Positions 1 through 64,000 of a DNA stretch of 64,000 nucleotides are shown here, piece after piece. Source of the stretch: a virus; the IMG/VR virus record IMGVR_UViG_3300008050_000024, positions 1 to 64,000 of that record; one strand, 5' to 3'. How positions within the stretch are numbered: the stretch's first letter is position 1; each line of letters opens with the position of its first letter. The position numbers and the translations under genes were made by a program. The notes under the pieces are model-generated. The model had not been told where the DNA came from, did no database searches, and saw only the letters and a program-made list of their open reading frames with translations.

Positions 1-49
1 ACCCGATATGCTTTCTTTTAATCTATCAATTGCCTTCACGTTCTGCTCC

Positions 50-697
50 TTATTTATAGTTCAAACAAACCCTGGCCGCAATAGCTTTATCACTCCAGGC
101 TTCTGGATCAATATACCATGCTTCTAGCTGTTTTAATTCATCTTCTGTATTTAGTTTACAATTTTTTAAATGCGAATACAATTCTTCAAAACCAGCCAGA
201 CAAACTAAAATCACATCTGCAGCACCAAAAGCCGATGACGCCTTCCCATAAGAAAAAAGAGATATGACAGCATCTACTTCTGCTCCCTCCTTGCGAAGAG
301 CTTGGACTGCGCTTAGAGCACTTCCTCCCGTAGTTACCAGATCTTCAATAACTACTAAACGCTTGCCCTCAACCAAACCGCCTTCTACCTGGCACGCTGT
401 TCCATGATCTTTAGCTTTAGACCGAACATAATACAAAGGCAAGCCCAGAGTAGTGGCCACCATTGTAGCCCAAGGTATCCCAGCAGTGGCTACACCTACG
501 ATACCGTCAACGCCCCCGATCAAACGATGTTGAAGCAATTCAACAAAGACTGCATGGCGTTGTGCCGGATGCGATAACAGTGCGCGATTGTCACAATAGA
601 CAGGACTGTACATTCCACTAGAATACAAGAAAGGCTCTAGAGGATTTACTTTCACAGCACCCGCCGATAGAAGTGCTCTTACTACAGTATTTTTCAT
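50..697 (-). CDS. pyrE: Orotate phosphoribosyltransferase
   Basis: F-x-Y-SSG-x-SPVYCDNR, GVATAGIPW, YVRSKAKDHG, PRPP-binding VVIEDLVTTGGS. Confidence 0.95.
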   Translation of the reverse strand: MKNTVVRALLSAGAVKVNPLEPFLYSSGMYSPVYCDNRALLSHPAQRHAVFVELLQHRLIGGVDGIVGVATAGIPWATMVATTLGLPLYYVRSKAKDHGTACQVEGGLVEGKRLVVIEDLVTTGGSALSAVQALRKEGAEVDAVISLFSYGKASSAFGAADVILVCLAGFEELYSHLKNCKLNTEDELKQLEAWYIDPEAWSDKAIAARVCLNYK

Positions 698-705
698 GCT
701 GTTTC

Positions 706-1149
706 CTAATTAGTTAATTCAAACCACAGTTCCCGCATCTTGCTGTCCATCTGCTCAACCACCTTTAAAATGGGAGTTGCTACGCTGATGCGCAAAAGGC
801 TGGCTTTTCTCGACGGTCCTGATTGATCTTCTTTGGGTGTGATTTCAAAAAATATGCCAAATTCAACCAGGTCATCACTACAATGGAAGCGGGTCAGCAT
901 TTGGAATTCTCTTTCCAGTGACACATCTTTCCAAGTAAGGATGACTTCGGCCATTCCAGTAAAGGCGTCGCACTCGCCCGGCTTCTTGCTTAACACTTGA
1001 CAGGTGCCTTCGGTAAACAAAGCGGCGTGCTCTACAAGCCCTTCTACGATCTCATTGACAAAACCACTGCTGTCGATATGTCGCATAAGACAACGACTGG
1101 GGATTTGTTCTTCTTGTTCTTCTTCTGTTTGCTGTTTTTCTTGTTCCAC
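706..1149 (-). CDS. Hypothetical protein
   Basis: ORF tightly packed in the minus-strand array, RBS AGGAG. Confidence 0.65.
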   Translation of the reverse strand: MEQEKQQTEEEQEEQIPSRCLMRHIDSSGFVNEIVEGLVEHAALFTEGTCQVLSKKPGECDAFTGMAEVILTWKDVSLEREFQMLTRFHCSDDLVEFGIFFEITPKEDQSGPSRKASLLRISVATPILKVVEQMDSKMRELWFELTN

Positions 1150-1159
1150 GTTTTTCTCC

Positions 1160-1567
1160 TTACCGTGTTTTTGCTTTTACTGAAACAGGCACTTCGCCTT
1201 TTCCTGCTTGAAACACTTTTACCAATTTATAGGTATCTTCTATAAAAAGAAGAATTTCTTTGTTTAGGTATGCCAGTGTAAGCACTCCAGCGAAATCGGC
1301 CCATAACATGCCCTTCTGCCCATCCACCTTAACAGGGATGCTAGAAGTAGTGTAATCATCCAGCGCCTTCTGCAGTTTTTGCCAAGCGGCGCTCATTATA
1401 TCCAATTTTGTGCCGGCAAAGTCAAGAAGCAACGATTTGCCTTTCATGGAAAGTGTGCCGTCTACTCCACTGGCCTCCATTAACACACGATATTCTTCTC
1501 GCTTGTTCTCACGGAATAGCCTGGATGTCTGTAATCGAGATTCCTGTAGTTTTTGGATAGCTTTCAT
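1160..1567 (-). CDS. Hypothetical protein
   Basis: ORF in operon, RBS-like AGGA. Confidence 0.65.
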   Translation of the reverse strand: MKAIQKLQESRLQTSRLFRENKREEYRVLMEASGVDGTLSMKGKSLLLDFAGTKLDIMSAAWQKLQKALDDYTTSSIPVKVDGQKGMLWADFAGVLTLAYLNKEILLFIEDTYKLVKVFQAGKGEVPVSVKAKTR

Positions 1568-1571
1568 ATTC

Positions 1572-1832
1572 CTATCTTTTTTGAGAAGAAGGGGCGGTGC
1601 CCCCCGAAACTGTTAATTTCAATTCTTGTGAATCGGCGTTCTTTGCCAGCGTAGTGGCTAAAAATCCTAAATGGAAATATTCCGACCTGCGTACGGGCTC
1701 TTCTTCTAAGCCTTCGGCCGGTCCCATCGTGTAGACTACCGCCCCACAAACATTATGCCGAAACTGATACGTAAGATCCTCAAGATCCACAAATACACCA
1801 CACGATGGGCACATCAAAATGTCTAGGGACAT
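1572..1832 (-). CDS. Small Zn-ribbon protein
   Basis: CPSCG...HNVCG. Confidence 0.55.
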   Translation of the reverse strand: MSLDILMCPSCGVFVDLEDLTYQFRHNVCGAVVYTMGPAEGLEEEPVRRSEYFHLGFLATTLAKNADSQELKLTVSGGTAPSSQKR

Positions 1833-1958
1833 ATTGCATCAATTCCTAGGCCCGATTCGCAAATCGCATAATACTGAATCAGGCGTGTAAGAACCCTTCA
1901 TAGGTCTCCAGAATGAAAGGGCTAAAAGACATTACAGGAATGTCCTTTTTTGCTCGTT

Positions 1959-2252
1959 TCATATAAGATCAGTCCCCCGATCTCGATCAAAACCTTTGCG
2001 TAACCAACACAACCAATAGAAAAATTTAAAGAAAAGATGATGGTGTACTTGTCTAATCCTTTTTTGGCAATGGTCACAATCAACCACGTAATGCTCTTTC
2101 GATGACCACCACACAGTGAGCCCCCGTCGCTTACACACAATGCATGACATATGATAGCAAATAGGATGAAAATTGAGCGGCTTCTTGCCCGGGGTGTTAA
2201 CTGTGTAGGCATGAACCGGTCCAGTCGTTGTCTGTACTTCTAGCCTTAACAC
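1959..2252 (-). CDS. Hypothetical Zn-ribbon protein
   Basis: CIVC...CDHC; operon packing. Confidence 0.5.
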   Translation of the reverse strand: MLRLEVQTTTGPVHAYTVNTPGKKPLNFHPICYHMSCIVCKRRGLTVWWSSKEHYVVDCDHCQKRIRQVHHHLFFKFFYWLCWLRKGFDRDRGTDLI

Positions 2253-2608
2253 GACGCCCGCTCCTCAAGTAATTTTTCTACAGTTTCTACTGATGGGAGT
2301 TCCATTGGTTTCCAGGCTACTGCCTTATACCCCTCCCGTTCCAAATCAGGATGGAATCTCTGTAAAAACTTCTTTGACGATTCTCCCCTGAATTTGATTT
2401 GAGTACAAAGTGGATCGCCCTTCTTGTACATCAGTTGCACGTGGTCCGCATTATCTGCAGGACACTTGCTCATATCAAAATTCCAAGCAAGAAACACCGA
2501 ACACTCGGGACAATGCCATATATGGGAAACCTCGATGACATCGTCGAAAGAACAGCGTCGACACTTTACTAGTGCATTCTGTGGAAAGCTCATATTTTTA
2601 ATCCTCAA
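2246..2608 (-). CDS. Hypothetical Zn-ribbon protein
   Basis: CRRC...CPEC; DUF551-like ending VAWKPM. Confidence 0.55.
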   Translation of the reverse strand: MRIKNMSFPQNALVKCRRCSFDDVIEVSHIWHCPECSVFLAWNFDMSKCPADNADHVQLMYKKGDPLCTQIKFRGESSKKFLQRFHPDLEREGYKAVAWKPMELPSVETVEKLLEERASC

Positions 2609-2861
2609 ATCTTCCTTCTATTAGTTTTTTGCAGTATTTAGGCCACTGCGGAATAGGACTCCAATGGGAGAACGTGCCTATGCTCCATAGCTCTTTTTTT
2701 ACTTTCCACATCTTATGCGAATCGATGCGCACACTAATCAACCGACCCACAACAGGATAAGGAATATCATCTGACGATGCATTGATTATAGTATGAACAT
2801 CGATCAACACAGCCCACTGCCCATCTTCTGGGTGCTTTTCCGATACTGCAATCCAAGCCAT
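2598..2861 (-). CDS. DUF551-like phage protein
   Basis: WIAVSEKHPEDGQ...FSHWSPIP pattern. Confidence 0.65.
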   Translation of the reverse strand: MAWIAVSEKHPEDGQWAVLIDVHTIINASSDDIPYPVVGRLISVRIDSHKMWKVKKELWSIGTFSHWSPIPQWPKYCKKLIEGRFED

Positions 2862-3427
2862 TATATCAACCTTAGTTTATTTCCTCCAAGAACAGGGACA
2901 GGGATAAAAATCTTTGACTCCAAAGTAAACTCAATCGGAGGTTGTTTCCATTGATCTTTGTCCAAAGGAAAAAGAATTGTATCGGACGGCAGTCCTATCG
3001 CTAGCAAAAAAACGGGCCAGGGCATTGAATACGTCCTTTCATCCGCAGCTTTTACAGTAGGCATTTGCCAAATTTTTGCTTTTTTATTCCACGTCGGACA
3101 ATGAGAAAAAACCGTCGCCTCTTGGAGACCGGGGTCTGCTGCATACCAGTAAGAAGTAGAAAGTGGCGTTGACTGTGGATCGCGAATTGCCGTGTGCATC
3201 GTCTTTACTTGCTTAGAAAGACAAAGCATACACGGCATTTTTCCACTAGTTGTATCAATGTACAAGGAACTTCCACAAACAGTACATGGATCAGATTCCG
3301 CTTTGAATCCTTTTTTCGATTGTGTACAACGGGAACAGGGTATTGCCACAAGGGTCCGACCCCTATAAACAACTCCTCCTCCCCTACATTTTGGACACAC
3401 TGTTTTGCTGTTTTTCGTATTAGCCAC
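2861..3427 (-). CDS. Zn-finger protein (DnaJ-type CxxCxGxG) with C-terminal domain shared with the neighbouring gene
   Basis: CPKCRGGG, CSRC, CTVC, CMLC. Confidence 0.65.
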   Translation of the reverse strand: MANTKNSKTVCPKCRGGGVVYRGRTLVAIPCSRCTQSKKGFKAESDPCTVCGSSLYIDTTSGKMPCMLCLSKQVKTMHTAIRDPQSTPLSTSYWYAADPGLQEATVFSHCPTWNKKAKIWQMPTVKAADERTYSMPWPVFLLAIGLPSDTILFPLDKDQWKQPPIEFTLESKIFIPVPVLGGNKLRLI

Positions 3428-3446
3428 TTCAACCCTCCTTCAAACG

Positions 3447-3680
3447 CTACTGAGCAACTAAACCTATTCGAACTCGCACTGGGTGCGAGTTAAATTTAAC
3501 ATAGTCAAATCGAGAACTCTTTAATGGGAGTTTGTTCACGCCCATCCATTTTCTAGAATCCCTGTTCCATATAGGGCATTGCGAGTACAACCAGAGATCT
3601 GTTTTGGGTTGACCAGACTTTACCGCATCCCGGGCCACCCAGTATTCTGAGTACTCTAAAGGATTTCTTTCCTTAGCCAT
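3447..3680 (-). CDS. Hypothetical protein
   Basis: ATG at 3680 after GAGGA; YWVARD...YSQCPIWN motif. Confidence 0.6.
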   Translation of the reverse strand: MAKERNPLEYSEYWVARDAVKSGQPKTDLWLYSQCPIWNRDSRKWMGVNKLPLKSSRFDYVKFNSHPVRVRIGLVAQ

Positions 3681-3885
3681 GCTGTTCCTCTTTTCTCTTT
3701 TTAACACATTTAGGACACCGCATTTTTGTTTCCGGACGCAAGTGGGCCGGGTCCATCATTTCTGCGTAGCAAAGCAGCGTATAATTCCCTTTAGATGACG
3801 GGTAATCATCATCAGGTTCGTCGATCCGAGTCCACCAATGGGCGTATCGTTTGTGGTCGGCATTGAAATAGCCCTTACTCTGCAT
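3673..3885 (-). CDS. Hypothetical protein
   Basis: ATG at 3885 after GGAGGA; H...C...CPKC. Confidence 0.5.
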   Translation of the reverse strand: MQSKGYFNADHKRYAHWWTRIDEPDDDYPSSKGNYTLLCYAEMMDPAHLRPETKMRCPKCVKKRKEEQHG

Positions 3886-4336
3886 CAGGGTCCTCCACCA
3901 TTGTCCAGACTTCCTCAATGGGTACGCCTAGTGCTTTAGCTACTTTTATGCCTACGCTGACTCGAGGCTCTTCGACACAATGGGCAATGGCGTACACTAT
4001 TGATTTCCCTAGCCCTGATCTTGCCTGTATGTCCGGCATTGATAACCCTTTTCTCGCCATGATGTTCCTGACATTGTTCATAGCACCGTTTCGCTCTTGA
4101 GGAGGATACACAAAATTAGCGAACATGCCTAGATTGATATTCAGTATAGTGCAAATGATACGGCACATTTCAGTCCGGGGGACTATTTGGTCGTTTTCCC
4201 ATCGCCGGTATCGCTTTGTGCCAATAACTCGCTTTCCCCGCGCACTTATCGTATTGACCTGGGCCTGTGTGTAGCCTAGGCGGAGCCGGTGAGCCAACAA
4301 AAGCTCACCGATACTCATTCCTTCTTTATACAACAT
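3875..4336 (-). CDS. XRE-family transcriptional regulator with two HTH domains
   Basis: HRLRLGYTQAQV...RRWEND..P and MARKGLSMPDIQARSGL...KVAKALGVPIEEVW. Confidence 0.8.
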   Translation of the reverse strand: MLYKEGMSIGELLLAHRLRLGYTQAQVNTISARGKRVIGTKRYRRWENDQIVPRTEMCRIICTILNINLGMFANFVYPPQERNGAMNNVRNIMARKGLSMPDIQARSGLGKSIVYAIAHCVEEPRVSVGIKVAKALGVPIEEVWTMVEDPDAE

Positions 4337-4511
4337 GACTATACATCCTCGATCTAAGAGCGTAAAAAGTAAAAAGCCTAAGATACGGTGTAGGTGTAGC
4401 TCTTCTTCTATACGTTGTCCACCCCGTACCAGAACATCGCTTACAGGGCAGATTTCTAATAATACCAGCAGAATGCACTCCAGCCCCCTTACACGTTCTG
4501 CATCTAACCGT
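4326..4511 (-). CDS. Unannotated 61-aa DnaJ-type Zn-finger ORF with ACG (non-canonical or mutated) start
   Basis: Open frame (T)VRCRTCKGAG...PCKRCSGTGW fills the gap and overlaps both neighbours; absent from the ORF track. Confidence 0.55.
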   Translation of the reverse strand, partial: TVRCRTCKGAGVHSAGIIRNLPCKRCSGTGWTTYRRRATPTPYLRLFTFYALRSRMYSHVV

Positions 4512-4908
4512 TTTTACCTAAAACTTTCAAATACACAGCCTCGAATTCCTGGGCAAAAAGAACAGCGTCATCTTCTTCAACTCCCTGCTCTTTTATTATC
4601 CAATGGGCTGGGGTTTTCCACGATTCAAATACCACAGGATTAAATGACGGGCTTTCGTGATAAATCAGCATATCTTCCGCCATCGAATTTAGTGCCTCTT
4701 CTAGCCCGGCACAGATAGGCCTACCTAGACCGTCCCTCCAAATCGTGATTGTTTTCTTATGTCGATCGGGCAACCACTTCGATGTTTCTTTGAGTTCGGC
4801 TAATACTTCGTCGATAAGTGTGTATCGTCCTATTTTGTTTTTGCCCGACAAAGAAAGACAAGCAAAAACAAACTGCAGCGTATCGTATATCGTTAATTCT
4901 TCTTTCAT
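4504..4908 (-). CDS. Hypothetical protein
   Basis: ORF with AGGAGG upstream. Confidence 0.65.
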   Translation of the reverse strand: MKEELTIYDTLQFVFACLSLSGKNKIGRYTLIDEVLAELKETSKWLPDRHKKTITIWRDGLGRPICAGLEEALNSMAEDMLIYHESPSFNPVVFESWKTPAHWIIKEQGVEEDDAVLFAQEFEAVYLKVLGKNG

Positions 4909-4966
4909 CCGGGCTGTTGTCCTCCTTGTGTCCCTATAAACAACGGATGTCGTCTATTTTAAGCGT

Positions 4967-5920
4967 CTAATTTTCGGACGCTTTAGCCTTTGGCTGTGTA
5001 ATTACTTCTTCCAAGGTCATCTTGCAGTAGTTTGTATATCCAGGCATGACGTTGACCCCGATAACTTTGCCTGGTGTTCCATCGTAAAAATCACAAGACG
5101 ACCCAATGGGCTGTGCGTCTTGAAACTTGGTGATACGATCGTCAATGCGTGGCACTCCCTCCACTGCTGGATCAATTTTTGAAAGCCGGCGAGTTACCAT
5201 ATCATAGTACCCAGGATGGTTTGTTCGTGCGTAAACTTCTACGACCTCGCCAACTCCGCCTCCAGCGAAAGACAATATCGTACCAACAGGACGTGCCCTC
5301 TCTTTCGGCACAATCTCTTTATGAATTTCTGGCGCACCGTCTAATTCCATGGCAATATCGCTCTTACTTCCTGCTGGATACATATCGCATCCTTCGGGAT
5401 GGAGACGGACTCGAGTCGGGCTATCCGTATCCTTGACATAATCCTGCGATTCTTCTTTAAGCTCGTTGCACTTGTAAATGATAACAGAAGAGGGAGGCGC
5501 CGTTACCGCCCGCCCCACCGGACGCACGTCCTCCACTACAAGAACGACGACTCGTCCGTACTTATGCTCTCCCGAATCAAAGTCTACCGCTCCTACTTCA
5601 GGCTCCGCCCCCTTTTGACAAAATTCATAGCGATACCCATCCTGAAAAACCTGCAATCCCCCGTATATCTTTTCTTCGGTCAATTCCGGTTCTTCTTGGG
5701 GTCCGGCAGGTTTTTTAAGTAGATAAACAAAATCTGGACCCAAAGCCTGTGCGACCATGTAAAGAGGTGCGCCTATGGTGCTTAATGCGTGTGTCGCGCC
5801 CAACACGCACAGCCGCTCAACCGCCATTTGCGCCTCTTTACTCATGAGGGTTTCTTTGCGAAAACCCTCTAAAACTTCTAGCACCTTAAAAATCAATTCC
5901 ATTTTCTCTTCTTCTGTCAC
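4967..5920 (-). CDS. Hypothetical protein with repeated P(V/I)G...GxV modules
   Basis: 317 aa, RBS AAGGAG. Confidence 0.7.
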   Translation of the reverse strand: MTEEEKMELIFKVLEVLEGFRKETLMSKEAQMAVERLCVLGATHALSTIGAPLYMVAQALGPDFVYLLKKPAGPQEEPELTEEKIYGGLQVFQDGYRYEFCQKGAEPEVGAVDFDSGEHKYGRVVVLVVEDVRPVGRAVTAPPSSVIIYKCNELKEESQDYVKDTDSPTRVRLHPEGCDMYPAGSKSDIAMELDGAPEIHKEIVPKERARPVGTILSFAGGGVGEVVEVYARTNHPGYYDMVTRRLSKIDPAVEGVPRIDDRITKFQDAQPIGSSCDFYDGTPGKVIGVNVMPGYTNYCKMTLEEVITQPKAKASEN

Positions 5921-6017
5921 TGTTTTCTCCTTATTTGTGATTCCGATTCTTACAATTGTACAACGTACACATTAGGTTCGTATATACTAATTTTTGTGAT
6001 CAAATACAACTCTACTC

Positions 6018-6275
6018 CTAATCAACAAATGACAGAACATCGGATTCTTGGGCGTAATTGTGAAGCTCACCAAACGCATAATCACAATCGATTCGATGAC
6101 GAATATCATCACACACCAGGCACCACCGAAAATGATCCCAACGGCCATTGCATATACCGTCTACCCGTACGTATGTATCGCCAGGCTCAATTTCTTCATG
6201 GCATTCAAAGCACGTATGAGACTTCTGAGCTTTGACTTTCTTTTCGTGGTAAACGGCGGGCTCGTCGTAACACAC
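6018..6275 (-). CDS. Conserved-type phage CxxC protein
   Basis: KAQKSHTCFECHEEIEPGDTY...CLVC. Confidence 0.65.
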   Translation of the reverse strand: MCYDEPAVYHEKKVKAQKSHTCFECHEEIEPGDTYVRVDGICNGRWDHFRWCLVCDDIRHRIDCDYAFGELHNYAQESDVLSFVD

Positions 6276-6278
6276 AAT

Positions 6279-7007
6279 CTAGCCTTTCTTCCCTGTAATA
6301 GGAGGATCTGGCGGAAGTACGTGTCGAGACTCTACGAATTCTCCGCAGTATTCGTCGGATTCCTTCTCGACAGACACAGGATACCGCCGGCACTTTCCGT
6401 CGCCAGAGGGCATCTAATAAAATACTCATAACCAATAATAATTTAATTGTGAATCCGTTCATGTGTGACAACTCCAACTATGTTCTCTTCCAGTATCCTC
6501 AACCGACACTGTGAAGGCAAGTCCACTACCATCCAATACAATTCCAGGGCCAGAGTAAATGATACCTCCTACAAGATATGGATTTAATCTTGTATGGATA
6601 TCACCCTTGCGGAAATATGCGAAGCTAAAAGAATGGGGAGTAAAGTCAGGACACACCAACATACGAGCATCACTTAGCCGCATCCTCTCATCTCTATTAG
6701 AGAATAAAGTTAGTAGTTTATCAATTGCCTCTGCTCCCATCTTCTTTGCTGCATCATACACCTTCTGAGTATATTCCTCATTATCAAATACAATCCAGGG
6801 AAAAGTCTCAAAAGGAAACCTAATTGACGTTTGCGTTCTCATCTTTAACTCCTTCAACTTCAATTATCTTAGTCATCTCAAATCTAATCTTTTCAATTTC
6901 TTCCATATAATCTGAAAACTCAGCTACCAACCATACTCTGCCAGTTGCGCATAATCCACATTGTGTGGTTTGAAATACAAACAATGATTGCAATCATTTG
7001 TAGCCAT
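6279..7007 (-). pseudogene. Small Cys-rich gene split by an ~555-bp insertion
   Basis: N-half MATNDCNHCLYFKP (7007-6966, RBS GGAGGAG); C-half PSGDGKCRRYP...DEYCGEF (6410-6279). Confidence 0.55.
6459..6842 (-). CDS. Hypothetical protein inside the AT-rich insert
   Basis: ATG 6842 after GAAGGAG; D..PHSFSF...GGIIY.G...WS.HT. Confidence 0.7.
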   Translation of the reverse strand: MRTQTSIRFPFETFPWIVFDNEEYTQKVYDAAKKMGAEAIDKLLTLFSNRDERMRLSDARMLVCPDFTPHSFSFAYFRKGDIHTRLNPYLVGGIIYSGPGIVLDGSGLAFTVSVEDTGREHSWSCHT

Positions 7008-7015
7008 TTCTCCTC

Positions 7016-7306
7016 CTAGTGTACAATGTCGGGAACAGTGTTCTCTTCTAATGTTGTCTCGATTACCCCCTCCCAATCGAATGAGTCCAGCATCGTTTCC
7101 GCTATGTCCAGCGTCAATGAATCCAAAAACCCCTGGGCTTCTACACAAGTATCGAACTCTGCCGTAGCTATTGCCGTATTCACTTCATTAGCGGGTTGTA
7201 TGCGTACGGCTAGATTAACAGCAGTATTGCCCGATACGAGTTGTTCCAAATAGCACAAAATCTGACCATACTGTTCGCTGTGTATAATCTTCGCAAAATC
7301 TTTCAT
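7016..7306 (-). CDS. Hypothetical phage protein
   Basis: MKDFAKIIHSEQYGQIL; RBS AGGGG. Confidence 0.65.
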   Translation of the reverse strand: MKDFAKIIHSEQYGQILCYLEQLVSGNTAVNLAVRIQPANEVNTAIATAEFDTCVEAQGFLDSLTLDIAETMLDSFDWEGVIETTLEENTVPDIVH

Positions 7307-7524
7307 TGTTCCCCTTTTATAGTTTTAGGATACCCACACCAATGAACAGAAAGGCGCTCCTTCTTCTGGTGATCGCACCCATTCTCTGTACAAATGGGAC
7401 ATTCTGGGCACAGGCAGTCGAAGGGGTCTTCGTTGCATACTTGACACCGCTCATCTACTTCAGGAGGGTCCTCACCTCTAATTGCTCTGCTTGAATATAT
7501 CATATTTCTCGAAAATAACAACAT
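7303..7524 (-). CDS. Small Cys-rich protein
   Basis: CQVC..DCLCPECPIC. Confidence 0.5.
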   Translation of the reverse strand: MLLFSRNMIYSSRAIRGEDPPEVDERCQVCNEDPFDCLCPECPICTENGCDHQKKERLSVHWCGYPKTIKGEQ

Positions 7525-7644
7525 AAAACACCCTTCCCTTTTTGTACGGGTTTTGATTAACTCCGTTCCTGCATCTTCGTTGTATGTGACTATTGTTCGT
7601 ATCCTTGTCTTGAATATACAGGCGATTTCCTTTCTTGTATAGGT

Positions 7645-8013
7645 CTATTCCCTGTAATAAAAAATTTCAACAGGTTTTCTGAGTCGACGAGCACAGGCTA
7701 TAGAATCCCTTGTCCCAGGACTACGCCCATCCCAAAAAGCCACGCCTCTATCCCCATCCCGCCACATCTCTCGATTGCGAATCATCCCCGCGCCCAGCCC
7801 TAGCTTGGTCCAAGCAGCCGGATATGGGAGCCACTCTAGTCCTCGTTCCTTGGCATACTTTTTTGCCAATAGGTCAGCGCCCCTTGCTTCTCCCTCAATA
7901 ATAATGACTTTCCGGCCCTGGGCATGAGTCTGTATGTACTTGTCTAGGGTCTCACACAGAAAAGGATAGTCAGTAAAATCCTGACCCCCACATACGACAA
8001 TCTTCAAAGCCAC
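7645..8013 (-). CDS. SLOG-family protein (DUF2493/YspA-like)
   Basis: VVCGGQDF, IIEGEARGAD, AGMIRNREM, AFWDGRSPGT. Confidence 0.9.
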   Translation of the reverse strand: MALKIVVCGGQDFTDYPFLCETLDKYIQTHAQGRKVIIIEGEARGADLLAKKYAKERGLEWLPYPAAWTKLGLGAGMIRNREMWRDGDRGVAFWDGRSPGTRDSIACARRLRKPVEIFYYRE

Positions 8014-8041
8014 TTACCTCCCACTGCCCGCTTACAGTTTT

Positions 8042-8353
8042 TTACGACTTCCTCCACATCTTTCCAATGGGAATTTGCTTGTAGTCGTCCAGTTCAATTT
8101 GCGCCAGTTTTCGATCCTCCTGGAGATCCTGAAGAGCCCACTCGATTAAGTGTTTCTGCAGGTCCTCAATGCTTTCTATGACATCGAGATCCTCCTGTGA
8201 CACGACTGAATTGATCTTGATCGACAACTCTGTTTCAAACCGAAACATTTCCGGATCTTCCCTCGGCAGAGGTGCCTCTGCCGCCGCTATAGGAAGTTCC
8301 GCCCTTCTCTCCATGGCTATTGCCGGTTGATCTACTGTTTTTGTTCGTTCCAT
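8042..8353 (-). CDS. Hypothetical protein
   Basis: RBS AAGGAG. Confidence 0.6.
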   Translation of the reverse strand: MERTKTVDQPAIAMERRAELPIAAAEAPLPREDPEMFRFETELSIKINSVVSQEDLDVIESIEDLQKHLIEWALQDLQEDRKLAQIELDDYKQIPIGKMWRKS

Positions 8354-8365
8354 GTCAATCTCCTT

Positions 8366-8710
8366 TTAAACTAGTATTACCCCACATTCTTTCTCTAATG
8401 TCGACAAAACCAAAACAGCCTGCCGTTTCTCTTCCCAGGCGCCCTCTAATCGCTGCTTAGCAATATCCGCCGCCTGTTGCAGTCTATCGCATCTTTTGGT
8501 ATGGTTGTCGACTACTCTCTTAGCGGCTGATACGAGATCGGAAAACCACTCCCCGTCCTTTTCATGTTCACTTTTGACAAGGCACTCTTCCATCCCACAT
8601 TCTAATTCAAAATAGAAACGAGTATCATCTTCCCGGCTAAAACGGAAATGGGAAATGCTGCCAATCGTATATGAGTAATTGTATACCAACCAACGTTCCA
8701 GGGACATCAC
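8366..8710 (-). CDS. Hypothetical protein with C-terminal coiled coil
   Basis: ORF in operon. Confidence 0.6.
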   Translation of the reverse strand: MMSLERWLVYNYSYTIGSISHFRFSREDDTRFYFELECGMEECLVKSEHEKDGEWFSDLVSAAKRVVDNHTKRCDRLQQAADIAKQRLEGAWEEKRQAVLVLSTLEKECGVILV

Positions 8711-8953
8711 CGACCTCTTTTCAAAATTTCCTTAGCAAACTGAGCGCCATTAATCAAACAGCAGACAGCCGTTTGTCCGTTATGCTTGGACTCGTACAAT
8801 TCAAGAGCTTCAGACCCAATCAACTTCCGAACCCACCTGCACACAATCTCGAACTGAATCTTCAAGATCTTCTTGTGCCTCTTCCTTTGTATGGAATGTT
8901 CTGATCGTGGCATTCTCTAGATCGTCGTTTTCAAACATTACTGATAGATGCAT
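8707..8953 (-). pseudogene. Probable ~80-aa gene with a 1-nt frameshift near 8815
   Basis: RBS GAGGAG + ATG 8953 gives MHLSVMF...SEVDW then stop; removing one G of GGG continues as SEALELYESK...KRGR to 8707. Confidence 0.4.
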
Positions 8954-8975
8954 TTTAACTCCTCATCGTAGGATT

Positions 8976-9155
8976 CTACGCCACCTTAGTACAATAGTAA
9001 CACGAAATACAGACATCGTCTAATTTAGGAGGGTTCATGCGCGCATGAACGTGTACGGACAAGGGTACGGGGGTCCAGTCCTCGTAAGAGTCGATCCTAT
9101 CCGCTGAATTGGTCCAATGCCGAGAAACAAGAAAACCGTTGCGATCAATGTCCAT
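8976..9155 (-). CDS. Possible 59-aa small protein (below ORF-track cutoff)
   Basis: GGAG 8 nt before ATG; MDIDRNGF...CISCYYC. Confidence 0.35.
   Translation of the reverse strand: MDIDRNGFLVSRHWTNSADRIDSYEDWTPVPLSVHVHARMNPPKLDDVCISCYYCTKVA
8994..9022 (-). promoter_or_regulatory. Sigma70-like promoter
   Basis: TAGACG-17-TACTAT, followed by TGTACTAA. Confidence 0.55.
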
Positions 9156-9257
9156 CGTCCATTCTCCGTAAACATACAGGGCAGGGGGTCTGCGCCTTGT
9201 CCAGCAGGACTGTGCGCTTGTCGGTTAGGACGACCCCCGTCCCTTATGAAAATAATT

Positions 9258-9569
9258 TTATCTCGTCAACTCCCTAAAGCGTAAGTACGCCTCTCCAAGA
9301 TAAGAACTGATTCCCCTGTACCCGTAGGTATCGCTGATCGCCGACCTAAGCGCCTCTTGATAGTCTGAAAAGGATTTAGTAGAGGAATTCGTTGGTATCT
9401 CGTCCGGTTCCAAGTCCATTCCGCTCAAGTAAACAAGTACCCAATCACCCGAAATGCTCTTGTATATTGAAATCGTTTCAAACCAGTTGTGCCTTTCGGA
9501 AGGCTTCTGGCTGTTGTTCCAGTCGCTTTCTTCTTTCCAGGCCCGGCTTGTCTTGTTCGTAAGTTTCAT
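9258..9569 (-). CDS. Hypothetical protein, apparently leaderless
   Basis: ATG 6 nt after the -10 box; no RBS. Confidence 0.7.
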   Translation of the reverse strand: MKLTNKTSRAWKEESDWNNSQKPSERHNWFETISIYKSISGDWVLVYLSGMDLEPDEIPTNSSTKSFSDYQEALRSAISDTYGYRGISSYLGEAYLRFRELTR

Positions 9570-9575
9570 ACCTTG

Positions 9576-9604
9576 AGTATATGAAAACGAAGTAAAGCTG
9601 TCAA
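9576..9604 (-). promoter_or_regulatory. Strong sigma70 promoter
   Basis: TTGACA-17-TATACT. Confidence 0.85.
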
Positions 9605-9642
9605 CACATAAACGAAAATGAATTAACTCTTTTCATTTATTC

Positions 9643-9852
9643 CTAGCCGTACCACTTACCTACTTTGGCGTACAGCACTAAGATCTCCTGGGTCTTTTCA
9701 TACAAGTCAGGATGCAAATCCTGGGCGATAGTTTTGATTACTGCTTGAAGCAATCCGTCAGCGACAACATGATCTGCTTCTTTATCTCCTCCCGATATTG
9801 TCAACATCTTATCTCGGATTACGGTCAATTCTTCTAATCGTACTTTCTGCAT
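9643..9852 (-). CDS. Hypothetical phage protein
   Basis: D.EADH..AD.LL...VGKWY pattern; RBS GAGGAG. Confidence 0.7.
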   Translation of the reverse strand: MQKVRLEELTVIRDKMLTISGGDKEADHVVADGLLQAVIKTIAQDLHPDLYEKTQEILVLYAKVGKWYG

Positions 9853-9887
9853 GATAGACTCCTCTGATTTCGTTACAGATAAGCGCC

Positions 9888-10166
9888 CTAGGCCTCCACA
9901 CCACGGTAAAGGATCTCAATCCAGGACATACCCAAAACGCTGTCCGAATGCTTCATACTAACGAGCCCCAAAAGCCTTGAGCTGATGGCGATCACATTAC
10001 CAGGAATGGCCCCGTAGAAATCACCCGTGAATTTGACCCGCACATACTCGCCCACGGCTGACTCGATTTCCTGTGCGTTGATCCTGGTTACCTCCAGGTT
10101 TGAAAATGTTTTAAAATGCTTCCTAAACTCATTCAGGTCTACCAGCTTTTTTGAAGTCTTGCTCAT
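9888..10166 (-). CDS. Hypothetical protein
   Basis: RBS GAGG; directly downstream of the hammerhead. Confidence 0.65.
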   Translation of the reverse strand: MSKTSKKLVDLNEFRKHFKTFSNLEVTRINAQEIESAVGEYVRVKFTGDFYGAIPGNVIAISSRLLGLVSMKHSDSVLGMSWIEILYRGVEA

Positions 10167-10190
10167 ATCTCTCTATCCTCGGTCTACAGC

Positions 10191-10266
10191 GTCCTGGCTG
10201 ATCATCAGACACCGGGAGCCATCCCGGCATTACCCAGACCCCGGAGGGTCCAGGTTTCACACGGAC
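10191..10266 (-). ncRNA. Type II hammerhead ribozyme
   Basis: Minus strand reads GAAA, stem III (CCUGGACCC/UCCG/GGGUCUGGG), GUA cleavage triplet, stem I (AUGCCGGGA/UGGC/UCCCGGUGU), CUGAUGA; loop I UGGC can pair with downstream GCCA. Confidence 0.85.
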
Positions 10267-10683
10267 CTACTTTTTCAAATGGTTCTTCACAATACCTTCG
10301 AAGATATCCACAGCCTCCACCATTTCCCTCTTGAGTTTCGCCGTATACTTGATGGCGTCGAAAGTGTCCTCATGGGCTCCCAGTCGCTCGAAATGGGTAT
10401 CTAACACGTTCTCAAACTCTGAAGCTCTGGCGCTGATCTGTCCGACCATGTGATACAGCGGGAGGATAGGAAATAATGCATCCCATTTAGACTCGTTGAC
10501 GAGGTTCCCATCTTCAACCACCATAGCCTGGATCTCATCCCTGCCAACGATGCAAGTCTCCCCTGCCATCGTGGAATCGTCATACCCCCTTTTCATGAGC
10601 TCATCTTTGACTTTCCAAACGATCCCAGTGTCAGGAGTTGTAATGCACGCTTTCGATGTGATGATGTTGTCTTTCTTTTTCAT
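10267..10683 (-). CDS. Hypothetical protein
   Basis: RBS GGAGG. Confidence 0.7.
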   Translation of the reverse strand: MKKKDNIITSKACITTPDTGIVWKVKDELMKRGYDDSTMAGETCIVGRDEIQAMVVEDGNLVNESKWDALFPILPLYHMVGQISARASEFENVLDTHFERLGAHEDTFDAIKYTAKLKREMVEAVDIFEGIVKNHLKK

Positions 10684-10713
10684 TGCTGTTTCCTCCCCTT
10701 GATTTTAAGCTCC

Positions 10714-10938
10714 TCACTTAACTTCGATATTGGGTTTACTCAATGGACTTGATGAACCCCGGGCTCTTCGGACAAAGACCTTGTCGGTTTCTCGCCACCA
10801 GATCTTATGCCTGCCATCCTGGGCGATTTCAACGTCGGCGTAAAACCGACTGCCCAGGACTTCCGTATTATAGACTTTTTCGACTGTAGTCAACTTGCTC
10901 AGGGCCGTTCTGGCCTGTTGCTCCATAGTTTTATCCAT
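10714..10938 (-). CDS. Hypothetical protein
   Basis: Overlaps the stop of the upstream gene; RBS AGGAG. Confidence 0.6.
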   Translation of the reverse strand: MDKTMEQQARTALSKLTTVEKVYNTEVLGSRFYADVEIAQDGRHKIWWRETDKVFVRRARGSSSPLSKPNIEVK

Positions 10939-11494
10939 TTGCCTTCTCCTTTGCGCGCCTCTCGTCCTCTAAGACCGTCGCAATTCCTACGATGTGCTGT
11001 AGACTAGTAACCTTGCCATTCAGAAAGTATTTAAAGCGCCAAAACTGTGTTCCAAATTGATTGATCACTTCATGGGAATCTACGGTGACTTCCATTCCCT
11101 CGAAACGGCTGATTTTCAGTTTGTCAAAAAAGCGTTCCTTACTGCGTTCTAGTGCCTCCGTCAACTCCTGGACAATCTCGCTCATCAACTTGTCCGCTGC
11201 CGTTTTCGGTTTCCTGGGCAGCACGCCAATTTCCTTCATTTCATTACGGACTGCCACGAGTTCGATTACTTCATTCAAATGTCCGTAGCGCCTAAATATG
11301 AAATGATGCTTGTCACGTACTTGATGCAGTTGAAATGGCAATCCCCAGTATAGGGAGTCATACAGTTCGCCGTGCCTTTCATCTGGGCCGGTGAATTCCT
11401 GTAGAATCTTTGTCCTTACTGTGTCCTCCAGTTTGTCATACGCCCTGGACACTTTTTCAAGTTCCCTGCTCTTCGCTGCTTTTGAAACGAACAT
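10931..11494 (-). CDS. Hypothetical protein
   Basis: ATG 11494 after AGGAGG. Confidence 0.7.
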   Translation of the reverse strand: MFVSKAAKSRELEKVSRAYDKLEDTVRTKILQEFTGPDERHGELYDSLYWGLPFQLHQVRDKHHFIFRRYGHLNEVIELVAVRNEMKEIGVLPRKPKTAADKLMSEIVQELTEALERSKERFFDKLKISRFEGMEVTVDSHEVINQFGTQFWRFKYFLNGKVTSLQHIVGIATVLEDERRAKEKANG

Positions 11495-11619
11495 ATTACT
11501 TCCTCCTGCCTGGCAATTCAATCACTGTCTTTTTCGGGCTGCCTACATACTGCAATGTCGGCTTACATCCCATTTTAGCACTGGCTACAAACAACGAGGC
11601 GGCTATCAGTAGCACCTTG

Positions 11620-11683
11620 CCTCTTGTGTGTATGTTGTTCGTACCCATGTTCTAAGTATAAGGAACAAACGAAAAAGACACAA
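11620..11683 (-). promoter_or_regulatory. Promoter plus conserved 41-bp leader, copy 1
   Basis: TTGTGT-17-TATACT; 35/41 identity to 12085-12125. Confidence 0.75.
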
Positions 11684-11685
11684 GA

Positions 11686-11720
11686 GGGTTTGAAAAAAGA
11701 ATTGAACTTTTTTCAAACCC
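11686..11720 (-). terminator. Terminator-like inverted repeat
   Basis: Perfect 14-bp arms GGGTTTGAAAAAAG/CTTTTTTCAAACCC just after a stop codon. Confidence 0.6.
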
Positions 11721-11726
11721 CGAGTA

Positions 11727-12077
11727 TTAAATGGTGCGTGACATGGAACTGTGATTGGTTACAGATCCATTCGGTTGTATGCTGATACTGAGATTGGCTA
11801 TTGCTCCTTGGCGCTTGTTGTAGTACGCCACTTGCTCGATTAAAACCGAGCCTTTTTTCTGTTCTGCTCGGTACAGTAAGTCCCGGATCTTTACGGTGGG
11901 CATCTGCCCAAAACTCAAACGCTCAATTGCATTCGTGTGTCCGTTTTGGTCCAAAACATAAATGTCCAAAAGATCCCAATAGACGCCCTTGCGCTTATGT
12001 CCTGGAGTGATGCAGTCTTGCTTGAGTTTGATTACCAGATCCTTTAGCTTGGATTGGTCATTGATGTGTGTTTTCAT
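11727..12077 (-). CDS. Hypothetical protein with its own promoter and terminator
   Basis: RBS GAGGAGAGGG. Confidence 0.7.
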   Translation of the reverse strand: MKTHINDQSKLKDLVIKLKQDCITPGHKRKGVYWDLLDIYVLDQNGHTNAIERLSFGQMPTVKIRDLLYRAEQKKGSVLIEQVAYYNKRQGAIANLSISIQPNGSVTNHSSMSRTI

Positions 12078-12084
12078 TCCCTCT

Positions 12085-12148
12085 CCTCATGTGTGTATGT
12101 TATTCGTACCCGTGTCTTGAGTATAATGACGAGGAGAGGGTATGTCAA
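12085..12148 (-). promoter_or_regulatory. Promoter plus conserved 41-bp leader, copy 2
   Basis: TTGACA-17-TATACT. Confidence 0.85.
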
Positions 12149-12156
12149 CTGTGTAT

Positions 12157-15100
12157 TTACATTTGCCGCTGTACCCCTCTAGGCAGGGGGCCTAATGGTA
12201 CAGGTGCCTTCTCTTCTATAGCGCCTTTTGCCCAGGACTTAGCCATTCGCCTCACTCTTTCGGAAACCGGGTTTCCCATATTAGACTCTACTTCGTCAAA
12301 CGCATTTACTGCTAGAGTGACCCGCTCCTCCACCAAACGCATAGTAGCTTCCAACGTAGTCCTGCAATCCTGTGGCAAGTCTTCCCAAGTTAAATGACTG
12401 TTAATGTTTTGAAGAATTTTCAGAATGTTAGTATTGGCTTCAATTGCTCCACGCGTTGCTTCTACTACTTGTTCCAATTTATGATCGTAATCATGTGCGA
12501 CTGCTAGAATGGACCTCTGTTGATATTCGGACAAATCACTCCAACCGATCTTTCTGGATTCCGTTGGCGTATCCTCTTCTACGATCTCATTGGCTCCGTC
12601 GCTGAGAGCTGCGAATAGATTTAGAAGGGTTGATTTTTGAAACTTCCCTTCTATTGTATACCTTACTTCTTCATTCAGTAACGCCAAGTCATCTGGAGTA
12701 GGACAGCGTCCCTCATCTCCTGGCTCAGAACGCATATCCCCGATACACAGGAACAAAATTCGTTGTGCAGCTATGAAGTGGGCTATATCACCCCAGGCAA
12801 CAAGACCCTGTTCTACTCCGCCCTGCATCAGTCTCAGTAAGCCTAGCGCCTTTTCTACAGAATTGATAACGGCATACTCCTCTTCCGGATTGCCTATAGG
12901 GTACGAGGATAAGTAGCCTTTCCCTATAACTACCAGGACATCACCTAAATCCAATTCCGCCCTGTCATACTCTGATTTACGATCCTCATCTTGTTCCTTC
13001 TTAAGATTCTCCCGCTCTGCTTTAAGCTCTTCAAGAATCTTTTCGTTTTTTTCTAAATCCCTCTCATAGGAGCCCTTACCCCTTTGCCACTCCTCTATCA
13101 ATTCCGGAAACATTCGATAGATCCTGTCGCGCAAGGATTCGGGAGACTGCACAAAATACTGCAAGGCATTCACCAGCGCCTTAGAGTTACTTACAGGGGG
13201 CAAAGAAGTTGATGCGAAAACTCGCAAGGCTTCTGTCGTAAACCTCATCTGCTCTGATACATATTTTGCATTAGGATCACATTTAAAATCAGTCTGCCAC
13301 TTCGCCTGCAATGACAGGAACCGACACATAGTCCTTCCTGTAAAGAAATGCGCATACAAGGCATCAAACATCACATGCAACGAATTGCACTCCTTCTCTG
13401 AATACGGTACCGACATCCCCCCAACCTTTTTGTACCATTCTGGAATTTCCCTATTCAAGTTCTCAGTATGTCCTATAGCATAGGATGGGCTTGATATTGA
13501 TTTGCTCTCCAATTTAATATCGATATCTGGAGCCCCCTCGTCGAAAGCTCCCTTCTTCTGACACTCGTACACCAGATAATCAAGTAGTATTCGGATACGG
13601 GCAAACAGTGACATATCATTATCAAATTGATCTATGGCCACCAGTATATCTAGGGACACCTTTACTCCCTGTTGCTCCGCACACACCACTGTCATGTTTT
13701 TGATGTGCTCCTCTACAGATAACACCAGTTGAAGCGTATTGTGTCCTTTCCTGGAAGCCTCGTGTTCAATACACTCCTTGTACTCTTTTTTCAGCCACTC
13801 ACATAAAACACGCATATGGTAGGTTTCGACAACATCAAACTCAATGTCCCCGCTGGGATATAGCACACCATGCCACTTGCGGAGATCCTTTTTTAATAGT
13901 CGATCTGCCGCTGTCTCTAACTTTTCCGTCAAATTAACCGTGCCGTAGAATTGGTCAAACGCCGCTGTCTGTGCTTCATTTCGAGTAAATACAGGAGGCA
14001 AAACGAAACAAGTCATTAGCACTTCTCGAATAAGAGAAACCGCCTTGTCCTTTCCTTCAGGGCTGTTTTCCAAAATATTAAAGGCCTCTACCAACGGAGG
14101 AACGGCTACAAGAGGACCCTGTAGATGACGTAAAACCGACTCTGTGACCTGATCTACTTCATGCTGCAATAAAACAGGAGGACCCTCCGAAGGGGTGGAA
14201 TCGAGGGGCTTACGAAAAAACGCAGTAAGATAAGAAAAAAGGAAAGAATCGATATGCTTCCGGATCAACTCCTCCTGTACTTTGTTTAGCAAAACAGGGG
14301 GCTTTGCTGCAAGGGGTACGAAACGAGCGTCACAGACTCGCATAACCAACTGATCGATAGTCCAATCGCAATGACTGTGTTGTTTCAATACCGTAAGGGC
14401 AGTGCCCAGTTCCAAAGAGAATTGCGATAAATCAATTGAACTAAAATGGGTCCGGGCAACTTTCGCCAAGATACCAACCTCGTCCCGTGTGATGCCCTTT
14501 TTGTATTTTTCTACATCGGAAAAAAGCAACTCGTTAATATGTACACATAGGAGATGCTGCTGGGACTCTGTCAGGGGAACATCTGCTGGGCGATCCCTCG
14601 TGACAATTGGCGACCCTGCTTCGGTGAGTTTCACTGGGTCTTCCTCAACAAGGACTTCGCCCCCTACCGCATTTGCCCAGGACGATAACACTCGGTACAC
14701 CGCATCCCGCTCTTCAATAGACTCCCATTCGAACTCGGCCGCCTCGGTTTTGTCCCGCAATCGTTCATAGAAGTCCCGAGCTGTCTCTGGTGTTACTTTT
14801 ACGTCAAATTTAAGAGGGTTAGAATCTGATGATTCCTCCGCAGGGTTGTTACAAAGGGGCTTCATTGCCTCCTGTATTTTATCCGTGCCTTCTTCAATGG
14901 AAGATACTCCGTGGGCGCCTACCGAAACATGCCCAAGGTACCCTTTGACGGGAGTGACTGATACTTTATGAGGAAGAGAAGCTGCCTGAATGGGTAGGTT
15001 GGTTGGTTCTTTCTTTGGAGCGGGAGGGACATGAGCGGGATCGCGTTTATCAATCAAACCGTAGACCGCATCCATACATCGATCCAGGTCCTCCTGCCCT

Positions 15101-15315
15101 TGCCATTTGATCATCCCCGAATACGCCAGGCGTTCCATAGTCGCCTTTAATGTCGCGAAAGAGTCTACACCCCAGCCTAGTGCTTTCGCATAAAGCAAAG
15201 CACGTACCGCTTCATCCCTTTCTTGATTGATCATCCTCGTCATGAATAGACCACAAGCGTCTTTCGCTAGTTGGAACATATCGACGCCCTCAGGCGGTTG
15301 CTGTTTTTCTTTCAC
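12157..15315 (-). CDS. Large orphan protein (~1050 aa) with internal repeats and a coiled coil
   Basis: Probable start GTG 15315 after AAGGAG; no recognisable catalytic motif. Confidence 0.8.
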   Translation of the reverse strand: MKEKQQPPEGVDMFQLAKDACGLFMTRMINQERDEAVRALLYAKALGWGVDSFATLKATMERLAYSGMIKWQGQEDLDRCMDAVYGLIDKRDPAHVPPAPKKEPTNLPIQAASLPHKVSVTPVKGYLGHVSVGAHGVSSIEEGTDKIQEAMKPLCNNPAEESSDSNPLKFDVKVTPETARDFYERLRDKTEAAEFEWESIEERDAVYRVLSSWANAVGGEVLVEEDPVKLTEAGSPIVTRDRPADVPLTESQQHLLCVHINELLFSDVEKYKKGITRDEVGILAKVARTHFSSIDLSQFSLELGTALTVLKQHSHCDWTIDQLVMRVCDARFVPLAAKPPVLLNKVQEELIRKHIDSFLFSYLTAFFRKPLDSTPSEGPPVLLQHEVDQVTESVLRHLQGPLVAVPPLVEAFNILENSPEGKDKAVSLIREVLMTCFVLPPVFTRNEAQTAAFDQFYGTVNLTEKLETAADRLLKKDLRKWHGVLYPSGDIEFDVVETYHMRVLCEWLKKEYKECIEHEASRKGHNTLQLVLSVEEHIKNMTVVCAEQQGVKVSLDILVAIDQFDNDMSLFARIRILLDYLVYECQKKGAFDEGAPDIDIKLESKSISSPSYAIGHTENLNREIPEWYKKVGGMSVPYSEKECNSLHVMFDALYAHFFTGRTMCRFLSLQAKWQTDFKCDPNAKYVSEQMRFTTEALRVFASTSLPPVSNSKALVNALQYFVQSPESLRDRIYRMFPELIEEWQRGKGSYERDLEKNEKILEELKAERENLKKEQDEDRKSEYDRAELDLGDVLVVIGKGYLSSYPIGNPEEEYAVINSVEKALGLLRLMQGGVEQGLVAWGDIAHFIAAQRILFLCIGDMRSEPGDEGRCPTPDDLALLNEEVRYTIEGKFQKSTLLNLFAALSDGANEIVEEDTPTESRKIGWSDLSEYQQRSILAVAHDYDHKLEQVVEATRGAIEANTNILKILQNINSHLTWEDLPQDCRTTLEATMRLVEERVTLAVNAFDEVESNMGNPVSERVRRMAKSWAKGAIEEKAPVPLGPLPRGVQRQM

Positions 15316-15338
15316 GTGTTTCTCCTTTGATAAAAAGA

Positions 15339-15556
15339 AAGTCGGTGGCTGGACAATAAAAAGGAGAGAATCAGAAACCTTTCTACCGACATAAGGGGTG
15401 ATCGAGTCCCTTCCAGCCATCCGACTTAGACTGTTTTGAAATGTTTTGAAAGTGTGAGGACCGCTATTCCCGTTTTTCACCACTAACAAGATAACAGGAT
15501 ACTCCTGCAAGCAATGGTCCACCGAGTGCGAACCTTGCTATCTTCTGGCCCTCACT
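15339..15556 (-). ncRNA. Structured leader or ncRNA with two long stem-loop domains
   Basis: GUGAGGGCC/GGUCCUCAC, AAGAUAGCA/UGUUAUCUU and AAGUCGG(A)UGGCUGGA/UCCAGCCACCGACUU followed by a U-rich tract. Confidence 0.55.
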
Positions 15557-15574
15557 TCTAGAGTGTACAAGATG

Positions 15575-15781
15575 TCAAACTAGAATGTCAATGGTGTTCA
15601 AAAATACATCTTTGAACTGGGATTTAGCTCGCATGAAACGATCGTACGTCTGAGGAGCTTTGAGTGCCGGCTTGCCGGTATATACAGGAGGGGGTTCTGC
15701 AGGTAGGAGTCCCGCGTTTTGGATTCTAACGCGTTCCTTCTTGGGAGGGAGTGGTGATATGGGAGTAGGTGTGATTTTCAT
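15575..15781 (-). CDS. Small Pro-rich protein
   Basis: ATGA overlap with upstream gene. Confidence 0.45.
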   Translation of the reverse strand: MKITPTPISPLPPKKERVRIQNAGLLPAEPPPVYTGKPALKAPQTYDRFMRAKSQFKDVFLNTIDILV

Positions 15782-16047
15782 TTCATAAATATATGATCAC
15801 TGGCGTTACGTATCATCAGATGGTAATCCATGCCTTCGTGATGATGGCTAAATTCCACAGGGTGTTTGCATTGGCAGGTCCAACGAGTACGCCCTATTCG
15901 ATTATTAACGACCACACGCCCTGTTTCATACGATGCTACGAGTTGATGAACTTCAACCAGCATGGGATTGAACAAGTTCCCGCAGGAACGGCACCAGCCC
16001 GAATTCCACCAAAAACTCTCAAGCCATTTGAAAAACCATTTGAACAT
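15778..16047 (-). CDS. Small CxxC protein
   Basis: RBS AAGGAG; CRSCG, CQC. Confidence 0.6.
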   Translation of the reverse strand: MFKWFFKWLESFWWNSGWCRSCGNLFNPMLVEVHQLVASYETGRVVVNNRIGRTRWTCQCKHPVEFSHHHEGMDYHLMIRNASDHIFMK

Positions 16048-16059
16048 AGATTCTCCTTG

Positions 16060-16100
16060 TCAAAAATAAAGGGGAGCTGGTAAAAACCAACCCCCCTTTA
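16060..16100 (-). terminator. Intrinsic terminator
   Basis: UAAAGGGGGGUUGG-loop-CCAGCUCCCCUUUA followed by UUUUU; G-U pairs form only on the minus strand. Confidence 0.75.
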
Positions 16101-16883
16101 ATGCAAGTCTAGACCCAGGGAAACACACACTGAAACCCAGACCAAGCAAACGTAGCTCGACGGAAGACTTGCAAATTCCAGATCAAAAAACACAACAATG
16201 CAAGCAAGCAGGGCTACCAGTGACATATACACGCATGGCAGTGGTAGCCGTTCTATATAGTTTAAGGGGTAAACATGAAAATGTCTACCCCAAGGTAAAA
16301 ACGCCAGGACAAGAGGCGAATCATGTCGTGGCGAAGAGGATAAAGCTGTATACATCCTTGTAAGCTTTACTGGCCATGTCAGGGGCCATCGATGATTGAT
16401 GGTAGGGGAAGTGATCCCCGCCTTCCCCTACCGTAGACAGGGTGTTTGGTCACCCTACCTTCGGATGATTTGAAGTGGGAATGCTTCAGGGGCCTAATCC
16501 CTACACACTCCCACATACTCCCCGCTAGGTATTTAAGGGATCCGGGTAGAAGCCTTAGTTCGCGCACACCTAGCGCCTATGGAGAATCGCCCATGCGTGA
16601 GCGATATCGTATTTTTGGAGCATTGCGAAAGTGTGTGTATAACCAGCCACAGCTATCTCAATACTCGTTAACCTGTAATCAGTCAAGATGTCGGTCAAGT
16701 AAGGAAAAACAGGTTTATGGATTATTTTGGTGGGCTGTTCAACGCTTGCATGGGTGCAAGAAGGTCGAAAACAGCCCACGGAGTGGAGTCTTGGCACTCC
16801 ACTCTAAGAGGAGTCCTGTCTCGTGGTAGGGCTACCACGAGATATCGATATTGGTCAGGCCATCACCCCCGACCAATTCCAGA
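16060..16883 (-). ncRNA. Large (~820 nt) highly structured non-coding RNA candidate of unrecognised class
   Basis: More than a dozen stems tile the gap; no ORF with an RBS; ends in a terminator. Confidence 0.7.
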
Positions 16884-17249
16884 TTAGTTGAACAGTTTAT
16901 GGGGAACTGTGGCCTTCGTACTCGATGTGATAGAGGGAGGGGAGAAAGTAACGTCGGCGCCTTTCCGTGCCACGTTAAAGGTTGCCCCCGTGTCTACCTT
17001 AAGAGATGCCTTACCACCATCTTTCAATTTCTTAATGATCTCCTGGTGCTCAGGGTGCAGTGGAATCGAATAGGAAATGCCTACTTCAATTCGCATATAC
17101 CGCCATTCCTTTTGTTTTTCATCGAAAGGAACGACAATCTCAGACGTCACTTTGATTTTCCCCTTGGTATAAACAACGGGCGGAGGTTTAAGTCCCTCCG
17201 TGACATTGCCTCTTGCTTCCTTTAATTTGCTTATCGCCGTCTGTGTCAT
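16884..17249 (-). CDS. Hypothetical protein, possible internal head protein
   Basis: Downstream of portal; N-terminal LKE/VTE. Confidence 0.65.
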   Translation of the reverse strand: MTQTAISKLKEARGNVTEGLKPPPVVYTKGKIKVTSEIVVPFDEKQKEWRYMRIEVGISYSIPLHPEHQEIIKKLKDGGKASLKVDTGATFNVARKGADVTFSPPSITSSTKATVPHKLFN

Positions 17250-17260
17250 GTAATTTATCC

Positions 17261-17698
17261 TTATTTCATTTGCTTTTTAGCTTTGATCAAAAAAGCTTTC
17301 ATTAAATTATCAGCAATCTTATCTAAAGGCTTGCTGGGATTGATTACGATTGTACCATTGCCGTACTCTGGACCAAGCACATGGTGGTAGTACAGGAACC
17401 ATCCAAGATAGATTTCGGTCTTGGGATTTGTTCGGTTACTAATACTCCAAATCAAGTCAAAATGAGCACCCGATTTTGGGTCCAGAAAATTAAGGTAACG
17501 ATCAATCGGTCTTATCTTTCCTCGTACGACTGTATCCCCGACAACGAATCCATCGGCTCTCAATGAAGCCATAACATCTCGATGAACAAGATCCGATAAC
17601 TGTGGATTGATTTCAATCTTGATGAAGCTGTTAATGTCCCCGCCCTCATTGATGGGACTGATTGTTTCCTGTAGTCCTTCTATTAAAGTCTTTTTCAC
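17261..17698 (-). CDS. Hypothetical protein, possible internal head protein
   Basis: RBS AAGGAG; N-terminal LIE/LQE/INE. Confidence 0.65.
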   Translation of the reverse strand: MKKTLIEGLQETISPINEGGDINSFIKIEINPQLSDLVHRDVMASLRADGFVVGDTVVRGKIRPIDRYLNFLDPKSGAHFDLIWSISNRTNPKTEIYLGWFLYYHHVLGPEYGNGTIVINPSKPLDKIADNLMKAFLIKAKKQMK

Positions 17699-17731
17699 TG
17701 TTGCGTCTCCTTTTATTTTAAAGAATTAAAT

Positions 17732-18127
17732 TTACATTACCCAACGAAATACTTGCCATACAAGGACAAGCACAAGAACCGCACAGAAAATCAAATGCGA
17801 TGTCTTGGGATTATGGAAGATTTGAAATCGCATAGATTGCTTCTTCATCTTCCCCTTGGTCCAGGCTACGTACATGCCCAGGTCTTCACTCACTTTGTTT
17901 CGAACAGTTTCTTTTTCAATATAGTTGTTAAGCATTGTGGCAATGTCATGATTATTCTGAGACCGGCAATGCGTCTTCACTGACTGGATTCCCTTTATCA
18001 TCCCCTCCAGGATTTTCTGATCCTTTGGCGCCCTCATGTACCGAGCTGCTACCATCCCTACGAAGAGAACCGCGTCTACTACGAGTCCCCAGTCCACGGC
18101 CAGAATTGCTGTTATTGTTTCTTGCAT
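17732..18127 (-). CDS. Membrane protein with two TM segments
   Basis: Hydrophobic N- and C-terminal helices; RBS AAGGAG; overlaps the portal 3' end. Confidence 0.65.
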   Translation of the reverse strand: MQETITAILAVDWGLVVDAVLFVGMVAARYMRAPKDQKILEGMIKGIQSVKTHCRSQNNHDIATMLNNYIEKETVRNKVSEDLGMYVAWTKGKMKKQSMRFQIFHNPKTSHLIFCAVLVLVLVWQVFRWVM

Positions 18128-19805
18128 TTTCTCTCCTTGCGTAAAACTGTTCTGCCAATTTACCTCTAATGGTTTTGGCTTCTTTTACAGTGTCCTTCTC
18201 TGGGTCTTCTTCCAAAGCTGGATCTTCGTCGTCGTCATCCTTTGGTCCTCTGTCCTCTGGATCTTTGCCCTTTTCTTTTGCGGCTCTTTCTGTTCCCTCT
18301 TCAGCCTGTCTGAACATTTCCGCCCCTCCCTTAATAGATCCCATCAAGGATTGAACGAGTTGAATGGCTTCAGGGAGTTGAACTTCCGGTCCAAAGATTT
18401 CTGATTCCTTCAATGCTTCGACTAGCGCCATCATCCTTTCGATCATGTCCAGCTTAATATCCAGGGCTTCTATCGTCTGGATTTGCGCCGAGTCAATCGC
18501 GTTCACGAAGTCTACCTCGATGTCACGCCAGGACGCTATCTCAACGTCCGCTATACCGCAGTCTATGGCGATCAGGTGACGGATGGACATGGCCACCGCC
18601 TTCTGACCCTTCATAACCCTCTTCTGTAAGCGGGCATACTGTCGAATCCCCGATCTAGCGTTAGCATCGGTCTGACCATATATCACTTCATAGGGCACAC
18701 CGTTGGCAGTAGTGATTGACTCCCTCTTGTCCCTGATCTTCTGTAATCGATTATCAGCAGATGCATTGGTATTTAATACAATGGGGTCGATTCCCCCTCT
18801 GTTGGGGTCTCGCAAAATGACTTTGATTTGACCTGCAAGTCGAACCGCCTGTTCAATATCTTGCGGGCTCATTGACGACGTGTCTTCTACCGAACGGTTG
18901 ATTCGCTGTTCGTAGTAGTCGATCCAAACTTGTTGTTTCTTTAAATCAAGTCCAGCAGGGGCGTCAACATTGACAAGGGAGTTTCTGTTCAGGTCCGCCA
19001 TTTCCTTAGCGACATCGACAATCTCTAAACTCATCAAATCTCGGATCTGAGGAAGGAGTGTCGAAAACATGGGACGGCCGGACCGTAGGTGATAAGGCAC
19101 CCGGGCCATGCCCATGTCGTTCCCTATCATGATCTTTCGTATACTAGTTGAAATTGTCCAAAACTCGGTAGGTTCCTTGATGACAATTTCGTTACCCCTA
19201 TCTTCCAATACAATAGAGGGTAATTTCTTCCGGTGAACCGACACAACCGATAGGGGTTGTAATGTATCTAAAATATCAATCACACCCTCTTTAGGATCAG
19301 TAACGACTTTCAATGAATAGTCACCCCAGAATAGAGCTTCAGGCACTATGTCTGCAACAATCTCTTCCAAGTCGAAAAGCTCCAACAGGCGCTTGATTCT
19401 CTTTTCAATTTTTTGTTGGTTTTTTGCCCCCTCTTTTACCCTAATAGAAAATATCTCATTCGTGATGGGATCTGGGGAGAGCATTTCATCAGACAGTGTA
19501 TGTACGATTTCGTCGACCAAATAATAGTCCTGGTATGAATCCAGGGCTAGATAAAGTCTTCGCAATGACGCATACGTTTCGTACACCTTCATCGCCATCG
19601 CCGATTCGATTTCGTTAAATCGACTAGACCGGCGTAAATTTGTTTCAAGCGTCTTTAATTCAAGAGCTTCTCTCTCTGCGGTCTGTTCTTTTGTTTCCTT
19701 GTCTTTTTTCTTTACTTCGGGATGTTCGAGTTCGTCATCCCTTCGTACTAACTCGCCTACCGCTCGTCTCCATCTCATTGGGTTTAATGCTGAAAACCAA
19801 CTCAT
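17952..19805 (-). CDS. Portal protein (T4 gp20-like)
   Basis: Follows terL; size; motifs FWGD and GRPMF; acidic low-complexity tail. Confidence 0.75.
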   Translation of the reverse strand: MSWFSALNPMRWRRAVGELVRRDDELEHPEVKKKDKETKEQTAEREALELKTLETNLRRSSRFNEIESAMAMKVYETYASLRRLYLALDSYQDYYLVDEIVHTLSDEMLSPDPITNEIFSIRVKEGAKNQQKIEKRIKRLLELFDLEEIVADIVPEALFWGDYSLKVVTDPKEGVIDILDTLQPLSVVSVHRKKLPSIVLEDRGNEIVIKEPTEFWTISTSIRKIMIGNDMGMARVPYHLRSGRPMFSTLLPQIRDLMSLEIVDVAKEMADLNRNSLVNVDAPAGLDLKKQQVWIDYYEQRINRSVEDTSSMSPQDIEQAVRLAGQIKVILRDPNRGGIDPIVLNTNASADNRLQKIRDKRESITTANGVPYEVIYGQTDANARSGIRQYARLQKRVMKGQKAVAMSIRHLIAIDCGIADVEIASWRDIEVDFVNAIDSAQIQTIEALDIKLDMIERMMALVEALKESEIFGPEVQLPEAIQLVQSLMGSIKGGAEMFRQAEEGTERAAKEKGKDPEDRGPKDDDDEDPALEEDPEKDTVKEAKTIRGKLAEQFYARRENARNNNSNSGRGLGTRSRRGSLRRDGSSSVHEGAKGSENPGGDDKGNPVSEDALPVSE

Positions 19806-21673
19806 CTAAATCCTCTCCTCCACCCTTTGCGTTCGAACAATGAGGGTGACGTTTCATTTTTTAGTGCTTCTTCCATTTGTTTGGTAAGGTCGTCTGCGGT
19901 ATTGTCTGGTAGTAAGTTCAACTTAGAACACATATAAGTGCTCCCCGCACAAGCATCCGAACCGTCTTTACTGCCTTTTGGAGGGTGATCGAATTTCTTA
20001 CCCACATCCCTCAATTCTTTGAATTCCTTTTTCAGTATAGCACTCTTTGGTCCCCTCCACCTTTCCTCTACAATCGACTGGGCAATACCCTGATACGCAT
20101 GCTTGTGTTTATCGAGTGAAAGCTCCTCAGTCTTAAACCCGGCTTTCATACATCTTTGGAGGAAATCGACTGATTGGTATCCGTCGGCTGATATGCAAGA
20201 TATTGTCATACCTAAATCTCGAAGTTTAACCACGAAATTGAATATCTTATACAATGGGATTTGATCGCCTTTAAGGGCTTCTAGGAAAAGACAAAACGGT
20301 GTAGATATCAGTGACCCGGCTGCTTCTTCGTAGGAACCTTTCGAAGCATTGAACCGACTTACTTTCTTAGCTCCTACACCTACCGATGCCGCTAGAGCTG
20401 CTCTGTCTGTCGTTTTTGCAAAGTCACAGTGAATACAGTAACTACCCTCCATCGACTTTATCATCGTTATGAGTAGACTGAGGTTAACGAAATCGACTAT
20501 TTCTTCATCTCCCATCACAGGGATTCGAATTACTTCGACCGTCGTTATGGGTTCGATGACGAGGGATTTCGTAAGGGCCTCTACCTTTCGAATTAGCTTC
20601 GACTGGCCCCTTGTACTCCTACCGGCAATCTCCTTCAACGCTTGGTGTATATCTTCGACGAATTCGTTGTAGTACTCAATCGGTACTTCTAAGATGTCTG
20701 CAGCGTCTAATAATGCCAGTTGACCCTCATCCTCTACAATGAAAGGATCTGTATTTTCGTTTCCTTTAAATACTAGGAAAACCTCGTCGGTGTGTTCCTC
20801 TGGTTTTGCTTCCCAAATGGACATATCGACGACGTAGGTCTGGGGATCGTTGCCGGCGGCGTCTACCCTCATGTCTAGGAAGTCTGCTTCAGTGTTTCGA
20901 CTAGACATTAACCACAAATGGCCGGGGACTGGGTTGCCCTTCTTCATGAACCTACTTTTCATTCTTCGTCTTAGGGCTAAATAATTGATCATTACCTGAT
21001 CAGTCACAAACCCTCCGAAGTTCGATTCATCTATCAGAGCGGCGAATATGGCTCGTCCTATACCGTGTCCAGCCCTCGATCCAATCTGTATGTCAATACT
21101 TTTTGGTAGAAGAGGTCGTTTCCCCTTGTGTCCCTTATACTGCTTCTTGGCTAAACCCATATGGTGCTGGAAGAAAGGACTTTCGAGGAGAATGTACTGG
21201 AGCTGGCTCCACGTGACGTCTTCGGCTGTGTCCAAGTTCAAGGAAAACAGTGCGAATGTCAGTATAGTGCTTTCAATCAACCCATACTTGTATTGCGGCT
21301 GGGAAAGATGAAGCATTTTGCACAAGTCATATGCAATACCGACGACAGCGAATGTCGTCTTACCAGTTCCAATGGCACCCGTTAATATGATTTCGGTAAA
21401 GGGTGAAAAGAAAGGGTCTGGAAACAGTTGAATTGCATGCTGTCTCCATACGTCCCACAATGCCTGCTGGCGTCTGACTAGTACCCCGAACTCATCTTGT
21501 ATATAGTCTTGAGTGAAAGGGTCTCTTTCATACCGTCCATATATGTTACCTAAGTAATAAGGATCATCTAGGAAGGTAATGACGTCTGGTGGGGCTTTGT
21601 CGTACCCCTGCTGGCTGGCATACAATGCGTATACCGCCTCGATGGGCGTATTCTCGATAAGGGCTGTCGTCAT
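19802..21673 (-). CDS. terL: Terminase large subunit
   Basis: Walker A TGAIGTGKT, Walker B LIDE, nuclease motifs HCDFA, SADGYQS, SKDGSDA. Confidence 0.92.
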   Translation of the reverse strand: MTTALIENTPIEAVYALYASQQGYDKAPPDVITFLDDPYYLGNIYGRYERDPFTQDYIQDEFGVLVRRQQALWDVWRQHAIQLFPDPFFSPFTEIILTGAIGTGKTTFAVVGIAYDLCKMLHLSQPQYKYGLIESTILTFALFSLNLDTAEDVTWSQLQYILLESPFFQHHMGLAKKQYKGHKGKRPLLPKSIDIQIGSRAGHGIGRAIFAALIDESNFGGFVTDQVMINYLALRRRMKSRFMKKGNPVPGHLWLMSSRNTEADFLDMRVDAAGNDPQTYVVDMSIWEAKPEEHTDEVFLVFKGNENTDPFIVEDEGQLALLDAADILEVPIEYYNEFVEDIHQALKEIAGRSTRGQSKLIRKVEALTKSLVIEPITTVEVIRIPVMGDEEIVDFVNLSLLITMIKSMEGSYCIHCDFAKTTDRAALAASVGVGAKKVSRFNASKGSYEEAAGSLISTPFCLFLEALKGDQIPLYKIFNFVVKLRDLGMTISCISADGYQSVDFLQRCMKAGFKTEELSLDKHKHAYQGIAQSIVEERWRGPKSAILKKEFKELRDVGKKFDHPPKGSKDGSDACAGSTYMCSKLNLLPDNTADDLTKQMEEALKNETSPSLFERKGWRRGFR

Positions 21674-22251
21674 TACTCTGTATCCTGTACCGGATTAGAC
21701 TTGATGGCGTCTACCAACACTTCTACCTCTTCCGGTGTGAATTTTGGAATTCGACTCGTTATTTCTTTTTCCTGTTGGCCTGCGTCAATCGTCTTCTGTT
21801 GTTTCGACTCATCTTTCAAGGCTGCTATGGCTTCCGCTATGCGGTCTACCTGTCCTTCCTTGACTGCGTGTCGTAACAATTCGGTCTTTTGTTTGATTGA
21901 GCTTTGGGCTAACTTCGCCACTTCCATCTGGTCTCTCATTGTGACCATCTCTCCAGCGGCTGTCTTACCAGTAGCGGCTGCATCTAGCAATACACCTTCG
22001 AGTCTGTCCGTAGTCGCCATCATCGAATGGAGGGAGTCTGTCGTCCTTAATGCTAAGTCCGTCATGAACACTTGCAAACCTAGGGCTGTCTTGCCCAACA
22101 TAGTGGCAATAGAGGATTCTACCGAGTCTCCTTTGCCTACTCTCAACATAATACTATCCATTATGCTGAGTTGTTCATCATTGCGTTCTTTCGGTGTAGC
22201 AGTAGTACGAATTATACTGTTTTTCTGTACTGGGGGATTAGTTCTTTTCAT
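21673..22251 (-). CDS. Putative terminase small subunit
   Basis: Helical 192-aa ORF immediately upstream of and coupled to terL (positional evidence only). Confidence 0.5.
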   Translation of the reverse strand: MKRTNPPVQKNSIIRTTATPKERNDEQLSIMDSIMLRVGKGDSVESSIATMLGKTALGLQVFMTDLALRTTDSLHSMMATTDRLEGVLLDAAATGKTAAGEMVTMRDQMEVAKLAQSSIKQKTELLRHAVKEGQVDRIAEAIAALKDESKQQKTIDAGQQEKEITSRIPKFTPEEVEVLVDAIKSNPVQDTE

Positions 22252-22327
22252 AGTTTTTTCCTAATGTCGCTAAAGAGTTAACTCAAGTCTTAGACGCAGA
22301 TTTCGCTTTCCCTCATTTATTGAAGTA

Positions 22328-22359
22328 TTGACGTGTATACGAAAAAAATGTAATATAAT
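22328..22359 (+). promoter_or_regulatory. Sigma70-like promoter at the strand switch
   Basis: TTGACG-17-TAATAT (TATAAT adjacent). Confidence 0.7.
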
Positions 22360-22380
22360 AATATCTTGTACTAATTTTGT

Positions 22381-23985
22381 GTGAATACGCCTTACGAAGT
22401 AAGGTTGAGGGGTTTCGACTTAATGATCATAGCTAGAGATTTAGGGGATAGAATTCAAGTCAAAGTAAAGTTTGACCCAGGGTTAATTTCTGTACTTTAC
22501 TCGGGACTGAAAGGAACAGAGGTCTACAATTCTTCATGGCTTGTGGATCGTACTCTTTCGAATGTGTTATTCCTTTCTGCTAATGGGGCTTTACTCGACC
22601 CTGGGTTGCAGGGTCTTTTGCGGGAAAACGTGCCTAAGGGTTTTGAGGCTATGTTTCCTTACCAGAAGATAGGCTATAACTTCCTACAGAACCGCAATGG
22701 GAGGGCTTTACTCGCCGATGATATGGGATTGGGTAAAACTGTCCAGGCATTGGCGTATGTCCAAGGGAACCCTCACAAATGGCCTGTCGTCGTAGTGTGT
22801 CCTGCTAGTGTCAAATACAATTGGGCGCGGGAGGCTGAAAAGTGGTGTGGCATCAAACCTTATGTCATTTCTGGTAAGAAGACTTTCGCACTGTCTCCTG
22901 ATCGTATGTTCATTATCAATTATGATATTCTTTCTAGTTGGGTTAAGCCTTTGCGGGATGTGGGCATTCAAGTCATTATCACTGATGAGTGTCACTACTA
23001 CAAAGCGACTAGTGCTGCGAGGACGAAGGCGGTTAAGAAGCTGGCTATGGGGATTCCTCATTTCATGGCGTTGAGTGGCACACCGATACTCAGTCGTCCT
23101 ATTGAGATTTTCAATGCTGCGCAAATCATACAGCCGGGTGTCGTAGGCACTTATATGTACTTCATACAGCATTTCTGTGCGGCTAAATGGGACGGTTTTG
23201 ATTGGGACACTAAAGGGGCCTCCAACATAGAGGAACTCCATAATACCCTCCGAAGTACGATTATGATTCGTCGTCGGAAGGCGGAAGTATTGCCTGACTT
23301 ACCGGCTAAGCGTCGTGAACTAGTTGCTATGCATATGAGCGAGGCTGTTTGGAAAAAGTACAACAGGGCTAAGACAGGATTGATAGAGGCCTTGGAGGAT
23401 AATCAGTCTTCGCCGGGCGGTAAGTTGAATATGCATGTCTTTTCTTTAATGCATAAACTCCATGACATGGTTGTGGATGCTAAACTCGTTCAATGTATGA
23501 AGTGGATTGAGGATTACCTGGAATGTGGCAATAAACTTGTTGTCTTTGCTATTCATAAAAAGGTTATTGCGCTCGTCATGGATAAGTTTGCGGGGCGTGT
23601 CGTTAAGGTGGATGGCAGTGTCACTGGCATTAAACGCCAGGAGGCCGTGGATCGTTTTCAACAAGATGAAGGAATACGGCTATTCGCAGGTAACATCAAG
23701 GCGGCTGGTGAGGGGATCACTCTTACGGCTGCCCAGGATACATGCTTCTTGGAGTTTGATTGGACCCCGGGAATGCACCAACAGGCAGAGGATCGTGTTC
23801 ATAGAATTGGACAAACGGCGAGTTCCTGTATTGCCTATTACCTAGCCGTTGCTAACACGATTGAGGAAGTACGTATCAACACCCTTACTCGTAAACAGTC
23901 TGTCCTAGATGGCGTCCTTGACGGGGAAGCCGGGATGGATGCTATGTCATTCAAGGAGTTATTAGAAACACTGAAAAAGCATTGA
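22381..23985 (+). CDS. SNF2-family helicase/translocase, copy 1
   Basis: LADDMGLGKT, DECH, LSGTP, QAEDRVHRIGQ. Confidence 0.93.
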   Translation: MNTPYEVRLRGFDLMIIARDLGDRIQVKVKFDPGLISVLYSGLKGTEVYNSSWLVDRTLSNVLFLSANGALLDPGLQGLLRENVPKGFEAMFPYQKIGYNFLQNRNGRALLADDMGLGKTVQALAYVQGNPHKWPVVVVCPASVKYNWAREAEKWCGIKPYVISGKKTFALSPDRMFIINYDILSSWVKPLRDVGIQVIITDECHYYKATSAARTKAVKKLAMGIPHFMALSGTPILSRPIEIFNAAQIIQPGVVGTYMYFIQHFCAAKWDGFDWDTKGASNIEELHNTLRSTIMIRRRKAEVLPDLPAKRRELVAMHMSEAVWKKYNRAKTGLIEALEDNQSSPGGKLNMHVFSLMHKLHDMVVDAKLVQCMKWIEDYLECGNKLVVFAIHKKVIALVMDKFAGRVVKVDGSVTGIKRQEAVDRFQQDEGIRLFAGNIKAAGEGITLTAAQDTCFLEFDWTPGMHQQAEDRVHRIGQTASSCIAYYLAVANTIEEVRINTLTRKQSVLDGVLDGEAGMDAMSFKELLETLKKH

Positions 23986-23999
23986 CAAAGGAGAATCAA

Positions 24000-24215
24000 A
24001 TGTGTCAAGAGCGTTTAGCACTCGAAGAGCTAGAAACCATTCTTAAGAATCCCCGCCTACAGCTCAAACCTACAGATCCCGAGCCCACGACAGAACAGCT
24101 CGAAGAGTGGGCGGGGGATAGTGTCATGGAGGCTACTGACGGCTGTACCGTTGAACCCGATGGTATTTGTTGTCACGGGCATGTGAGTTGGTTCCTCCAT
24201 TACTTGGTCATCTAA
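24000..24215 (+). CDS. Small conserved-type phage protein
   Basis: EATDGCTVEPDGICCHGHVSW; RBS AAGGAG. Confidence 0.65.
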   Translation: MCQERLALEELETILKNPRLQLKPTDPEPTTEQLEEWAGDSVMEATDGCTVEPDGICCHGHVSWFLHYLVI

Positions 24216-24564
24216 TTACGTGTGTATTGTCATATAAAGAGAAACTCTTGAGAGATATAAAAGCGACTGCTGAGGAGATCAGAGAGGCTACGGGCATTTG
24301 TTATAAATTGCCCGCACTGTGTCCTCAGTGTGATTCGTTGTCGGTCGTTTTGAATAATGCGACAAAGCGCATTGCTTGTGCGTTCTGCGAGTGGGACAGG
24401 GACAAGGACGAGGAGGAATAATGGCCGGGCCGATAAGAATCGTACTTGAAAATAAAAACACAAAAGAGGCCTTGCTTCTTCAGTACCTTAAATTACTCAA
24501 AGATATATGTTCCCTGCAAAGTATGGTAGATGTTATCCGAGACCTAGACAAGAGTGGATAGATA

Positions 24565-25227
24565 ATGAGAAAGAATAATACCATAAAAATCACGAAAGAA
24601 GAGGCCGAAATCATCCTTGTGTGTTTATCCTTATGCATTAAAGATGTGGAACTGTGGACCGACATCCCGATGTTTCTTCGTAAGATGTGCAAATCTACTA
24701 TATCAGATCTTATGACCTATCAGGTTCCTCCATTTAAGCTGGGTGATCCTCTAGATTACGCCACAGAAATAACTACAGACACCGACGTACTGTGTGAGCT
24801 TCTAACCTATACCTCAAACTCTCTTCACGAAACATGGAAGATGTGGTACAAGGGATTCTTTCCTGATGTCAGTGACAATACTTTAGAACGAGTATGGGAA
24901 GGCTACCGTTTGAAAATGGTTGAGGTTTTGCAAAACCTCCAACGACAAACCGACTACAAACTAAAAAAAGAAATTACCGAAGACCCGACCCCCTTCCCAA
25001 CAGAAGAAGAAGGAGATTGGCCCTTTGATCCTGTTGTAGGACAGCGTCTCATAATTAAACGAGTTGTGATACCAGGTGAAGATCCCACCACTTACTATCG
25101 AGTAGTTGCCAACGTACAAAAGGAAACGTTTATTCTTGTATTTACCGAACCAATAGAAGGCCTCAATAGAATTGCCTTTCCCCCTTACGACTGGCACAAT
25201 ATGCAATTTGATCGAGCGGAGAGTTAA
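24565..25227 (+). CDS. Hypothetical protein
   Basis: 220-aa ORF in the plus-strand array. Confidence 0.65.
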   Translation: MRKNNTIKITKEEAEIILVCLSLCIKDVELWTDIPMFLRKMCKSTISDLMTYQVPPFKLGDPLDYATEITTDTDVLCELLTYTSNSLHETWKMWYKGFFPDVSDNTLERVWEGYRLKMVEVLQNLQRQTDYKLKKEITEDPTPFPTEEEGDWPFDPVVGQRLIIKRVVIPGEDPTTYYRVVANVQKETFILVFTEPIEGLNRIAFPPYDWHNMQFDRAES

Positions 25228-25456
25228 AATGGAACAGCCTATCGATAAGTTCACGGCTATACAATACGCATTAGGTGCTTTTGCCTTCTATGTCCTCTGG
25301 TGTATATTCTGGCTAAGAATAGAAAAGAAGTTTTGCCAGAACCAAGAGGAACAAGACAAGACAAGAAAAGAAGAACATAGATTATATTGACTTTGTCTTT
25401 TCAACTCCTTTATACTCAGACAAGTCCATGTTTGAAAGCGTTCAAAAGGAGAATCA

Positions 25457-25672
25457 GTGAAAAGAAAAACAGTCGTACACGCCATCACAGCCATCCTGTA
25501 CATTGGCATGATTAAAGCATCAATCTACTTAGGCTATTTTGGTATGCAATATGAAACAACCGCAGTTGCCGCACAGTACAGCAAGTATCTAGCTCTGGTC
25601 CTTGTAGAAACAGCTCAAATGTTTATTTGTGCCGGGATGTTATTGCTACTAATCACAAAGGATCCCCAATGA
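25457..25672 (+). CDS. Small membrane protein
   Basis: Two hydrophobic helices; RBS AAGGAG. Confidence 0.6.
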   Translation: MKRKTVVHAITAILYIGMIKASIYLGYFGMQYETTAVAAQYSKYLALVLVETAQMFICAGMLLLLITKDPQ

Positions 25673-26652
25673 TTGAACAATTCAGAAACAAACGATTCAA
25701 CTCCCGAAAAACGGAGTTGCTAGAATACACCCAGGGCATTATGGCCGAATATGCCCGTCAAGGAATCGCTCTTACACTGCGACAACTCTACTATCAGTTA
25801 GTGGCCCGGGGTGTTATTCCCAATGAAATACGTCAATACAAAAATCTAAGCGTATTTGCCACAGACGCTCGCTATGGAGGATACGTTGACTGGAATGCTA
25901 TTGAAGACCGTATCCGCAGACCCTCTGTCCCTGGAGAGTGGGAAAACACTCGACAAATGATCGATCAAGTGATGCCGTCCTACAGGCTACCCCGTTGGCG
26001 GGACCAAGACAAATACGTCGAACTCCTCACGGAAAAGGACGCCCTCAGTTCTGTCCTGCAACCCCTGGCTAGCAAGTATCATATCCCCTATTGTGTTAAT
26101 CGAGGATACACGTCGGCGTCGTCAATTTACGATCTCCGAAACCGCCTCTATTATCAAGTCAAAGTAGAAGGCAAAAAAGTCGTTATTCTATATCTAGGGG
26201 ATCATGACCCCAGCGGATTAGACATGATCCGGGACATTAAGGACAGACTGCACGAAATGCTAGAATCGCCGTTCGCTGAAAAATGGATTGATTTTGAGGA
26301 TAATGTTCAAATTATACAAGTCGCCTTAACCATGGAACAAATCAAACAGTATGATCCTCCTCCTAACCCCGCCAAGCTCACAGACACTCGAGCCCGTTGG
26401 TATATTGAAAAATGGGGAGAGTCCTGCTGGGAAGTGGATGCCCTTCCTCCAGACAAAATGATTCGAATAGTGGAGAATGCCATCAAGGAGCATATCGACC
26501 TTGAGAAGTATGAAGCGATTAAAGAATTAGAGTGCAAGCAACGCAAACAGGTATTTGACCTTCTTGACGGCAAAGGCCTTAAGAAGAAAAAGCGAAGACG
26601 CAAGAAGAAAAAGGGAATCGAAAAGTGCTACGGCAAAAAAACCAAACGATGA
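25669..26652 (+). CDS. Toprim-domain protein (TopoVI-A/DUF2399-like) with N-terminal winged helix
   Basis: TLRQLYYQLV, EKDAL, LYLGDHDPSG, WEVDAL. Confidence 0.8.
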   Translation: MIEQFRNKRFNSRKTELLEYTQGIMAEYARQGIALTLRQLYYQLVARGVIPNEIRQYKNLSVFATDARYGGYVDWNAIEDRIRRPSVPGEWENTRQMIDQVMPSYRLPRWRDQDKYVELLTEKDALSSVLQPLASKYHIPYCVNRGYTSASSIYDLRNRLYYQVKVEGKKVVILYLGDHDPSGLDMIRDIKDRLHEMLESPFAEKWIDFEDNVQIIQVALTMEQIKQYDPPPNPAKLTDTRARWYIEKWGESCWEVDALPPDKMIRIVENAIKEHIDLEKYEAIKELECKQRKQVFDLLDGKGLKKKKRRRKKKKGIEKCYGKKTKR

Positions 26653-26740
26653 TTTAAGGGGGCTAAAATCCCGGGATAAAACTGTTTTGGATACAATGTA
26701 ACGGCGTATATGGCAAGAACACAAATTTGGAGGATCTAAA

Positions 26741-27070
26741 GTGACAACAAGACAACCCATACAGCAGCGCTACAACGATATAGAGCAGTATATCCGACAA
26801 GGAGAATGCGCCGCTCCCTCAAATAACCGAATGGTCCGCTGGTTTGTTACATACCCACAATGTCGACATGAAGCCTATCCAATTGAAATACTACTAGCCC
26901 CGAATAAAAAAATGCTAGACGCCAAAGAATTAGATCCTGTCGGCTGGTTGGTAGTAGAATGGTTGCTGGAAGGATCTCCTCGCTTTTATCTAACACAACA
27001 GGACGCATACAACGATACCAATCGCATTCCCTCTACTGAATACACTCCAAAGGATTTCAATGATTACTAG
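26741..27070 (+). CDS. Hypothetical protein
   Basis: RBS GGAGG. Confidence 0.6.
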   Translation: MTTRQPIQQRYNDIEQYIRQGECAAPSNNRMVRWFVTYPQCRHEAYPIEILLAPNKKMLDAKELDPVGWLVVEWLLEGSPRFYLTQQDAYNDTNRIPSTEYTPKDFNDY

Positions 27071-27398
27071 ACACTTTATTCGACTTGCTGGCGAATGGCG
27101 AAGCAACTTCGATCCCAAAAGTCCGAATGACATGATAGTCAAACCTCGCCATGAAATGCTCATCAACTTAGACTGGATCAAGTTTGCTTTTCGAATACGG
27201 GAAAACCTTAGTGTCTTTCTAATCAAGGAAAAGATCCCAGGGATTTCCGAAATGGAGTCGATCTGGTTCTTCGTTCCTATGTCTTTAGAGGACATTGAAA
27301 AGCATATCATAGCCTGTGGGGGCAAAATAAGACACACAAGGAAATTCAATAAAACGAAAAAAGTTAATAAAAAGCCACACAAAAAGGAAAAAGACTAG
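27060..27398 (+). CDS. Hypothetical protein
   Basis: Operon packing. Confidence 0.55.
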   Translation: MITRHFIRLAGEWRSNFDPKSPNDMIVKPRHEMLINLDWIKFAFRIRENLSVFLIKEKIPGISEMESIWFFVPMSLEDIEKHIIACGGKIRHTRKFNKTKKVNKKPHKKEKD

Positions 27399-27410
27399 TA
27401 TACTCAAAAT

Positions 27411-29543
27411 ATGGAAACAGAAACTTTTTTCGAAATAACACAGGAAAGTAGCCCAGAGGTAGTGGCCGGGGCCCTTCTTCACATTTATGGATATCAAACC
27501 AGTGAAGAGCAATCGGCGGGACACACGATCGAGAATAACAACGCAGGGTTCAGCGGATGTGATTCGGACTTTTTATCGGATTTAGCCGAGAAAGTCATAA
27601 ACTACAAAAAATTGACGGACAAGCAATTAGCCTCCGTACACAAGGCAATCACAAAATATCACCGCCAGTTGAAAAGTGGATTTAGGGCATATCAAATTGC
27701 CGTTAAAACTACGCCGATGATTCGAACCTGGTGGCCCTTGTTTGTTAAACCAGATCCCCTGAATACTGGTATGATTATCATACAGTATACAAACAACTCA
27801 ACCGAGCGGGAATGGATTAAAAGCAACATCGACGGACGCCAGTTCGACTGGGACAGGAAAATTTGGATTGCTCCTGCAATTGACGAGAACATCAAAAAAC
27901 TAAAGGACTATGGTTTTGGCATCAGCGAGAATTTAACCAATCCTGGCAAAATTACAGACCTAGTCAAAATCACAGAGGCAGGCAAAAAACTCCTACACGT
28001 TAGATTCCCAAAAATGAACGAACTTGTTCAAAAAATGAGGCAAGTACCGGGAGCCCGCTGGAATCCAGACGAGCACTGCTGGGAAGTCAAAATTAACGAG
28101 GCATCAATCAGCGCCATGAAGCGCCTGGAATTCAACTTGCCCGACATTGACTTTTCTGGTCCTAAGTACACACAAGGCACATTGCCCGATAAACTGCGTG
28201 AAGTGATGTACGACTACCAAGTGGAGGGATACGACTTCGTTGAAAGTAAAAAGGGAAGAGCAATCATAGGCGACGAGATGGGCCTGGGGAAAACTATACA
28301 GGCAATCAGTTATGTTGCCTCTAACCCCGACAAGCGTCCCGTTTGTGTTGTGTGTCCCGCCAGTGTCAAAGGCGTTTGGAAAAGGGAATTCAAAAAGTGG
28401 GCAGGGCTCGACAGTGTTATCCTGGAAGGCCAGGGAAACAAGATCCCAGAAAAAAGTGAAATTTACATTGTCAATTACGACATACTGTCTTATAAAGTAG
28501 CCGCCCTCAGAGAACAAGGAATTCAAACACTAATCATTGACGAATGTCATTACATCAAAAACAGGGACACAAAACGTACCGCCGCAGTCACTACACTAGG
28601 ATCGGAAGTAGCCAAGTATGTAATCGCACTCAGTGGCACTCCCATCACTAATCGCCCTGAAGAATACTTCACAACCCTGAACCTCATCAACCCCGACGAA
28701 TTTGATAATTTTGTCAAATACGGGATTCGATACTGTGACGGGCATAAAGGCGAGTACGGATGGGATTTTAGTGGCAAGAGCAATGAAGCGGAACTGTACG
28801 AGCGTACCACACGATCCCTGCTGATACGACGGAACAAGTCAGAGGTCCTAAGTCAACTGCCAGCCAAGACTCGCACAGTCGTGCCGCTACAGATGAACAA
28901 GAAGCAACAAGCCACATATGATGAGCACATCGATAACATGATGAATGAGATGTATGATAAACAACTCAAAGGAGGGGCCGAAGCCCTGGCAATGATTGAG
29001 GCCGCGAAACAAGCAGTCGTTAAGGCTAAAATAGATCAGGCAATCACTTGGATCGAAGACTACTTACGAGTTGAAGACAAAATTGTCGTATTTGCAACGC
29101 ACAAATGGACTGTTGAAAAACTCATGACGCATTTTGGGGACATCGCCGTTAAAATAGACGGATCAGTTCCTACAGACAAACGACAGGCCGTTGTAGATCA
29201 GTTTCAAACGAATGATAAAATCAAAGTATTTGTAGGCAACATCAAAGCGGCGGGGATTGGCATCACACTAACTGCCGCACACGCCACTTGCTTTTTGGAA
29301 TTAGCTTGGACGCCTGGAGATCATGACCAGGCCGAAGATCGTGTACACAGGATTGGACAAACGGCGGATCACGTAGACGCTTACTACTTACTCATGGAAG
29401 GAACCATTGAGGAGGACATAGCAAGTCTATTAGACGACAAACGAGCTACACTGGACGCCGTTTTGGATAACAAAGTAACGGAACAACATGACGAGAGTTT
29501 ACTCACGACACTGTTGAAGAAATACGGAGCAAAAGATGAGTAA
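27411..29543 (+). CDS. SNF2-family helicase, copy 2, with two HARP-like domains and an extra N-terminal domain
   Basis: GDEMGLGKT, DECH, QAEDRVHRIGQ; IDGRQFDWDRKIW and VPGARWNPDEHCW repeats. Confidence 0.92.
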   Translation: METETFFEITQESSPEVVAGALLHIYGYQTSEEQSAGHTIENNNAGFSGCDSDFLSDLAEKVINYKKLTDKQLASVHKAITKYHRQLKSGFRAYQIAVKTTPMIRTWWPLFVKPDPLNTGMIIIQYTNNSTEREWIKSNIDGRQFDWDRKIWIAPAIDENIKKLKDYGFGISENLTNPGKITDLVKITEAGKKLLHVRFPKMNELVQKMRQVPGARWNPDEHCWEVKINEASISAMKRLEFNLPDIDFSGPKYTQGTLPDKLREVMYDYQVEGYDFVESKKGRAIIGDEMGLGKTIQAISYVASNPDKRPVCVVCPASVKGVWKREFKKWAGLDSVILEGQGNKIPEKSEIYIVNYDILSYKVAALREQGIQTLIIDECHYIKNRDTKRTAAVTTLGSEVAKYVIALSGTPITNRPEEYFTTLNLINPDEFDNFVKYGIRYCDGHKGEYGWDFSGKSNEAELYERTTRSLLIRRNKSEVLSQLPAKTRTVVPLQMNKKQQATYDEHIDNMMNEMYDKQLKGGAEALAMIEAAKQAVVKAKIDQAITWIEDYLRVEDKIVVFATHKWTVEKLMTHFGDIAVKIDGSVPTDKRQAVVDQFQTNDKIKVFVGNIKAAGIGITLTAAHATCFLELAWTPGDHDQAEDRVHRIGQTADHVDAYYLLMEGTIEEDIASLLDDKRATLDAVLDNKVTEQHDESLLTTLLKKYGAKDE

Positions 29544-29949
29544 GAAAAAAGTAATGAAACCGAAATCAATAGTATTCCCTCCGGTGATACAGGGGATGTT
29601 CCCGGGCGGATGGAAACCAACCCCGGGAGTACGAGAACACGTCTATAACAGTTTGATGTACGAAACAAAAGATATGACGGGCTTCGTCACAGGAGATTTT
29701 GGCAAAATAAATATGGGCGTCGAGCCCTGCTACATCGACACCAGTATTCGGATAATAACAAATGCAACTAAACAAAGAGGCCATCAAATATTTTACGAAG
29801 GGAAGATAGTCCTGGGCCACAGGAATGCTATCAGCTCTTTTTTGCTTAAACTTGGACATCGTATGACTACGATCCAGAATGAGAGGAATTGCCTTGAAGA
29901 GATTATTAGAGAATCTACCAGAAAACAGCACGCAGATACTACTCCATGA
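29536..29949 (+). CDS. Hypothetical protein
   Basis: Coupled to the upstream stop; RBS GGAG. Confidence 0.55.
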   Translation: MSKKKVMKPKSIVFPPVIQGMFPGGWKPTPGVREHVYNSLMYETKDMTGFVTGDFGKINMGVEPCYIDTSIRIITNATKQRGHQIFYEGKIVLGHRNAISSFLLKLGHRMTTIQNERNCLEEIIRESTRKQHADTTP

Positions 29950-30817
29950 AGTATCTCTAGACATTCTCCGGAAACACAAACCGGACAAGCAACACCCAGT
30001 TCATCCCATCAAAGTCACGTTTGCCGACGTTGAAACAACGGGGGTGACACACGGAAAGGACAAAGTAACGCAACTCGGTTTGTTGCAAATCCTTTTTTGT
30101 GGAGAATCGGGACTGCCTCACCAGATCTTAAACTGGTATGAAGGATTTAATGATCCTGGAATACCGATCCCAGAAGACGTGCAACGATTGACGGGGATCA
30201 CCGATGAAATGGTAAAGGGGCAGGTCCTCGATACAATGGAGATTGGCAACATCATCAGTGACAGTGACTTAATCGTAGCTCACAAGGCGGATTTTGACCG
30301 CCCTTTTGTCGACGATATCTGTCCTGTTAGTAGGACAGTGCCTTGGTCCTGTAGTCTAATGCAAATTGACTGGAAAAAAGAGGAATGCGAATGTGCCCGT
30401 CTTTCTCACATTTGCCTGGAACACGGCTTTTTCTACAAGGGCAAACATTCGGCACTGAGCGACTGTGTAGGACTGGCCTGGTTAATGTGCCACCGATCCA
30501 TACATAAGCAGAAACTCACTTATATGAAAATCCTGCTATGGCAGCTCAACAACGGCGGGATCGTATTTGTGCAAGCCCTGGGAGCTCCCTTTGAGAAAAA
30601 GGATGTACTGAAGGGCATGGGATTTCAATGGAATCCCGCCGACAAAGTATGGGAACGGAAAATGCCATTCTACCTGTGGCGTGAAGTGCAACACGCCTTA
30701 CGGGAATTAGTGTACTTCGCTCCTGATGTGCCGGCTAAGTATAAGTACCAGAGTGAAAATCCCTGGTGTGTTAGAATAATAGACGCAAAGGACGCATTTA
30801 AAAGCAGTTTCTACTAA
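29879..30817 (+). CDS. DEDDh 3'-5' exonuclease (Pol III epsilon-like)
   Basis: ADVETTG, AHKADFD, HSALSDC; C-terminal PFEKKD.LK..G..WNP domain. Confidence 0.9.
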   Translation: MRGIALKRLLENLPENSTQILLHEVSLDILRKHKPDKQHPVHPIKVTFADVETTGVTHGKDKVTQLGLLQILFCGESGLPHQILNWYEGFNDPGIPIPEDVQRLTGITDEMVKGQVLDTMEIGNIISDSDLIVAHKADFDRPFVDDICPVSRTVPWSCSLMQIDWKKEECECARLSHICLEHGFFYKGKHSALSDCVGLAWLMCHRSIHKQKLTYMKILLWQLNNGGIVFVQALGAPFEKKDVLKGMGFQWNPADKVWERKMPFYLWREVQHALRELVYFAPDVPAKYKYQSENPWCVRIIDAKDAFKSSFY

Positions 30818-30818
30818 A

Positions 30819-31757
30819 ATGACACAGCAACGAGATTATACCTTATTTGACGTACAGGCCTTCTACAGCCAGCACGGGATACCCACTGCACCCGCCGGGG
30901 ACAAACACAGTCGAGCCGGATGGGTGCAGAGTGGTTGTCCTTTCTGCAAAAGTAGCGAAAAGTACCACCTAGGATTTTGTCTTTCTACAGGCAAGTACAA
31001 TTGCTATCGATGTGGATCAAAGGGCGTTGTCGCTGTTGTACGGGAATATCTCAAAAGCGACTGGGCTGCGGCCTTTAGGCAAATAGATGAACACATGAGG
31101 GGCATGACTCCTCTAGACATAAAGAAAAAGGATGAGCCCAAGCTAAACCGACCATTCGAAACAGAGTGGCCGATGGGGACTGTGCCCCTGTTACCCTCCC
31201 ATCAGAAGTATTTACTAAGCCGAAACATCGACCCTAATATCTGGTTTCTTTATAGCTTGCGCTCTTGTGGTCCTATAGGGCCCTACAAGCACCGGATAAT
31301 CATTCCTATCTACATCCAAAACAGGTTGGTCAGTTACCAAGGAAGGGACGTGACAGGAAAAGCGGAACTGCCGTACAAGGCTTGTGAGGATAGAAACGAA
31401 GCAATCCACCATAAAGACATTGTCTACGGGTTTGATTTAGTACCCAAAAAAGGAGACGCCCCTGTCGTCCTTGTAGAGGGGGTCGTGGACGCCTGGCGTC
31501 TAGGTCCCGGGAGTCTAAGTACATTCGGAGTAGGCTACACCAAAAAACAGATAGATTTTCTTTGTCAACACTTCAATCGTTTCGTAATCATGTTTGATGG
31601 AGATGAGGCTGGAATGAATCGGGGTGACTTGTTACACAACGAACTCCTATTCCACGGGAAAGAAAGCAAAAAGATGTTTATCCCCGGAGATCCGGGATCA
31701 CTATCGGCTGTCAGGGCCTGGCAACTAATGAAAAGCATACGGGAAGGAAGGACATAG
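30819..31757 (+). CDS. dnaG: DNA primase (DnaG-type)
   Basis: Zn finger CPFC/CYRC, RIIIPI, YQGR, Toprim VEGVVD and FDGD. Confidence 0.9.
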   Translation: MTQQRDYTLFDVQAFYSQHGIPTAPAGDKHSRAGWVQSGCPFCKSSEKYHLGFCLSTGKYNCYRCGSKGVVAVVREYLKSDWAAAFRQIDEHMRGMTPLDIKKKDEPKLNRPFETEWPMGTVPLLPSHQKYLLSRNIDPNIWFLYSLRSCGPIGPYKHRIIIPIYIQNRLVSYQGRDVTGKAELPYKACEDRNEAIHHKDIVYGFDLVPKKGDAPVVLVEGVVDAWRLGPGSLSTFGVGYTKKQIDFLCQHFNRFVIMFDGDEAGMNRGDLLHNELLFHGKESKKMFIPGDPGSLSAVRAWQLMKSIREGRT

Positions 31758-31758
31758 A

Positions 31759-32418
31759 ATGATACACGAATCAGTCAATATGCTAAATCTGGGACGATTT
31801 TACGAATCGCTAAGAACACGGAGGAGCGGCGAGTTTTCGTACAATCCCTACCACATCGAAAGCCCTCGAAACTTTACCCTGGGCAATCTAAAGCAGTATA
31901 TCGAGTACATGAGGGAACAAAAAACGAAAGTGTTCCTAGTAGGAGAAGCCCCGGGATATAAAGGCTGTGCCCTTACGGGCATACCCTTTACCAGCCAAGA
32001 AGTCGTTGAATCCAAGAAACACACTATCTGGCAACGACTAGCCCCTAACATAGTACTCAACGACGACCATCCCGGGAAAGAGAACACAGCGACAATCGTT
32101 TGGAAGCTTTTGGAGGAACTCAATTACTTGCCCCTCTTTTGGAATGCCTTTCCATTCCACCCACATGAAAGAAATGATGTGTATTCAAACAGAAAACCAG
32201 ATTCGTTTGAACTAAGAGAAGGCGCCTTCTACTTGACCTACTTGATTGAGTATTTCAAACCGGAGCACATTATCGCCATTGGACGCCAGGCACAAAACAC
32301 ACTGTCTAGAATTCTAAATAAAGAAATCAAATACATCCGCCACCCTTCAATGGGGGGTGCGTGCGCTTTTCGTCACGGCATGCGAGATTTACAAGAAGTA
32401 CTCGACTCGCAAAAATAG
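31759..32418 (+). CDS. Uracil-DNA glycosylase superfamily, SMUG-like
   Basis: GEAPGYKGCALTGIPFTS, WNAFPFHP, RHPSMGG. Confidence 0.85.
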   Translation: MIHESVNMLNLGRFYESLRTRRSGEFSYNPYHIESPRNFTLGNLKQYIEYMREQKTKVFLVGEAPGYKGCALTGIPFTSQEVVESKKHTIWQRLAPNIVLNDDHPGKENTATIVWKLLEELNYLPLFWNAFPFHPHERNDVYSNRKPDSFELREGAFYLTYLIEYFKPEHIIAIGRQAQNTLSRILNKEIKYIRHPSMGGACAFRHGMRDLQEVLDSQK

Positions 32419-32575
32419 GCGCCACAGGAAATAACCGTCCAAAAACCTTGAATATCTAATTGTAGGCTGTGTAGACACTACTTTGCCTCTGGATAGGGAA
32501 TTTGACGTCCTATAAGTGACACCAAGACGCAAAAAAAGAACTTAATAAGCTACCAAACTATTTTGTAATAAACTA

Positions 32576-32604
32576 TTGACGGGTAATACACAAATATATA
32601 TAAT
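32576..32604 (+). promoter_or_regulatory. Strong sigma70 promoter for the replication operon
   Basis: TTGACG-17-TATAAT. Confidence 0.85.
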
Positions 32605-32832
32605 CAAGGACAATATGTACTAAATTGCCAAACTAAGGGACTCCCGTAGGCCATGGGAGTGGCAAAGGCCGGGAAGGAAGCTACCCAAAGCTTCTCTGAT
32701 ATTCTTTCCGGCCCTCCCTTTTGTACTAACCGAAAATATCAGGGGTTACATTGAAACAGTTTCAAAAAATCAGCACAGTTTTGAGTTGCTCATTTGAGTT
32801 TCGTTGTTCCCTTCGCAGGAGTTTATGCAGCA

Positions 32833-34140
32833 ATGGCAGATGACAATCATGGAATTGAATTAGTAAACGCAGACCAAAAGCTATTTCATATAGTAGACCA
32901 AGATCTTACCGATTTATGGTTGCCGTTAATTGGACCCACCGCATACACGGTATGGAACGTATTGAAACGCTTTACCAATACACTGGAACGAGGAACGGCC
33001 TTCCCTGTAGTGACCCAAAGGCATTGGGCAGAACGAATAGGGATAAGCCAGAATACGTTTAATACAGCGATCAACGTGCTAGAGAAACACCGTCTAGTCA
33101 AAACAATAAAGAAAAAGGGAAACACCCGTCAACTCAAGTACGCGGTACTCAGTGTGCCTGCTATTTTACCCGATCACCTAAAAAAGAATAGCAAACCATA
33201 TTCAAAAAGCAATCCTTTCATGCACCCTGTGTTAGAAGGCCGAAGCCGACTCTTTGTAAAGCAAAAAATAAGCTTTACACCAACGCAGGATAAACAGGCA
33301 ATAGATATCGCTCAACAACGGGAATCCCAAAATTTGGGAATCCCAGAAATAGACGAGTTACAAGAAAAAGACAGTTTAATGGGATTCCCAAAAATTGGGA
33401 ATCCAAATTCCCAAAATTTGGGAATCCAAATTCCCAAAAATTGTGAATCCTTAGTAGAGGGTACTATAGTACCCCCTACGGTAAAAGAAAGTATAAAAGA
33501 TAGTAATTTAAAAAACAGTGGTGTGACCTGCGTTCACACCAGTGATATTTTAGAAGATGAGGTTCCTTCTACCCCGAATGGAATTGTTAGGACGAATCAA
33601 CCAATACCACAATCCCATCAAGTAAAATCAGACCATGAGAAACTGGTTGACTGGTTTGATAACAACAGAATAACATCCCATCCAAATCTGGTTAAGCCGG
33701 GAGCACTTACCCCATCAAGGAAAAAGAATAGCCTGGATGAGATAGACAGACTGATCAGGATTGACGGATTCGACTTTGAAACCGAAATCAAACCAACCAT
33801 TGAATGGGCAGTAACCGATCCATTCTGGGATAGCAATTTGTTGGCGCTTACTCGTTTGCGGAACATTGGAAGCAATGGTCAATCTAAGTTTTTGAATATG
33901 CACAGATCCAGAACAGCTCAACCGACTGCCGGATCATCAGCTCCCACGTTTGAGGCTAAACTGAGCAAAATCAAACATCCCTACTATTCGCCGCAAGAGA
34001 TGGCGAAAAAGACACCAACCGAAATAAGGGATTTGCAAGGAACACACTACGACAAGAAGACAGGCGAGTTTTGGGAATACGATCAACAGGGAAACGAACT
34101 TCAGCATCGATGGTTAAGAGATGAGGAGGAAACAGCATGA
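32833..34140 (+). CDS. Replication initiator (lambda O/DnaD-like N-terminal wHTH)
   Basis: LWLPLIGPTAY..W, HTH WAERIGISQNTF; internal iterons; followed by a DnaC-like ATPase; start may extend to 32794. Confidence 0.8.
   Translation: MADDNHGIELVNADQKLFHIVDQDLTDLWLPLIGPTAYTVWNVLKRFTNTLERGTAFPVVTQRHWAERIGISQNTFNTAINVLEKHRLVKTIKKKGNTRQLKYAVLSVPAILPDHLKKNSKPYSKSNPFMHPVLEGRSRLFVKQKISFTPTQDKQAIDIAQQRESQNLGIPEIDELQEKDSLMGFPKIGNPNSQNLGIQIPKNCESLVEGTIVPPTVKESIKDSNLKNSGVTCVHTSDILEDEVPSTPNGIVRTNQPIPQSHQVKSDHEKLVDWFDNNRITSHPNLVKPGALTPSRKKNSLDEIDRLIRIDGFDFETEIKPTIEWAVTDPFWDSNLLALTRLRNIGSNGQSKFLNMHRSRTAQPTAGSSAPTFEAKLSKIKHPYYSPQEMAKKTPTEIRDLQGTHYDKKTGEFWEYDQQGNELQHRWLRDEEETA
33325..33450. repeat. Four iterons, putative replication origin
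   Basis: (T)TCCCAAAA(T/A)TTG(G/T)GAATCC at 33325, 33385, 33408 and 33431 (23-bp period for the last three), then a palindrome and an AT-rich tract. Confidence 0.85.
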
Positions 34141-34703
34141 CACCTCCACCAAACGAAATGATACAGGCAAGGACCCAGGAACTGCTTCCTCAAATAGGTA
34201 TTCCCGAACGGTACCAACTGGCTAAATTAGATGATTTCCCACCAGAAGAAAGAAAAATGGTCAGGGCACTTATCGGACCCAAAATCAACACGATCATCGT
34301 CGGACCCAACAAAACAGGCAAAACACATCTCATGGCCGCTATTGCCCGGGAAAATAGCCATAATGCATTTCTCCCACATTTATCTAATTTCATTTCAATG
34401 TCTGACTTGATTCTAAATGTGCGGGAAGGCATCGGAGCGGAAGGCGAAAAAGCGTCCGATATCGTTCTAACTCGAAGATATATGGAATGTCCATATTTGT
34501 ACCTGGACGATCTGGGAGCAGAAAAGACAACAGACTGGGTGAGACAAGTGCTGTACACGATTATCAATTATCGATACAATCACATGAAACATATTCTCAT
34601 CACTTCGAACTTGATGCCTTCGGAATTAGACGATAAACTAGGAACTCGAATTTGTCGAAGAATTGAAGATATGTGTACTGTACACAGAAAGGACGAACGA
34701 TAG
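34137..34703 (+). CDS. DnaC/IstB-like helicase-loader ATPase
   Basis: GPNKTGKT, LYLDDLGAE, IINYRY, ITSNL. Confidence 0.9.
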   Translation: MTPPPNEMIQARTQELLPQIGIPERYQLAKLDDFPPEERKMVRALIGPKINTIIVGPNKTGKTHLMAAIARENSHNAFLPHLSNFISMSDLILNVREGIGAEGEKASDIVLTRRYMECPYLYLDDLGAEKTTDWVRQVLYTIINYRYNHMKHILITSNLMPSELDDKLGTRICRRIEDMCTVHRKDER

Positions 34704-34705
34704 AC

Positions 34706-36259
34706 ATGGAAGAAGTGGGTACACTGGAACGCCGGATAGTCATCGGCCTTGTGCTGAGCACAGACTATCTCCTGCACATACACCAGAAATATGATCCACT
34801 ATATCTCCAGTCTATGACGGCCCGCACAGTGTCCCATTGGTGCCTAGACTACTTCAAAACATATGAAAAGGCTCCAGGGGCTGAAATTGAGGCCCTGTAC
34901 GATGACTGGAAAATCCTAAATGAACAGGATGAGGACATAGTCAATATCACTAACTGGGTCTGCGACATCCTGGAAAATCTTGAAGAGACGGCCCAGGGAC
35001 TCAATGTCGATTATTTAATCACCCAGAGTTTAGACTACTTCAAAAAGAGGTCAATGGAAAACCTCAAGACCATGATGGAATATCACTTGGGACGAAACGA
35101 CCTGTTGCAAGTGGAACAGATGATCGCAGATTATCGAGGAGTCCAAGAAGAGTTGTGCTACGGCGTAACGCCCCTAGACGATGACCAACTAGTCATTGAC
35201 GCCTTTGACGAGAGCATGAAGCCCATGATTCAACTCCCTGGCGTGCTAGGAGATATGTACAATCGGTTCCTGATACAGGATTCGCTCATAGGTATTATGG
35301 CTCCGGAAAAAAGGGGCAAAACATGGTTTATGATGGAACTCCAAATGAGCGCCACTAAATCTAATCTGCCTGTAGCCGTTTTCCAGTGCGGGGATATGTC
35401 CGACAAGCAATGGACTCGTCGCCAAGGCATCCATTTATCTAAAAGAAACGACATGGGTGAGTTTTGTGGGAAATTGATGGTTCCGGTCATTGATTGTGTG
35501 TTCAACCAGAATGACACTTGTATCCGTCCCGAACGGGAACCCAAAACTGACCCCGGGGTGTTATTTCCAGAACTTGACAACGTCACACTAAAGAACATGA
35601 CCTTGGAAGAATACAAGACGGTCAAAGCGTGCAACCCCCATCACGTAGCCTGTACATCATGCCGCTATTCTCCTGATTCACAATTTAGAGGAGCCTTGTG
35701 GTACAAGCAACGGGAAAAGGTCCAGCCACTAACATCAAATAGTGCCCTTTACGAAACGCGAAGATTCCGTAAAATGTTTAAAGCGCCGTTCAAGTTATCT
35801 ACCCATCCAAGTGGGGATTTGAATATTAAGCAAATAAAAGACATTCTTCATGTATGGGAAGATTCGGAAGGTTTTGTGCCTAAGCTCATTTTAATTGATT
35901 ACGCCGATGTGCTTGGAGCAGAGGACTCCCGGAAGGAATTAAGGCATCAGCAAAATGAAACATGGCAGGCTATGAAAGGACTATCCCAAGTAGGCAAGAG
36001 CCTGGTCATTGCGGCGACACAAACGGATGCCGATAGTTATGACAGGGACAGCATTGGCTTGAAGAACTTCACAAACGATAAAAGGAAGTACAGTCATGTT
36101 TCTGCGATGTTTACGCTAAATCAGAACAAAGTAGAAAAAGCAAAAGGACTAATGCGTATAGGCAACTTGATTGCTCGGGAAAGCACAAGCGATGACCGAC
36201 AAGTCAAAGTGATACAACGGCTAGAAATGGGACGTTTCTATCTAGGGAGTTATTTATGA
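34706..36259 (+). CDS. dnaB: Replicative helicase (DnaB/gp41-like) with Cys-rich insertion
   Basis: APEKRGKT, LIDYAD, AATQT. Confidence 0.85.
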   Translation: MEEVGTLERRIVIGLVLSTDYLLHIHQKYDPLYLQSMTARTVSHWCLDYFKTYEKAPGAEIEALYDDWKILNEQDEDIVNITNWVCDILENLEETAQGLNVDYLITQSLDYFKKRSMENLKTMMEYHLGRNDLLQVEQMIADYRGVQEELCYGVTPLDDDQLVIDAFDESMKPMIQLPGVLGDMYNRFLIQDSLIGIMAPEKRGKTWFMMELQMSATKSNLPVAVFQCGDMSDKQWTRRQGIHLSKRNDMGEFCGKLMVPVIDCVFNQNDTCIRPEREPKTDPGVLFPELDNVTLKNMTLEEYKTVKACNPHHVACTSCRYSPDSQFRGALWYKQREKVQPLTSNSALYETRRFRKMFKAPFKLSTHPSGDLNIKQIKDILHVWEDSEGFVPKLILIDYADVLGAEDSRKELRHQQNETWQAMKGLSQVGKSLVIAATQTDADSYDRDSIGLKNFTNDKRKYSHVSAMFTLNQNKVEKAKGLMRIGNLIARESTSDDRQVKVIQRLEMGRFYLGSYL

Positions 36260-36765
36260 CATTCAAAGTGGAAAAAGAATTCAAATGGGAAATGGCGCAC
36301 AGACTCCCATATCACCAAGGGCAGTGCCGTAGACTACATGGCCACTCCTACAGAGCGTTGGTACAATTGACAGGAGCAGATGCCGCTCTTGTGGAAGTAG
36401 AGGGTGATCCAGAAGATGGTATGTTGCTTGACTTTTATCGTCTCAAGTTTTTGAAGGATTACATCGATAAAGAATGGGACCACCGCACCATGTTGAAACA
36501 TGATGATCCTTTGGTGTTTCCCCTCACAGGAGCCGAAGTGTACATGCCTGATTCTCTGGTAATCGTTCCCCATTCACCCACGGCAGAGCACATTGCCAAA
36601 ATGATTTGCGACGTGGTAATGAAAAATATGGCTATAATGCCTTTCATGTGTAAACTGGCTGCCAGTGGTCAAGGAAAAATCAGTGTCAAAGTGTTTGAAA
36701 CGTGTACTTGCTCAGCCACGTATGAAAGGAATTTAAAGGAGGAATCTAATGTCAGAAAGTCTTAA
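36256..36765 (+). CDS. queD: 6-carboxy-5,6,7,8-tetrahydropterin synthase
   Basis: AHRL, CRRLHGHSY, DF, WDH, PTAE, ET. Confidence 0.93.
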   Translation: MTFKVEKEFKWEMAHRLPYHQGQCRRLHGHSYRALVQLTGADAALVEVEGDPEDGMLLDFYRLKFLKDYIDKEWDHRTMLKHDDPLVFPLTGAEVYMPDSLVIVPHSPTAEHIAKMICDVVMKNMAIMPFMCKLAASGQGKISVKVFETCTCSATYERNLKEESNVRKS

Positions 36766-37474
36766 TGTTTTTAGCGTATTCGGTACAATTTCCGGGGAAT
36801 GTGGTGTATTCCCGGCTGGGACACTGGCTACGTTTATACGTCTCGCAGGCTGTCCCTTTAAATGTGCCTGGTGCGACACTCCCGAATCTCTCCCATCAGA
36901 TTCTGGCAATCCTTTTACCATACCAGAAATACTGGAATGTGTCAGCTTCCCTCACATTGTAATCACCGGGGGAGATCCACTAGTACAACAAAAGAAACTC
37001 CCCGCTTTGACTGAAGCCTTACATAACAAGTTTATGGAAGCACGTGGAGAAGCGCCATTGATTCAAATAGAAACATCGGGATTGATTAAACCGGACGTGA
37101 TCCCGCATGTCCAGGGCTACATCCTGGATTATAAACTGGTAGGATCAGAAGAGTTTAATTCGGAAAAGGGGACTACCGATTTTTGGATGGATATGTTGGA
37201 ACCTCTAGGAGCCGCACCTAAGCTGAAACCGAAAGTCTTTATTAAGTATGTAATAAAAGATGTAGCGGATTTGTGCCAGGCGATGCAGTTTACAAGATCA
37301 TTGCATTCTAAACTAACAGCAAGACTGGGACCTACAGTCACATACGCCTTTTCACCCGTACATGGAGCCATGGAAGCTAAGGAAATCGTACGGCACCTTA
37401 TGGATAGTCGTAATAGTCTTCCTCGGAATGTAATGCTAAACATGCAGATGCACAAAATAATTGATATGGCGTAA
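36749..37474 (+). CDS. queE: 7-carboxy-7-deazaguanine synthase (radical SAM)
   Basis: TISGE, FIRLAGCPFKCAWCDT, ITGGDP, IETSG, QMHK. Confidence 0.92.
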   Translation: MSESLNVFSVFGTISGECGVFPAGTLATFIRLAGCPFKCAWCDTPESLPSDSGNPFTIPEILECVSFPHIVITGGDPLVQQKKLPALTEALHNKFMEARGEAPLIQIETSGLIKPDVIPHVQGYILDYKLVGSEEFNSEKGTTDFWMDMLEPLGAAPKLKPKVFIKYVIKDVADLCQAMQFTRSLHSKLTARLGPTVTYAFSPVHGAMEAKEIVRHLMDSRNSLPRNVMLNMQMHKIIDMA

Positions 37475-37551
37475 TTTGTCTATATAAGAGGACTTGGTGT
37501 TATAAATGAACCTTGAGAATAAAAAAATACAAACTTTTTTTAAAAAGGGTA

Positions 37552-37580
37552 TTGTGTCCGGTGACAAAAAGTCATATAAT
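37552..37580 (+). promoter_or_regulatory. Sigma70 promoter inside the modification cluster
   Basis: TTGTGT-17-TATAAT with A/T-rich upstream element. Confidence 0.7.
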
Positions 37581-37629
37581 CAAGGTGTACTTAACAAAAA
37601 CACTCAAGTCCAAATAGGAGGACACACTA

Positions 37630-38184
37630 ATGAAAATGGATCAAGTAACCAAAGCAGCAACGGAACTGAACACTGTACTTGGATGCAAGCCACCAATACC
37701 TACCGCCCCCGGAACCAAGAAGGCAGACATTTTGGTGAAGATCACCGAAGCAGCCACTTTAATTCAGGAAGGCGACAACGTCAGCAACGACACCAGAGCA
37801 GTGATTGCATTTGCGGCCAACCCAGAAGCGGCGGCCCCTCCTGCAGCACCAGCAGCTCCCGAAGGAACACCAGAAGGAACTCCTGCACCAGCTCCTACCA
37901 GCACTGCCAAAACTGTAAAGCAGTCCAAGCCAAAGTCGGAATACGGACACGCCCTGGGATCACTTTCCGGACAGATCGATGTTGCATTGATCGCCCATCG
38001 GGGAACTGTAACCAACTCGGCGGAAATTGCCAAAGTAGTAACTCAAGCGGCAGGCAAAGAATGTACGGCCAAGCGTATTATCGATCACGCCAAGAGCCTC
38101 AACACTCGCAAGCTCGCCGAAGTGGACATCCAGGTTGTGAACCCGGAAGAAGGAGAAAAGTATCACACAGTCAAACTTGCCTAG
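37630..38184 (+). CDS. Two-domain protein with Pro/Ala linker, possibly DNA-binding
   Basis: Strong RBS AGGAGG; own promoter and terminator; wHTH-like C-terminal half. Confidence 0.75.
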
Positions 38185-38761
38185 GCCAGTTGACGATAAA
38201 AACTCAAAGGCGGATCAGTTAAATCTGGTCCGCCTTTTTTTATCTCAAATTGGAGAGAACCCAAATCGTGATGGCCTACTCGAAACTCCATCACGTGTAG
38301 TCAAATTATGGAAGGACGTGTACGGCGGATATGATCAAGATCCGGCGGATATATTGAAACAGTTTGATAATGATGGAGACTATGATCAAATCGTACTTCT
38401 CCGGAATATCGAATTCTATTCAATGTGTGAACATCACATGCTTCCATTCGTAGGAACTGCGCATGTAGCGTATATTCCTAAGGACAAAATAGTAGGCATA
38501 TCTAAACTAGCTCGTCTGGTGGACATATATGCCCGTAGACTCCAAGTACAGGAGCGGCTAGGGCAACAAGTAGTCAACGCTCTAACTACTCATTTAGACG
38601 CTCTTGGAGCCGCTTGTATTATCGAAGCAGACCACTTTTGTATTCGTATGCGTGGCGTTGGTAAGCAGCACTCAAATATGGTCACTTCTTCCTTGGTCGG
38701 GGCGTTCAAAGATAACATCCAAACCCGACAAGAACTAATGTCACTCATAAAAGGAGTTTAG
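38177..38761 (+). CDS. folE: GTP cyclohydrolase I
   Basis: [48 protein letters not shown]. Confidence 0.97.
38206..38241 (+). terminator. Intrinsic terminator embedded in the folE 5' coding region
   Basis: AAAGGCGGATCAG-TTAAAT-CTGGTCCGCC followed by T7. Confidence 0.75.
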
Positions 38762-38762
38762 C

Positions 38763-39758
38763 GTGGAAACCGTAAAAGCAGAAATACTATGGACCCGGAA
38801 TTGCCATCTAGATTGTCAATATTGTGGAATGGTTACGGGAAGGCCCGCATCATACGGCGTTGAACGCTGGAAAGAAACGGTAGACAATCTGAAAAAGCTA
38901 GGATGTGGGTTTATGGCGTTTTATGGAGCTGAGCCTCTTTACGATCCCGATTTTGAAGAGCTTCCTGAAGTAGTAGGATATGCCGAATCACAGGGCATTC
39001 ATACCACGGTAATCACATCTGGTGTAGCCTCCAATGTCAAACAAAAAATAGACAGACTCATTGAAGCCGGTGCTCGTAGTTTGTCCATGAGTTACGACAT
39101 GGTTCCTCTGGACAAACACTCCAAAGCAAAAACAGGAAAAGCCCTGCAATGGCTGACATACTTCCGGGACAATTGTAAAGACTTGAGAGATGTCGCAGCT
39201 ATCGCTACCCTGACCAGTACGAACTTCCATCTGTTGCCTGAAACAATTGAAACAATGTCTTCAGAAGGTATCTGGATGTTTTTTGATATGATCCACCCAG
39301 ACCGAGGACAGCATGGCAGCAAAACCAGAAACCTGCCAGGGACAGAGGAACTGCTATTCAAACCAGAGCATCACAAAAACTTGAAACACATCCTGGACCT
39401 CACTATGGAGATGTCGGATGACGGCTACCTGGTGCACACATCCCGAGAATTTGTGGATTTGATTAGCGCTAACGACTTCGCCCACTTGCAAAACTATTCC
39501 TGGCATTGTACCAAAGAAAAGATGTTTCCGTCCTGGGTGACAATCGATTGTGATGGTAGGGTATTGACGTGCGATGATTACACGATCGAAACTCCCATTG
39601 TGTTTGGTCATGAGCTAGTTGAGAATTGGGATCGGTTCTGTGAAGAAGCCCGAAAGGATACACTCAAATGCCCTGGGTGCATTTGGAACACACACATTGA
39701 TGCGATGTACATTAAAGAGGGGTCAATTCCTTTTTCAAATTACGTCCATACCCTGTAA
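38763..39758 (+). CDS. Radical SAM enzyme with SPASM/twitch-like C-terminus, function unknown
   Basis: CHLDCQYC, YGAEP, C...IDCDGRVLTC...CPGC. Confidence 0.88.
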   Translation: METVKAEILWTRNCHLDCQYCGMVTGRPASYGVERWKETVDNLKKLGCGFMAFYGAEPLYDPDFEELPEVVGYAESQGIHTTVITSGVASNVKQKIDRLIEAGARSLSMSYDMVPLDKHSKAKTGKALQWLTYFRDNCKDLRDVAAIATLTSTNFHLLPETIETMSSEGIWMFFDMIHPDRGQHGSKTRNLPGTEELLFKPEHHKNLKHILDLTMEMSDDGYLVHTSREFVDLISANDFAHLQNYSWHCTKEKMFPSWVTIDCDGRVLTCDDYTIETPIVFGHELVENWDRFCEEARKDTLKCPGCIWNTHIDAMYIKEGSIPFSNYVHTL

Positions 39759-39769
39759 AGGAGAAAACA

Positions 39770-40573
39770 GTGCTATATGATAAACAGCGAATAGAATCTC
39801 TATTAGAAGCAGAGTGCTTTGAAATAGATTCGGATTTACGAGCTCATCCGAATAAGAAAATCGCTCTTTGCTATAGTGGTGGGATTGACAGTTTCACAGC
39901 ATTCCACTTCTTACGAGATCGGTACGGTGTTGAGCGTCTCCGTCTTGTTTGGTTTGATCTCAAATCTCGCTATAGTGAACGGGAGTGGGAATGGATTCAA
40001 CGACAGGATCTGCGTTCCAATATTTCCATACAAGTAGATCGCAGTTTAGACTTGAGTGATCGGGAAGTCGGAGAAAAGGCATACATACCTTTTCGCAATA
40101 TGTTAATTGCTGCCCAAGCTGTCAAATACGGGGACATCGTATGTATGGCGGGAGTCTTGGACGATGTTGTAGCCGATAAAAACAAGCCCATTTTTGAAGA
40201 AATGTCGCATGTGCTCAGTATGATGGAAAAACGGCCCCTTCGGGTTTGGAGTCCGTTTTGGGGATTAAGGAAGCACGAAGTCGTTGCCTGGTTCCTAAAC
40301 AACACGGAACATCCCAGAAACATTCTTGATACTATTTCCTGCTATTCCGGGCATTGCGACAGTAACTACTGCGGAGAGTGTCCCTGCTGTTTTCGAAAGT
40401 GGGTTGCTTTGCGGGCCAATGATGTGATCATAGATTTTATAAATATGAAATTATTGGAAGAATACTATACACTGTGTCGTGACGGACATTACGATACAGA
40501 GAGGAATAGAAGCACTATTGAAGTTATCGATGAATATCGGCGTGAACTAAAGTTCCGAAAGGAAAGTGAATAA
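39770..40573 (+). CDS. queC: 7-cyano-7-deazaguanine synthase
   Basis: PP-loop YSGGIDS, YIPFRN, SCY...CGECPCC. Confidence 0.9.
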   Translation: MLYDKQRIESLLEAECFEIDSDLRAHPNKKIALCYSGGIDSFTAFHFLRDRYGVERLRLVWFDLKSRYSEREWEWIQRQDLRSNISIQVDRSLDLSDREVGEKAYIPFRNMLIAAQAVKYGDIVCMAGVLDDVVADKNKPIFEEMSHVLSMMEKRPLRVWSPFWGLRKHEVVAWFLNNTEHPRNILDTISCYSGHCDSNYCGECPCCFRKWVALRANDVIIDFINMKLLEEYYTLCRDGHYDTERNRSTIEVIDEYRRELKFRKESE

Positions 40574-40889
40574 CATGAGAATCGCAGTTGACATTGACGG
40601 TGTCTTGACTTTGGAAACGGAAGGTCATGACTATACAAACCGAACACCGAATAAAGAAAACATCGAAAAAGTAAATGAACTAGATGCGGCAGGACACACT
40701 ATCATTCTGCACACAGCAAGATGGGAACAGGACCGTGGGGTTACCAAGGCGTGGTTAGATGCTCACGGTCTTGTTGCTTGTGAATTGCTCATGGGCAAAG
40801 TGCTTTGTGATCTGTACATTGACGACAAAGCATCCACAACCATCCCGACGCCGCATGATCTCTATATGGCCCAGGAGGTATTCTCATGA
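40566..40889 (+). CDS. Small capless HAD phosphatase (EcbF/BcbF-like)
   Basis: DIDGVL, HTAR, GK, YIDDKA. Confidence 0.85.
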   Translation: MNNMRIAVDIDGVLTLETEGHDYTNRTPNKENIEKVNELDAAGHTIILHTARWEQDRGVTKAWLDAHGLVACELLMGKVLCDLYIDDKASTTIPTPHDLYMAQEVFS

Positions 40890-41962
40890 TTGTATGGTTT
40901 GCCGGCACGGTAGGGAACAGAATTGAAGTTGAAAACTTTTGCAAATATCGCTTGCATTCGTATCACAGCATCCAAGATGGCGCAGCTACTCGCAATGTCA
41001 TGCAAAACGAGGAACGGACGTACACTCTGTTCCTAGATAGTGGTGCTTTTTCCGCTTGGAACCTAGGCAAACCCATCCAAGTCCAAGACTATATCGATTA
41101 CGTCAAAAATAACTTGTCTAAAATCGATTATTATGTGGTACTGGACGTAATTACCCAAGTCCAAGCTTCGTGGGAAAATCAGTGCGCTATGGAGGCCCAG
41201 GGACTTAAACCCCTTCCAGTCTACCATACGGAAGATCCGTTTCCATACTTGGATCGCTGTTTACACTATGATTATTTCTGTTTAGGCGGGATGGCAAAAG
41301 GGTTTACGACAAAACAGCGTCGGGACTTTTTAGATGCCTGCTGGGAAAGAATGACAGACGCCGACGGGGCGCCTCTCACCAAGGTACACGGACTGGGAAT
41401 GACATCCATCGACTTAATGATGCGTTATCCCTGGTACTCGGTTGACAGCACGTCTTGGCTATTAGCCAGTGCCATGGGAAATATCCTACTCCCCCGGTTG
41501 ACCGAGTCCGGACCTGTATTTGATCAAAAGCCGTTGGTGCTGTCATCCTCCTCTCGGTCGCCTCAACAGGGTGATGACACAAAACACATACTAGCTATGA
41601 AAGGAAAAGAACGGGATCGTGTCTTTGGGTACTTGGCAGAATTGGGCGTCCCCTTGGGTGTATCGGAATTTGTCAAGTATGAAGGACAGGAGATTTTAGA
41701 AGGACAAAAGAAATGCAAAGACGGGAAGGGACAGGAGATTTTAGAAACCATCAAGGAAGAGGGTGTAGCAAACAGTCGATACAGTCGATTTATCGTCAAT
41801 GCGACATTCTTCAAACGATTAGCAGCTGGGTTGGGCAACTGGCGGGAACGTAGATTTGAACAAAAAAGAAAAGCCAAAAAAGGGTTCTTTTCAAAGAACG
41901 TATTTGTACAGCCTCCAGTAAAACGAGCGAAAGGAAAAGTGGATCATGATAAAAACAAATAG
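40886..41962 (+). CDS. dpdA: DNA 7-deazaguanine transglycosylase (TGT-like)
   Basis: LFLDSGAFS, PVYH, LGGMA, VHGLG, PWYSVDSTSW; clustered with que genes. Confidence 0.88.
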   Translation: MIVWFAGTVGNRIEVENFCKYRLHSYHSIQDGAATRNVMQNEERTYTLFLDSGAFSAWNLGKPIQVQDYIDYVKNNLSKIDYYVVLDVITQVQASWENQCAMEAQGLKPLPVYHTEDPFPYLDRCLHYDYFCLGGMAKGFTTKQRRDFLDACWERMTDADGAPLTKVHGLGMTSIDLMMRYPWYSVDSTSWLLASAMGNILLPRLTESGPVFDQKPLVLSSSSRSPQQGDDTKHILAMKGKERDRVFGYLAELGVPLGVSEFVKYEGQEILEGQKKCKDGKGQEILETIKEEGVANSRYSRFIVNATFFKRLAAGLGNWRERRFEQKRKAKKGFFSKNVFVQPPVKRAKGKVDHDKNK

Positions 41963-42989
41963 GGAATACCTTTTAGACCTGCTCCGGCTATTGAAGCCGG
42001 GATTGTCTGAAAAGGATTTAGTAGAGGAATTCGGCGCATTGCGCATTTGTCAAGGCACACTCGTCACCTACAACGACAAAATATCCGTCCAAGTACCTGC
42101 GCCACCCGGCTTAGAGGCACTTAACGGCATTGCAGTGAGGGTTCAGCCCCTTTATGAAATCCTATCAAAAATGGATGATACCGATATTGCATTATTGGCA
42201 GGAGAAGACAACCTTGAAATACGAGGAGCCCGAAACAAAGCCGAGCTTAAACTTCAAATCGTACAGGAAGAAATTCCCATTTGGAACGACATCGCCGCCC
42301 TAGAACAGCACGGAGGCTGGAGTGAGTTTCCCAAAGAATGCATTGACGCTATTCAAATGTGTCTATTCTGTTGTTCTAAAAACATGATGGACGGTGTGTT
42401 GACGTGCCTACACTTTACAGATTCAATGGTTGAGGGTTGTGATAACTATCGACTAGTCCGATATGCCTGGCCCGTACCGCTGCCCTCCTTTGGCGGACAC
42501 ATTATGATCCCGGGAGGTGCACTGTCCACATTGAGCCAGTATCCCATTTCAGAGATTGGATTGACCGATGCCTGGATACACTTCAGAACAGAGCAGGGCG
42601 TGGTGTATTCATGTCGTACGTTTGCCGGCGAATACCCAGACACGGCTGGGTTTCTTGAGGTAACAGGAGACGCAATTAAACTCCCTTCACAGATCACAGA
42701 TGTGATGGAGCGTGCCGCTGTGTTTTGCGACGACAAGTTTGAAGACGAGCAACTTGTAGATATTGAATTACAGGGCCAGGGCAAGGTTTTGATCTCCTCC
42801 AAAGGATCCGACGGCTCATTCATGGAACAGCGGGTTCTTCGGTACGCAGGTCCGCCCAGGAAGTTCCAAGTGCATCCTGAATTTATCTCGGGAGTAATGT
42901 CAATCACGGATGACGCCATTATCGGCGAGGCTAGCCTCAAACTGGAAAAGGGCCCACTAGTTCATGTCGTACTATTGAGTGACGAGTAG
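41946..42989 (+). CDS. dnaN: Sliding clamp (Pol III beta-like)
   Basis: ~350 aa; GCDNYRL and FAGEYPD motifs; position before the polymerase. Confidence 0.75.
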   Translation: MIKTNREYLLDLLRLLKPGLSEKDLVEEFGALRICQGTLVTYNDKISVQVPAPPGLEALNGIAVRVQPLYEILSKMDDTDIALLAGEDNLEIRGARNKAELKLQIVQEEIPIWNDIAALEQHGGWSEFPKECIDAIQMCLFCCSKNMMDGVLTCLHFTDSMVEGCDNYRLVRYAWPVPLPSFGGHIMIPGGALSTLSQYPISEIGLTDAWIHFRTEQGVVYSCRTFAGEYPDTAGFLEVTGDAIKLPSQITDVMERAAVFCDDKFEDEQLVDIELQGQGKVLISSKGSDGSFMEQRVLRYAGPPRKFQVHPEFISGVMSITDDAIIGEASLKLEKGPLVHVVLLSDE

Positions 42990-42998
42990 AAAGAGCTT

Positions 42999-45725
42999 AT
43001 GAAATCTTTTTTTAGTAAGTCAGATCCCCTTTTAAAGCAAAAGGGATATTCGGGGAGTTGCCATACTTGCCGGCTGTATCTAACTTGCCAGAGCCCTAAA
43101 ATGGTAGCATCTGGGATGGGTAATCGTAGAATCCTTCTAATAGGTGAAGCGCCAGGAGAAGCAGAAGACGCCAGAGGGGAAGCAATGGTTGGGCCCTCTG
43201 GTCAGTTCCTGGAACAGACACTCCGGGCTAATGGTATTCTAATGTATGAGGACTGCTGGAAAACCTACGCACTCCAATGCCGTCCTCCTAAAGGAAAGCA
43301 GATAACCGATGAGAGTTTATCTGCTTGTAGGACTCGAGTCATAAAAGAAATAGAAACACTCAAACCCCATCTAATCATTTTGCTAGGAAAAACGCCTTTG
43401 TCCAACGTGCTGTTAGAAGAGTTAGATTCCGAGTTTACTGGAGCCATTGCCTCTTGGCGAGGTAGAGTGATTCCCTTTTATAAGTGGAATTGCTGGGTGG
43501 CTGTGGTATCTAATCCGGCATTCGTCCTAAAATCAGACACTAAGAAGGATTGCAATGCGCTACTTTTTAAGCAAGATATAGCAAAGAGCATCCAATACAT
43601 AAATAAACCCCTTCCGGCGCCTATAGAGGAGCGTAGACACGTGCTCGGAACTCGGGAGGCTGTGGCCTTCTTGTCTAAATTGATCGTACGACCACCTGGA
43701 AACCGTGTCGCATACGATTATGAAGGAACAGGACTAAAGCCTCACGCAAAGGGACATGGCATTGTCTGTGTAGGATTAGCCGTAAATGAATCAGACGTGT
43801 ACTCATTTCTTCTACCCCACATTGATCCTAAATGGACTGATGCTGAAATGCAGGAACATCTCCAACCTGAAGAGTTTCAGCTTATCTGTCTTTGGCGGCG
43901 ATTCCTAGCAAGTGAACTGGTAAAGAAAACAGCACATCATTTGAAATTTGAACACAGCTGGTCTAAAGAGATCTACGGAACTGAGGTGAGGGGGTGGGAG
44001 TGGTGTTCAATGGAAGCTGCTCACATCTTGGACAATACGGAAGGAACAAACGGATTGAAATTCCTTGTGTTTGTTGAGTTTGGCATCACGGACTATAACG
44101 CCGATGTGTCGCAATACTTAAAATCCAGCAAAAAGGAAGAAAAGAGAGTAGGCAAAAACGCCATAAACCGAATCCATCAGTGTAGCAAGCAACTGCTACT
44201 CGAATACGTAGGTGGCGATGCCTTGTACCAATGGCATCTAGGAGAACGACAAAGACAGCAGATGGAAACGCATAAGTTTCGATATCCTCCTAATGTTCTC
44301 ACAATACATGACGCATACGACTTGTTTCACGAAGGTGCTATTGTCCTGGCCGAGATTGAAGCCCACGGAGTAGCCATTGATACAAAGTATTCGACGCAGA
44401 CCATGCAGGAACTCAATGGCCAGATTGAGGGGATCAAAAACGACCTAAAGGAAACCGAGGTGTACAAAGCATGGTATCAAAAATACGGATTCAATACCAA
44501 TGTAGAATCCGGGGCCCAGCTAGCCGATGTGCTCTATAACATCCTGGGTCTTACTCCCACCAAAATGTCTGAAAGTGGAGAACAGGGGTCAACAGACCAC
44601 GAAGCCGTAGCCGGTCTCATCGGAACCGTACAAGGAATTGAAGAAATAGCCCGCATAGGCAAATTAAGGAAAATATCAAGCACATACCTAGGCGGATACT
44701 TGAGGGAAAGCGTTGACGGTATCATACACCCCTTCTTTCATTTGCACATTCCCAGGACATTCCGATCCTGTAGCCGTAACCCTAACTTTCAAAACGTCCC
44801 GAAACGGGACTATGAGAGTATGTCAATCACACGTCGATCCATTATACCCCGCCCTGGACACGTTCTTGTCGAGATTGACTTCTCAAATATCGAAGTTCGC
44901 ATCAGCGCCTGCTATCACAATGACAAGCAGATGATCATCTACATCAAAGATCCCACTACGGACATGCACAGAGACCAAGCCATTGAAGTATTCAAAATGC
45001 AGCCTTCTTGGTGGCACGGATTAACTAAGCCCCAAGAGAAGAAAATGAAGCCTATCCGACATACAGCAAAGAACAAATTTGTATTCCCTCAATTTTACGG
45101 AGACTACTTTGTTAGTTGCGCCCAGGCTATGTGGCAGGAAGCCGCTGAACATACGCTTTTCAATGATGTTCCACTACTTGAACACATGAGATCTCAAGGC
45201 ATTGGTACCTTAGAATCCTTCACTCAGCACATGAAAGAGGTCGAACACAGGTTTTGGCATGAACGCTTCCCAGAGTACACAGCTTGGAAGGAACAGTGGT
45301 ATAAGGATTACATTGCCCGGGGTTGGTTTATAATGAAAACCGGGTTCAAATCAGAAGGGCTGTTTACCAGAAATGAAGTAATCAATCACCCTGTACAAGG
45401 ACCAGCATTTCATTGCCTTTTATGGAGTGTCATTCAAATGCACAAGGAATTAAAAGCCCAAAACAGCCAGTCACGTATTTGTGCACAGATTCACGATTCC
45501 ATGTTTTTAGATGCAGACCCGGATGATTTAGACTTTATTTTCGAGAAATCTACAGAGATAATGACACAGCGGTTGGTAGACGAATGGAAGTGGATCACAG
45601 TCCCATTGGCGATAGAACACGATGTCAGCAGGGTAGACGGGACTTGGCAAGAACAGACGACATTACCGTGGGATAAGTTAAAGAACAGACAAGAGGATAT
45701 CCGTACGTTTTTAGCGAGTATATAG
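42999..45725 (+). CDS. polA: Family A DNA polymerase with N-terminal family-4 UDG-like domain and 3'-5' exonuclease
   Basis: GEAPG/CRPP; DYEGTG; NPNFQNVP; motif A DFSNIEVR, motif B RHTAKNKFVFPQFYG, motif C QIHDS. Confidence 0.96.
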   Translation: MKSFFSKSDPLLKQKGYSGSCHTCRLYLTCQSPKMVASGMGNRRILLIGEAPGEAEDARGEAMVGPSGQFLEQTLRANGILMYEDCWKTYALQCRPPKGKQITDESLSACRTRVIKEIETLKPHLIILLGKTPLSNVLLEELDSEFTGAIASWRGRVIPFYKWNCWVAVVSNPAFVLKSDTKKDCNALLFKQDIAKSIQYINKPLPAPIEERRHVLGTREAVAFLSKLIVRPPGNRVAYDYEGTGLKPHAKGHGIVCVGLAVNESDVYSFLLPHIDPKWTDAEMQEHLQPEEFQLICLWRRFLASELVKKTAHHLKFEHSWSKEIYGTEVRGWEWCSMEAAHILDNTEGTNGLKFLVFVEFGITDYNADVSQYLKSSKKEEKRVGKNAINRIHQCSKQLLLEYVGGDALYQWHLGERQRQQMETHKFRYPPNVLTIHDAYDLFHEGAIVLAEIEAHGVAIDTKYSTQTMQELNGQIEGIKNDLKETEVYKAWYQKYGFNTNVESGAQLADVLYNILGLTPTKMSESGEQGSTDHEAVAGLIGTVQGIEEIARIGKLRKISSTYLGGYLRESVDGIIHPFFHLHIPRTFRSCSRNPNFQNVPKRDYESMSITRRSIIPRPGHVLVEIDFSNIEVRISACYHNDKQMIIYIKDPTTDMHRDQAIEVFKMQPSWWHGLTKPQEKKMKPIRHTAKNKFVFPQFYGDYFVSCAQAMWQEAAEHTLFNDVPLLEHMRSQGIGTLESFTQHMKEVEHRFWHERFPEYTAWKEQWYKDYIARGWFIMKTGFKSEGLFTRNEVINHPVQGPAFHCLLWSVIQMHKELKAQNSQSRICAQIHDSMFLDADPDDLDFIFEKSTEIMTQRLVDEWKWITVPLAIEHDVSRVDGTWQEQTTLPWDKLKNRQEDIRTFLASI

Positions 45726-45815
45726 ATTTAGTTGTTTATATAAGTCTTTACTTCGTATATAAAAGTATGTTATACTCTATTATTCGTATGAGAGTTTTTA
45801 AGGAGGTTTGTATAG

Positions 45816-46172
45816 ATGGAGCGAACAATGCCTATCTCAGGAACTAACTCCTGTTCCGATAACGCACCACCAAAGATGACCCGGACATCGTTTCCTGGTC
45901 ATACGGTTACAAAGGGCTACTATCGAATGTTCGTGGATAATCGTACCATGAAGAATATAGTAGGCGGCATGAGGACTGTGTTCATTCACAGAAAAAGAAA
46001 ATGGGTCAGGATTTACGACCCGTTCACTTCTTCAGGATCTGCCCAACTATCTAAAGGCATGTTTGACACGATGACGGTAGAGCTCCTGACGCCAAAGCAA
46101 CAGGCGTATGCGCAAAAGAAAGACAGGAGATTACGTGGGTTTATACCAGAAGCATCGTCCCTCGACCTTTGA
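45816..46172 (+). CDS. Hypothetical protein
   Basis: RBS AAGGAGG; promoter-like TATACT upstream. Confidence 0.6.
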   Translation: MERTMPISGTNSCSDNAPPKMTRTSFPGHTVTKGYYRMFVDNRTMKNIVGGMRTVFIHRKRKWVRIYDPFTSSGSAQLSKGMFDTMTVELLTPKQQAYAQKKDRRLRGFIPEASSLDL

Positions 46173-47064
46173 CGGGGTCATAGGGAACAAGGAAGTAGTA
46201 GCGTCGCTTAAGACAATCTTAGCTAGGCCTAAAGAGCACATTCCAAAGGCCTTTCTTTTATCAGGACCTAGTGGCTGTGGCAAAACTACGATTGCCCGCA
46301 TTATACGGGACGTGCTAGGCTGTGCCATTTTTGATTTTAAGGAAGTTGATACCGCAGACATGCGAGGTATTGACATGGTGCGGGAACTCAACCGTATCGC
46401 TCATTACAAGACCACAGGAGGTTCCTGCCGGGTTATCCTTTTGGACGAATGCCACAAGATGACCAACGATGCCCAGAACGCCTTACTCAAGTTGCTGGAA
46501 GATCCTCCACCCAATGTCTTTTTCATACTGGCCACAACAGATCCCCAGAAACTAATCAAAACAATCATTACTCGTTGCACGTCCTTTGAACTGAAACCCC
46601 TACCCCAAAATGAGTTATGCTTACTACTGATGAAAGTAGCCCGTGCCGAGGGCAAACTCATAAAGCCGACGTCACTCCAAAAGATAACCGAAGGAGCCAA
46701 CGGCAGTCCTCGAGGCGCTCTCCAGATTCTAGAAAAAGTAATAGACTACCCCATTGATCAACTAGAAGAATTGATTACCAATATGGAGAGTTTTGATGCA
46801 CGTGGTATCGATTTAGCACGTGCCTTAATAAAACGGGCGCACTGGAGTGAGATCCTCAAGATTTTAGCCGGTCTAACCGAGCCAGAAGAGTCCATTAGAC
46901 GCTGTATCTTAGGATATAGCACGACTGTATTATCAAACCCCAAGACGTCAACAGCAGATCAAGCTCGGGCATACGTATTGTTGACCTGTTTCGAACGCCC
47001 GTACTACGATACAGGAAGAGCGGGGCTTATCATGTCCTGCTATGAAGCAAAGGCAACCAAATGA
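46108..47064 (+). CDS. dnaX: Clamp loader AAA+ ATPase (Pol III gamma/tau-like)
   Basis: LYQKHRP.TF, GPSGCGKTT, LDECH, NALLKLLEDPP, TRC. Confidence 0.93.
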   Translation: MRKRKTGDYVGLYQKHRPSTFDGVIGNKEVVASLKTILARPKEHIPKAFLLSGPSGCGKTTIARIIRDVLGCAIFDFKEVDTADMRGIDMVRELNRIAHYKTTGGSCRVILLDECHKMTNDAQNALLKLLEDPPPNVFFILATTDPQKLIKTIITRCTSFELKPLPQNELCLLLMKVARAEGKLIKPTSLQKITEGANGSPRGALQILEKVIDYPIDQLEELITNMESFDARGIDLARALIKRAHWSEILKILAGLTEPEESIRRCILGYSTTVLSNPKTSTADQARAYVLLTCFERPYYDTGRAGLIMSCYEAKATK

Positions 47065-47615
47065 CAACAGTTATAATTGAATCAGAAGAAGATTTCAAAC
47101 ATCGCATACGGCTTAATATGGGTGAGCTTGAGGAATTGTTTTTTGAGCATCCCGCAATCGTAGCCGAATATGGCGAACTTGCTGCGAAAGCTGAGCGTGC
47201 CTACAATCTCGCTCACGAAACAGCACGGGAAACCCTTTTTGGTATTATGAACGATGCTAGAAAGAGTCCCACAGACTATGGGATCGTGTCGGCCCGTTCA
47301 GCTCCTCCCGAAGGCGCTATAGAGAGCACGGCACGGTCCGAACAAAGTGTAATTGACGCCCGCAGGGCAGAAGTAGAGGCACAGTCCATTTGGAATATAA
47401 CCAAAGGACGAATGCAAGCTCTACACCACAGGAAAAAAATCATAGAGTCACTTGTAAACCTAACGCACATGGGGTTTTTTGCTGCTCCTAAAGATGCGCC
47501 TGGGGCACGATTGACTCCAACTAAGGAAAAGTCACAAGCTATCAATGAATCAGTGGACGCCGCAATCCGGCGATCACGCAATTTACCACATCCATTGGAG
47601 GGAACACATGAATAG
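47061..47615 (+). CDS. Helical protein, possibly UvsY-like recombination mediator
   Basis: Coiled-coil character and position before SSB and RecA. Confidence 0.45.
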   Translation: MTTVIIESEEDFKHRIRLNMGELEELFFEHPAIVAEYGELAAKAERAYNLAHETARETLFGIMNDARKSPTDYGIVSARSAPPEGAIESTARSEQSVIDARRAEVEAQSIWNITKGRMQALHHRKKIIESLVNLTHMGFFAAPKDAPGARLTPTKEKSQAINESVDAAIRRSRNLPHPLEGTHE

Positions 47616-49221
47616 ATCGGAACGAGCACAGGCACAGAGGGACAGGATCAAACAAGATGCTGTTGCCTCTCAATCAAAAGGAGCGGATTACTTAGGAAAT
47701 TCCAAGTTTCCTATAAAGACGCTCAACCTCAAAACAGGCACCCATTTTTTGGATTTCATGCCCTATGATGTTACTATGGAGGGATCTCCTCACAAGGTAA
47801 TACCGGGCGACATTTGGTACAGGAGGAGTATCCTACTTCACCGAAACATCGGTTCAGAAAACATCAAACTGGTTTGTCCCAAAACCTTTGGGAAAGATAA
47901 ACCCTGCCCCATTTGTGCCCATCGTAACTATCTACAAGGGCTCGGAGATCCTTCCATGGACGCTCTTATCAGCTCGATTAAGCACCATGAACGTACTTTG
48001 TTTAATGTGGTGGATCTTAATAATTCGTCCGTGGGTACTCAAATACTGGATGCCGGGGATTTCCTGTTTACTAACTTAATGATGAAGGAAGTTAATGAGA
48101 ATGATGATTTCCTCTACTTCACTGAGTTGGAGGGTGGGTATCAAGTCAAAATCCGAATGGATGAGAGTAGTTTCCAGGGACGCAGTTTTCCAAAGGCTGG
48201 TCGATTCGATTTCATACCCAGGGATTACACGTACCCAGAAGCCGCTATGCAGGCTGTTCATGATTTGGATGCCATCATCATCGTGCAACCCTATGAAGAA
48301 ATCAAAGAGTTGTTTTTTGAAGGAGAAGAGCCTCCTGTTGCTGGGGCAACCACTGTTTCTGTTCCTGGTGCCGTAGCCGGCGCAGCTCCCGCTGCTAATT
48401 CTGTTGCGAGTTTTATGCCAGCCGGTGCTGTTCCTTCAGGGACTGCTCCAGGTGCTGCCGCTGTTAGTCCTCCAGCTTTAGCCACAACGCAACCCGCCGC
48501 TCCTCCCGCATCAGTACCAGCGGCGCAACAAGCCGCACCGGGACCAGTAGCTCAACAAGCAGTACCGGCGCCAGCAGCTCAACAGGCCGCCGCTCCTGCG
48601 CCGGCTACTCCTGGAGTAATAACAAGAGACCCCATGCCAGAACAAAAGGCGAATGAGGCTCCCACGCAAACAGCTCCTCTAGCCACGGCACCTCAACGCA
48701 CAAACCCTCCCGGGACTGTAGCTGCTCAAGCCCCTCCCGCTGCTCCTCCTGCTGGGATACAGAGAAGTGCCCCTGCCGGAGCGGCAATCACTCAACCTAC
48801 CGAAATACCAACTCCCCCAAAAAAGGCGCCTCCTGGTCCTACCGGATATGAGCCTTGTATTGCCTGCCAAGAAACAGGCGTACCCTCAAATGGAATTGGT
48901 GACTGTTTCCCTTGCAAAGGATTTGGTTGGTTGACTGTGCAGGCCCCCCCTGCACAGCAACCACCCGCCCAGCCTCCTGCGGTTTCCCCTCAAGCTGTTG
49001 CACCCCCAGCAGCGACTCCCCCGCAGGAGGCTCCAGTAAATCAAGTTCCCGCCCCAGCAGCACAAGTGCCCGTGCAACAACAGGCCGCTACTCCGGGAGG
49101 AACGTGTCCAGATCCCGCTGGTACCTTTGGTGTTTCTACAAACGACATTCCCGCCTGTACAGCCTGCCCCTTATGGGAAGCTTGTGCGGATCGTAAGTTC
49201 GGAGACACCGTCCCATTCTAG
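47608..49221 (+). CDS. gp32-like ssDNA-binding protein with long Pro/Ala tail and Zn modules
   Basis: LDFMPY, HRNIG, VCPKTFG..CPIC; ATG 47608 after GGAGG. Confidence 0.8.
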   Translation: MNRSERAQAQRDRIKQDAVASQSKGADYLGNSKFPIKTLNLKTGTHFLDFMPYDVTMEGSPHKVIPGDIWYRRSILLHRNIGSENIKLVCPKTFGKDKPCPICAHRNYLQGLGDPSMDALISSIKHHERTLFNVVDLNNSSVGTQILDAGDFLFTNLMMKEVNENDDFLYFTELEGGYQVKIRMDESSFQGRSFPKAGRFDFIPRDYTYPEAAMQAVHDLDAIIIVQPYEEIKELFFEGEEPPVAGATTVSVPGAVAGAAPAANSVASFMPAGAVPSGTAPGAAAVSPPALATTQPAAPPASVPAAQQAAPGPVAQQAVPAPAAQQAAAPAPATPGVITRDPMPEQKANEAPTQTAPLATAPQRTNPPGTVAAQAPPAAPPAGIQRSAPAGAAITQPTEIPTPPKKAPPGPTGYEPCIACQETGVPSNGIGDCFPCKGFGWLTVQAPPAQQPPAQPPAVSPQAVAPPAATPPQEAPVNQVPAPAAQVPVQQQAATPGGTCPDPAGTFGVSTNDIPACTACPLWEACADRKFGDTVPF

Positions 49222-49256
49222 ATTGCAAAGGGATTGGAACGGAAAGGAAAATAGTT

Positions 49257-49670
49257 GTGAATGAGTTAGATGAAAACCTATTAGAAGACCCGCCAACAAA
49301 GAAGAGTTCCAAGTATTTTGCTGCTTGGACTAAGCCGGAGATTGTGGATCGTTTGGATTTAGCATGGGCAAGTACAGGCGCTCGTAGCCGGGCCCATTGC
49401 TTGAAAGCACTGGTTAATGATTTTATTAACCAAGCCAGTAATTCTGAGGATCGATGCATTACACGGATGGCGGAGGAAATGGCGAACGTCTGGCTAACTC
49501 GCACGTTTCAATCCCTCCCCGGTTTTTTAGACGAAGTGCGTCTAAAGTACACAAAGATGAAACTACCAACAAAGTACATTGAACAGGTATGTGAAAAGAT
49601 AAAGGTTATAATCAATGAAAAGAACGAACACGCCCGACGAGCAAACTTCGGAACCCCCGAAAATAAGTAG
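49257..49670 (+). CDS. Putative ribbon-helix-helix regulator
   Basis: FAAW..PEIVDRLD...SRAHCLKALV pattern. Confidence 0.45.
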   Translation: MNELDENLLEDPPTKKSSKYFAAWTKPEIVDRLDLAWASTGARSRAHCLKALVNDFINQASNSEDRCITRMAEEMANVWLTRTFQSLPGFLDEVRLKYTKMKLPTKYIEQVCEKIKVIINEKNEHARRANFGTPENK

Positions 49671-50877
49671 AACGCCGATAGCAGCAGGACCGCCTGTTGC
49701 TGCTGTTCCAGCCCTTGTTCAGGATGTTGCGCCGGTTATGCAAAGAATCCCCGGGACTGTACCAGCCGCTGCTCCCGTCCAAAGAGAAGCCCCTGGCGCA
49801 TCGATGTGCGGAGCAGTTCTTCCTGACAACTATATCGTATTTCCTACAGGATCATCACTTCTTAATACATACATGGCCCGTGATACGGGTTTGGGAGGAT
49901 TTGCCTCTGGAACGATTTCGAACGTGGTAGGAGATTCTGGTGGAGGCAAAACATTGCTGGCATTATCGTGTTTTGCCGAAATGGCTAAAAACCCGAAATT
50001 CAATGATTATCGATTTATCTTCGATGACGCTGAGCACGCCCTTGCCTTCGATTTAGAAACCATGTTTGGAGCAGAAGTAGCTCGGCGCATAGAACCTCCT
50101 AGAGAACCCAGAGATGCCAATGATAACGGCAGTTCGGCTACTGTTGAAGAATGGATGGATAACATGCATGCTGCAGGGGCGGACGGTCGTCCTTTCTTTT
50201 ACGTGTTAGATTCTTTAGATGCATTGCCGAGCGAAGACGAGCTTGATCAGATTGAAGACGAAAGAAAAGCAAGGCAAGGCGGTAAAGAAACTTCTGGGTC
50301 ATACGGTACGGCTAAGGCTAAGCGAGTAGGACAGGCCATACGTACGAGCTTAAAGCTAACAGACAACACAAGTTCCCATATAATGATTCTCTCGCAGACT
50401 AGGGATAAAATTGGAGGATACGGGGGTAAGGGACGCAGTGGCGGGAAGGGTTTACAGTTCTTCTCCTCCCATGTCCTCTGGGTGTCCATTAAAGCGTCAA
50501 TAAAACGCACTGTCAATAAAATGGAATTTGAGGTAGGGCGCACGATTGAAGTGCTTTTAGACAAGAACAAAACAGGGGGCATTCGCCGTAAATTCCTAGT
50601 CAATATTTTAGACCACTACGGAATTGACGATTTGCTTAGTATGTTGCAATACCTGGAAGCATGTGGTTGCATAGGACACGAAATAGACCCAAAGACTAAA
50701 AAGCCAAAGAAAAGCAGTCTACACTTTGAGGAACTGGGTTTAACCGGTGTTCCCGATACCATCATAAAAAGAATAGAAGAAAATGGATGGGAGTCTCGGG
50801 TTCAATCGATTCTAGTTCGTTGGGTAGCCAAAGTTGAAAAAAGTGTGTTAAAAGGAAGGAAGCCCCGGTACGCATGA
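49615..50877 (+). CDS. recA: RecA/UvsX-like recombinase
   Basis: PTGS, GDSGGGKT, DAEHA, VLDSLDAL, SQTRDKIG, SGGKGLQF. Confidence 0.92.
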   Translation: MKRTNTPDEQTSEPPKISRTPIAAGPPVAAVPALVQDVAPVMQRIPGTVPAAAPVQREAPGASMCGAVLPDNYIVFPTGSSLLNTYMARDTGLGGFASGTISNVVGDSGGGKTLLALSCFAEMAKNPKFNDYRFIFDDAEHALAFDLETMFGAEVARRIEPPREPRDANDNGSSATVEEWMDNMHAAGADGRPFFYVLDSLDALPSEDELDQIEDERKARQGGKETSGSYGTAKAKRVGQAIRTSLKLTDNTSSHIMILSQTRDKIGGYGGKGRSGGKGLQFFSSHVLWVSIKASIKRTVNKMEFEVGRTIEVLLDKNKTGGIRRKFLVNILDHYGIDDLLSMLQYLEACGCIGHEIDPKTKKPKKSSLHFEELGLTGVPDTIIKRIEENGWESRVQSILVRWVAKVEKSVLKGRKPRYA

Positions 50878-51776
50878 TTTTGTTCGTTGATTGTAGTAAT
50901 CTCTGCCACGCCGCCGCACACACGACGGGTGATCTAGAATTGGAAGGAAAAAAAGTAGGGGTCATATTCGGATTCTTACAGAAGTTCCTATCCATTCTAA
51001 GGGAACGCCCGCAACCACCCTCCGCAATCGTGTTTACTTGGGATACTAGACGTCATGAGAATTACAGGAGGCGCATATATCCCAAGTATAAGGCCCAGAG
51101 ACAGGCAGAACCGGGCAAAGAGATTGATTATGATCAATTTACCCAGTTGCGTACTGAAGTTCTTCCCAATATGGGATTTGCTAATCAGTGGCACCAAAAA
51201 GGATATGAAGCCGATGACTTAATGGCTCAGGGCGTCCTATGCTATCCACAGGAACATCATACCATAATTTCTACTGATACAGACTTGTACCAACTACTTC
51301 GACCGAGCGTAGATATCATCAAACCAAAAACCCGTTTGAAGTTTACGTTGAAAGATTTTGAAGAACTGTTCGGAACAACGGATATGTCCCTGTTTATACA
51401 GGCAAAAAGCCTTGCCGGAGACAATTCAGACAACATCACAGGAATTGACGGTATCGGCGTACCCACCGCTATGAAATTTCTAACAGGGAAACTATTCAAA
51501 GGCAAAAAATACGATGCTTTGGTGGATCCACAATACACACATCAAACATCCTTAAATTCACGTTTAATCTGTTTGCCCTACAAACAAGCAGAAGATCCAA
51601 TCAAGATTCCGCACATCCAAGGAGATCCCATAGATTGGCCCACTATTTCTGCAGTATTAAAATCATTCAAATTTGAACGAATACTGATGCAAAACAGAGG
51701 GCATTACGCTGGAAAAACCGTAGATGAAAAAATGAGAAGAGTAGGAATAGCAAGGAAAGGATTTTTTAATGACTAG
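50874..51776 (+). CDS. 5'-3' exonuclease / flap endonuclease (T4 RNase H-like)
   Basis: VDCSN, YPKYKAQR, YEADD, STDTDLYQL, GDNSDNITGIDGIG. Confidence 0.93.
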   Translation: MILFVDCSNLCHAAAHTTGDLELEGKKVGVIFGFLQKFLSILRERPQPPSAIVFTWDTRRHENYRRRIYPKYKAQRQAEPGKEIDYDQFTQLRTEVLPNMGFANQWHQKGYEADDLMAQGVLCYPQEHHTIISTDTDLYQLLRPSVDIIKPKTRLKFTLKDFEELFGTTDMSLFIQAKSLAGDNSDNITGIDGIGVPTAMKFLTGKLFKGKKYDALVDPQYTHQTSLNSRLICLPYKQAEDPIKIPHIQGDPIDWPTISAVLKSFKFERILMQNRGHYAGKTVDEKMRRVGIARKGFFND

Positions 51777-52380
51777 TGGTAGTAGAAAAGGTTCGGGGGA
51801 AGAAAGAACTATATGCAAAATATTATCTCTTTGGTGGTCAGACGGGGAAGACGACAACGTATTTTATCGAACCGATGGATCAGGTGGAAGGGCTACTCGA
51901 AGAGCACAAAGAGGACAAAGCACTGCGGGCGCTTACGGCGATGTCGGCGCCACAAGTCCTACTGGCCAGCCCCTTTTAGATCGCACCGTAATAGAAATAA
52001 AAACAGGGTACAAGGGATGGAACATACAGGACTTGATCGACAGTCCCATGCGGAAAGGCGTACGCTCAGAGCAAACATACGAGCGTTTCCTGTTACAATG
52101 TATGCAAGACCGTCAGTTGGCTGTTGCGGCAGGGCTTCCTATTATCGGATGCACCGTCATAGCCAAAAGAAACGGAAGAAGGCGTACCATCTCTATTGAA
52201 GCACCTCTATACAATCATATCCAGGAAATGCAAGGTCCCTGGCCTGAATTTACTCGAATGATACTCAAGGCTTTCACTCCTGTTACCTGGACGGTCCCGC
52301 TTCCACATGATTCGATTATGATGGACTTTGAGGACTTCTTAAAATGGGTACAACCCTCGTCACTTGGAGGACAGGAATGA
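51769..52380 (+). CDS. Holliday junction resolvase-like PD-(D/E)xK nuclease
   Basis: KGSGEER, SGG, GD, IEIK. Confidence 0.75.
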   Translation: MTSGSRKGSGEERTICKILSLWWSDGEDDNVFYRTDGSGGRATRRAQRGQSTAGAYGDVGATSPTGQPLLDRTVIEIKTGYKGWNIQDLIDSPMRKGVRSEQTYERFLLQCMQDRQLAVAAGLPIIGCTVIAKRNGRRRTISIEAPLYNHIQEMQGPWPEFTRMILKAFTPVTWTVPLPHDSIMMDFEDFLKWVQPSSLGGQE

Positions 52381-53642
52381 GCCAACCGCCCTCCGGACAT
52401 ATGATGGGCTTTGGCGGTAAAAACTGGCAGGCCCATTCGGACACGCAAATAGAACTGCATCATGGAATCAATGTATTTACCGGGATATCTAATAATGGGA
52501 AATCGACTCTATTGCGTATTCTTTATTGGTTGCTTTTTAATGAGTACCGAGGAGATTGGTACCGATCATGGTGGGGAGGGGACACAGAGGCTTATGCCCT
52601 GTTTGAAGGAAGAACACGCATTTCCCGGGTAAAGACAAACTCCGACGACGTGTATCGGATACAGACTTTAGCCGGAATAAATGAATTTCGAGCCTTTAGC
52701 CGCTCTGTTCCTACAGAGATTGAGTCTTTCATCAATATGTCCGAATGTAATATCCAAAAGCAACTCGGAAAGCATTTCATGTTAGCTGATCGTCCTGTAG
52801 ACGTAGCCAAGTACCTAAATAGGCTAGTCAAATTAGATGACATGGAACTGGCGTTGCATAACATATCTAAAATGCTTACCCGGGAAAAATCAAGCAGATC
52901 TCACGAAAAAGAAAACCTAAAAAGACTTGAAGCAGGTTTTGCCGAGTTCCTGGGATTGGATGTTGTTGAGGCTGCTGTAGCCAAACTAGAAAATATGGAC
53001 AAGATGCGTGTCCAGATGATTAACGAAAGGACGCAAATAGAAGGGCTTGTATCACAAGCAGAGAGCGTCCAAAAATCCATTGATAAGAATCAACATCTAC
53101 TTACCGTGGAAAAGGAATTGCAAGGAGTATTAGAACTAGTAAGACAGCACAAAGAGTGTCAGCAAGAGATACTCACTTTGAAAAACGTATCTACGGATAT
53201 AACTACTCGAGAAAAGCTAGTATCAGAACAAATAGACCGAAATAACGTACTGGCACAAATCCTTAAAGATCTAGAAAGTCTTTTGGCTCAAACGAAACAA
53301 CTCGACAAAGTGCGAGCCGAAAGATCTGAGTTAATCTTGATGGTTAGTGATGTTGAAGCGAAACGCACTCTTCTGGAAACCAACGTCCACATGCAGTCCT
53401 TTTGGACAGAGCGGGCGGAGGCACTGTTGGGTCTCCAAAAACTAACAGTAGAATTAGAAGCCGTCCAGACAGAACACGCCGCTCTAACTGTTGCCGTAAA
53501 CAATTGCACAAAGACACAAGCAAACATCACAGAAACTCAGACAAGGCTGAGTTCTTTAGAGAAACATCGAGATGAAATCTTTCCTGATATTTGTCCCCTC
53601 TGTAACCAAGTCGTCCATAAGGAGTCCGCCGCATGTCAGTAG
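52377..53642 (+). CDS. sbcC: SbcC/Rad50 N-terminal half
   Basis: NWQAH, Walker A GISNNGKST, coiled coil, terminal CPLC hook. Confidence 0.85.
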   Translation: MSQPPSGHMMGFGGKNWQAHSDTQIELHHGINVFTGISNNGKSTLLRILYWLLFNEYRGDWYRSWWGGDTEAYALFEGRTRISRVKTNSDDVYRIQTLAGINEFRAFSRSVPTEIESFINMSECNIQKQLGKHFMLADRPVDVAKYLNRLVKLDDMELALHNISKMLTREKSSRSHEKENLKRLEAGFAEFLGLDVVEAAVAKLENMDKMRVQMINERTQIEGLVSQAESVQKSIDKNQHLLTVEKELQGVLELVRQHKECQQEILTLKNVSTDITTREKLVSEQIDRNNVLAQILKDLESLLAQTKQLDKVRAERSELILMVSDVEAKRTLLETNVHMQSFWTERAEALLGLQKLTVELEAVQTEHAALTVAVNNCTKTQANITETQTRLSSLEKHRDEIFPDICPLCNQVVHKESAACQ

Positions 53643-54598
53643 ATGGAATTATAGCCAGTGATGTTCACATCCGGGAAGATAGACCATACTGCCGGGTGGA
53701 CAATTATCAGGCAACACAATGGGATAAGATTGCGCAGATAATGCAAATTCAAGCGCAATTCAAAATTCCTGTATTTTACGGCGGAGATGTATTTAATGCC
53801 TGTAAAAGCTCTCCGGAACTTCTAGCAAAAGCAATGAGACGAATGCCTACAGGGTATATGGTCCCGGGCCAACACGATCTACCCAACCATAACATGAACT
53901 TGATGTATAAAAGCAATTTAGAAGTGATGATGGCGCACGGGACCATGGAATGCGTTTGCAGTAAAGGCGTTATGGTCACCTACGCTGAATACGCCGGAAT
54001 AACACGTCCGTATGCCGTATACGGTTTGCCTTGGCGGTATCTGGAAGAGCACGACGAAGTGACCCCAGAATCCTTTCCTATGCAATACCAAATTGGATCA
54101 GAACCCCCTTCTCGCAAAGTACTCATCCTCCACAAATTTGTATATGAAGGAGCCCTTCCCTGGCCAGGATGCGAAGAATGTCAACCCGAAGATTTCTTCA
54201 AAAAGATTAAAGGCTTTGACCTTATCGTCACAGGGGATCATCATACTCCCATAGTGGCTGAATCGGGAGACGGTGTTATACTGTGTAATCCAGGGCCGCT
54301 AATGAGAATGAAGGCGAATGAAGCGGACTACAAACCCCGTGTCTATTTATGGGATGCCGAGGCTAATCAAGTAAAGCCGCATTTCTTAACAATAGACGCA
54401 GAGGCAGTGTCAAGAGAGCACCTAGACACACAGAAAGAAAAAGATCAACGCATGAACGCCTTTATAGATTCATTGCAAGAAGATTTGGAATTGAGTTTAG
54501 ACTTTCGTGAAAATATGCATAAAGAGATTAGAGAATCAAAAATATCCGAGCCCGTCACGCAGCTCATACACAGGTCAATGGAAGAGAGGATTAAGTAA
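53633..54598 (+). CDS. sbcD: SbcD/Mre11-like metallophosphoesterase nuclease
   Basis: SDVH, GGDVF, PGQHD, GDHH, NPG. Confidence 0.9.
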   Translation: MSVDGIIASDVHIREDRPYCRVDNYQATQWDKIAQIMQIQAQFKIPVFYGGDVFNACKSSPELLAKAMRRMPTGYMVPGQHDLPNHNMNLMYKSNLEVMMAHGTMECVCSKGVMVTYAEYAGITRPYAVYGLPWRYLEEHDEVTPESFPMQYQIGSEPPSRKVLILHKFVYEGALPWPGCEECQPEDFFKKIKGFDLIVTGDHHTPIVAESGDGVILCNPGPLMRMKANEADYKPRVYLWDAEANQVKPHFLTIDAEAVSREHLDTQKEKDQRMNAFIDSLQEDLELSLDFRENMHKEIRESKISEPVTQLIHRSMEERIK

Positions 54599-54900
54599 TG
54601 ACTGAAATTAACAGCCAGCAACTAGAGAAAGAGATTCTAGAGCTAAATGAAAAGATAGGAACCGCCCGGGATACGGTAGCTCGGGAAACTGGTGTTTTAG
54701 GGCAGTTGAATAAAAACCTAAGCGAACTAGGCTGCAGCTCAGTAGCAGAAGCCGCCGAGAAGATAAAGGTCTTGGAACAACGGGAAGTGACACTGACTAA
54801 AAAAATTCAAGAACAGTACGCAGACATACAGACTAAACTGCTAACCCCTTCTCCTGACGCACATCCGGCGCCCCTAGCACCCCCGGGGCTTGGACAGTAA
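54598..54900 (+). CDS. Coiled-coil protein, probable SbcC middle piece
   Basis: Heptad pattern; position between sbcD and the sbcC C-half. Confidence 0.6.
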   Translation: MTEINSQQLEKEILELNEKIGTARDTVARETGVLGQLNKNLSELGCSSVAEAAEKIKVLEQREVTLTKKIQEQYADIQTKLLTPSPDAHPAPLAPPGLGQ

Positions 54901-54901
54901 C

Positions 54902-55546
54902 ATGGATGCTATTTCTCAAGGCATATCGGGCATACGCACGGCACTCGATAAGACTATTGGTCGTCGAGAGCAGCTCATGGCTACTGTACAAGCCAGCAGG
55001 ACGCGTATCGAGGAATTAGAACAGAGCGTCAAAGATCACGAAGAAGCCTGTGCGACAATCAAACACGTAGCCCAGAAGACACAGGATCAACTGCGGTTCC
55101 ATGTCACAAACATACCGACAATCGCCCTGGAAACAGTCTTCCCAGAAGAAGACCTCTCAGTCAATCTAACATTCGATCAAAAGAGAAATACCACCGAGGC
55201 CCTTATCGAGTTTCTAGATTCGAAAATACACCTAGTTGATCCACAAGAAGCCTGTGGAGGCGGGGTAGGCGATGTGGGATCCTTCGGTTTGCGTATGTCC
55301 TCCTGGAAACTAGCCACACCAGCAACACGACCCATTCTAATCCTAGATGAGCCTTTCAAGTTTTTGGATAAAACCAAAATAGGACTAGGAGCCCAGATGA
55401 TCAAAGAACTGAGTGATAAAATGGGAATCCAAATTATTATGGTCACACACTTGACAGAGATGGAAGATGTGGCGGATCGTGTTTATGCGGTAAACAAGAC
55501 TAAGCAAGGCGATTGGCGTGTCGCTAAGGCTGAGAGGAAATTCTAG
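54902..55546 (+). CDS. sbcC: SbcC/Rad50 C-terminal half
   Basis: Signature-like CGGG, Walker B LILDEPF, MVTH. Confidence 0.85.
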   Translation: MDAISQGISGIRTALDKTIGRREQLMATVQASRTRIEELEQSVKDHEEACATIKHVAQKTQDQLRFHVTNIPTIALETVFPEEDLSVNLTFDQKRNTTEALIEFLDSKIHLVDPQEACGGGVGDVGSFGLRMSSWKLATPATRPILILDEPFKFLDKTKIGLGAQMIKELSDKMGIQIIMVTHLTEMEDVADRVYAVNKTKQGDWRVAKAERKF

Positions 55547-55995
55547 TGGCTGATTTAGTAGTTACTTTGCCTCAGATTTCCAAAATATTCAATATTCCTG
55601 TATCCAAGCTAAAGCAGTGGCAATTCAGTGGTGTGTTCAATTCTACTACACAATACGCCGATAATTTCTGTTTCCGGGATATCATCCCTTTGAAGTTATA
55701 TCTTTGGCTTACGAAAAGCATGCACCCTTCCATTGTAATTGGGATGATATTGCCCCATCTTCAAAAAAACTACGATCTAGAAAAACTGCATATCATAAAA
55801 GTAGGAAACAATATTATTCCAATAATGACAGACACGGTTGCACAGGTGGGCATGACGGCGCAAGTCCCCAGAAAAGAAAACGACGACCTCAAAACTTTTG
55901 ATACTTCAAATCTGTCTATTCCTCACTTCCATATACAGTTTATGAAACAGTTCGAAAAGCTAGCACCTATATGGACCAGCCCAGGAGATCAATGA
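55546..55995 (+). CDS. MerR-like HTH protein
   Basis: LPQISKIFNIPVSKLKQWQFSG. Confidence 0.5.
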   Translation: MADLVVTLPQISKIFNIPVSKLKQWQFSGVFNSTTQYADNFCFRDIIPLKLYLWLTKSMHPSIVIGMILPHLQKNYDLEKLHIIKVGNNIIPIMTDTVAQVGMTAQVPRKENDDLKTFDTSNLSIPHFHIQFMKQFEKLAPIWTSPGDQ

Positions 55996-56277
55996 AACGA
56001 CTAATTCCAAACAAACCTATTCGAATATCGGAACAAGACATGGCCAAGGCTATCGGTGTCCCTACCGATGTTCTAGAAAATATAGCAAATGTACTCATCT
56101 CTTTGCGCCCGGAAGACAGCGTGAATTTAGGCAAAGTCTGTATGACTAAAAAATCAAATAATTGCATAGAAGTCGTATTGCCCAGACCAATACAATCTCA
56201 AGTGATTTACAGGGAGTTAATGGACGCTATTGACAGCCACTAGGACTAAGTAGCCAAACTACGATTCATCTAAAAAT

Positions 56278-57513
56278 ATGACAGAAACAACGCACGGTAC
56301 CCAGCCAATAAAAGCCAGTTCTAAAGTGTATGACAAAGCAGCATCCATTTCCGTACTTGTAGACAAGTACCGAGAAGATCCTGATAATAATGGTCAAAGC
56401 CTTTTAGATGCATATCTGGCAATTCAAGCAGTTGCACAAAACATCATCCTCAAGGAATCGCCCACCGATGCTTGGACTACCTTAGAAGAGGTCAAGATGT
56501 GTGCGGAGGAATACGCCGCCTACCTGGTAGAACAGATTATACGCCGGGACGAGTTAATCTTTGAAGGCGGATCTGCTTATAATTACATCAAGAAAAGCAT
56601 AATGAAGGTCCTGTCAGAATTTCTTAATCGAAACCAGACTATCGAAGATGTGTACGGAATTGACGAAGTAACATCATCTCACGGTGAGCCCGACAGTAAG
56701 CCCCCTCGAGTCACTTCCAGCTACGTACTACAGCATACCCAAAACTGTGAAGAAACGGCACTTCGTCGTATTATCCTATCCGAGACAATAGAAAGCGTGA
56801 TGCTCATCCTGGAACAAGAAGATGTCCCATTGTTTTTCTCTTGGATTATGGGCCGGATTACTAACATCCGATGTCTGTTGAGTAGACCCCGCCGTATCAA
56901 ATTCCAAGTATGCAAAAGTTTACTTGTGCATCGAGGGCGCGTGATACTCCAACCAGAAATGGAAGAACGGTTGAGTGAAGATTCTCTTGTGTCTTTGGTG
57001 TTTATGACCTATCTAACAAAAAGTGATCCAGCCTTAATGTATTTGCCTATGCTAGTTGGCGAAAACAATTTTATCAAAATGCTCTGGGCGTTAGCGGGAT
57101 CGAATATCCGATTCCCCGACAAAGAAGCATTAGAAAATATACACCGCCAGGCATTACAGGTCAGACACAGCTCCATTGGTAACTTTTTCATAGGAGAGCA
57201 TATACTAGCTCATTTAGCCGATAACATTAAACACCTGAAAAATCATACAATAAATCCAGCAAAAGTGATAAATGTAACAAATTCTGATCCCCTGGACTTG
57301 ACACATCATATGGTTTTCACGTACTTTTTAACAGTGTTCAACCGGACACACGATATATCAAAAAAAATACAAGAGAGAATCGACCGAGCCAGCCCAGACG
57401 ATTTAGAACCTATCGTCAATTTAATGCCCGATTTTATTCGATTGACTACAAATTTAGCGCATCTAATGAAAGAACTAAACGAACATCTTAATCCACGACA
57501 GGAGCTAGCATGA
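56278..57513 (+). CDS. Putative transcription factor with a Mor-like segment
   Basis: LVGENNFIKMLWALAGSNIRFP resembles the Mor family signature. Confidence 0.45.
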   Translation: MTETTHGTQPIKASSKVYDKAASISVLVDKYREDPDNNGQSLLDAYLAIQAVAQNIILKESPTDAWTTLEEVKMCAEEYAAYLVEQIIRRDELIFEGGSAYNYIKKSIMKVLSEFLNRNQTIEDVYGIDEVTSSHGEPDSKPPRVTSSYVLQHTQNCEETALRRIILSETIESVMLILEQEDVPLFFSWIMGRITNIRCLLSRPRRIKFQVCKSLLVHRGRVILQPEMEERLSEDSLVSLVFMTYLTKSDPALMYLPMLVGENNFIKMLWALAGSNIRFPDKEALENIHRQALQVRHSSIGNFFIGEHILAHLADNIKHLKNHTINPAKVINVTNSDPLDLTHHMVFTYFLTVFNRTHDISKKIQERIDRASPDDLEPIVNLMPDFIRLTTNLAHLMKELNEHLNPRQELA

Positions 57514-57697
57514 GCAATGATCCTTTAATCAAAAATTGCGACTCTGTTGAGGAGGCCCTCAACTTCATAGCCCAGCATCAACACAAGTATCAAAGTGCCT
57601 CCCAGACGCCATTACAGGGAGGCCGAGTGAGGGCAACACTATCTGGAAGAAAGCCTGACAAAGATCCAGACCTAATTCCTCTATGGGAACAGACGTG

Positions 57698-58189
57698 ATG
57701 GGAAGTGAAACGAAGGTTCCACCGCCCTCCGGGGCAATGCATAAAGCATTCCGTGATTTCTTTTCTGAAAACCCAGAAATGAAGGACATAAAATCTACGG
57801 ACATTATCACGACGGCAATGAACCTCCCATCCAATCGCTGGGACTTAGCCTTAGAACTACTTAGGCGAGAACGGGACAAACAAGAAAGAGAAGACGCTGA
57901 ACTAGAAAACACGTTCAAACTCCTGGAAAATTATGCAAAAAACCACGACAGGGGTTGCTACCTCTTCAACTATACAGCTTGGAACGCTGTAAAGTATTTA
58001 CAAAAAACGAAGGAAGAGCCTATTGCTCATCCTTTTGGAATGGGGGCTGTATTTCTCCCGGACGAATTTGATGCTCTATTCACAGTAGAGTACATGCTTG
58101 AAAGTTATTTTATTGAAACGCCCTGTAGTTTACACCCAGGGGTTAAGTTAGTATCACTGTCCTCAAAAGGACATGCTTGGGCCAGATAA
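57698..58189 (+). CDS. Hypothetical protein
   Basis: Operon packing. Confidence 0.6.
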   Translation: MGSETKVPPPSGAMHKAFRDFFSENPEMKDIKSTDIITTAMNLPSNRWDLALELLRRERDKQEREDAELENTFKLLENYAKNHDRGCYLFNYTAWNAVKYLQKTKEEPIAHPFGMGAVFLPDEFDALFTVEYMLESYFIETPCSLHPGVKLVSLSSKGHAWAR

Positions 58190-58944
58190 GGAGGATCCAA
58201 CAAATGGAAAGAGCTAAAGAAAAAGGCACAGAACAAACCAAAGAGGCACCAAAAGTTCCGGAAGGGGAAAGAGAGATAACGCTATCAGAAGGTTACTCCT
58301 TAATGGAAACGGGTAATGCGATGATGCTCCACTATGCCGGAGGCGCATTCTTATCCGCTATACCTAAAGGCGAAGTGCCTGAAGGCTTCGAAACCCGGGA
58401 ACACTTTGTAGAGGCTACGAAAAGAAAAGCTAAGATGACACAAATAATCATGGATCATCTGGAAAGTCTTACCAAGCAAATCATCGGCGTAGTACACAGA
58501 ACCAAAATTACCATCCCAGGAGAGCCCGAACAGGTGTCCATTGCACAGGCTACATCTTTAATGGATTCTAAGTCCTGGGCGCAGAAACTCTACACTTCTT
58601 TGGAAAACCAGAGAGAGCAAACCAAAAAAGCGGGAGTGGAAGCCCAGGAAGAAATTCTTAAAGGGTTTGAAACCGCAGTTAAGGACTGGAGAAAAGGAGA
58701 ATCGGGCGGTGACCCTAAAGTAGCAACAGCGCTTGGAGAACTCCGAAAGACGTACCAAAACCAGTACCAGATAGACGTACTGGACCCAGCAGGCGTTGAT
58801 GCTTGGAAAGATCGCTTGAAGACAGTGTTTGTTTCTCACATTGTTCCAGTCAGCCGCGCCCTACAGGACTCAAAGGAAAACACGAAATTGCAGATCAGTG
58901 AGCTGACATACAATCTCCTCAAGGGCCTGATTTTACCAGCGTAA
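58177..58944 (+). CDS. Hypothetical helical protein
   Basis: 255-aa ORF. Confidence 0.65.
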   Translation: MGQIRRIQQMERAKEKGTEQTKEAPKVPEGEREITLSEGYSLMETGNAMMLHYAGGAFLSAIPKGEVPEGFETREHFVEATKRKAKMTQIIMDHLESLTKQIIGVVHRTKITIPGEPEQVSIAQATSLMDSKSWAQKLYTSLENQREQTKKAGVEAQEEILKGFETAVKDWRKGESGGDPKVATALGELRKTYQNQYQIDVLDPAGVDAWKDRLKTVFVSHIVPVSRALQDSKENTKLQISELTYNLLKGLILPA

Positions 58945-58970
58945 TTTTTCATCTTTAAAAAAGGACATAC

Positions 58971-61010
58971 ATGATAAACGACACACCTTGGTTATCGTTC
59001 AAACTCGACGATAGCTTTATCGCACAGTATACAGACATAAATCCCGATCTGGGATTTGACGGGCTTGGCGCTTTTGTTTTTGCCCGGACCTACAGCAGAT
59101 TAAAAGAAGACGGATCCAAGGAGTCGTTTGTCGATGTAATCCGAAGATGCGCGGAAGGAAGCTACTCCCTCCAAAAAGACCACATCATAAGCAACTGCTT
59201 AGGGTGGAACGAGGAAAAAGCACAGTTGAGTGCCCAGGTCATGTTTGATCATATGTACAATTTACGATTCCTGCCAGCAGGAAGAGGGTTGTGGATGATG
59301 GGAACTGAGTACGCACATACTCGGAATCCTATGGGGCTATTCAACTGTGCTTTTGTCTCTACCGAAGAAATTGAGATTGAATCAATCCGCCCATTCACTT
59401 TCCTGATGGATGTGTCGATGGTCGGCGTTGGTTGTGGGTTTGATACAAAAGGTGCAAACAAAATGAAAATGCACAAAGTGCAGAAGGACACTCCTCGAGG
59501 CACTTTTGTAATACCCGATTGCCGGGAAGGGTGGATTGATTCTTTAGCGCTTACAATGCGCCCCTATTTCACGGGCAATGATGCCACTTATGCTTTCGAC
59601 TATTCTAAAATAAGAAAGAAAGGAGAGCTTATTAAAGGGTTTGGCGGGATTGCTGGAGGGCACGAACCCTTAGAACAAATGCACAAGGACATTAAGGAGG
59701 TATTAGATCGCCGTAGCCTGTCCGAAAATCCACTTTTAACTTCCCGGGACATCGTAGACATCATGAATATGATAGGTTCCTGTGTAGTCGCCGGTTCAGT
59801 ACGCAGAACAGCCGAGATTGCTATCGGGGATCCCGACGATGAAGTTTTCCTAAATCTCAAAAATTATGACATAAACCCTGATCGCCAAAACTACGGTCGA
59901 TTCAGCAATAATTCCGTGTTTTCCACAGTCGGCATGAATTACTCGAAACTCGTCCCACGTACACTGGTCAACGGGGAACCGGGATACATTTGGTTAGACA
60001 ACGTGCAGGCCTACGGTCGAATGTGTGATCCTCCGGACTACCGAGATAGAAATGCCCGGGGTTGTAATCCCTGCGGAGAGCAATCACTCGAAAGCTGGGA
60101 AGTATGCAACCTTGTAGAAATCTTCCCACCAAATGTAGAGGATGAAGAGACGTTCATCGATGTTATCAAATATGCCTATCTTTACGGGAAGACAGTAACC
60201 CTGACCAAAACGCACATAGAGGAGACCAACCGAGTCCAGCACAAGAACAGAAGGATCGGTGTAGGCTTATCTGGCTTAGCTATTTTCCGAGAACAGCACG
60301 GCATCGACGCTATGGTACATTGGATGACCCGAGGCTACGGACGCATTAAGTATTATGATGACGTATATTCCAAATGGCTCGGGATCCCCTCATCCATAAA
60401 AACAACAACGATCAAGCCCTCTGGAACTGTGTCACTGGTTGCCGGCGTATCCGCAGGGATACACTACCCTCTATCCCCCTTTTACACAAAAAATATCCGG
60501 ATGTCCGATAACAACCCTTTGACACAATGGGCTAAGGATAGTGGCTTTAAAATTGAACCCGAGATCACACATGAGCAAAACGAAGAAGGAGATTGGGTCC
60601 CTACAGGGAAAAGCAAAGATACCGTAGTTATTTCTTTTCCTGTTAAGATGCCCAATACAAAAAACATGAGAGGACGTGGTGAAGTTTCAGTATGGGAACA
60701 ATTCAAATTGGTTGACCTCGCCCAACGCTATTGGAGTGATAATCAAGTCTCCTGTACAGTGTCCTTCCTAGACTCCGAAGAAGACGATGTTTTGCGAGCC
60801 CTGGAAATGTATGATCGAGACTTAAAGACAATCAGCTTTCTACGGTTTGATGCCGGGATATCTCCACAAATGCCGGAACAAGGGATATCCGAACAAGAGT
60901 ACGATACAATGATTAAAGATATCACCCTTAGACCCCTGTATGATTATGAACTAAAAGATGCAGAAGGCGAATTGGGATGCACTAAAGACACCTGCTCTTT
61001 GGATAACTAG
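58971..61010 (+). CDS. nrdJ: Class II (adenosylcobalamin-dependent) ribonucleotide reductase, monomeric RTPR-like
   Basis: RTYSR, PAGRGLW, FNC, GVGCGF, VRRTAE, NPCGEQ, IKPSGT, terminal CTKDTC; no beta subunit adjacent. Confidence 0.93.
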   Translation: MINDTPWLSFKLDDSFIAQYTDINPDLGFDGLGAFVFARTYSRLKEDGSKESFVDVIRRCAEGSYSLQKDHIISNCLGWNEEKAQLSAQVMFDHMYNLRFLPAGRGLWMMGTEYAHTRNPMGLFNCAFVSTEEIEIESIRPFTFLMDVSMVGVGCGFDTKGANKMKMHKVQKDTPRGTFVIPDCREGWIDSLALTMRPYFTGNDATYAFDYSKIRKKGELIKGFGGIAGGHEPLEQMHKDIKEVLDRRSLSENPLLTSRDIVDIMNMIGSCVVAGSVRRTAEIAIGDPDDEVFLNLKNYDINPDRQNYGRFSNNSVFSTVGMNYSKLVPRTLVNGEPGYIWLDNVQAYGRMCDPPDYRDRNARGCNPCGEQSLESWEVCNLVEIFPPNVEDEETFIDVIKYAYLYGKTVTLTKTHIEETNRVQHKNRRIGVGLSGLAIFREQHGIDAMVHWMTRGYGRIKYYDDVYSKWLGIPSSIKTTTIKPSGTVSLVAGVSAGIHYPLSPFYTKNIRMSDNNPLTQWAKDSGFKIEPEITHEQNEEGDWVPTGKSKDTVVISFPVKMPNTKNMRGRGEVSVWEQFKLVDLAQRYWSDNQVSCTVSFLDSEEDDVLRALEMYDRDLKTISFLRFDAGISPQMPEQGISEQEYDTMIKDITLRPLYDYELKDAEGELGCTKDTCSLDN

Positions 61011-61026
61011 ATTTCTATTAAATGTA

Positions 61027-61056
61027 TTGACCCAGCACACGACCTACATTTAACAT
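61027..61056 (+). promoter_or_regulatory. Sigma70-like promoter
   Basis: TTGACC-18-TAACAT followed by TAGTACAAAGTACAAA. Confidence 0.5.
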
Positions 61057-61082
61057 TAGTACAAAGTACAAAGGTTAATATA

Positions 61083-61472
61083 GTGTCTAATCATTTTAAA
61101 CCACAGTCCGATAGCATTGACCGCAAAAGGGTTACCATATTCCTTTCCGACGAAGGCATTCGAGATTTAATGGAAAGGCGAGCGGCCGAGGAAGGCGTGG
61201 AATTAAATGTCTGGATTCGTGAAGTCTTAAAAAGTGCAACAGGAAAAGAAACACAAAACACCAACGACATCACACGGAACTCGGCTGTATGGCAAGAAGT
61301 GATGACTAATGTGCTTACGGGTTCCTTTGATAAAATGCTATTCACAGATGTGCTGTGTAAAATGCTTATGGTACACTGTGATCCTGACCTGTGGAGTAAA
61401 TGTGTGTCCCTGTCATTAAAAACAATGATGACTAATAAAAAAGAAGGAGACGGCTGTGGTAAAGACTCTTGA
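61083..61472 (+). CDS. Ribbon-helix-helix protein
   Basis: KRVTIFLS...RRAAEEGVELNVWIREVL. Confidence 0.6.
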   Translation: MSNHFKPQSDSIDRKRVTIFLSDEGIRDLMERRAAEEGVELNVWIREVLKSATGKETQNTNDITRNSAVWQEVMTNVLTGSFDKMLFTDVLCKMLMVHCDPDLWSKCVSLSLKTMMTNKKEGDGCGKDS

Positions 61473-61654
61473 TGGCTTGTTGAAGAACAAGGAATTGTTC
61501 ACTGCTCCCGACAATCGGAAGAACCGCAGGAAAAAGCAACAAAAACTAAAAGCATCGCAACAAAAATTAAATGACCAAGCCCATCGAATCAATTTATTCG
61601 TACAACGGCGTGGAAAAGATCTACCAACTAATCTTGACGCAGGAGATAACAAAG

Positions 61655-62191
61655 ATGACGAAAACAACCCCGATAGAGATTCACTACCGAGACCTGGAAG
61701 TGAAGAAGATGTACATCGAAAACGGCGGAATTAAAACAGACGGATCAACCGGATTTGACCTCTTGCTTGAAAAAGACGTTCGTTTGCTGGGAACATCCGC
61801 ACTACTCCCTCCCACTTGGCGTCCCTTGCGATTCATGGCGGAATTCGGTGTTGTAGTTCGAGTACCCAGAGACACCACCCTCTTGCTTATGCCTCGTTCC
61901 TCTACGTTTAATCGTTACAATTTAATGCAGGGCAATTCCCTGGGATTGATTGATAACGACTACTGCGGAGAAGGCGACTTCCTAAAAACTACCTGCATTT
62001 GGTTTCCTCATATAGGAGAAGTGGGCGAGCAGGATGGCTTCCGAGAAATGCACAATCCAGAGAACCTCACAATTCCCAAAGGGACTGCCATGTTCCAATT
62101 GTTTTGTGTCAAAAAGTGCATGATCGAACTGATAGGCGATTTTACTCCCGACAATAAATCCCGGGGTGGTTTTGGGTCTACTGGAGTTTAA
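61655..62191 (+). CDS. dut: Trimeric dUTPase
   Basis: STGFDL, PRSS, GLIDNDYCG, Q, RGGFGSTG; ATG 61655 after AGGAG. Confidence 0.93.
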   Translation: MTKTTPIEIHYRDLEVKKMYIENGGIKTDGSTGFDLLLEKDVRLLGTSALLPPTWRPLRFMAEFGVVVRVPRDTTLLLMPRSSTFNRYNLMQGNSLGLIDNDYCGEGDFLKTTCIWFPHIGEVGEQDGFREMHNPENLTIPKGTAMFQLFCVKKCMIELIGDFTPDNKSRGGFGSTGV

Positions 62192-62195
62192 TCAT

Positions 62196-62858
62196 ATGAA
62201 TTTGCGCCGAACCTGCTATGAAGCAATGCACGACATCATTACCACGTTGGTGCGGTACGATGTGCACAAAGCACACGACATAGCCGAACCCTATCGTAAA
62301 AGCCTACAAAGTATGCCCATACTCGACAACACATACGACGGCAATCTGCTTATCCTTACTCTGTACTGGTCTTGGATCCCTGCCTTATGTTTTGACGAAG
62401 TATGTGCTAATAAAGCCATTGAGAAGTTAAGCCTAAAAAGAGGACGACTTTCTTTTAATATGCTAGAAGAAATGGCACAAGCCCAAGACATCGAAGAGCC
62501 TCCAAACCCCGAACAACAAAAAACAATAGAAGAAATGATGTGCCATCGTTGGGATGTTCAACACTATTTAAGAAGATCCGCTATGGGATTGCTTGAACAG
62601 TCGACTCGTGCACTTATCATAGGACTGACAGAACCCAGCAAGAGGATGCAAGCCTGGGTGCACAGACCTATGATGTTGGACAATGCGATATTCCTAGCAA
62701 ATACGTATAATTTCACCATAATGTCCCGCCTGGGATCACTGTGTGAACTAGGATCAAATCACATCATACAAAATAACAAGCGATACACTAAGGAAAAACT
62801 GCACACCAGATTAGAAAGCACAGTAGAAGAAAATGAAGCAAAGGAGTGTGCGAAATGA
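62196..62858 (+). CDS. Hypothetical protein
   Basis: ORF after GGAG. Confidence 0.6.
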   Translation: MNLRRTCYEAMHDIITTLVRYDVHKAHDIAEPYRKSLQSMPILDNTYDGNLLILTLYWSWIPALCFDEVCANKAIEKLSLKRGRLSFNMLEEMAQAQDIEEPPNPEQQKTIEEMMCHRWDVQHYLRRSAMGLLEQSTRALIIGLTEPSKRMQAWVHRPMMLDNAIFLANTYNFTIMSRLGSLCELGSNHIIQNNKRYTKEKLHTRLESTVEENEAKECAK

Positions 62859-63085
62859 CGACACCTACAATAGACAACAAAGTGAAACTGCCCGTAGCTA
62901 TTTTCTGCGATTCTGGGACAATGGCTAAATTCCGAAAGATTTGCAGAAAGAATAGATTTTCGTATTCTTTCATGTTGTACAAACTGATGATGATGTTCTG
63001 TTCAATGTCACAGGAGGACATAGATAAACTCATCCTTTTAAAGGCCGAAAATTCGGACGATCCGACTCCAGACACTACTACGTAA
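62846..63085 (+). CDS. Small basic protein, possibly RHH
   Basis: VAIFCD....KFRKIC pattern. Confidence 0.45.
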   Translation: MCEMTTPTIDNKVKLPVAIFCDSGTMAKFRKICRKNRFSYSFMLYKLMMMFCSMSQEDIDKLILLKAENSDDPTPDTTT

Positions 63086-63119
63086 GCAATTTAAGGATTC
63101 TTCACAAAATAAGACAGCC

Positions 63120-63797
63120 ATGTTTGACACAAAGCCTACATACCACAAAGGAACGTATCCCATGGACAGAATAACAGAACTTTTTCAACAAGTAATGGGC
63201 AAAGGCTACTCAGATCAACTGTTTCCCGATGGATCTACTCCGTATCTTCACCTGGAACTCCAAATGAAAATGTTTCAAGATACTCTAATCTACGGGTTAG
63301 ATTACATCTCATATCAAGCTATCCCTTCTCTAGCCCGCTTTTGTGGTTACATGGAAGGGATCATGGCCTGTGAACCTCCCAAAGAAGACACTGAGGCCAT
63401 CATCTATACAGTCAAAAAATACGCTCAAGTCTATCTACAACCTAACGAGTTAGCTACTTTTCAAAAGTATCAAACAGAAATAGCCCTCTGGTGTTCAACT
63501 GAGCCTCCGCCTGTTCCTGCCACAATAAACACCGACAGTGAACTCGTCCCATGGCTAAACTGGTTCTGCTCCCACATCACAACCATGTATGAAGATGCCC
63601 TAAAAAGAACGGGATATCCACCAGCGACTGTGGAACTTGTCATTCTAAGAGATTTTGTCAATGCACTTGTTTTTGGTCTTACTTCCAATACACTGTGCTG
63701 GTTAGAAGCTACCCCGTCTCTAGACCCGGCCGAGTTACAAGAACTATCGAACAGCCTCCAAACACCCAAAGAAACGAATGTCAGCATTGTAAACTAA
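63120..63797 (+). CDS. Hypothetical protein
   Basis: 225-aa ORF. Confidence 0.6.
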   Translation: MFDTKPTYHKGTYPMDRITELFQQVMGKGYSDQLFPDGSTPYLHLELQMKMFQDTLIYGLDYISYQAIPSLARFCGYMEGIMACEPPKEDTEAIIYTVKKYAQVYLQPNELATFQKYQTEIALWCSTEPPPVPATINTDSELVPWLNWFCSHITTMYEDALKRTGYPPATVELVILRDFVNALVFGLTSNTLCWLEATPSLDPAELQELSNSLQTPKETNVSIVN

Positions 63798-63807
63798 AGG
63801 ACATCGC

Positions 63808-64000
63808 ATGCCTACCAGAGAATACCTCAAAAGAGAAGGAAAACTGACTACAGAACAACGTGTGCTCGCTAATCTAAGCACTGTTACCTACATTGCTACA
63901 GACACATTAGCAAAACGAGTCCACAAAAGCGAACCCAGTGTCTTTGGTGTGCTGCAAAGACTATTAGCAGAAGGTAGAATAGAAAAGAAAAAAGAAGGAA
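63808..64000 (+). CDS. Winged-HTH protein, truncated by the window end
   Basis: LTTEQRVL...TLAKRVHKSEPSVFGVLQRLLAEGRI. Confidence 0.55.
   Translation, partial: MPTREYLKREGKLTTEQRVLANLSTVTYIATDTLAKRVHKSEPSVFGVLQRLLAEGRIEKKKEG

Follow-up and report, generated by a model that had tools for sequence, protein, structure and literature searches.

The question raised by this locus is whether a phage hammerhead that lacks the most conserved pair of stem II is still a hammerhead, and whether it still cuts its transcript. The window, 64,000 nucleotides from position 1 of IMG/VR record IMGVR_UViG_3300008050_000024, belongs to an uncultured phage whose record comprises 103,868 bases (104 kb) and is 94% complete as estimated by CheckV. 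A gap of 100 nt between two open reading frames of the minus strand, 10267–10683 and 9888–10166, is occupied by an element that the initial annotation had read as a pseudoknotted type II hammerhead ribozyme. From its full-length alignment to the Hammerhead_II family, the geometry it shares with 115 canonical phage copies and its intergenic position, this identity stands, and the element is very probably a hammerhead by family. The best explanation of the locus as a whole, which is considered likely, is that of a genuine type II hammerhead with a rare but published U-U mismatch, cotranscribed within a unit of about five genes, that cuts itself and uncouples the upstream and downstream parts of the operon.

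Read on the minus strand, positions 10191–10266 form a complete type II hammerhead composed of GAAA, a 10-bp stem III, the triplet GUA, a 9-bp stem I and CUGAUGA. The order along the gap is GUCC, G, UGU, GAAA, a 10-bp hairpin with a UCCG loop, G-U-A, a 9-bp hairpin with a UGGC loop, CUGAUGA, UCA, GCCA and GGAC. The individual parts are as follows.

10263–10266, minus strand: 5' strand of the outer helix (GUCC), which extends stem II and pairs with GGAC 10194–10191 in the minimum free energy (MFE) and centroid folds
10262, minus strand: G10262, a lone spacer base facing the pseudoknot strand (sequence and Rfam alignment)
10259–10261, minus strand: 5' strand of stem II, U11.3, G11.2 and U11.1 (sequence and Rfam alignment)
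10256–10258, minus strand: core G12 A13 A14, at 10258–10256 (sequence and Rfam alignment)
10232–10255, minus strand: stem III hairpin of 10 bp, from A15.1 (10255) to U16.1 (10232), with the UCCG tetraloop at 10245–10242 (descriptor scan and folds)
10231, minus strand: A17, with cleavage predicted 3' of it, between 10231 and 10230, from the placement of the GUA triplet relative to the core
10209–10230, minus strand: stem I hairpin of 9 bp, two of them G-U, formed by 10230–10222 with 10217–10209 and closed by the loop UGGC 10221–10218 (descriptor scan and folds)
10202–10208, minus strand: core C3 U4 G5 A6 U7 G8 A9, CUGAUGA (sequence and Rfam alignment)
10199–10201, minus strand: 3' strand of stem II, with U10.1 (10201, mismatched with U11.1 at 10259), C10.2 and A10.3 (sequence)
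10195–10198, minus strand: pseudoknot strand GCCA, complementary to the UGGC of loop I, in letters and position as in the Rfam consensus (sequence)
10191–10194, minus strand: 3' strand of the outer helix, GGAC (folds)

The helix order recovered by the descriptor scan is that of type II, GAAA-III-UH-I-CUGAUGA, in which stems I and III are both closed by 4-nt loops and stem II is open. All of the invariant core, C3 U4 G5 A6 N7 G8 A9 and G12 A13 A14, is present (CUGAUGA at 10208–10202 and GAA at 10258–10256), as is the A15.1-U16.1 pair (A 10255, U 10232), which is followed by the non-G base A17 at 10231. The UGGC of loop I (10221–10218) can pair with GCCA (10198–10195) as judged by complementarity, in a register that is found both in the Rfam consensus and in the 115 canonical copies. 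The G10.1-C11.1 pair at the base of stem II is absent, with U 10201 standing opposite U 10259. Stem II therefore reads U.U, C-G and A-U, and past a 1x4 internal loop it is prolonged in the folds by the 4-bp outer helix (10266–10263 with 10194–10191), which runs on past a one-base bulge into a UAG/CUG pairing whose UAG is the upstream stop codon. The ribozyme starts one base past this stop codon (TAG, 10269–10267), and the predicted cut site lies 64 nt before the downstream ATG at 10166.

Every element that the initial annotation had listed is recovered by this reading. The complete core, the cUCCGg loop and the UGGC/GCCA pseudoknot, the last as complementarity, are all found on the minus strand within 10191–10266. 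The predicted cut at 10231|10230 and the distance of about 64 nt to the next ATG are correct in coordinates, the U-U at 10.1-11.1 had rightly been pointed out, and the start on the sense strand directly after the stop of 10267–10683 falls a single base beyond the TAG. Both stems I and III had been given as 9 bp; this is right for stem I, and stem III reaches 10 bp when the A15.1-U16.1 pair is counted. The description of stem II as minimal needs correction, since in the folds the 4-bp outer helix beyond the 1x4 internal loop extends it.

The ribozyme sits in an arm of small minus-strand genes in a genome that is mostly coding. The features that bear on its transcription are listed here.

11655–11721, minus strand: terminator-like hairpin (11721–11685) with a TATACT -10 box after it at about 11660, where the unit probably starts (consensus scan and sequence)
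10267–10683, minus strand: upstream gene encoding an orphan protein of 138 aa, with a strong ribosome-binding site before its ATG and a TAG stop codon at 10269–10267 (open reading frame list)
9888–10166, minus strand: downstream gene encoding an orphan protein of 92 aa, with the ribosome-binding site GAGGA at 10180–10176 (open reading frame list and sequence)
9576–9604, minus strand: promoter-like site TTGACA-17-TATACT with 11 of 12 matches, the likely end of the unit (consensus scan)

From the promoter- and terminator-like sites at 11721–11660 and 9604–9576, the ribozyme is probably placed inside a unit of about five genes that runs from the promoter near 11660 to 9604, with three of the genes preceding the ribozyme and two following it. 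With sigma-70-like promoters and small orphan genes, the label of an "early" mRNA that had been given to this operon is plausible. A second TTGACA-17-TATACT promoter-like site, again with 11 of 12 matches, is located at 12148–12120 on the minus strand, and a -10 box with a leader of about 35 nt (TATACT...GGGTACGAA.AACATACACACA) is repeated on that strand at 12125–12085 and 11660–11620. Further along the same strand, a GC-rich RNA with a three-way junction lies at 9178–9244 between genes 9258–9569 and 8976–9155. It has an MFE of -38.8 kcal/mol (z = -4.8, with 0 of 200 shuffles folding as well) and is followed by no U-run; because its best Rfam matches are weak (E of 0.26 or worse), it is taken to lie outside the known families and ribozyme classes.

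Two other functions were considered for the intergenic hairpins. An intrinsic (rho-independent) terminator was rejected: the bases after stem III are AAUGCC and those after stem I are CUGAUGA, neither of which is a U-run, and the consensus scan called no terminator-like site within 10190–10270. A ribosome-binding-site switch was likewise rejected, as 10180–10176 is moderately paired in the folds before and after cleavage alike.

The relatives of the phage and of the flanking genes provide little material for comparison. Among 5.8 billion proteins, the 138-aa protein matched only itself, and it had no PHROG match; the 92-aa protein and the 196-aa third protein of the operon also matched only themselves. 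Searches of IMG/VR and the JGI metagenomes with the flanking and operon proteins returned nothing, and no GenBank phage matched by DNA similarity. Through the two orphan proteins that flank the ribozyme, no homologous locus was found, and in turn there is no covariation test at this copy's own locus. On the plus strand, the gene at 42999–45725 encodes a fusion protein (UDG-PolA) in which a uracil-DNA-glycosylase-like domain at the N terminus is joined to a family A DNA polymerase. This fusion has more than 2,000 metagenomic relatives at E below 1e-30, with identities of 33–42%; its best match among cultured phages is only about 25% identical, and exact peptides of it in IMG/VR revealed no close relatives. 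In the 28 IMG/VR records that carry a related polymerase, distant relatives identified by HMMER alignment and searched whole, a type II hammerhead occurs once, as a canonical copy of 40.7 bits with a different pseudoknot. Thus, the ribozyme appears to be sporadic rather than a trait of the clade. Hammerheads in phages are generally sporadic.

How firmly the element can be told from a chance arrangement was assessed with a covariance model and a descriptor. The Rfam Hammerhead_II model (RF02276) has a gathering cut-off of 37 bits, and at gathering thresholds Rfam gave no match in the window. With reporting by E-value, RF02276 covers the element over positions 1–66 of its 66, so that the hammerhead model search suggested earlier finds an end-to-end alignment, although at 27.2 bits it remains below the gathering score of 37. 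The E-value of this match is 0.001 when 251 nt are searched with all families and rises to 0.26 over the whole window; for the one family against the 103,868-base record it is 1e-4. In the alignments of this hammerhead and of the second U-U copy described below, the structure line of RF02276 pairs consensus positions 2–3 with G10.1 and c10.2 and leaves C11.1 unpaired, and it seems to be one base out of step with the textbook G10.1-C11.1 pair. The descriptor, in which GAAA is followed by a hairpin that opens with A and closes with U, then by a non-G base, another hairpin and CUGAUGA, was scanned over both strands of the window and found exactly one site, the hammerhead under study. Over 300 dinucleotide-preserving shuffles, it turned up three sites when stems of 4 bp or longer were required, and no site in which both stems reached 7 bp. 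No further hammerhead of type I, II or III is present in the window with one core mismatch tolerated, and no other ribozyme class was detected anywhere in it at E up to 5. A chance origin is excluded on the scale of the window. The motif, its potential to fold, its improbability by chance, its intergenic position on the sense strand and its resemblance to the family are established directly.

The family resemblance becomes more specific when the element is compared with the canonical form of the pseudoknotted phage hammerheads. A pattern scan of IMG/VR for this form, with C11.1, G10.1 and the same A-GCCA tail, showed it to be abundant (at least 120 matches), and 115 distinct copies among the matches listed pass the stem test. 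Among these 115, stem I is 8 or 9 bp long in 102 copies; loop I carries UGG and consists of either 4 nt (UGGU or UGGC) or 6 nt (GUGGYG); the GCCA tail begins three bases past A9; the 10.2-11.2 pair is almost always C-G; and 11.3/10.3 is A.A, U-A or C.A. In the present ribozyme, stem I is 9 bp long and carries a UGGC loop, and the pairs at 10.2-11.2 and 10.3-11.3 are C-G and U-A, respectively. From these matches, it is a member of the common phage subfamily except at 10.1/11.1. An outer helix of at least 4 bp is found in 9 of the 115 canonical copies among the matches listed, compared with 7 of 115 in a control that pairs flanks of different records.

The exception at 10.1/11.1 was then considered in an unbiased set of 59 type II hammerheads from 1.18 Mb of hammerhead-rich phage loci, none of which had been selected by a search pattern. 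The pair is G-C in 53 of them, an extra U or A follows A9 in 6, and U-U occurs in none. The extra U or A between A9 and G10.1 is a recurrent natural variant of the core (loci L289, L298, L365, L366 and L391). Reading the present ribozyme with such an extra base after A9 was rejected, as it would leave a C-U mismatch at 10.1/11.1.

Natural hammerheads with U10.1-U11.1 have been reported, and among the mispairs of an earlier mutational study U-U supported the most cleavage (Perreault et al. 2011, PMC3088659). The concern over this mismatch in the initial annotation is thereby answered. The same work describes hammerheads that flank genes in prophages, native 2-kb polycistronic prophage transcripts that cleave in vitro and one hammerhead cluster that cleaves in E. 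coli, and it lists the hammerhead of phage PaP3 among active core variants in its Figure S6 (Perreault et al. 2011, PMC3088659). By our own parsing of the primer in Table S1 (PMC3088659), the PaP3 hammerhead reads as type III with a stem II that begins with U opposite U. Its sequence is conserved, identical or nearly so, in 51 Pseudomonas phages, and Rfam searched at E up to 1 gives no match to it. Since Rfam misses a hammerhead that is listed as active, failing the Rfam threshold is no argument against a U-U hammerhead. In Pseudomonas phage Clew-3 (L406, 301–357), the PaP3-type hammerhead ends at the ATG of the first annotated gene, and in phage records the stretch is annotated merely as a hypothetical protein.

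A search for the U-U form with the same tail across IMG/VR, the JGI metagenomes and one genome per GTDB species identified one real second copy. The pattern fixed the core, the triplet and the tail and left loop I, the spacer and the outer helix free; narrower scans, restricted to the exact U-U tail, returned nothing but chance matches within genes.

11049–11113, minus strand, of IMG/VR contig 3300028883_000046: second U-U type II hammerhead (L164; L235 is the same 75.7-kb contig), 33.0 bits, below the cut-off of 37

This copy lies on an AT-rich phage contig between two small same-strand genes, starts five bases past a stop codon and is flanked by proteins unrelated to those of the present ribozyme. 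The two copies have in common U-U at 10.1/11.1, a U11.3-A10.3 pair, the UGGC/GCCA pseudoknot, a lone purine as the spacer that faces the pseudoknot strand, an outer helix, a stem III capped by a UNCG-type tetraloop, the GUA triplet and a position between two small genes. They differ in that stem I of L164 has eight positions with two U-U mismatches and a 6-nt loop, its outer helix has 5 bp rather than 4 bp, its 10.2-11.2 pair is U-A where the present ribozyme has C-G, and the sequences of stems I and III are different. Compensatory changes between these two sequences from unrelated phages are found in stems I, II and III and in the outer helix, where three of the four pairs that align have different letters but remain paired. 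As the L164 copy scores 33.0 bits and the PaP3 U-U hammerhead, listed as active, is undetected, the Rfam threshold is uninformative for the U-U variant.

Folding calculations are consistent with this architecture and also reveal a competitor. For the 86-nt stretch the fold has a z-score of -2.4; its MFE and centroid structures each contain the two hairpins, which are also retained when longer contexts are folded. A nested alternative in which GUCUG (10210–10206), a stretch that takes in the start of the core, pairs with UAGAC (10186–10182) is, by nearest-neighbour energies, about 4–5 kcal/mol more stable than the competent fold plus the pseudoknot. The competing strand at 10186–10182 is transcribed only once the ribozyme is complete.

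Transcription as a single unit, cleavage and an effect on the messages may be inferred, and a course of events can be proposed. A transcript of about five genes would start from the promoter near 11660 and carry the ribozyme to the next promoter at 9604. The RNA would fold after transcription had passed stem III, stem I and the CUGAUGA strand; the pseudoknot between loop I and the tail would align stems I and II, and the RNA would cut itself after A17 (10231|10230). The upstream message would end in the very stable hairpin of stem III with a 2',3'-cyclic phosphate, and the 5'-hydroxyl that begins the downstream message would lie within the stem I hairpin, 64 nt ahead of the ATG. Such 2',3'-cyclic phosphate and 5'-OH ends are the established chemistry of the hammerhead class. 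The operon halves would become separate RNAs with protected ends, and their stability and expression could be uncoupled. That the operon transcript is cut and that the downstream message receives a 5'-OH end, as had been proposed, may be considered the standard expectation by analogy with such elements. Judging from the sequence, the present hammerhead probably cuts at a useful rate.

The main challenge to this reading is that the element could descend from a hammerhead but have lost its cleavage, or retain it at too low a rate to matter, its U-U mismatch and competing fold having disabled the ribozyme and its GC-rich hairpins being kept as exonuclease barriers or as a site for a host RNase. 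Several of the points that count against self-cleavage are the ones that this alternative would explain: the most conserved pair of stem II, G10.1-C11.1, whose loss lowers the rate in mutational work, is replaced by U-U; U-U is found in 0 of the 59 unbiased neighbouring type II hammerheads; the score is under the Rfam cut-off; and the alternative fold is more stable by nearest-neighbour energy, by about 4–5 kcal/mol. The failure to find a homologous locus and the occurrence of a type II hammerhead in only 1 of 28 distant relatives also count against the best explanation. However, a decaying copy should also gather changes in its core, so that the intact state of the 11 invariant core bases, the A15.1-U16.1 pair, the non-G base at 17 and the 4-bp pseudoknot would be unexpected after a loss of function. 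An independent second U-U copy, L164, keeps the same details. Furthermore, natural U-U hammerheads are reported with U-U as the best-tolerated mismatch, and the U-U hammerhead of PaP3 is listed as active (PMC3088659). A hammerhead that has ceased to cut is therefore unlikely, though it is the more serious of the alternatives. A chance resemblance, in which two unrelated intergenic hairpins (a terminator or an RNase III site, for example) happen to be flanked by GAAA and CUGAUGA, is far less probable. The core is short, chance occurrences of such motifs are noted for data sets of very large size (Perreault et al. 2011, PMC3088659), and a score of 27.2 bits, equivalent to 1e-4 per 104 kb, would give chance matches on the order of ten when scaled to roughly 250,000 windows. 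Set against this are stems of 10 and 9 bp where 300 shuffles had no site with stems of at least 7 bp, a pseudoknot whose letters and register are those of the family consensus, an exact fit on the sense strand of a 100-nt gap in a mostly coding genome, and the lack of a U-run after either hairpin.

The outer helix introduces a different alternative, in which the ribozyme cuts under regulation: the helix and its extension, which includes the upstream stop codon, would be needed to form stem II, and ribosomes terminating at 10269–10267 would gate cleavage. The helix 10266–10263/10194–10191 does continue into UAG/CUG after a one-base bulge, and a helix of this kind is present in both known U-U copies with this tail, compared with 9 of 115 canonical copies among the matches listed and 7 of 115 controls. 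Yet there are two examples only, the comparison is post hoc, and in L164 the helix begins five bases past the stop codon and not on it; regulation by translation is thus rather improbable. A broader form of the idea is that U-U type II hammerheads are a small distinct subclass, in which a Watson-Crick pair at 10.3-11.3 and an outer helix closing the 1x4 internal loop would offset the loss of G10.1-C11.1. Under this doubtful proposal, the four-base strand of the internal loop would make the pseudoknot with loop I, and cleavage would depend on pairing of the flanks and, at this locus, possibly on ribosome traffic at the upstream stop. The occurrence of the outer helix in 2 of 2 U-U copies, as opposed to about 8% of the 115 canonical copies among the matches listed, is suggestive, as a post hoc comparison of two sequences.

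With self-cleavage at an intergenic hammerhead as the preferred reading, the locus adds one clean example to a well-described class, the hammerheads that punctuate phage operons. The kind, including its U-U variant, has been known in phages since 2011, and the present copy is an ordinary new example of it. Its wider use lies in annotation. The Rfam Hammerhead_II threshold misses natural U10.1-U11.1 variants (27 and 33 bits relative to 37, with PaP3 undetected), and annotation pipelines therefore under-count U-U hammerheads. If compensation by the outer helix, which now rests on two sequences, proves true in more examples, it would shed some light on how a hammerhead tolerates losing the most conserved pair of stem II.

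The proposed function may be compared with that of RiboJ-type insulators, in which a hammerhead placed before a cistron removes the upstream RNA and leaves a 5'-OH and a hairpin, making downstream expression independent of what lies upstream. These insulators are synthetic parts derived from a satellite-RNA hammerhead, whereas the present ribozyme is a natural phage element. Another parallel is provided by the PaP3 hammerhead, which is also a natural intergenic phage element, reads with U10.1-U11.1 from its primer, lies directly before a gene and is missed by Rfam. It differs in being of type III, with stem III open, in having no GCCA/UGGC pseudoknot and in being shared by 51 related phages, in contrast to the present ribozyme with no homologous locus. 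The nearest known system is that of the pseudoknotted type II hammerheads of RF02276 and Perreault et al. (2011). The present ribozyme departs from these in having U10.1-U11.1 in place of G-C, a Watson-Crick U11.3-A10.3 pair, an extra outer helix of 4 bp, a score of 27.2 bits that is less than 37, and a single copy rather than a cluster. What it shares with them is their topology, the 11 invariant core bases, the A15.1-U16.1 pair, the GUH triplet, a stem I of 9 bp whose UGGC loop pairs with a GCCA located three bases past A9, and a setting among small same-strand phage genes.

Follow-up and report, generated by a model that had tools for sequence, protein, structure and literature searches.

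The minus strand of an uncultured marine phage, IMGVR_UViG_3300008050_000024, carries the genes from position 1 to ~22.25 kb, and among them lies a gene-free stretch of 836 nt (16048-16883) downstream of the terminase and portal genes. It is the largest of the genome, all other gaps being ≤480 nt, and the question that it raises is whether it serves as an RNA in its own right, as the untranslated tail of the message before it or as a DNA site. The full record has 103,868 nt (completeness estimate 94%), the window analysed here is its first 64 kb, and the phage is present in several marine metagenomes. Overall, we regard the element within this gap as a well-bounded, strand-specific structured RNA candidate with no known relatives.

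A gene-free gap downstream of the portal gene

In transcription order, the minus-strand block reads 192-aa protein, large terminase, portal, three small orphan genes, gap, 89-aa ORF, 68-aa ORF and 1121-aa orphan, and the gap follows the portal gene at a distance of ~1.1 kb and the terminase gene at ~2.9 kb. The genes that define the setting are:

19802-21673 (-): large terminase (TerL), 623 aa, 34% identical over 95% of its length to the annotated TerL of Rhizobium phages, with a weak PHROG match
17952-19805 (-): portal, T4 gp20-type (PF07230), 27% identical to annotated portals
16884-17249 (-): upstream gene, 121 aa, orphan, with a coding-like codon score (0.21); its stop codon marks where the element begins on the 5′ side
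15778-16058 (-): downstream gene, 89 aa, with RBS AAGGAG (16058-16053), which starts 8 nt past the terminator stem, and ATG (16047-16045)

That the largest gene-free gap of the genome is non-coding, as originally predicted, is borne out by stops in every frame (9-15 per frame on both strands, of all three kinds), by per-codon scores of -0.14 to +0.11 for the ORFs within it versus 0.17-0.22 for the flanking genes, and by a PHROG search with the gap ORFs that returned no match. A coding gene read through a reassigned stop codon was also considered and rejected, no frame being open under any single stop-codon reassignment. G+C content is 0.49-0.52 in the gap versus 0.39-0.46 in the flanks. A repeat or mobile-element family was likewise rejected: the gap sequence is unique within the genome, and no repeated module family is found in either the gap or the genome. 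Contigs from four independent marine runs are identical, with zero variants, over the covered parts of the gap (16332-16586 is covered partially and 16870-17078 not at all, and the uncovered parts carry no meaning). Because these independent contigs reproduce the covered parts without difference, the gap is not an assembly artefact.

The flanking proteins are largely orphans. The 121-aa neighbour, searched against 5.8 billion proteins, matched only itself, as did the portal and the 1121-aa neighbour in protein searches, and ESM Atlas look-ups with the 121-aa and 1121-aa proteins gave no usable lead. The 89-aa ORF (15778-16047, -) has a non-coding-like codon score (-0.03) despite its good RBS; its product is rich in Trp, Cys and His (CxxC ... 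CxC ... HHH), which could make it a small zinc protein, if the ORF is a gene at all.

Hairpins, folding strength and the strand that is probably read

All 12 stems originally described in the gap are present where they had been placed. An inverted-repeat search recovered 7-8 of the 12 as perfect or near-perfect repeats, and the others were found in the MFE fold or by direct reading of the sequence, as for stem 16670-76/16709-15 (AACCTGT/ACAGGTT). Perfect inverted repeats of at least 9 bp number five in the 836 nt versus 0.36 per kb elsewhere, a 17-fold higher density (Poisson p 1.6e-5). Folding of the whole gap gives -333.4 kcal/mol on the minus strand (z -8.81 versus shuffles) and -299.5 kcal/mol on the plus strand (z -6.02), and the signal is spread over the element, with z scores of -7.5, -3.9 and -5.5 for the minus-strand thirds and 0/200 shuffles as good in each. 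Across the 104-kb genome, smoothed local folding ranks the gap among the two most structured ~660-nt stretches, the other being the iteron origin described below. MFE and centroid folds concur on ~17 local hairpins, most stems being of 9-16 bp, with two thirds of the bases inside them. From the 5′ to the 3′ end of the minus strand, the predicted parts are:

16060-16883 (-): whole candidate RNA element, ~824 nt, bounded by the stop codon of the upstream gene and the end of the U-run that closes the terminator
16730-16877 (-): 5′ cluster of four tightly packed hairpins, in the third with z -7.5
16877-16850 (-): hairpin of the 5′ cluster, 10 bp
16842-16819 (-): hairpin of the 5′ cluster, 10 bp, near-perfect palindrome
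16804-16781 (-): hairpin of the 5′ cluster, 9 bp
16779-16730 (-): hairpin of the 5′ cluster, 20 bp, two-tier
16667-16729 (-): A/U-rich, weakly structured linker, containing the 7-bp stem 16670-76/16709-15, which the centroid keeps
16212-16666 (-): central run of ~11 hairpins, including 16575-16523, 16514-16475, 16460-16435, 16432-16401 (11 bp, perfect), 16370-16340, 16333-16302, 16291-16266 and 16249-16212
16102-16173 (-): 3′ domain, with a 16-bp hairpin (16148-16102) or a 9-bp perfect stem (16102-10/16165-73) as alternative pairings
16060-16100 (-): intrinsic terminator, stem 16100-16067 of 15 bp (7 G-C) with a UUUU loop, followed by UUUUUG

For the 3′ domain, the MFE fold of the whole gap favours 16148-16128/16119-16102, and the fold of its third retains the closing stem 16102-10/16165-73. 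The idea of a single large "ornate" fold fares less well than its constituent stems. When the pair span is limited to 80 nt, -307.6 of the -333.4 kcal/mol are retained (92%), and the gain from long-range pairing, -25.8 kcal/mol, is only marginal next to that of random module reorderings (-19.5 ± 3.1 kcal/mol; 4/60 as extreme). No GNRA tetraloop, pseudoknot or multi-stem junction of the kind typical of ornate RNAs was recognised in the predicted fold. Because most of the energy is local and the long-range gain marginal, the folds, which bear on secondary structure, support a hairpin chain and do not support an "ornate" global fold; the modelled architecture resembles a string of ~17 hairpins more than a single intricate structure.

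Since reordering of the modules costs no predicted stability, one may ask whether the gap holds several separate small RNAs side by side, or what is left of lost cassettes, each with a hairpin of its own. The location within a variable, orphan-rich region and a weak promoter-like site at 16287-16259 (-) would fit such a composite. Promoter-like sites in the gap are, however, no commoner than in shuffles, there is a single terminator-like end with a U-run, and the modules do not form a repeated family in the gap or the genome, all of which make a composite origin improbable.

Wobble pairs, which had been noted to favour the minus strand, do so in every comparison that we made. The folds contain 28 G-U pairs on the minus strand versus 14 on the plus strand. 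With G-U pairs forbidden, the two strands fold equally well (-277.5 and -278.2 kcal/mol), and permitting them adds 56 kcal/mol of stability on the minus strand versus 21 kcal/mol on the plus strand, the minus-strand folding advantage being 34 kcal/mol. Among single transition mismatches within the helices of the G-U-blind fold, the minus strand shows 9 G.U and 0 A.C (binomial p 0.004), and the plus strand mirrors this with 8 A.C to 1 G.U. Because a G.U/A.C asymmetry of this kind is as predicted for RNA, selection would have acted on a minus-strand RNA and not on duplex DNA. The structure is most likely strand-specific and acts at the RNA level, the minus strand being the one that is read; this strand, assigned from the wobble asymmetry alone, is also the sense strand of both flanking genes.

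The same asymmetry bears on the possibility of a DNA-level element, such as a pac site, a secondary origin or hairpins formed in single-stranded DNA during replication or recombination. Many of the stems are perfect palindromes that could also form in DNA, the plus strand folds too (z -6.0), and the gap lies a short distance downstream of portal and terminase. Yet neither the 9:0 ratio nor the minus-strand advantage of 34 kcal/mol is expected for duplex DNA sites, and the gap contains no iterons or direct repeats. The pac sites of P22, SPP1 and P1 are located in or beside the small terminase gene, upstream of TerL, so that the position of the gap also speaks against such a site. A classical iteron origin sits elsewhere (33317-33450), and we consider a DNA-level role very improbable.

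A palindromic iteron of ~23 nt (GGAATCCCAAAATTTGGGAATCC) occurs at least four times at 33317-33450, within an ORF of 448 aa (32794-34140, +) that is coding-like and has a weak HTH match. This arrangement resembles a replication origin of the lambda-O style, contained in the gene of its own initiator, and it is the only other region of the genome as rich in inverted repeats as the 16-kb gap. Because these palindromic iterons sit in an initiator-like gene, the gap is unlikely to be the replication origin.

Terminator, transcription and a possible role in cis or in trans

The 3′ end of the element had been described as a terminator, and it has the form of an intrinsic (Rho-independent) one, a 15-bp stem directly before a U-run (TTTTTG in the DNA). 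It is strong and one-directional, the plus strand having no T-run after the stem, and within the gap a U-run is found only after this last hairpin. At the 5′ end of the element no sigma-70-like promoter was found, and searches for T4-type late promoters and for a shared upstream motif were also negative. In the absence of a sigma-70-like promoter ahead of the element, an RNA would most simply arise by read-through from the terminase-portal block. Co-transcription with this block, as originally proposed, is also the simplest reading of an element bounded by a stop codon and a terminator. The public runs listed as containing this stretch include no RNA run.

We would explain the gap as an RNA-level element that shares the minus-strand sense of its neighbours. 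It most likely forms the 3′ end of a transcript that carries terminase, portal and three small genes, with transcription stopped, at least partly, by the intrinsic terminator (16100-16060). The product would be an untranslated RNA of ~820 nt with ~17 stable hairpins, whose dense folding would allow it to survive RNA decay and to accumulate as a stable 3′-end-derived non-coding RNA acting in trans on a partner. Such an RNA would be an accessory (cargo), placed where the conserved packaging genes end and a block of orphan, variable genes begins. Transcription, processing, stability and any trans function are what we infer here, and we hold the reading of a stable, trans-acting cargo RNA derived from the 3′ end of the terminase-portal message with confidence and doubt in about equal parts.

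Its main rival is a cis-acting stabiliser or insulator. The gap would then be purely a 3′ untranslated region whose hairpins block 3′-to-5′ exonucleases and, with the terminator, insulate or attenuate expression between the terminase-portal genes and the orphan genes downstream, with no free functional RNA. The boundaries, a stop codon on one side and a terminator 8 nt short of the next RBS on the other, suit this role, as does the fold, essentially a chain of independent hairpins; the other structured intergenic stretches on the sense strand of this phage, together with a probable hammerhead, suggest extensive mRNA processing. Hairpins that stabilise phage mRNAs, such as the RNase III sites of T7 and the 3′ hairpins of T4, comprise one or two hairpins of 30-60 nt. 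The element resembles these intercistronic and 3′-end structures in presenting sense-strand hairpins between genes, followed by a terminator, but differs from them in its ~17 hairpins over 0.8 kb. One or two hairpins suffice to stabilise a 3′ end, and a string of this length would be costly in a genome as tightly packed as this one (other gaps ≤480 nt), and the restriction of the U-run to the last hairpin also argues against it. On this balance, a purely cis-acting region is a real if tentative possibility. The hairpin-chain fold itself counts against the cargo-RNA reading, given that a hairpin string after a gene could serve purely in cis.

A more ambitious version of the trans-acting RNA would make the element the first representative of a new family, namely large phage RNAs (~0.8 kb) that adopt a defined higher-order architecture and perform a task of their own. 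It might, for example, form an RNA-only assembly in the manner of GOLLD and ROOL, or serve as a decoy whose many hairpins titrate a host RNA-binding factor of defence or decay in late infection. We consider this doubtful.

Known large RNAs and the search for relatives

A covariance-model search of Rfam, which had been proposed as the check on novelty, matched no family. At the gathering score Rfam 15 gave no match in the whole window, and at E up to 10 just two chance-level matches in 15500-17400; GOLLD, ROOL, OLE, pRNA, RNase P, tmRNA, introns and known ribozymes were not among the matches. The earlier remark that the gap lacks the hallmarks of tRNA, tmRNA, RNase P and group I or II introns agrees with this search and, for tRNA and tmRNA, with ARAGORN, which reported neither, the tRNA count being 0 both in the window and in the whole 104-kb genome. 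A group I or group II intron was considered and set aside, as Rfam has no match and the downstream ORF has its own RBS and ATG past the terminator.

GOLLD and ROOL are large ornate RNAs common in phages and prophages. The element resembles them in size class (0.6-0.8 kb), in being phage-borne apparent cargo, in being non-coding and in a G+C content above that of its surroundings, and neither the GOLLD (RF01998) nor the ROOL (RF03087) covariance model matched it, at the gathering score in the whole window or at E ≤10 in 15500-17400. GOLLD frequently adjoins tRNA genes, whereas the present phage has none nearby or anywhere in its genome. GOLLD and ROOL have multi-stem junctions and pseudoknots, unlike the predicted chain of simple hairpins described here, and form RNA-only multimers (PMC12286853).

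On the likenesses that we can list, the nearest literature analogue in kind is an ~800-nt ORF-less transcript of the Vibrio phage ICP1, produced between gp139 and gp140 and the most abundant phage transcript (PMC7567579). Both phages are aquatic, have similar genome sizes, lack tRNAs and contain a gap of ~1 kb without genes, located on the sense strand of a gene block. ICP1 is a lytic phage with a demonstrated transcript, whereas the element presented here is known from sequence alone. The two gaps share no similarity by nhmmer (E > 10) or in a blastn comparison with deposited phages, and that of ICP1 is weakly structured (z -1.9, versus -8.8 for the element).

The position beside terminase and portal had also led to the suggestion of an association with virions or their assembly, that is, of a packaging or prohead RNA like the pRNA of phi29 that would bind the portal and form part of the motor or the virion. 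Both would be phage RNAs proposed to be linked with DNA packaging, and it is position downstream of the terminase and portal genes, and only this, that speaks for such a role. The pRNA of phi29, of ~120-174 nt and encoded at the genome end, has a small phi29-type ATPase as its partner and goes with protein-primed genomes. The element is five times longer, and its partner here would be a classical large terminase instead of a small ATPase. Phages with a classical TerL and a T4-type portal motor package their DNA without RNA, and the present phage is of this kind, with a classical TerL of full size and a portal of the T4 gp20 type. The pRNA model (RF00044) was unmatched at the gathering score in the whole window and at E up to 10 in 15500-17400. 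The nearest relative has the same TerL and portal and lacks the element in the 86% of its genome that was compared. A packaging RNA is, in our judgement, hardly credible.

That relative is the contig IMGVR_UViG_3300025133_000072, the one distant contig returned when viral, metagenome and genome collections were scanned for related loci; the queries were the 121-aa neighbour, the portal and two of its relatives, and alignments of portal and of TerL. The nearest relatives of the portal are 47%, 37% and 38% identical, and only the first was placed on a contig. The contig shares TerL and portal only (portal 45-47% identical), the gap sits exactly where this homology stops, nothing after the portal being shared, and blastn, tblastx and nhmmer found no similarity between contig and gap. 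No comparable large structured non-coding stretch is present in the 86% of its genome that was compared, which counts against the cargo-RNA reading. Distant-mode blastn against 50,697 phage records gave no match to the gap, and exact-pattern scans with four gap segments gave none in viral and genome collections. The same scan of metagenomes gave 7 matches, all unrelated G-rich terminator hairpins: seven unrelated contigs each carry the stem GGTAGGGGAAG/CTTCCCCTACC as an isolated hairpin, the flanks showing no similarity, and these look like G-rich, terminator-like hairpins of independent origin and not relatives. The element is, judged by these searches, a singleton, with no relative in the collections searched and no known RNA family matched.

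In the Rhizobium phage RHph_TM21B, a distant cultured relative, the portal gene is followed by scaffold/protease and major capsid genes. In the present phage, orphan genes and the RNA gap come after the portal (12157-17951, -), and the head module is split there. A site at which conservation with the relative ends and the portal-protease-capsid order is interrupted by orphans is typical of an accessory cargo slot.

Large structured RNAs borne by phages (GOLLD, ROOL, the ICP1 transcript) are abundant, and we know of no function for any of them. Each new, unrelated example enlarges the set that is open to comparison and testing. The present candidate is unusually clean: its limits are set by a stop codon and a terminator, its folding signal is very strong and its wobble signature is strand-specific. 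It is also short enough for in vitro transcription followed by chemical probing or cryo-EM, which need no phage culture. What weakens it is its status as a singleton, drawn from a marine phage that has not been cultured, and its simple beads-on-a-string fold may mean a modest role in cis.

Because other structured RNAs on the sense strand are found in the same transcription block, RNA-level features appear to be a habit of this phage. Between two minus-strand genes, 10192-10262 (-) matches Hammerhead_II (RF02276) with 27.2 bits, under the gathering score of 37 (E 0.0098 in a 2.4-kb search). A 205-nt intergenic element at 11522-11726 (-), with z -6.3 (200 shuffles) and no Rfam match at E below 1, consists of a 15-bp terminator-like hairpin and then a closed ~150-nt domain. 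Ahead of the 1121-aa orphan, 15316-15574 (-) is moderately structured, with z -3.5 on the minus and -2.7 on the plus strand (15 shuffles).

Follow-up and report, generated by a model that had tools for sequence, protein, structure and literature searches.

The DNA analysed here (the window) is a 64,000-nucleotide stretch of a viral genome, IMGVR_UViG_3300008050_000024:1-64000, whose full record comprises 103,868 bp and is 94% complete. Between positions 36256 and 41962, eight genes lie on the plus strand in the order QueD, QueE, a small open reading frame, FolE, radical SAM enzyme, QueC-like protein, HAD phosphatase and DpdA, just as an initial annotation made from the sequence alone had placed them. 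The genes abut or overlap, with gaps of +11 to −17 nt, and phrog profiles match a DnaB-like helicase on one side and a clamp and polymerase on the other, bearing out the tight packing and the position within replication genes that had been described:

34673..36259, plus strand: DnaB-like replicative helicase, upstream flank, context (phrog_19, 1.2e-17)
36256..36765, plus strand: QueD, 6-carboxytetrahydropterin synthase (Pfam PTPS, 5.2e-25; phrog_2389, 5.9e-28)
36749..37474, plus strand: QueE, 7-carboxy-7-deazaguanine synthase, radical SAM (phrog_2076, 9.7e-26)
37630..38184, plus strand: 'fam197' protein of 184 aa between queE and folE (family profile, 6.5e-16)
38177..38761, plus strand: FolE, GTP cyclohydrolase I (Pfam, 6.5e-70; NCBIfam FolE, 1e-74, over cut-off)
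38763..39758, plus strand: predicted Twitch-type radical SAM enzyme, type 1 (Pfam Radical_SAM, 3.5e-15)
39770..40573, plus strand: QueC-like protein, divergent QueC-family PP-loop ATPase (Pfam QueC, 1.3e-13)
40566..40889, plus strand: minimal (cap-less) HAD phosphatase of 107 aa (phrog_1238, 5e-20; TIGR01689, 8e-10)
40886..41962, plus strand: DpdA, DNA guanine transglycosylase (phrog_887, 6.7e-54)
41946..42989, plus strand: sliding clamp/polymerase processivity factor, context (phrog_947, 1e-20)
42999..45725, plus strand: DNA polymerase, context (phrog_17, 4.2e-80)

The helicase stop codon overlaps the QueD start. In place of the usual last biosynthetic enzyme, the cluster carries a conserved trio (the radical SAM enzyme, the unusual relative of QueC and the small HAD phosphatase), which probably makes an undescribed base or uses an undescribed route. 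Taken jointly with the role proposed for the trio below, we give an even chance to the reading of this locus as a DpdA-type 7-deazaguanine DNA-modification operon inside the replication module of an uncultivated, ~104-kb phage.

Homology and kept motifs suggest that FolE, QueD and QueE make 7-carboxy-7-deazaguanine (CDG) from GTP, a step that shares the evenly balanced confidence of the explanation as a whole. QueD keeps the CxxxHGH motif (C24-RRL-HGH) and was on this ground distinguished from DpdL, the QueD-like proposed CDG decarboxylase, in which LxxxHRHxF would be expected instead. QueE matches NCBIfam QueE models at 3e-21, all under their cut-offs, and has its CxxxCxxC at residue 35. For the unnamed reading frame that follows, a longer frame (37506-38222) was rejected as low-complexity junk in favor of 37630-38184. 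The corresponding fam197 family occupies the queE-folE slot in 62 clustered loci (not deduplicated), and its AlphaFold2 (AF2) model shows two small helical domains joined by a disordered linker. Foldseek returned weak matches to winged-helix regulators, all with E above 1, and the protein is probably non-enzymatic and of DNA-binding type. Over 68% of its length, DpdA shares 38% identity with the DpdA of Queuovirinae (Pseudomonas phage NP1 and others); it lies in the same synteny and scores 15.5 bits against the bacterial DpdA model NF041059 (cut-off 200). Judged by this homology, and with the balanced confidence that applies to the entire scheme, DpdA would exchange guanine in DNA for the finished base. 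Its C-terminal tail carries KKGFFSK, many orthologues terminate in a basic-x-F/L-F/L peptide, and the enzyme may travel with the clamp, whose gene is adjacent.

The second radical SAM protein belongs to the superfamily, reaching 57 bits against PF04055 (gathering cut-off 29.5) and carrying an invariant CxxxCxxC at C14/C18/C21. QueE identity was considered and rejected, as its 25 best NCBIfam matches include no QueE model and a separate QueE is encoded at 36749-37474; the earlier claim that this enzyme is surplus to preQ0 synthesis holds. These two are the radical SAM genes of the genome. At the C-terminus, C249-x15-G265-x4-C270 ... C303-x2-C306 is invariant across 18 sequences and also conserved in the type-2 homologues described below, a CX15GX4C...CX2C pattern that predicts a Twitch-type enzyme with a single auxiliary Fe-S cluster. 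The initial annotation had named a radical SAM/SPASM enzyme; the CxxxCxxC and the auxiliary-cluster cysteines remain, but the protein is unmatched by Pfam SPASM (PF13186), a domain carried by 12-20% of the proteins in the nearest Atlas clusters, and the Twitch type takes its place. The protein reached the cut-off of no named NCBIfam family. Its gene is kept across ~21% identity and 120 clusters at 50% identity, is present in 0 of 50,697 deposited phage genomes, and belongs to a family of which we found no description in the literature. Some copies contain inteins.

Structural comparison using an AF2 model (pLDDT 91.7) identified BlsE as the closest fold (PDB 7vob; Z 25.1, rmsd 3.6, 300 residues), with a clear margin over a Z of 21.3. 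BlsE acts on a nucleoside carboxylate, and it does so as a decarboxylase (PMC3715490). The radical SAM enzyme could accordingly be pictured as turning CDG into 7-deazaguanine, yielding dDG as in Cellulophaga phage phiST, a job proposed for DpdL, whose activity was never shown (PMC10516641). We regard this as very improbable, since a common fold does not establish function and, by chemical reasoning, the carboxylate of CDG sits on an aromatic carbon, whereas BlsE attacks an sp3 center. Moreover, dDG phages do without QueC, whereas the QueC-like protein and HAD are always kept here. Against the BlsE family model TIGR04466, the radical SAM protein scores 28.2 bits (cut-off 400).

The neighboring gene had been taken for queC, an assignment that does not withstand comparison with the five motifs published as the canonical QueC signature (PMC13329287). 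Three are kept, namely the SGGxDS loop (S36-G-G-I-D-S41, invariant in 21 sequences), VPxRN in the form I-P107-F-R109-N110 with invariant P, R and N, and the C-terminal zinc motif with its Tyr (S-C191-Y192 ... C201-x2-C204-x2-C207-F-R, invariant). YxQxHxxE is absent, with no sequence matching the pattern and (V)YFDLxTPYSxKE in this region, as is YPDC, where (V)SDKN stands instead and 3 residues are deleted compared with 3bl5. In E. coli QueC, mutating Y35 or Y131, which lie in these two motifs, abolishes function, and R99 of VPxRN is essential (PMC13329287). The protein further scores 36.7 bits against the QueC equivalog TIGR00364, below the cut-off of 150.3, and its family profile matches both QueC 3bl5 (3.6e-10) and Cap9 9nto (1e-5). 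Going by its motifs, we classify it as a divergent paralogue without two of the five QueC motifs. It is nevertheless the sole QueC-family gene of the 94%-complete genome, in which no canonical QueC was found. Searching 50,697 phage genomes returned 3 weak matches only, though 200 of these genomes have a DpdA.

Alternatively, the QueC-like protein might, despite strong divergence, still function as a CDG-to-preQ0 (or ADG) synthase, so that the DNA carries dPreQ0 or dADG; HAD would then be a helper, for example hydrolysing the pyrophosphate and triphosphate of QueC and QueD, and the radical SAM enzyme an optional member with a minor or unrelated role. The retained PP-loop, essential Arg of VPxRN and zinc motif with Tyr are consistent with this plainer pathway, as are the lack of any other QueC-family gene and the make-up of the remaining cluster, which corresponds to the minimal dPreQ0 set (PMC6884629). 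The loss of two motifs with residues essential in E. coli QueC speaks against it, and, with the evidence from related loci given below, we judge it rather unlikely, though far from negligible.

The HAD protein shows invariant D9, D11, R52 and K78, a T/S before R52 and a near-invariant D82, with Pfam matches under gathering scores. It is tied most tightly to the QueC-like protein, to whose C-terminus its orthologues are fused in 14 of 74 distinct related loci; in one further arrangement, seen in a single locus (L045), HAD is fused to FolE, whose pathway releases triphosphate, as the plainer pathway would allow. In compact genomes, a fusion of neighbors carries less evidential weight than one between genes that are otherwise unlinked. 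The initial annotation had proposed the radical SAM enzyme and HAD as a tailoring pair; the former is indeed surplus and dpdA-linked, but HAD pairs first with the QueC-like protein.

Members of the HAD family are common in T4-like phages and cyanophages without deazaguanine genes. This distribution, together with viperin models and structures among the radical SAM matches, would fit a scheme in which the radical SAM and HAD enzymes, for example as a nucleotide modifier of viperin type and a nucleotidase, serve the nucleotide pool or meet other demands of replication and sit in the cluster only as part of the replication operon. Trio adjacency that survives rearrangements, the fusions of HAD to the QueC-like protein or FolE, and a radical SAM family unseen outside this cluster type in the neighborhoods examined leave this scheme little probability.

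Next, we surveyed related loci, as had been suggested for the radical SAM family. Wherever a neighborhood was visible, the family was dpdA-linked: radical SAM, QueC-like protein, HAD and DpdA occurred together in 38 of 38 IMG/VR loci retrieved with the radical SAM query, on 3 MAG contigs and in one distant member (profile E ~1e-28). The trio genes remain adjacent while the positions of FolE and DpdA shift. Since all loci come from related phages, part of this linkage reflects shared descent. In 10 loci with at least ~4 kb of upstream sequence, the QueC-like gene, mostly with HAD and DpdA, occurs with no radical SAM gene in the sequence covered. The radical SAM enzyme is thus a frequent but dispensable third member, and the QueC-like protein can therefore function in its absence and may just be a preQ0 or ADG synthase that has diverged strongly. 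Against the plainer pathway stands the retention of the radical SAM gene over the sequence divergence noted above, inteins included. Generic small-molecule SAM methyltransferases lie within the cluster in ~15 loci and two GT2 glycosyltransferases in L128/L129; such enzymes require an attachment point, which preQ0 lacks. The window has neither type of transferase, which counts against the tailoring scheme preferred below.

The absence of QueF, Gat-QueC and ArcS, initially noted for the window, extends to the whole record: PF13537 and PF17884 were unmatched, PF14489 gave only a sub-threshold cross-match on FolE, and no ArcS DUF5591 was found. In a sister clade, a trio comprising a type-2 radical SAM enzyme (full-length homologue of type 1; hhalign E 7e-56), QueC-like protein and HAD coexists with Gat-QueC. 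Across the 74 distinct loci, Gat-QueC co-occurs with the type-2 enzyme in 11 and with type 1 in 0. Because Gat-QueC of phage 9g makes dG+ from CDG without QueC (PMC6884629), a trio kept beside it should add something, whereas under the plainer pathway it would be redundant. The sister-clade Gat-QueC proteins also fail the strict canonical QueC motif patterns, and they might be limited to the amidine step, with the QueC-like protein acting as the true QueC there.

The same survey bears on the idea that the trio makes a known base, archaeosine (dG+), by a new route, substituting for Gat-QueC much as, in archaea, ArcS together with RaSEA introduces the nitrogen of the amidine, taking it from an amino-acid donor. 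The strict separation of type 1 from Gat-QueC, an operon frame like that of Queuovirinae phage NP1 with the trio at the Gat-QueC position, and the precedent of ArcS/RaSEA, where a ligase and a radical SAM lyase work on a deazaguanine (PMC11298593), argue for it. However, type-2 homologues coexist with Gat-QueC, the genome lacks an ArcS-type domain, and the exclusivity of type 1 and Gat-QueC tracks clade boundaries and may reflect descent. We consider this route improbable.

Our preferred explanation, held at even confidence, is that a conserved three-enzyme module, not QueC or Gat-QueC, converts CDG into the inserted base, and that the DNA receives a tailored 7-carboxamide-type deazaguanine. 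The QueC-like protein would adenylate the CDG carboxylate and couple CDG to a nitrogen nucleophile other than the usual one; Cap9 and QatC couple CDG to protein amines. HAD would strip a phosphate from the donor or adduct, exposing a hydroxyl that in some relatives could later be methylated or glycosylated. Finally, the Twitch radical SAM enzyme would oxidise, decarboxylate or cleave the appended group, as BlsE, BtrN, MftC and RaSEA do on comparable substrates; the BlsE fold match, which extends over the whole protein, speaks for such a role. The base reaching the DNA would then be this tailored carboxamide, not plain preQ0.

As to the product, the initial annotation had proposed an undescribed base. 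A known base reached by a novel route would also fit, and we put a new base at somewhat below an even chance. In its specific form, the suggestion is tentative: a new class of N-substituted 7-carboxamides, formed when CDG and a phosphorylated amine or amino-acid donor are linked by a QueC-family ligase, after which HAD would unmask the adduct, the Twitch radical SAM enzyme would reshape it and some lineages would methylate or glycosylate the result. If true, these phages carry a previously undescribed 7-deazaguanine class in place of guanine.

Compared with known systems, the locus is closest in layout to the dG+/dPreQ0 clusters of Queuovirinae (9g, NP1 and CAjan; FolE, QueD, QueE, QueC/Gat-QueC and DpdA), with which it has in common the precursor genes, the 38% identical DpdA and an operon frame of helicase, deazaguanine genes, DpdA, clamp and polymerase. 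Here, however, the radical SAM enzyme, divergent QueC paralogue and HAD replace QueC/Gat-QueC, and none of the three has been described in Queuovirinae clusters. With Cap9 of type IV CBASS and QatC, the QueC-like protein has the QueC fold, PP-loop and zinc motif in common, and the PADLOC Cap9-type model matches its family at 4e-10 to 9e-18. Both are precedents for forming the amide from amines besides ammonia, but the present genes belong to an operon for DNA modification in a phage, which includes a DNA transglycosylase, and no CD-NTase, QatA, QatB or QatD accompanies them. The blasticidin S decarboxylase BlsE resembles the radical SAM enzyme in size and in its C-terminal Cys-bearing domain and takes a nucleoside-type small molecule as substrate, whereas identity is 15% and the substrate must differ. 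Archaeosine synthesis by ArcS/RaSEA in archaeal tRNA likewise combines a nitrogen-donor ligase with a radical SAM enzyme to finish a 7-deazaguanine side chain; here, the ArcS domain is missing, the ligase would be QueC-like and the target DNA. Lastly, DpdL, DpdM and DpdN (Cui et al. 2023) are likewise extra enzymes that diversify the inserted base in DpdA clusters, although these are QueD-like, DUF3109 and formyltransferase proteins, respectively, whereas the present cluster draws on a radical SAM enzyme, a PP-loop ATPase and a HAD phosphatase.

Eight genes on the + strand, with intergenic spacings of +11 to -17 nt, occupy positions 36256-41962 of the window and are flanked by genes for an initiator/loader, a DnaB-like helicase, a clamp and a DNA polymerase. 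In order, they are:

QueD, + strand; PTPS match at 5e-25, catalytic CxxxHGH motif present
QueE, + strand; match to the phrog QueE-like family at 1e-25
37630-38184, + strand; ORF of 184 aa (family fam197)
FolE, + strand; 6.5e-70
38763-39758, + strand; radical SAM protein, 331 aa
39770-40573, + strand; QueC-family protein, 267 aa
HAD phosphatase, + strand; 107 aa
DpdA, the DNA guanine transglycosylase, + strand; phrog_887 at 6.7e-54

Between queE and folE, the longest ORF (37506-38222) was rejected as a spurious Arg/Ser/Gln-rich frame overlapping the true gene at 37630-38184. Members of the fam197 family occupy the same slot in 62 loci (not deduplicated); the 184-aa protein has two small helical domains plus a linker rich in acidic residues or proline, and a Foldseek search with the fold gave no significant match (best E 1.6). 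The source record, a virus contig of 103,868 bp from IMG/VR with a completeness rating of 94%, encodes a single QueC-family protein and two radical SAM proteins, QueE and the extra one, and over its whole length no QueF, class-II glutamine amidotransferase or ArcS domain was found.

Judged by its motifs, the QueC-family protein is not a canonical QueC. It retains the PP-loop, the Arg of VPxRN and the zinc motif with its Tyr, and lacks both YxQxHxxE and YPDC, the motifs containing Y35 and Y131, which E. coli QueC requires for function (Libby et al. 2026, PMC13329287). Its score against the NCBIfam QueC equivalog is 36.7 bits, for a cut-off of 150.3. With the family profile, QueC (3bl5) was hit at 3.6e-10 and Cap9, a CBASS ligase, at 1e-5, and the Cap9-type PADLOC model reached 9e-18 on clade relatives. 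Cap9 and QatC adenylate 7-carboxy-7-deazaguanine (CDG), the predicted product of FolE, QueD and QueE, and couple it to protein amines. Searching 50,697 deposited phage genomes returned only three weak matches to the QueC-like protein, while DpdA occurs in 200 of these genomes. The matches in Bacteroides phage BS162P1 and phage NCTB were set aside, as all their neighbors are annotated 'hypothetical' and family profiles detected no radical SAM protein nearby.

The neighborhood survey that the initial annotation had proposed as its own test bore out the linkage of the radical SAM gene to dpdA. The radical SAM query retrieved 38 IMG/VR loci, and all of them encode this enzyme together with the QueC-like protein, a HAD phosphatase and DpdA, barring exceptions that run off contig ends or in which DpdA is possibly too divergent to detect (related locus L036); most carry QueD, QueE and FolE upstream. 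The same linkage appeared in three MAG contigs, the sole matches in a set of 185,579 species represented by one genome each, and a distant radical SAM member (profile E ~1e-28) is likewise linked to QueC-like, HAD and DpdA; for the distant homologue P0263, no matching IMG/VR locus was found. Throughout, the trio of radical SAM, QueC-like and HAD stays adjacent while FolE and DpdA shift position (L009, L026, L027, L028, L032, L034). A profile search with the QueC-like protein followed by duplicate removal yielded 74 distinct loci, 58 of which contain the radical SAM family (38 type 1, as in the window; 19 type 2, its sister-clade homologues, with L079 carrying both; two end fragments); HAD is present in 63 and DpdA in 65. 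Six of the 16 loci lacking a radical SAM gene are truncated upstream, and the other ten have at least ~4 kb upstream, with none in the available sequence.

The protein collection held 178 close relatives of the radical SAM enzyme, all metagenomic and bearing only generic radical SAM names in the source databases, and a full profile search gave 120 family clusters at 50% identity (E <= 1e-30). Neither type 1 nor type 2 was found in the 50,697 deposited phage genomes searched, an absence that explains how the module escaped study; at the DNA level, a FolE fragment was the sole match in phage genomes. The module is widespread among metagenomic phages. All loci come from related phages, so linkage partly reflects descent, and co-location of the trio in the cluster may be incidental; we consider it probable that the trio is part of the deazaguanine pathway.

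The radical SAM enzyme has its CxxxCxxC motif at C14/C18/C21 and an invariant C-terminal CX15GX4C...CX2C pattern, predicted to form a Twitch arrangement for one auxiliary cluster. No named NCBIfam model scores near its cut-off. A confident AlphaFold model (pLDDT 91.7) matched BlsE best among solved structures, over its whole length (Z 25.1, 300 residues), followed by SuiB, PqqE, SkfB, viperins and MoaA (Z 18-21). BlsE decarboxylates a nucleoside glucuronate (PMC3715490), and the modeled fold points to a small-molecule substrate of sugar or nucleoside type, without fixing the reaction. The enzyme may alternatively be a CDG decarboxylase, which is chemically unlikely, since such a reaction would act on an aromatic carbon. 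Several other leads were discarded: DpdM was ruled out as its identity, being DUF3109/YkgJ; TIGR03961 (PTO1314 family) was dropped as a RaSEA proxy after an uninformative control tally; radical SAM reports from Thermus and Campylobacter phages concern other modules; and longer homologues proved to be intein hosts, uninformative as fusions (in P0161, 752 aa, and P0205, 579 aa, HINT/intein splicing domains follow at about residue 300).

The initial annotation had paired the HAD phosphatase with the radical SAM enzyme in tailoring preQ0 or a phosphorylated adduct, a pairing that gene fusions revise. In 14 loci the QueC-like protein continues at its C-terminus into a fused HAD, and in L045, from 8335 onward, a single ORF combines HAD and FolE alongside QueC-like and DpdA, with no radical SAM gene; HAD therefore goes with the QueC-like step and not with the radical SAM enzyme.

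Type-2 radical SAM proteins are homologous to type 1 over their full length (hhalign E 7e-56) and share its C-terminal cysteines, and their clade also carries Gat-QueC and often a short-chain dehydrogenase. Their operon, found in L105, L108, L111-L114, L116 and L120 (for example, L113:4414-8663), comprises FolE, short-chain dehydrogenase, type-2 radical SAM, Gat-QueC, HAD, QueC-like and DpdA, by gene content a predicted complete route to dG+ with four enzymes in addition. In a rival reading, the QueC-like protein may be no more than a very divergent QueC with helpers. As a limit on the motif comparison, sister-clade Gat-QueC proteins likewise miss the strict patterns. In phage 9g, Gat-QueC together with DpdA yields dG+ in an E. 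coli delta-queC background as well (PMC6884629), and it is therefore unlikely that a QueC-like protein retained next to Gat-QueC is a mere QueC. The trio may also be a new route to dG+: type-1 radical SAM and Gat-QueC do not co-occur in the 74 distinct loci, but this exclusivity tracks clade lines.

Decorating enzymes were found in some relatives. About 15 loci contain generic small-molecule SAM methyltransferases from three families, inserted at varying places within the cluster (L087:7302-7982, L051:8670-9266, L060:7448-7999 and relatives); one has a zinc ribbon, one is weakly UbiG-like, and none matched the usual DNA methyltransferase models. In L128 (9082-10720) and L129, IMG/VR contigs of ~110 kb, a distant radical SAM homologue and a DpdA-like protein of 517 aa bracket two GT2 glycosyltransferases and a 306-aa unknown protein, in a cluster with QueD, QueE, FolE, HAD and QueC-like, which suggests a glycosylated deazaguanine in this lineage. 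Methyl or glycosyl decoration requires a hydroxyl or amine as a handle, and preQ0, ADG and G+ provide none.

In the most likely mechanism, which we infer, the QueC-like protein would adenylate CDG and couple it to a non-ammonia nitrogen donor, with Cap9/QatC as precedent; HAD would strip phosphate from the donor or adduct; the Twitch enzyme would oxidize, decarboxylate or cleave the appended group; and DpdA would insert the finished base into DNA. That this base is itself new we hold only tentatively, at somewhat below an even chance.

The C-terminal extension of DpdA carries KKGFFSK (41876-41896), and many orthologues (L002-L041) terminate in a basic-x-F/L-F/L peptide (RSFF, GRLF, EGLF, KGFF). 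The clamp gene lies directly 3' of dpdA. The tail looks like a putative clamp-binding peptide, and DpdA may work behind the fork while tethered to the sliding clamp. On a contig shared with L061, L001 has two adjacent DpdA-family ORFs in one cluster (13047-14977), an arrangement hinting at a pair of transglycosylases that differ in substrate or target.

For phages, 7-deazaguanine bases are one of the main means of escaping restriction; eight derivatives are known, as are their enzymes. PMC6884629, PMC10516641 and PMC13329287 mention neither a phosphatase nor a second radical SAM enzyme in such clusters, nor did a literature search return one. The module indicates novelty in either the DNA base or the enzymatic route, and the QueC scaffold would gain a third kind of use, beyond preQ0 synthesis and protein deazaguanylation. 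Its setting is of a known kind, as Pseudomonas phage NP1 (Queuovirinae) shares the frame, with helicase, QueE, Gat-QueC, QueD, FolE, DpdA, clamp and polymerase, and its DpdA is 38% identical to that of the window.

Follow-up and report, generated by a model that had tools for sequence, protein, structure and literature searches.

A candidate sliding-clamp-binding peptide in the tail of a phage DNA 7-deazaguanine transglycosylase

Described clamp-binding peptides and DpdA enzymes

Bacterial β-clamp motifs come as a pentapeptide, QL[SD]LF, and a hexapeptide, QLxLxL. They are carried by Pol III α and δ, Pol I/II/IV/V, Hda, MutS/MutL, and ligase. The T4/RB69 clamp, gp45, is bound by the C-terminal tails of its clients gp43, gp33, and gp55, and eukaryotic DNMT1 binds PCNA through a PIP box. 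T4 α-glucosyltransferase has also been proposed to ride on gp45. This link is disputed, and in a 2025 preprint, neither α-GT nor β-GT showed binding to gp45.

The phage enzymes of the DpdA1 to DpdA4 subfamilies are TGT-like DNA transglycosylases encoded beside preQ0 genes, and their modification is held to be post-replicative (PMC6884629, PMC10516641). Base exchange on DNA has been demonstrated for 9g and CAjan, relatives of the phage analyzed here (PMC6884629, PMC7544227). Modification by phage DpdAs affects between <0.1% and 100% of G, and some of the enzymes show no activity when expressed on their own (PMC10516641). The DpdA papers that could be searched (e.g., PMC6884629, PMC10516641) make no mention of a C-terminal tail or a clamp link, and a literature search for a DpdA-clamp link found no paper.

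The window (the whole 64,000-nucleotide stretch analyzed, from IMG/VR record IMGVR_UViG_3300008050_000024) encodes a DpdA that is also TGT-like and lies beside preQ0 synthesis genes. Comparing its candidate peptide with the bacterial motifs, we see a similar design: a short peptide with two hydrophobic or aromatic end residues on flexible termini (N-terminal in Hda), and one DnaN-type clamp cleft that would be used by many DNA enzymes. The two forms of the DpdA tail mirror the penta- and hexapeptide, and in cultured relatives, the tail sequence is Q-x-L-F or Q-D-L-F. In the clade of the window, however, Lys/Arg-Gly (KGFF) stands where the bacterial motifs have their leading Gln, the window copies reading K-K-G-F-F, M-K-S-F-F, and R-K-G-F-F. 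The clamp here is phage-encoded, and the candidate client is a predicted base-exchange enzyme.

As with T4/RB69 gp45, proteins other than the polymerase would gather on a phage clamp by means of a copied terminal peptide, and T4 α-glucosyltransferase is the parallel for a DNA-modifying enzyme proposed as passenger; gp45, however, is a trimeric PCNA-like clamp with another motif. DNMT1-PCNA likewise places a DNA-modifying enzyme on a sliding clamp, with the marks laid just behind the fork, but it involves a methyltransferase, a PIP box, and PCNA, without homology to the proteins studied here. In phage Mu, late transcription is reported to involve a clamp-binding motif on MuC (PMC12867686). MuC is similarly a phage protein outside the replisome recruited through such a motif, although it is a transcription factor and the clamp is that of the host.

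The dpdA-clamp-polA locus and its candidate peptides

The features of the locus are as follows.

40886-41962, plus strand: DpdA, DNA 7-deazaguanine transglycosylase, 358 aa (phrog_887, E 6.7e-54)
41876-41896, plus strand: KKGFFSK, candidate clamp-binding motif in the DpdA tail, aa 331-337 (sequence; conserved in homologue tails)
41946-42989, plus strand: β-type (DnaN-like) sliding clamp, 347 aa, between dpdA and polA (phrog_947)
42999-45725, plus strand: UDG-fused family A DNA polymerase (PolA), 908 aa (PF00476, E 9.8e-41; PF03167, E 1.5e-17)
42999-43019, plus strand: MKSFFSK, N-terminal motif of PolA, before the UDG Cys cluster (sequence; related polymerases)
46108-47064, plus strand: clamp loader ATPase (PF13177, E 1.5e-25; phrog_5846, E 1e-60)
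50874-51776, plus strand: 5′-3′ exonuclease/flap endonuclease (FEN), 300 aa (PF02739, E 3.5e-22)
51753-51773, plus strand: RKGFFND, C-terminal motif of FEN (sequence; FEN homologue ends)

By sequence similarity, the window DpdA is a member of the TGT-like family. A homologue search gave 2030 DpdA homologues (top identity 44%), annotated phage DpdAs, CAjan included, were matched by tblastn, and the FLDSGAFS block is invariant in the alignment. Directly upstream of dpdA lie the preQ0 genes, encoding QueD (PF01242), a radical SAM QueE-like protein, FolE (PF01227, E 6.5e-70), a second radical SAM protein, and QueC (PF06508). In the AF2 model (mean pLDDT 86), the folded core extends to about aa 320, with the last helix at 298-316. 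Beyond this helix, the Lys-rich tail is predicted to be a disordered coil, with the pLDDT falling from 51 to 39.

A first-pass annotation had noticed KKGFFSK, MKSFFSK, RKGFFND, and an MGFF elsewhere, and all four are present in the sequence where it placed them. Its idea of a terminal motif common to three proteins stands in part: the motif is conserved on DpdA and the polymerase and less clearly so on FEN, but the window DpdA copy is followed by 21 more residues, which overlap the start of the clamp gene. This position short of the extreme C-terminus and the lack of the Gln of canonical QL[SD]LF both speak against a clamp motif in the window DpdA.

The motif is common to several proteins of one genome, namely DpdA, PolA, and FEN. 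We counted 10 occurrences of [KR][GS]FF in the six-frame translation of the 64 kb. The selected window ORFs contain only seven [GSA]FF. Four belong to the replication module, and two of those four are exactly terminal. Taken alone, the window makes a modest case for the motif. The 64-104 kb part of the record, whose genes are mostly on the other strand and appear to be structural, holds no convincing terminal motif.

Two further segments of the window were compared with their families.

47469-47480, plus strand: MGFF, aa 137-140 of the UvsY-like ORF 47061-47615 (alignment of 31 family members)
36230-36256, plus strand: GRFYLGSYL, C-terminus of a DnaB-like helicase, 34673-36259 (phrog_19; C-termini of 51 relatives)

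MGFF had been counted as a fourth copy of the same signal. We rejected it, as it aligns with the internal conserved [QS]YFAGP motif of a UvsY-like family whose profile matches T4 UvsY (4zws, E 1.7e-5). The helicase end matches the family-conserved GRPFLGSF[FWY]. Since a conserved LQxL..GRP block lies ahead of it, this end may belong to the protein's structure, or it may be another docking peptide of this kind. FEN is found in only 7 of 80 DpdA loci, with unclear ends, and its homologues were gathered by a separate search; most of these 62 end in W-K-x-x-[IVLF]-F-x(1-4). In FEN, the motif comes after a conserved segment that includes a Trp, and part of its role could be structural.

The peptide and the clamp gene in related phages

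Related loci in IMG/VR were found through the DpdA alignment. Close relatives were detected neither among cultured phages by blastn nor in IMG/VR by clamp peptide patterns. The expected conservation among DpdA orthologues is borne out, since 171 of 194 unique DpdA homologue tails carry a variable Lys/Arg linker followed by a hydrophobic motif. The motif takes the form [FLMI][FL] (GFF, GLF, SLF, RFF) or [FL]-x-[FLI] (GFGL, GFSL, GFDL). A strict C-terminal motif is present in 46/81 DpdAs versus 19/1364 other ORFs, and a strict N-terminal motif in 32/110 PolA pieces versus 7/1364. Related polymerases start with M-x(0-5)-[FL]F in 57 of 65 cases (64/949 for other ORFs) and with the narrower M.{0,3}G[FL]F in 35 of 65 (3/949). 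As judged from these sequence comparisons, the motif is far beyond chance. In relatives, a family of SAM methyltransferases encoded beside FolE likewise ends in KGFGF, KGFDL, KRLL, YKLL, or KGLSV. The co-variation of FF versus LF between the DpdA tail and the polymerase start is weak (Fisher p = 0.10).

Such a short motif raises the question of whether there is any common function at all. The DpdA tail could be family-specific, serving in folding, oligomerization, or as a degradation tag, with unrelated polymerase and FEN ends. The motif is just 3-4 residues long, MGFF belongs to a structural family motif, and six relatives also have a KGFF in their DnaE-type (family C) polymerases. This KGFF looked like an internal clamp motif and was rejected, since it corresponds by homology to a structural GG[PY]F segment, aligning with GGYF near residue 859 of E. 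coli DnaE and not with QADMF at 920. Among the DnaE-type polymerases of relatives, only that of L005 has a GLFF aligned to QADMF. However, the DpdA tail is disordered and stands behind a variable linker, non-homologous polymerases bear the same peptide at their N-terminus, and DpdAs without a clamp link lack it. We regard the absence of a common function as very unlikely.

A clamp homologue lies within 10 kb of dpdA in 70 of 80 related IMG/VR loci, and the gene order at related loci is FolE-DpdA-clamp-polymerase-loader. Among cultured phages, dpdA adjoins the clamp gene and DpdA ends in ...LF in CAjan, JenK1, NP1, pVco-14, RHEph04, a Synechococcus phage, Streptococcus MS1, and Bacillus Flasso. 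The ends in these eight are QELF, QDLFDE, QRLF, QGLF, PVLF, NRLF, or GKLF, with QDLFDE being that of JenK1, a member of the genus Nonagvirus, as is 9g. Where polymerase starts were read in cultured phages, they are ..GLFW or GFFW, in family B (four Queuovirinae) and in family A (Synechococcus phage).

When dpdA is not beside the clamp gene, the tail is missing in four of five cultured phages. The tail is therefore found in 8/8 phages with an adjacent clamp gene versus 1/5 without (Fisher p = 0.007, not corrected for phylogeny). The clamp-linked DpdAs are one subfamily, so the association of tail and clamp is not phylogenetically independent. The difference anticipated between phages with and without an adjacent clamp appears in these counts, although phiSM encodes a clamp and yet has a DpdA without the tail. 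The comparison of sequences supports a tail that tracks the adjacent β-clamp gene across very different phages, with any polymerase family, and with or without a loader.

We also considered another replisome hub, namely the polymerase, clamp loader, SSB, or helicase, as the partner in place of the clamp. All those genes neighbor one another in the window, and the helicase too ends in GS[FY][FWYL]. In the cultured tail-bearing phages searched (n = 5), however, the clamp profile was found in 5/5, the loader family in 1/5, and a gp32-like SSB in 0/5. The DpdA tail is kept whether the polymerase is of family A, B, or C, and the peptide is present on the polymerase itself. Because the clamp is in all five while the loader, the SSB, and the polymerase family vary, the clamp appears to be the constant partner. 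Another hub is very unlikely.

Proposed docking of the DpdA tail on the phage clamp

The clamp gene starts 17 nt before the 3′ end of dpdA. A profile of 58 phage clamps matches >50 DnaN structures (best E 1.4e-18) over positions ~45-313 of 334; by this similarity, the phage clamp is a DnaN homologue over the three-domain length. We take L155, T172, R176, L177, P242, V247, Y323, and V360 of E. coli to be the residues of the hydrophobic β peptide cleft, which lies between domains II and III. The columns at these residues are conserved in kind, in an alignment of only ~20% identity. The cleft residues conserved in the window clamp, by alignment to E. coli β, are L152, R169, L170, P231, F236, F313, and V341. 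Across the phage clamps, the cleft columns hold L in 51/58, S/T/C in 51/58, R in 49/58, P in 47/58, and F/L in 50/58.

Performing complex prediction of the clamp with DpdA residues 305-358, we obtained an ipSAE of 0.60 (runs 0.58-0.63), against 0.00 for the best of three controls. At least 50% of contacts agree between runs, and the partner pLDDT is at least 46. The ipSAE pass mark was reached by 58/80 solved complexes and 2/110 mismatched pairs; scores of 0.60 or less among the passes comprise 7 of those 80 solved complexes and both passing mismatches. Since solved structures of clamp-peptide complexes exist, likeness to them may account for the pass. The prediction, a check that the first-pass annotation had proposed, lends weak support to docking.

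Our preferred explanation, to which we give a probability of about 65%, is that the basic linker and the G-[FL]-F after it form a peptide that binds the β-type clamp of the phage itself, carried here on a DNA-modifying enzyme. Since the pairing of motif and clamp gene holds across hundreds of related phages, DpdA is probably hooked to the replication clamp. We infer physical DpdA-clamp binding, as well as any influence on how fast or where bases are modified. The polymerase N-terminus, the FEN C-terminus, and the disordered DpdA tail would all present the peptide to the clamp. The peptide would tether DpdA to clamps that are loaded on phage DNA during or just after its replication. Close behind the fork, DpdA would swap guanine for the 7-deazaguanine base that the products of the adjacent FolE/QueD/QueE/QueC genes make. 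DpdA, the polymerase, and FEN would share the clamp cleft or compete for it.

The peptide might instead dock on the host β clamp, not only or mainly on that of the phage, so that DpdA, polymerase, and FEN are recruited to host-type clamps. The tails of cultured relatives (QDLF, QELF, QRLF) are near the bacterial consensus, and Acinetobacter phage AB3P2, which has no detectable clamp, still has a DpdA ending in QQCLF. Furthermore, the 9g DpdA works in uninfected E. coli, where it modifies plasmid DNA without the phage clamp (PMC6884629); the clamp is hence not needed for catalysis. Nevertheless, the tail follows the phage-encoded clamp gene in the cultured phages counted above, the uncultured clade has a Gln-less basic-GFF form that is also on its own polymerase, and the cleft residues are kept in the phage clamp. 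Docking mainly on the host clamp is thus unlikely. The earlier proposal that clamp recruitment restricts the modification to phage DNA fits badly with the plasmid modification by 9g (PMC6884629).

If docking on the phage clamp is true, a base-exchange enzyme joins the known clamp clients, and base exchange is coupled to replication as DNMT1-PCNA couples methylation. The tether would also bear on substrate finding, on the range of modification, and on the inactivity of lone DpdAs. The tail and the dpdA-clamp gene pair also occur in the cultured E. coli phages CAjan and JenK1, which makes the idea directly testable.

A wider and rather doubtful possibility is that phage clamps recruit DNA-hypermodification enzymes in general. 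DpdA, the tailoring methyltransferases of relatives, and other enzymes would then carry a phage-specific peptide (basic-GFF in place of the host QLxLF), and a "modification replisome" would mark DNA as it is copied, with the orthogonal peptide-clamp pair biasing modification to phage over host DNA.

Replication module of the window and its motif copies

The window covers the opening 64 kb of an IMG/VR virus record, itself 103.9 kb long and 94% complete. Family matches bore out the gene names of the first-pass annotation in and around the finding, and the genes needed here are as follows.

40886-41962, DpdA, the DNA 7-deazaguanine transglycosylase (phrog_887, E 6.7e-54)
41946-42989, sliding clamp (phrog_947)
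42999-45725, UDG-fused family A polymerase (PolA)
46108-47064, clamp loader
50874-51776, 5'-3' exonuclease (FEN)

The replication module additionally encodes a gp32-like SSB and UvsX/RecA, and the deazaguanine genes are QueD, a QueE-like radical SAM protein, FolE, a second radical SAM protein and QueC. We confirmed KKGFFSK in the DpdA tail (41876-41896), MKSFFSK at the PolA N-terminus (42999-43019), RKGFFND at the FEN C-terminus (51753-51773) and MGFF within 47061-47615. The DpdA copy lies 21 residues before the C-terminus and is thus non-terminal, and [KR][GS]FF occurs 10 times in the six-frame translation of the window. That two replication proteins carry the motif exactly at a terminus is suggestive rather than decisive.

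MGFF had been read as the same signal. It turned out to be the internal conserved [QS]YFAGP of a UvsY-like family. The profile of this family, whose PHROGs entry gives function unknown, matches T4 UvsY (4zws, E 1.7e-5), and by this match the ORF, flanked by the clamp loader and SSB genes, is a predicted UvsY-like recombination mediator.

FolE and QueC flank the second radical SAM protein (331 aa, 38763-39758), and dpdA is preceded by a 107-aa ORF without a family match (40566-40889); the inserted base may be other than plain preQ0. Two open frames overlap at 37506-38222 and 37630-38184. The longer one starts MNLENKKIQTFFKKG, with an N-terminal TFF behind basic residues, and is then Ser/Arg/Gln-rich with an odd composition; the true protein is probably the 184-aa frame.

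DpdA, polymerase and FEN ends among relatives

Searching a metagenomic protein set, we obtained 2030 DpdA homologues at 44% identity or less; close cultured relatives of the window were not found. The C-termini of the DpdA homologues show a conserved WPWAF-like block, a variable Lys/Arg-rich linker and then a short end motif, either KGFF, KGLF, SLF or RFF, or GFGL, GFSL, GFDL or GLGL. One or the other form was present in 171 of 194 unique tails (homologues and IMG/VR loci pooled). The two forms parallel the two classes of bacterial beta-clamp-binding motif, pentapeptide and hexapeptide. A strict C-terminal pattern matched 46/81 DpdA proteins vs 19/1364 other ORFs. The AF2 model of DpdA (mean pLDDT 86) is well folded to the last helix (298-316), and the KGFF-bearing tail is coil, with pLDDT falling from 51 to 39.

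Among 80 IMG/VR loci gathered through a DpdA alignment, 70 carry a clamp homologue within 10 kb of dpdA. The order FolE-(radical SAM, QueC)-DpdA-small ORFs-clamp-polymerase-loader-UvsY-like-SSB-UvsX-FEN is kept in related loci.

Combining tblastn with DpdA and annotated regions, we identified eight cultured phages with dpdA followed by a clamp gene (CAjan, the 9g relative JenK1, NP1, pVco-14, Rhizobium RHEph04, Synechococcus Yong-L2-223, Streptococcus MS1 and Bacillus Flasso). Their DpdA proteins without exception have ..LF ends (QELF, QDLFDE, QELF, QGLF, QRLF, PVLF, NRLF, GKLF). The polymerase start was determined for five of the eight, and reads M..ALGLFW in NP1 and pVco-14, ..IGFFW in JenK1 (all family B) and ..NVGLFW in the Synechococcus phage (family A). 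Where dpdA does not adjoin a clamp gene, four of five phages lack the tail (Typha, Eeyore, Mufasa8, phiSM); in the fifth, AB3P2, DpdA ends QQCLF. The motif tracks clamp adjacency in cultured phages (Fisher p = 0.007, a statistic that ignores phylogeny). Judged by gene content, no partner of the tail other than the clamp is constant, the clamp profile matching 5/5 tail-bearing cultured phages searched, as against loader family PF13177 in 1/5, gp32-like SSB in 0/5 and a varying polymerase type. A ParB-like gene adjoins or lies near dpdA, which lacks the tail and a neighbouring clamp gene, in Mycobacterium Typha (L089), Arthrobacter Mufasa8 (L092) and Cellulophaga phiSM (L093), and may mark a different route of DpdA to DNA.

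A strict N-terminal pattern was found in 32/110 PolA pieces vs 7/1364 other ORFs. Allowing for miscalled starts, M-x(0-5)-[FL]F opens 57/65 unique polymerases vs 64/949 other ORFs, and M.{0,3}G[FL]F 35/65 vs 3/949; the typical start is M-x-GFF-[ST]-K-K-E. Co-variation of FF and LF between DpdA tail and polymerase was weak (p = 0.10). Most FEN homologues end W-K-x-x-[IVLF]-F-x(1-4), e.g. HIFKE, LFFKG, SFFGGN or IFND. The FFND end of the window FEN appears to fit this family feature, which may be partly structural.

PolA of the window is one unsplit 908-aa protein. Most relatives split it in two, with ~410 aa for the UDG/exonuclease part and ~465 aa for the polymerase part (e.g. L004:3396-4649 and L004:4838-6232), in some with inserted ORFs between. 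Other relatives have a DnaE-type (PHP, Pol III alpha) polymerase in place of PolA (L005:8378-11653, L076:15286-18702, L027:12350-15118), with a C-terminal UDG domain in 2/3 tested; this predicted family C polymerase-UDG fusion parallels the UDG-PolA fusion of the window. Uncultured relatives with such a fusion retain the DpdA tail. KGFF of the DnaE-type polymerases corresponds by homology to a structural GGYF segment and was left uncounted.

Predicted clamp docking and known systems

The clamp family profile matches bacterial DnaN structures (E 1.4e-18), and at the positions aligned to cleft residues of E. coli the residue type is conserved. Predicting the complex of the clamp alignment with DpdA 305-358, we obtained an ipSAE of 0.60 (runs 0.58-0.63; best control 0.00), a value at or below which only 7 of 80 solved complexes, and both passing mismatches, pass the mark. 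Runs shared no fewer than 50% of contacts, and partner pLDDT was 46 or higher. The mark is reached by 58/80 solved complexes and 2/110 mismatched pairs. The predicted complex lends weak support to docking, and its passing score may reflect likeness, clamp-peptide complexes having been solved before.

Taking comparative and predicted evidence together, docking of DpdA on the clamp is the best explanation, with a confidence of roughly 0.65. The candidate peptide of DpdA, polymerase and FEN, which has no Gln in the window, would act like bacterial clamp-binding motifs and the client tails of T4 gp45. DNMT1-PCNA and the disputed T4 alpha-GT-gp45 link are precedents for a clamp-tethered modifying enzyme. 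Four elements are new here, namely a clamp of the beta type, a polymerase motif at the N-terminus, a basic-GFF form of the peptide and its occurrence in cultured Queuovirinae. The DpdA papers searched describe post-replicative insertion and make no mention of a C-terminal tail or clamp link. It had also been proposed that clamp recruitment restricts modification to phage DNA. Strict restriction is unsupported; with no phage clamp present, 9g DpdA modifies plasmid DNA in E. coli, giving dPreQ0 at 0.3% of G alone and dG+ at 9-18% with Gat-QueC (PMC6884629). The clamp is therefore dispensable for catalysis.

Other carriers of similar ends

All five close members of a class I SAM methyltransferase family next to FolE in relatives have similar ends (KGFGF, KGFDL, KRLL, YKLL, KGLSV).

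L062:8353-9249, SAM methyltransferase
L075:8031-8894, SAM methyltransferase
L044:6221-7129, SAM methyltransferase
L065:8280-9275, SAM methyltransferase
L069:8567-9433, SAM methyltransferase

This family may tailor the deazaguanine base while tethered to the clamp. A CN-hydrolase of relatives has the same kind of end, a PAPS-reductase-like protein starts MKGFFPS and a C5 DNA methyltransferase carries MINPFF. In the DnaB-like helicase family the C-terminus reads GRPFLGSF[FWY] (GRFYLGSYL in the window), which may be structural.

A second terminal peptide, an acidic stretch followed by [VIL]PF, resembles the bacterial SSB tip DDDIPF. The window gp32-like SSB ends GDTVPF (49201-49218). In relatives, ..LPF closes the N-terminal half of split PolA, and ..DVPF, ..EIPF or ..NVPF closes several clamp loaders. 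Such [VIL]PF ends in relatives are found at L004:3396-4649, L007:3095-4336, L033:18183-19127, L043:15058-15999 and L075:17404-19512.
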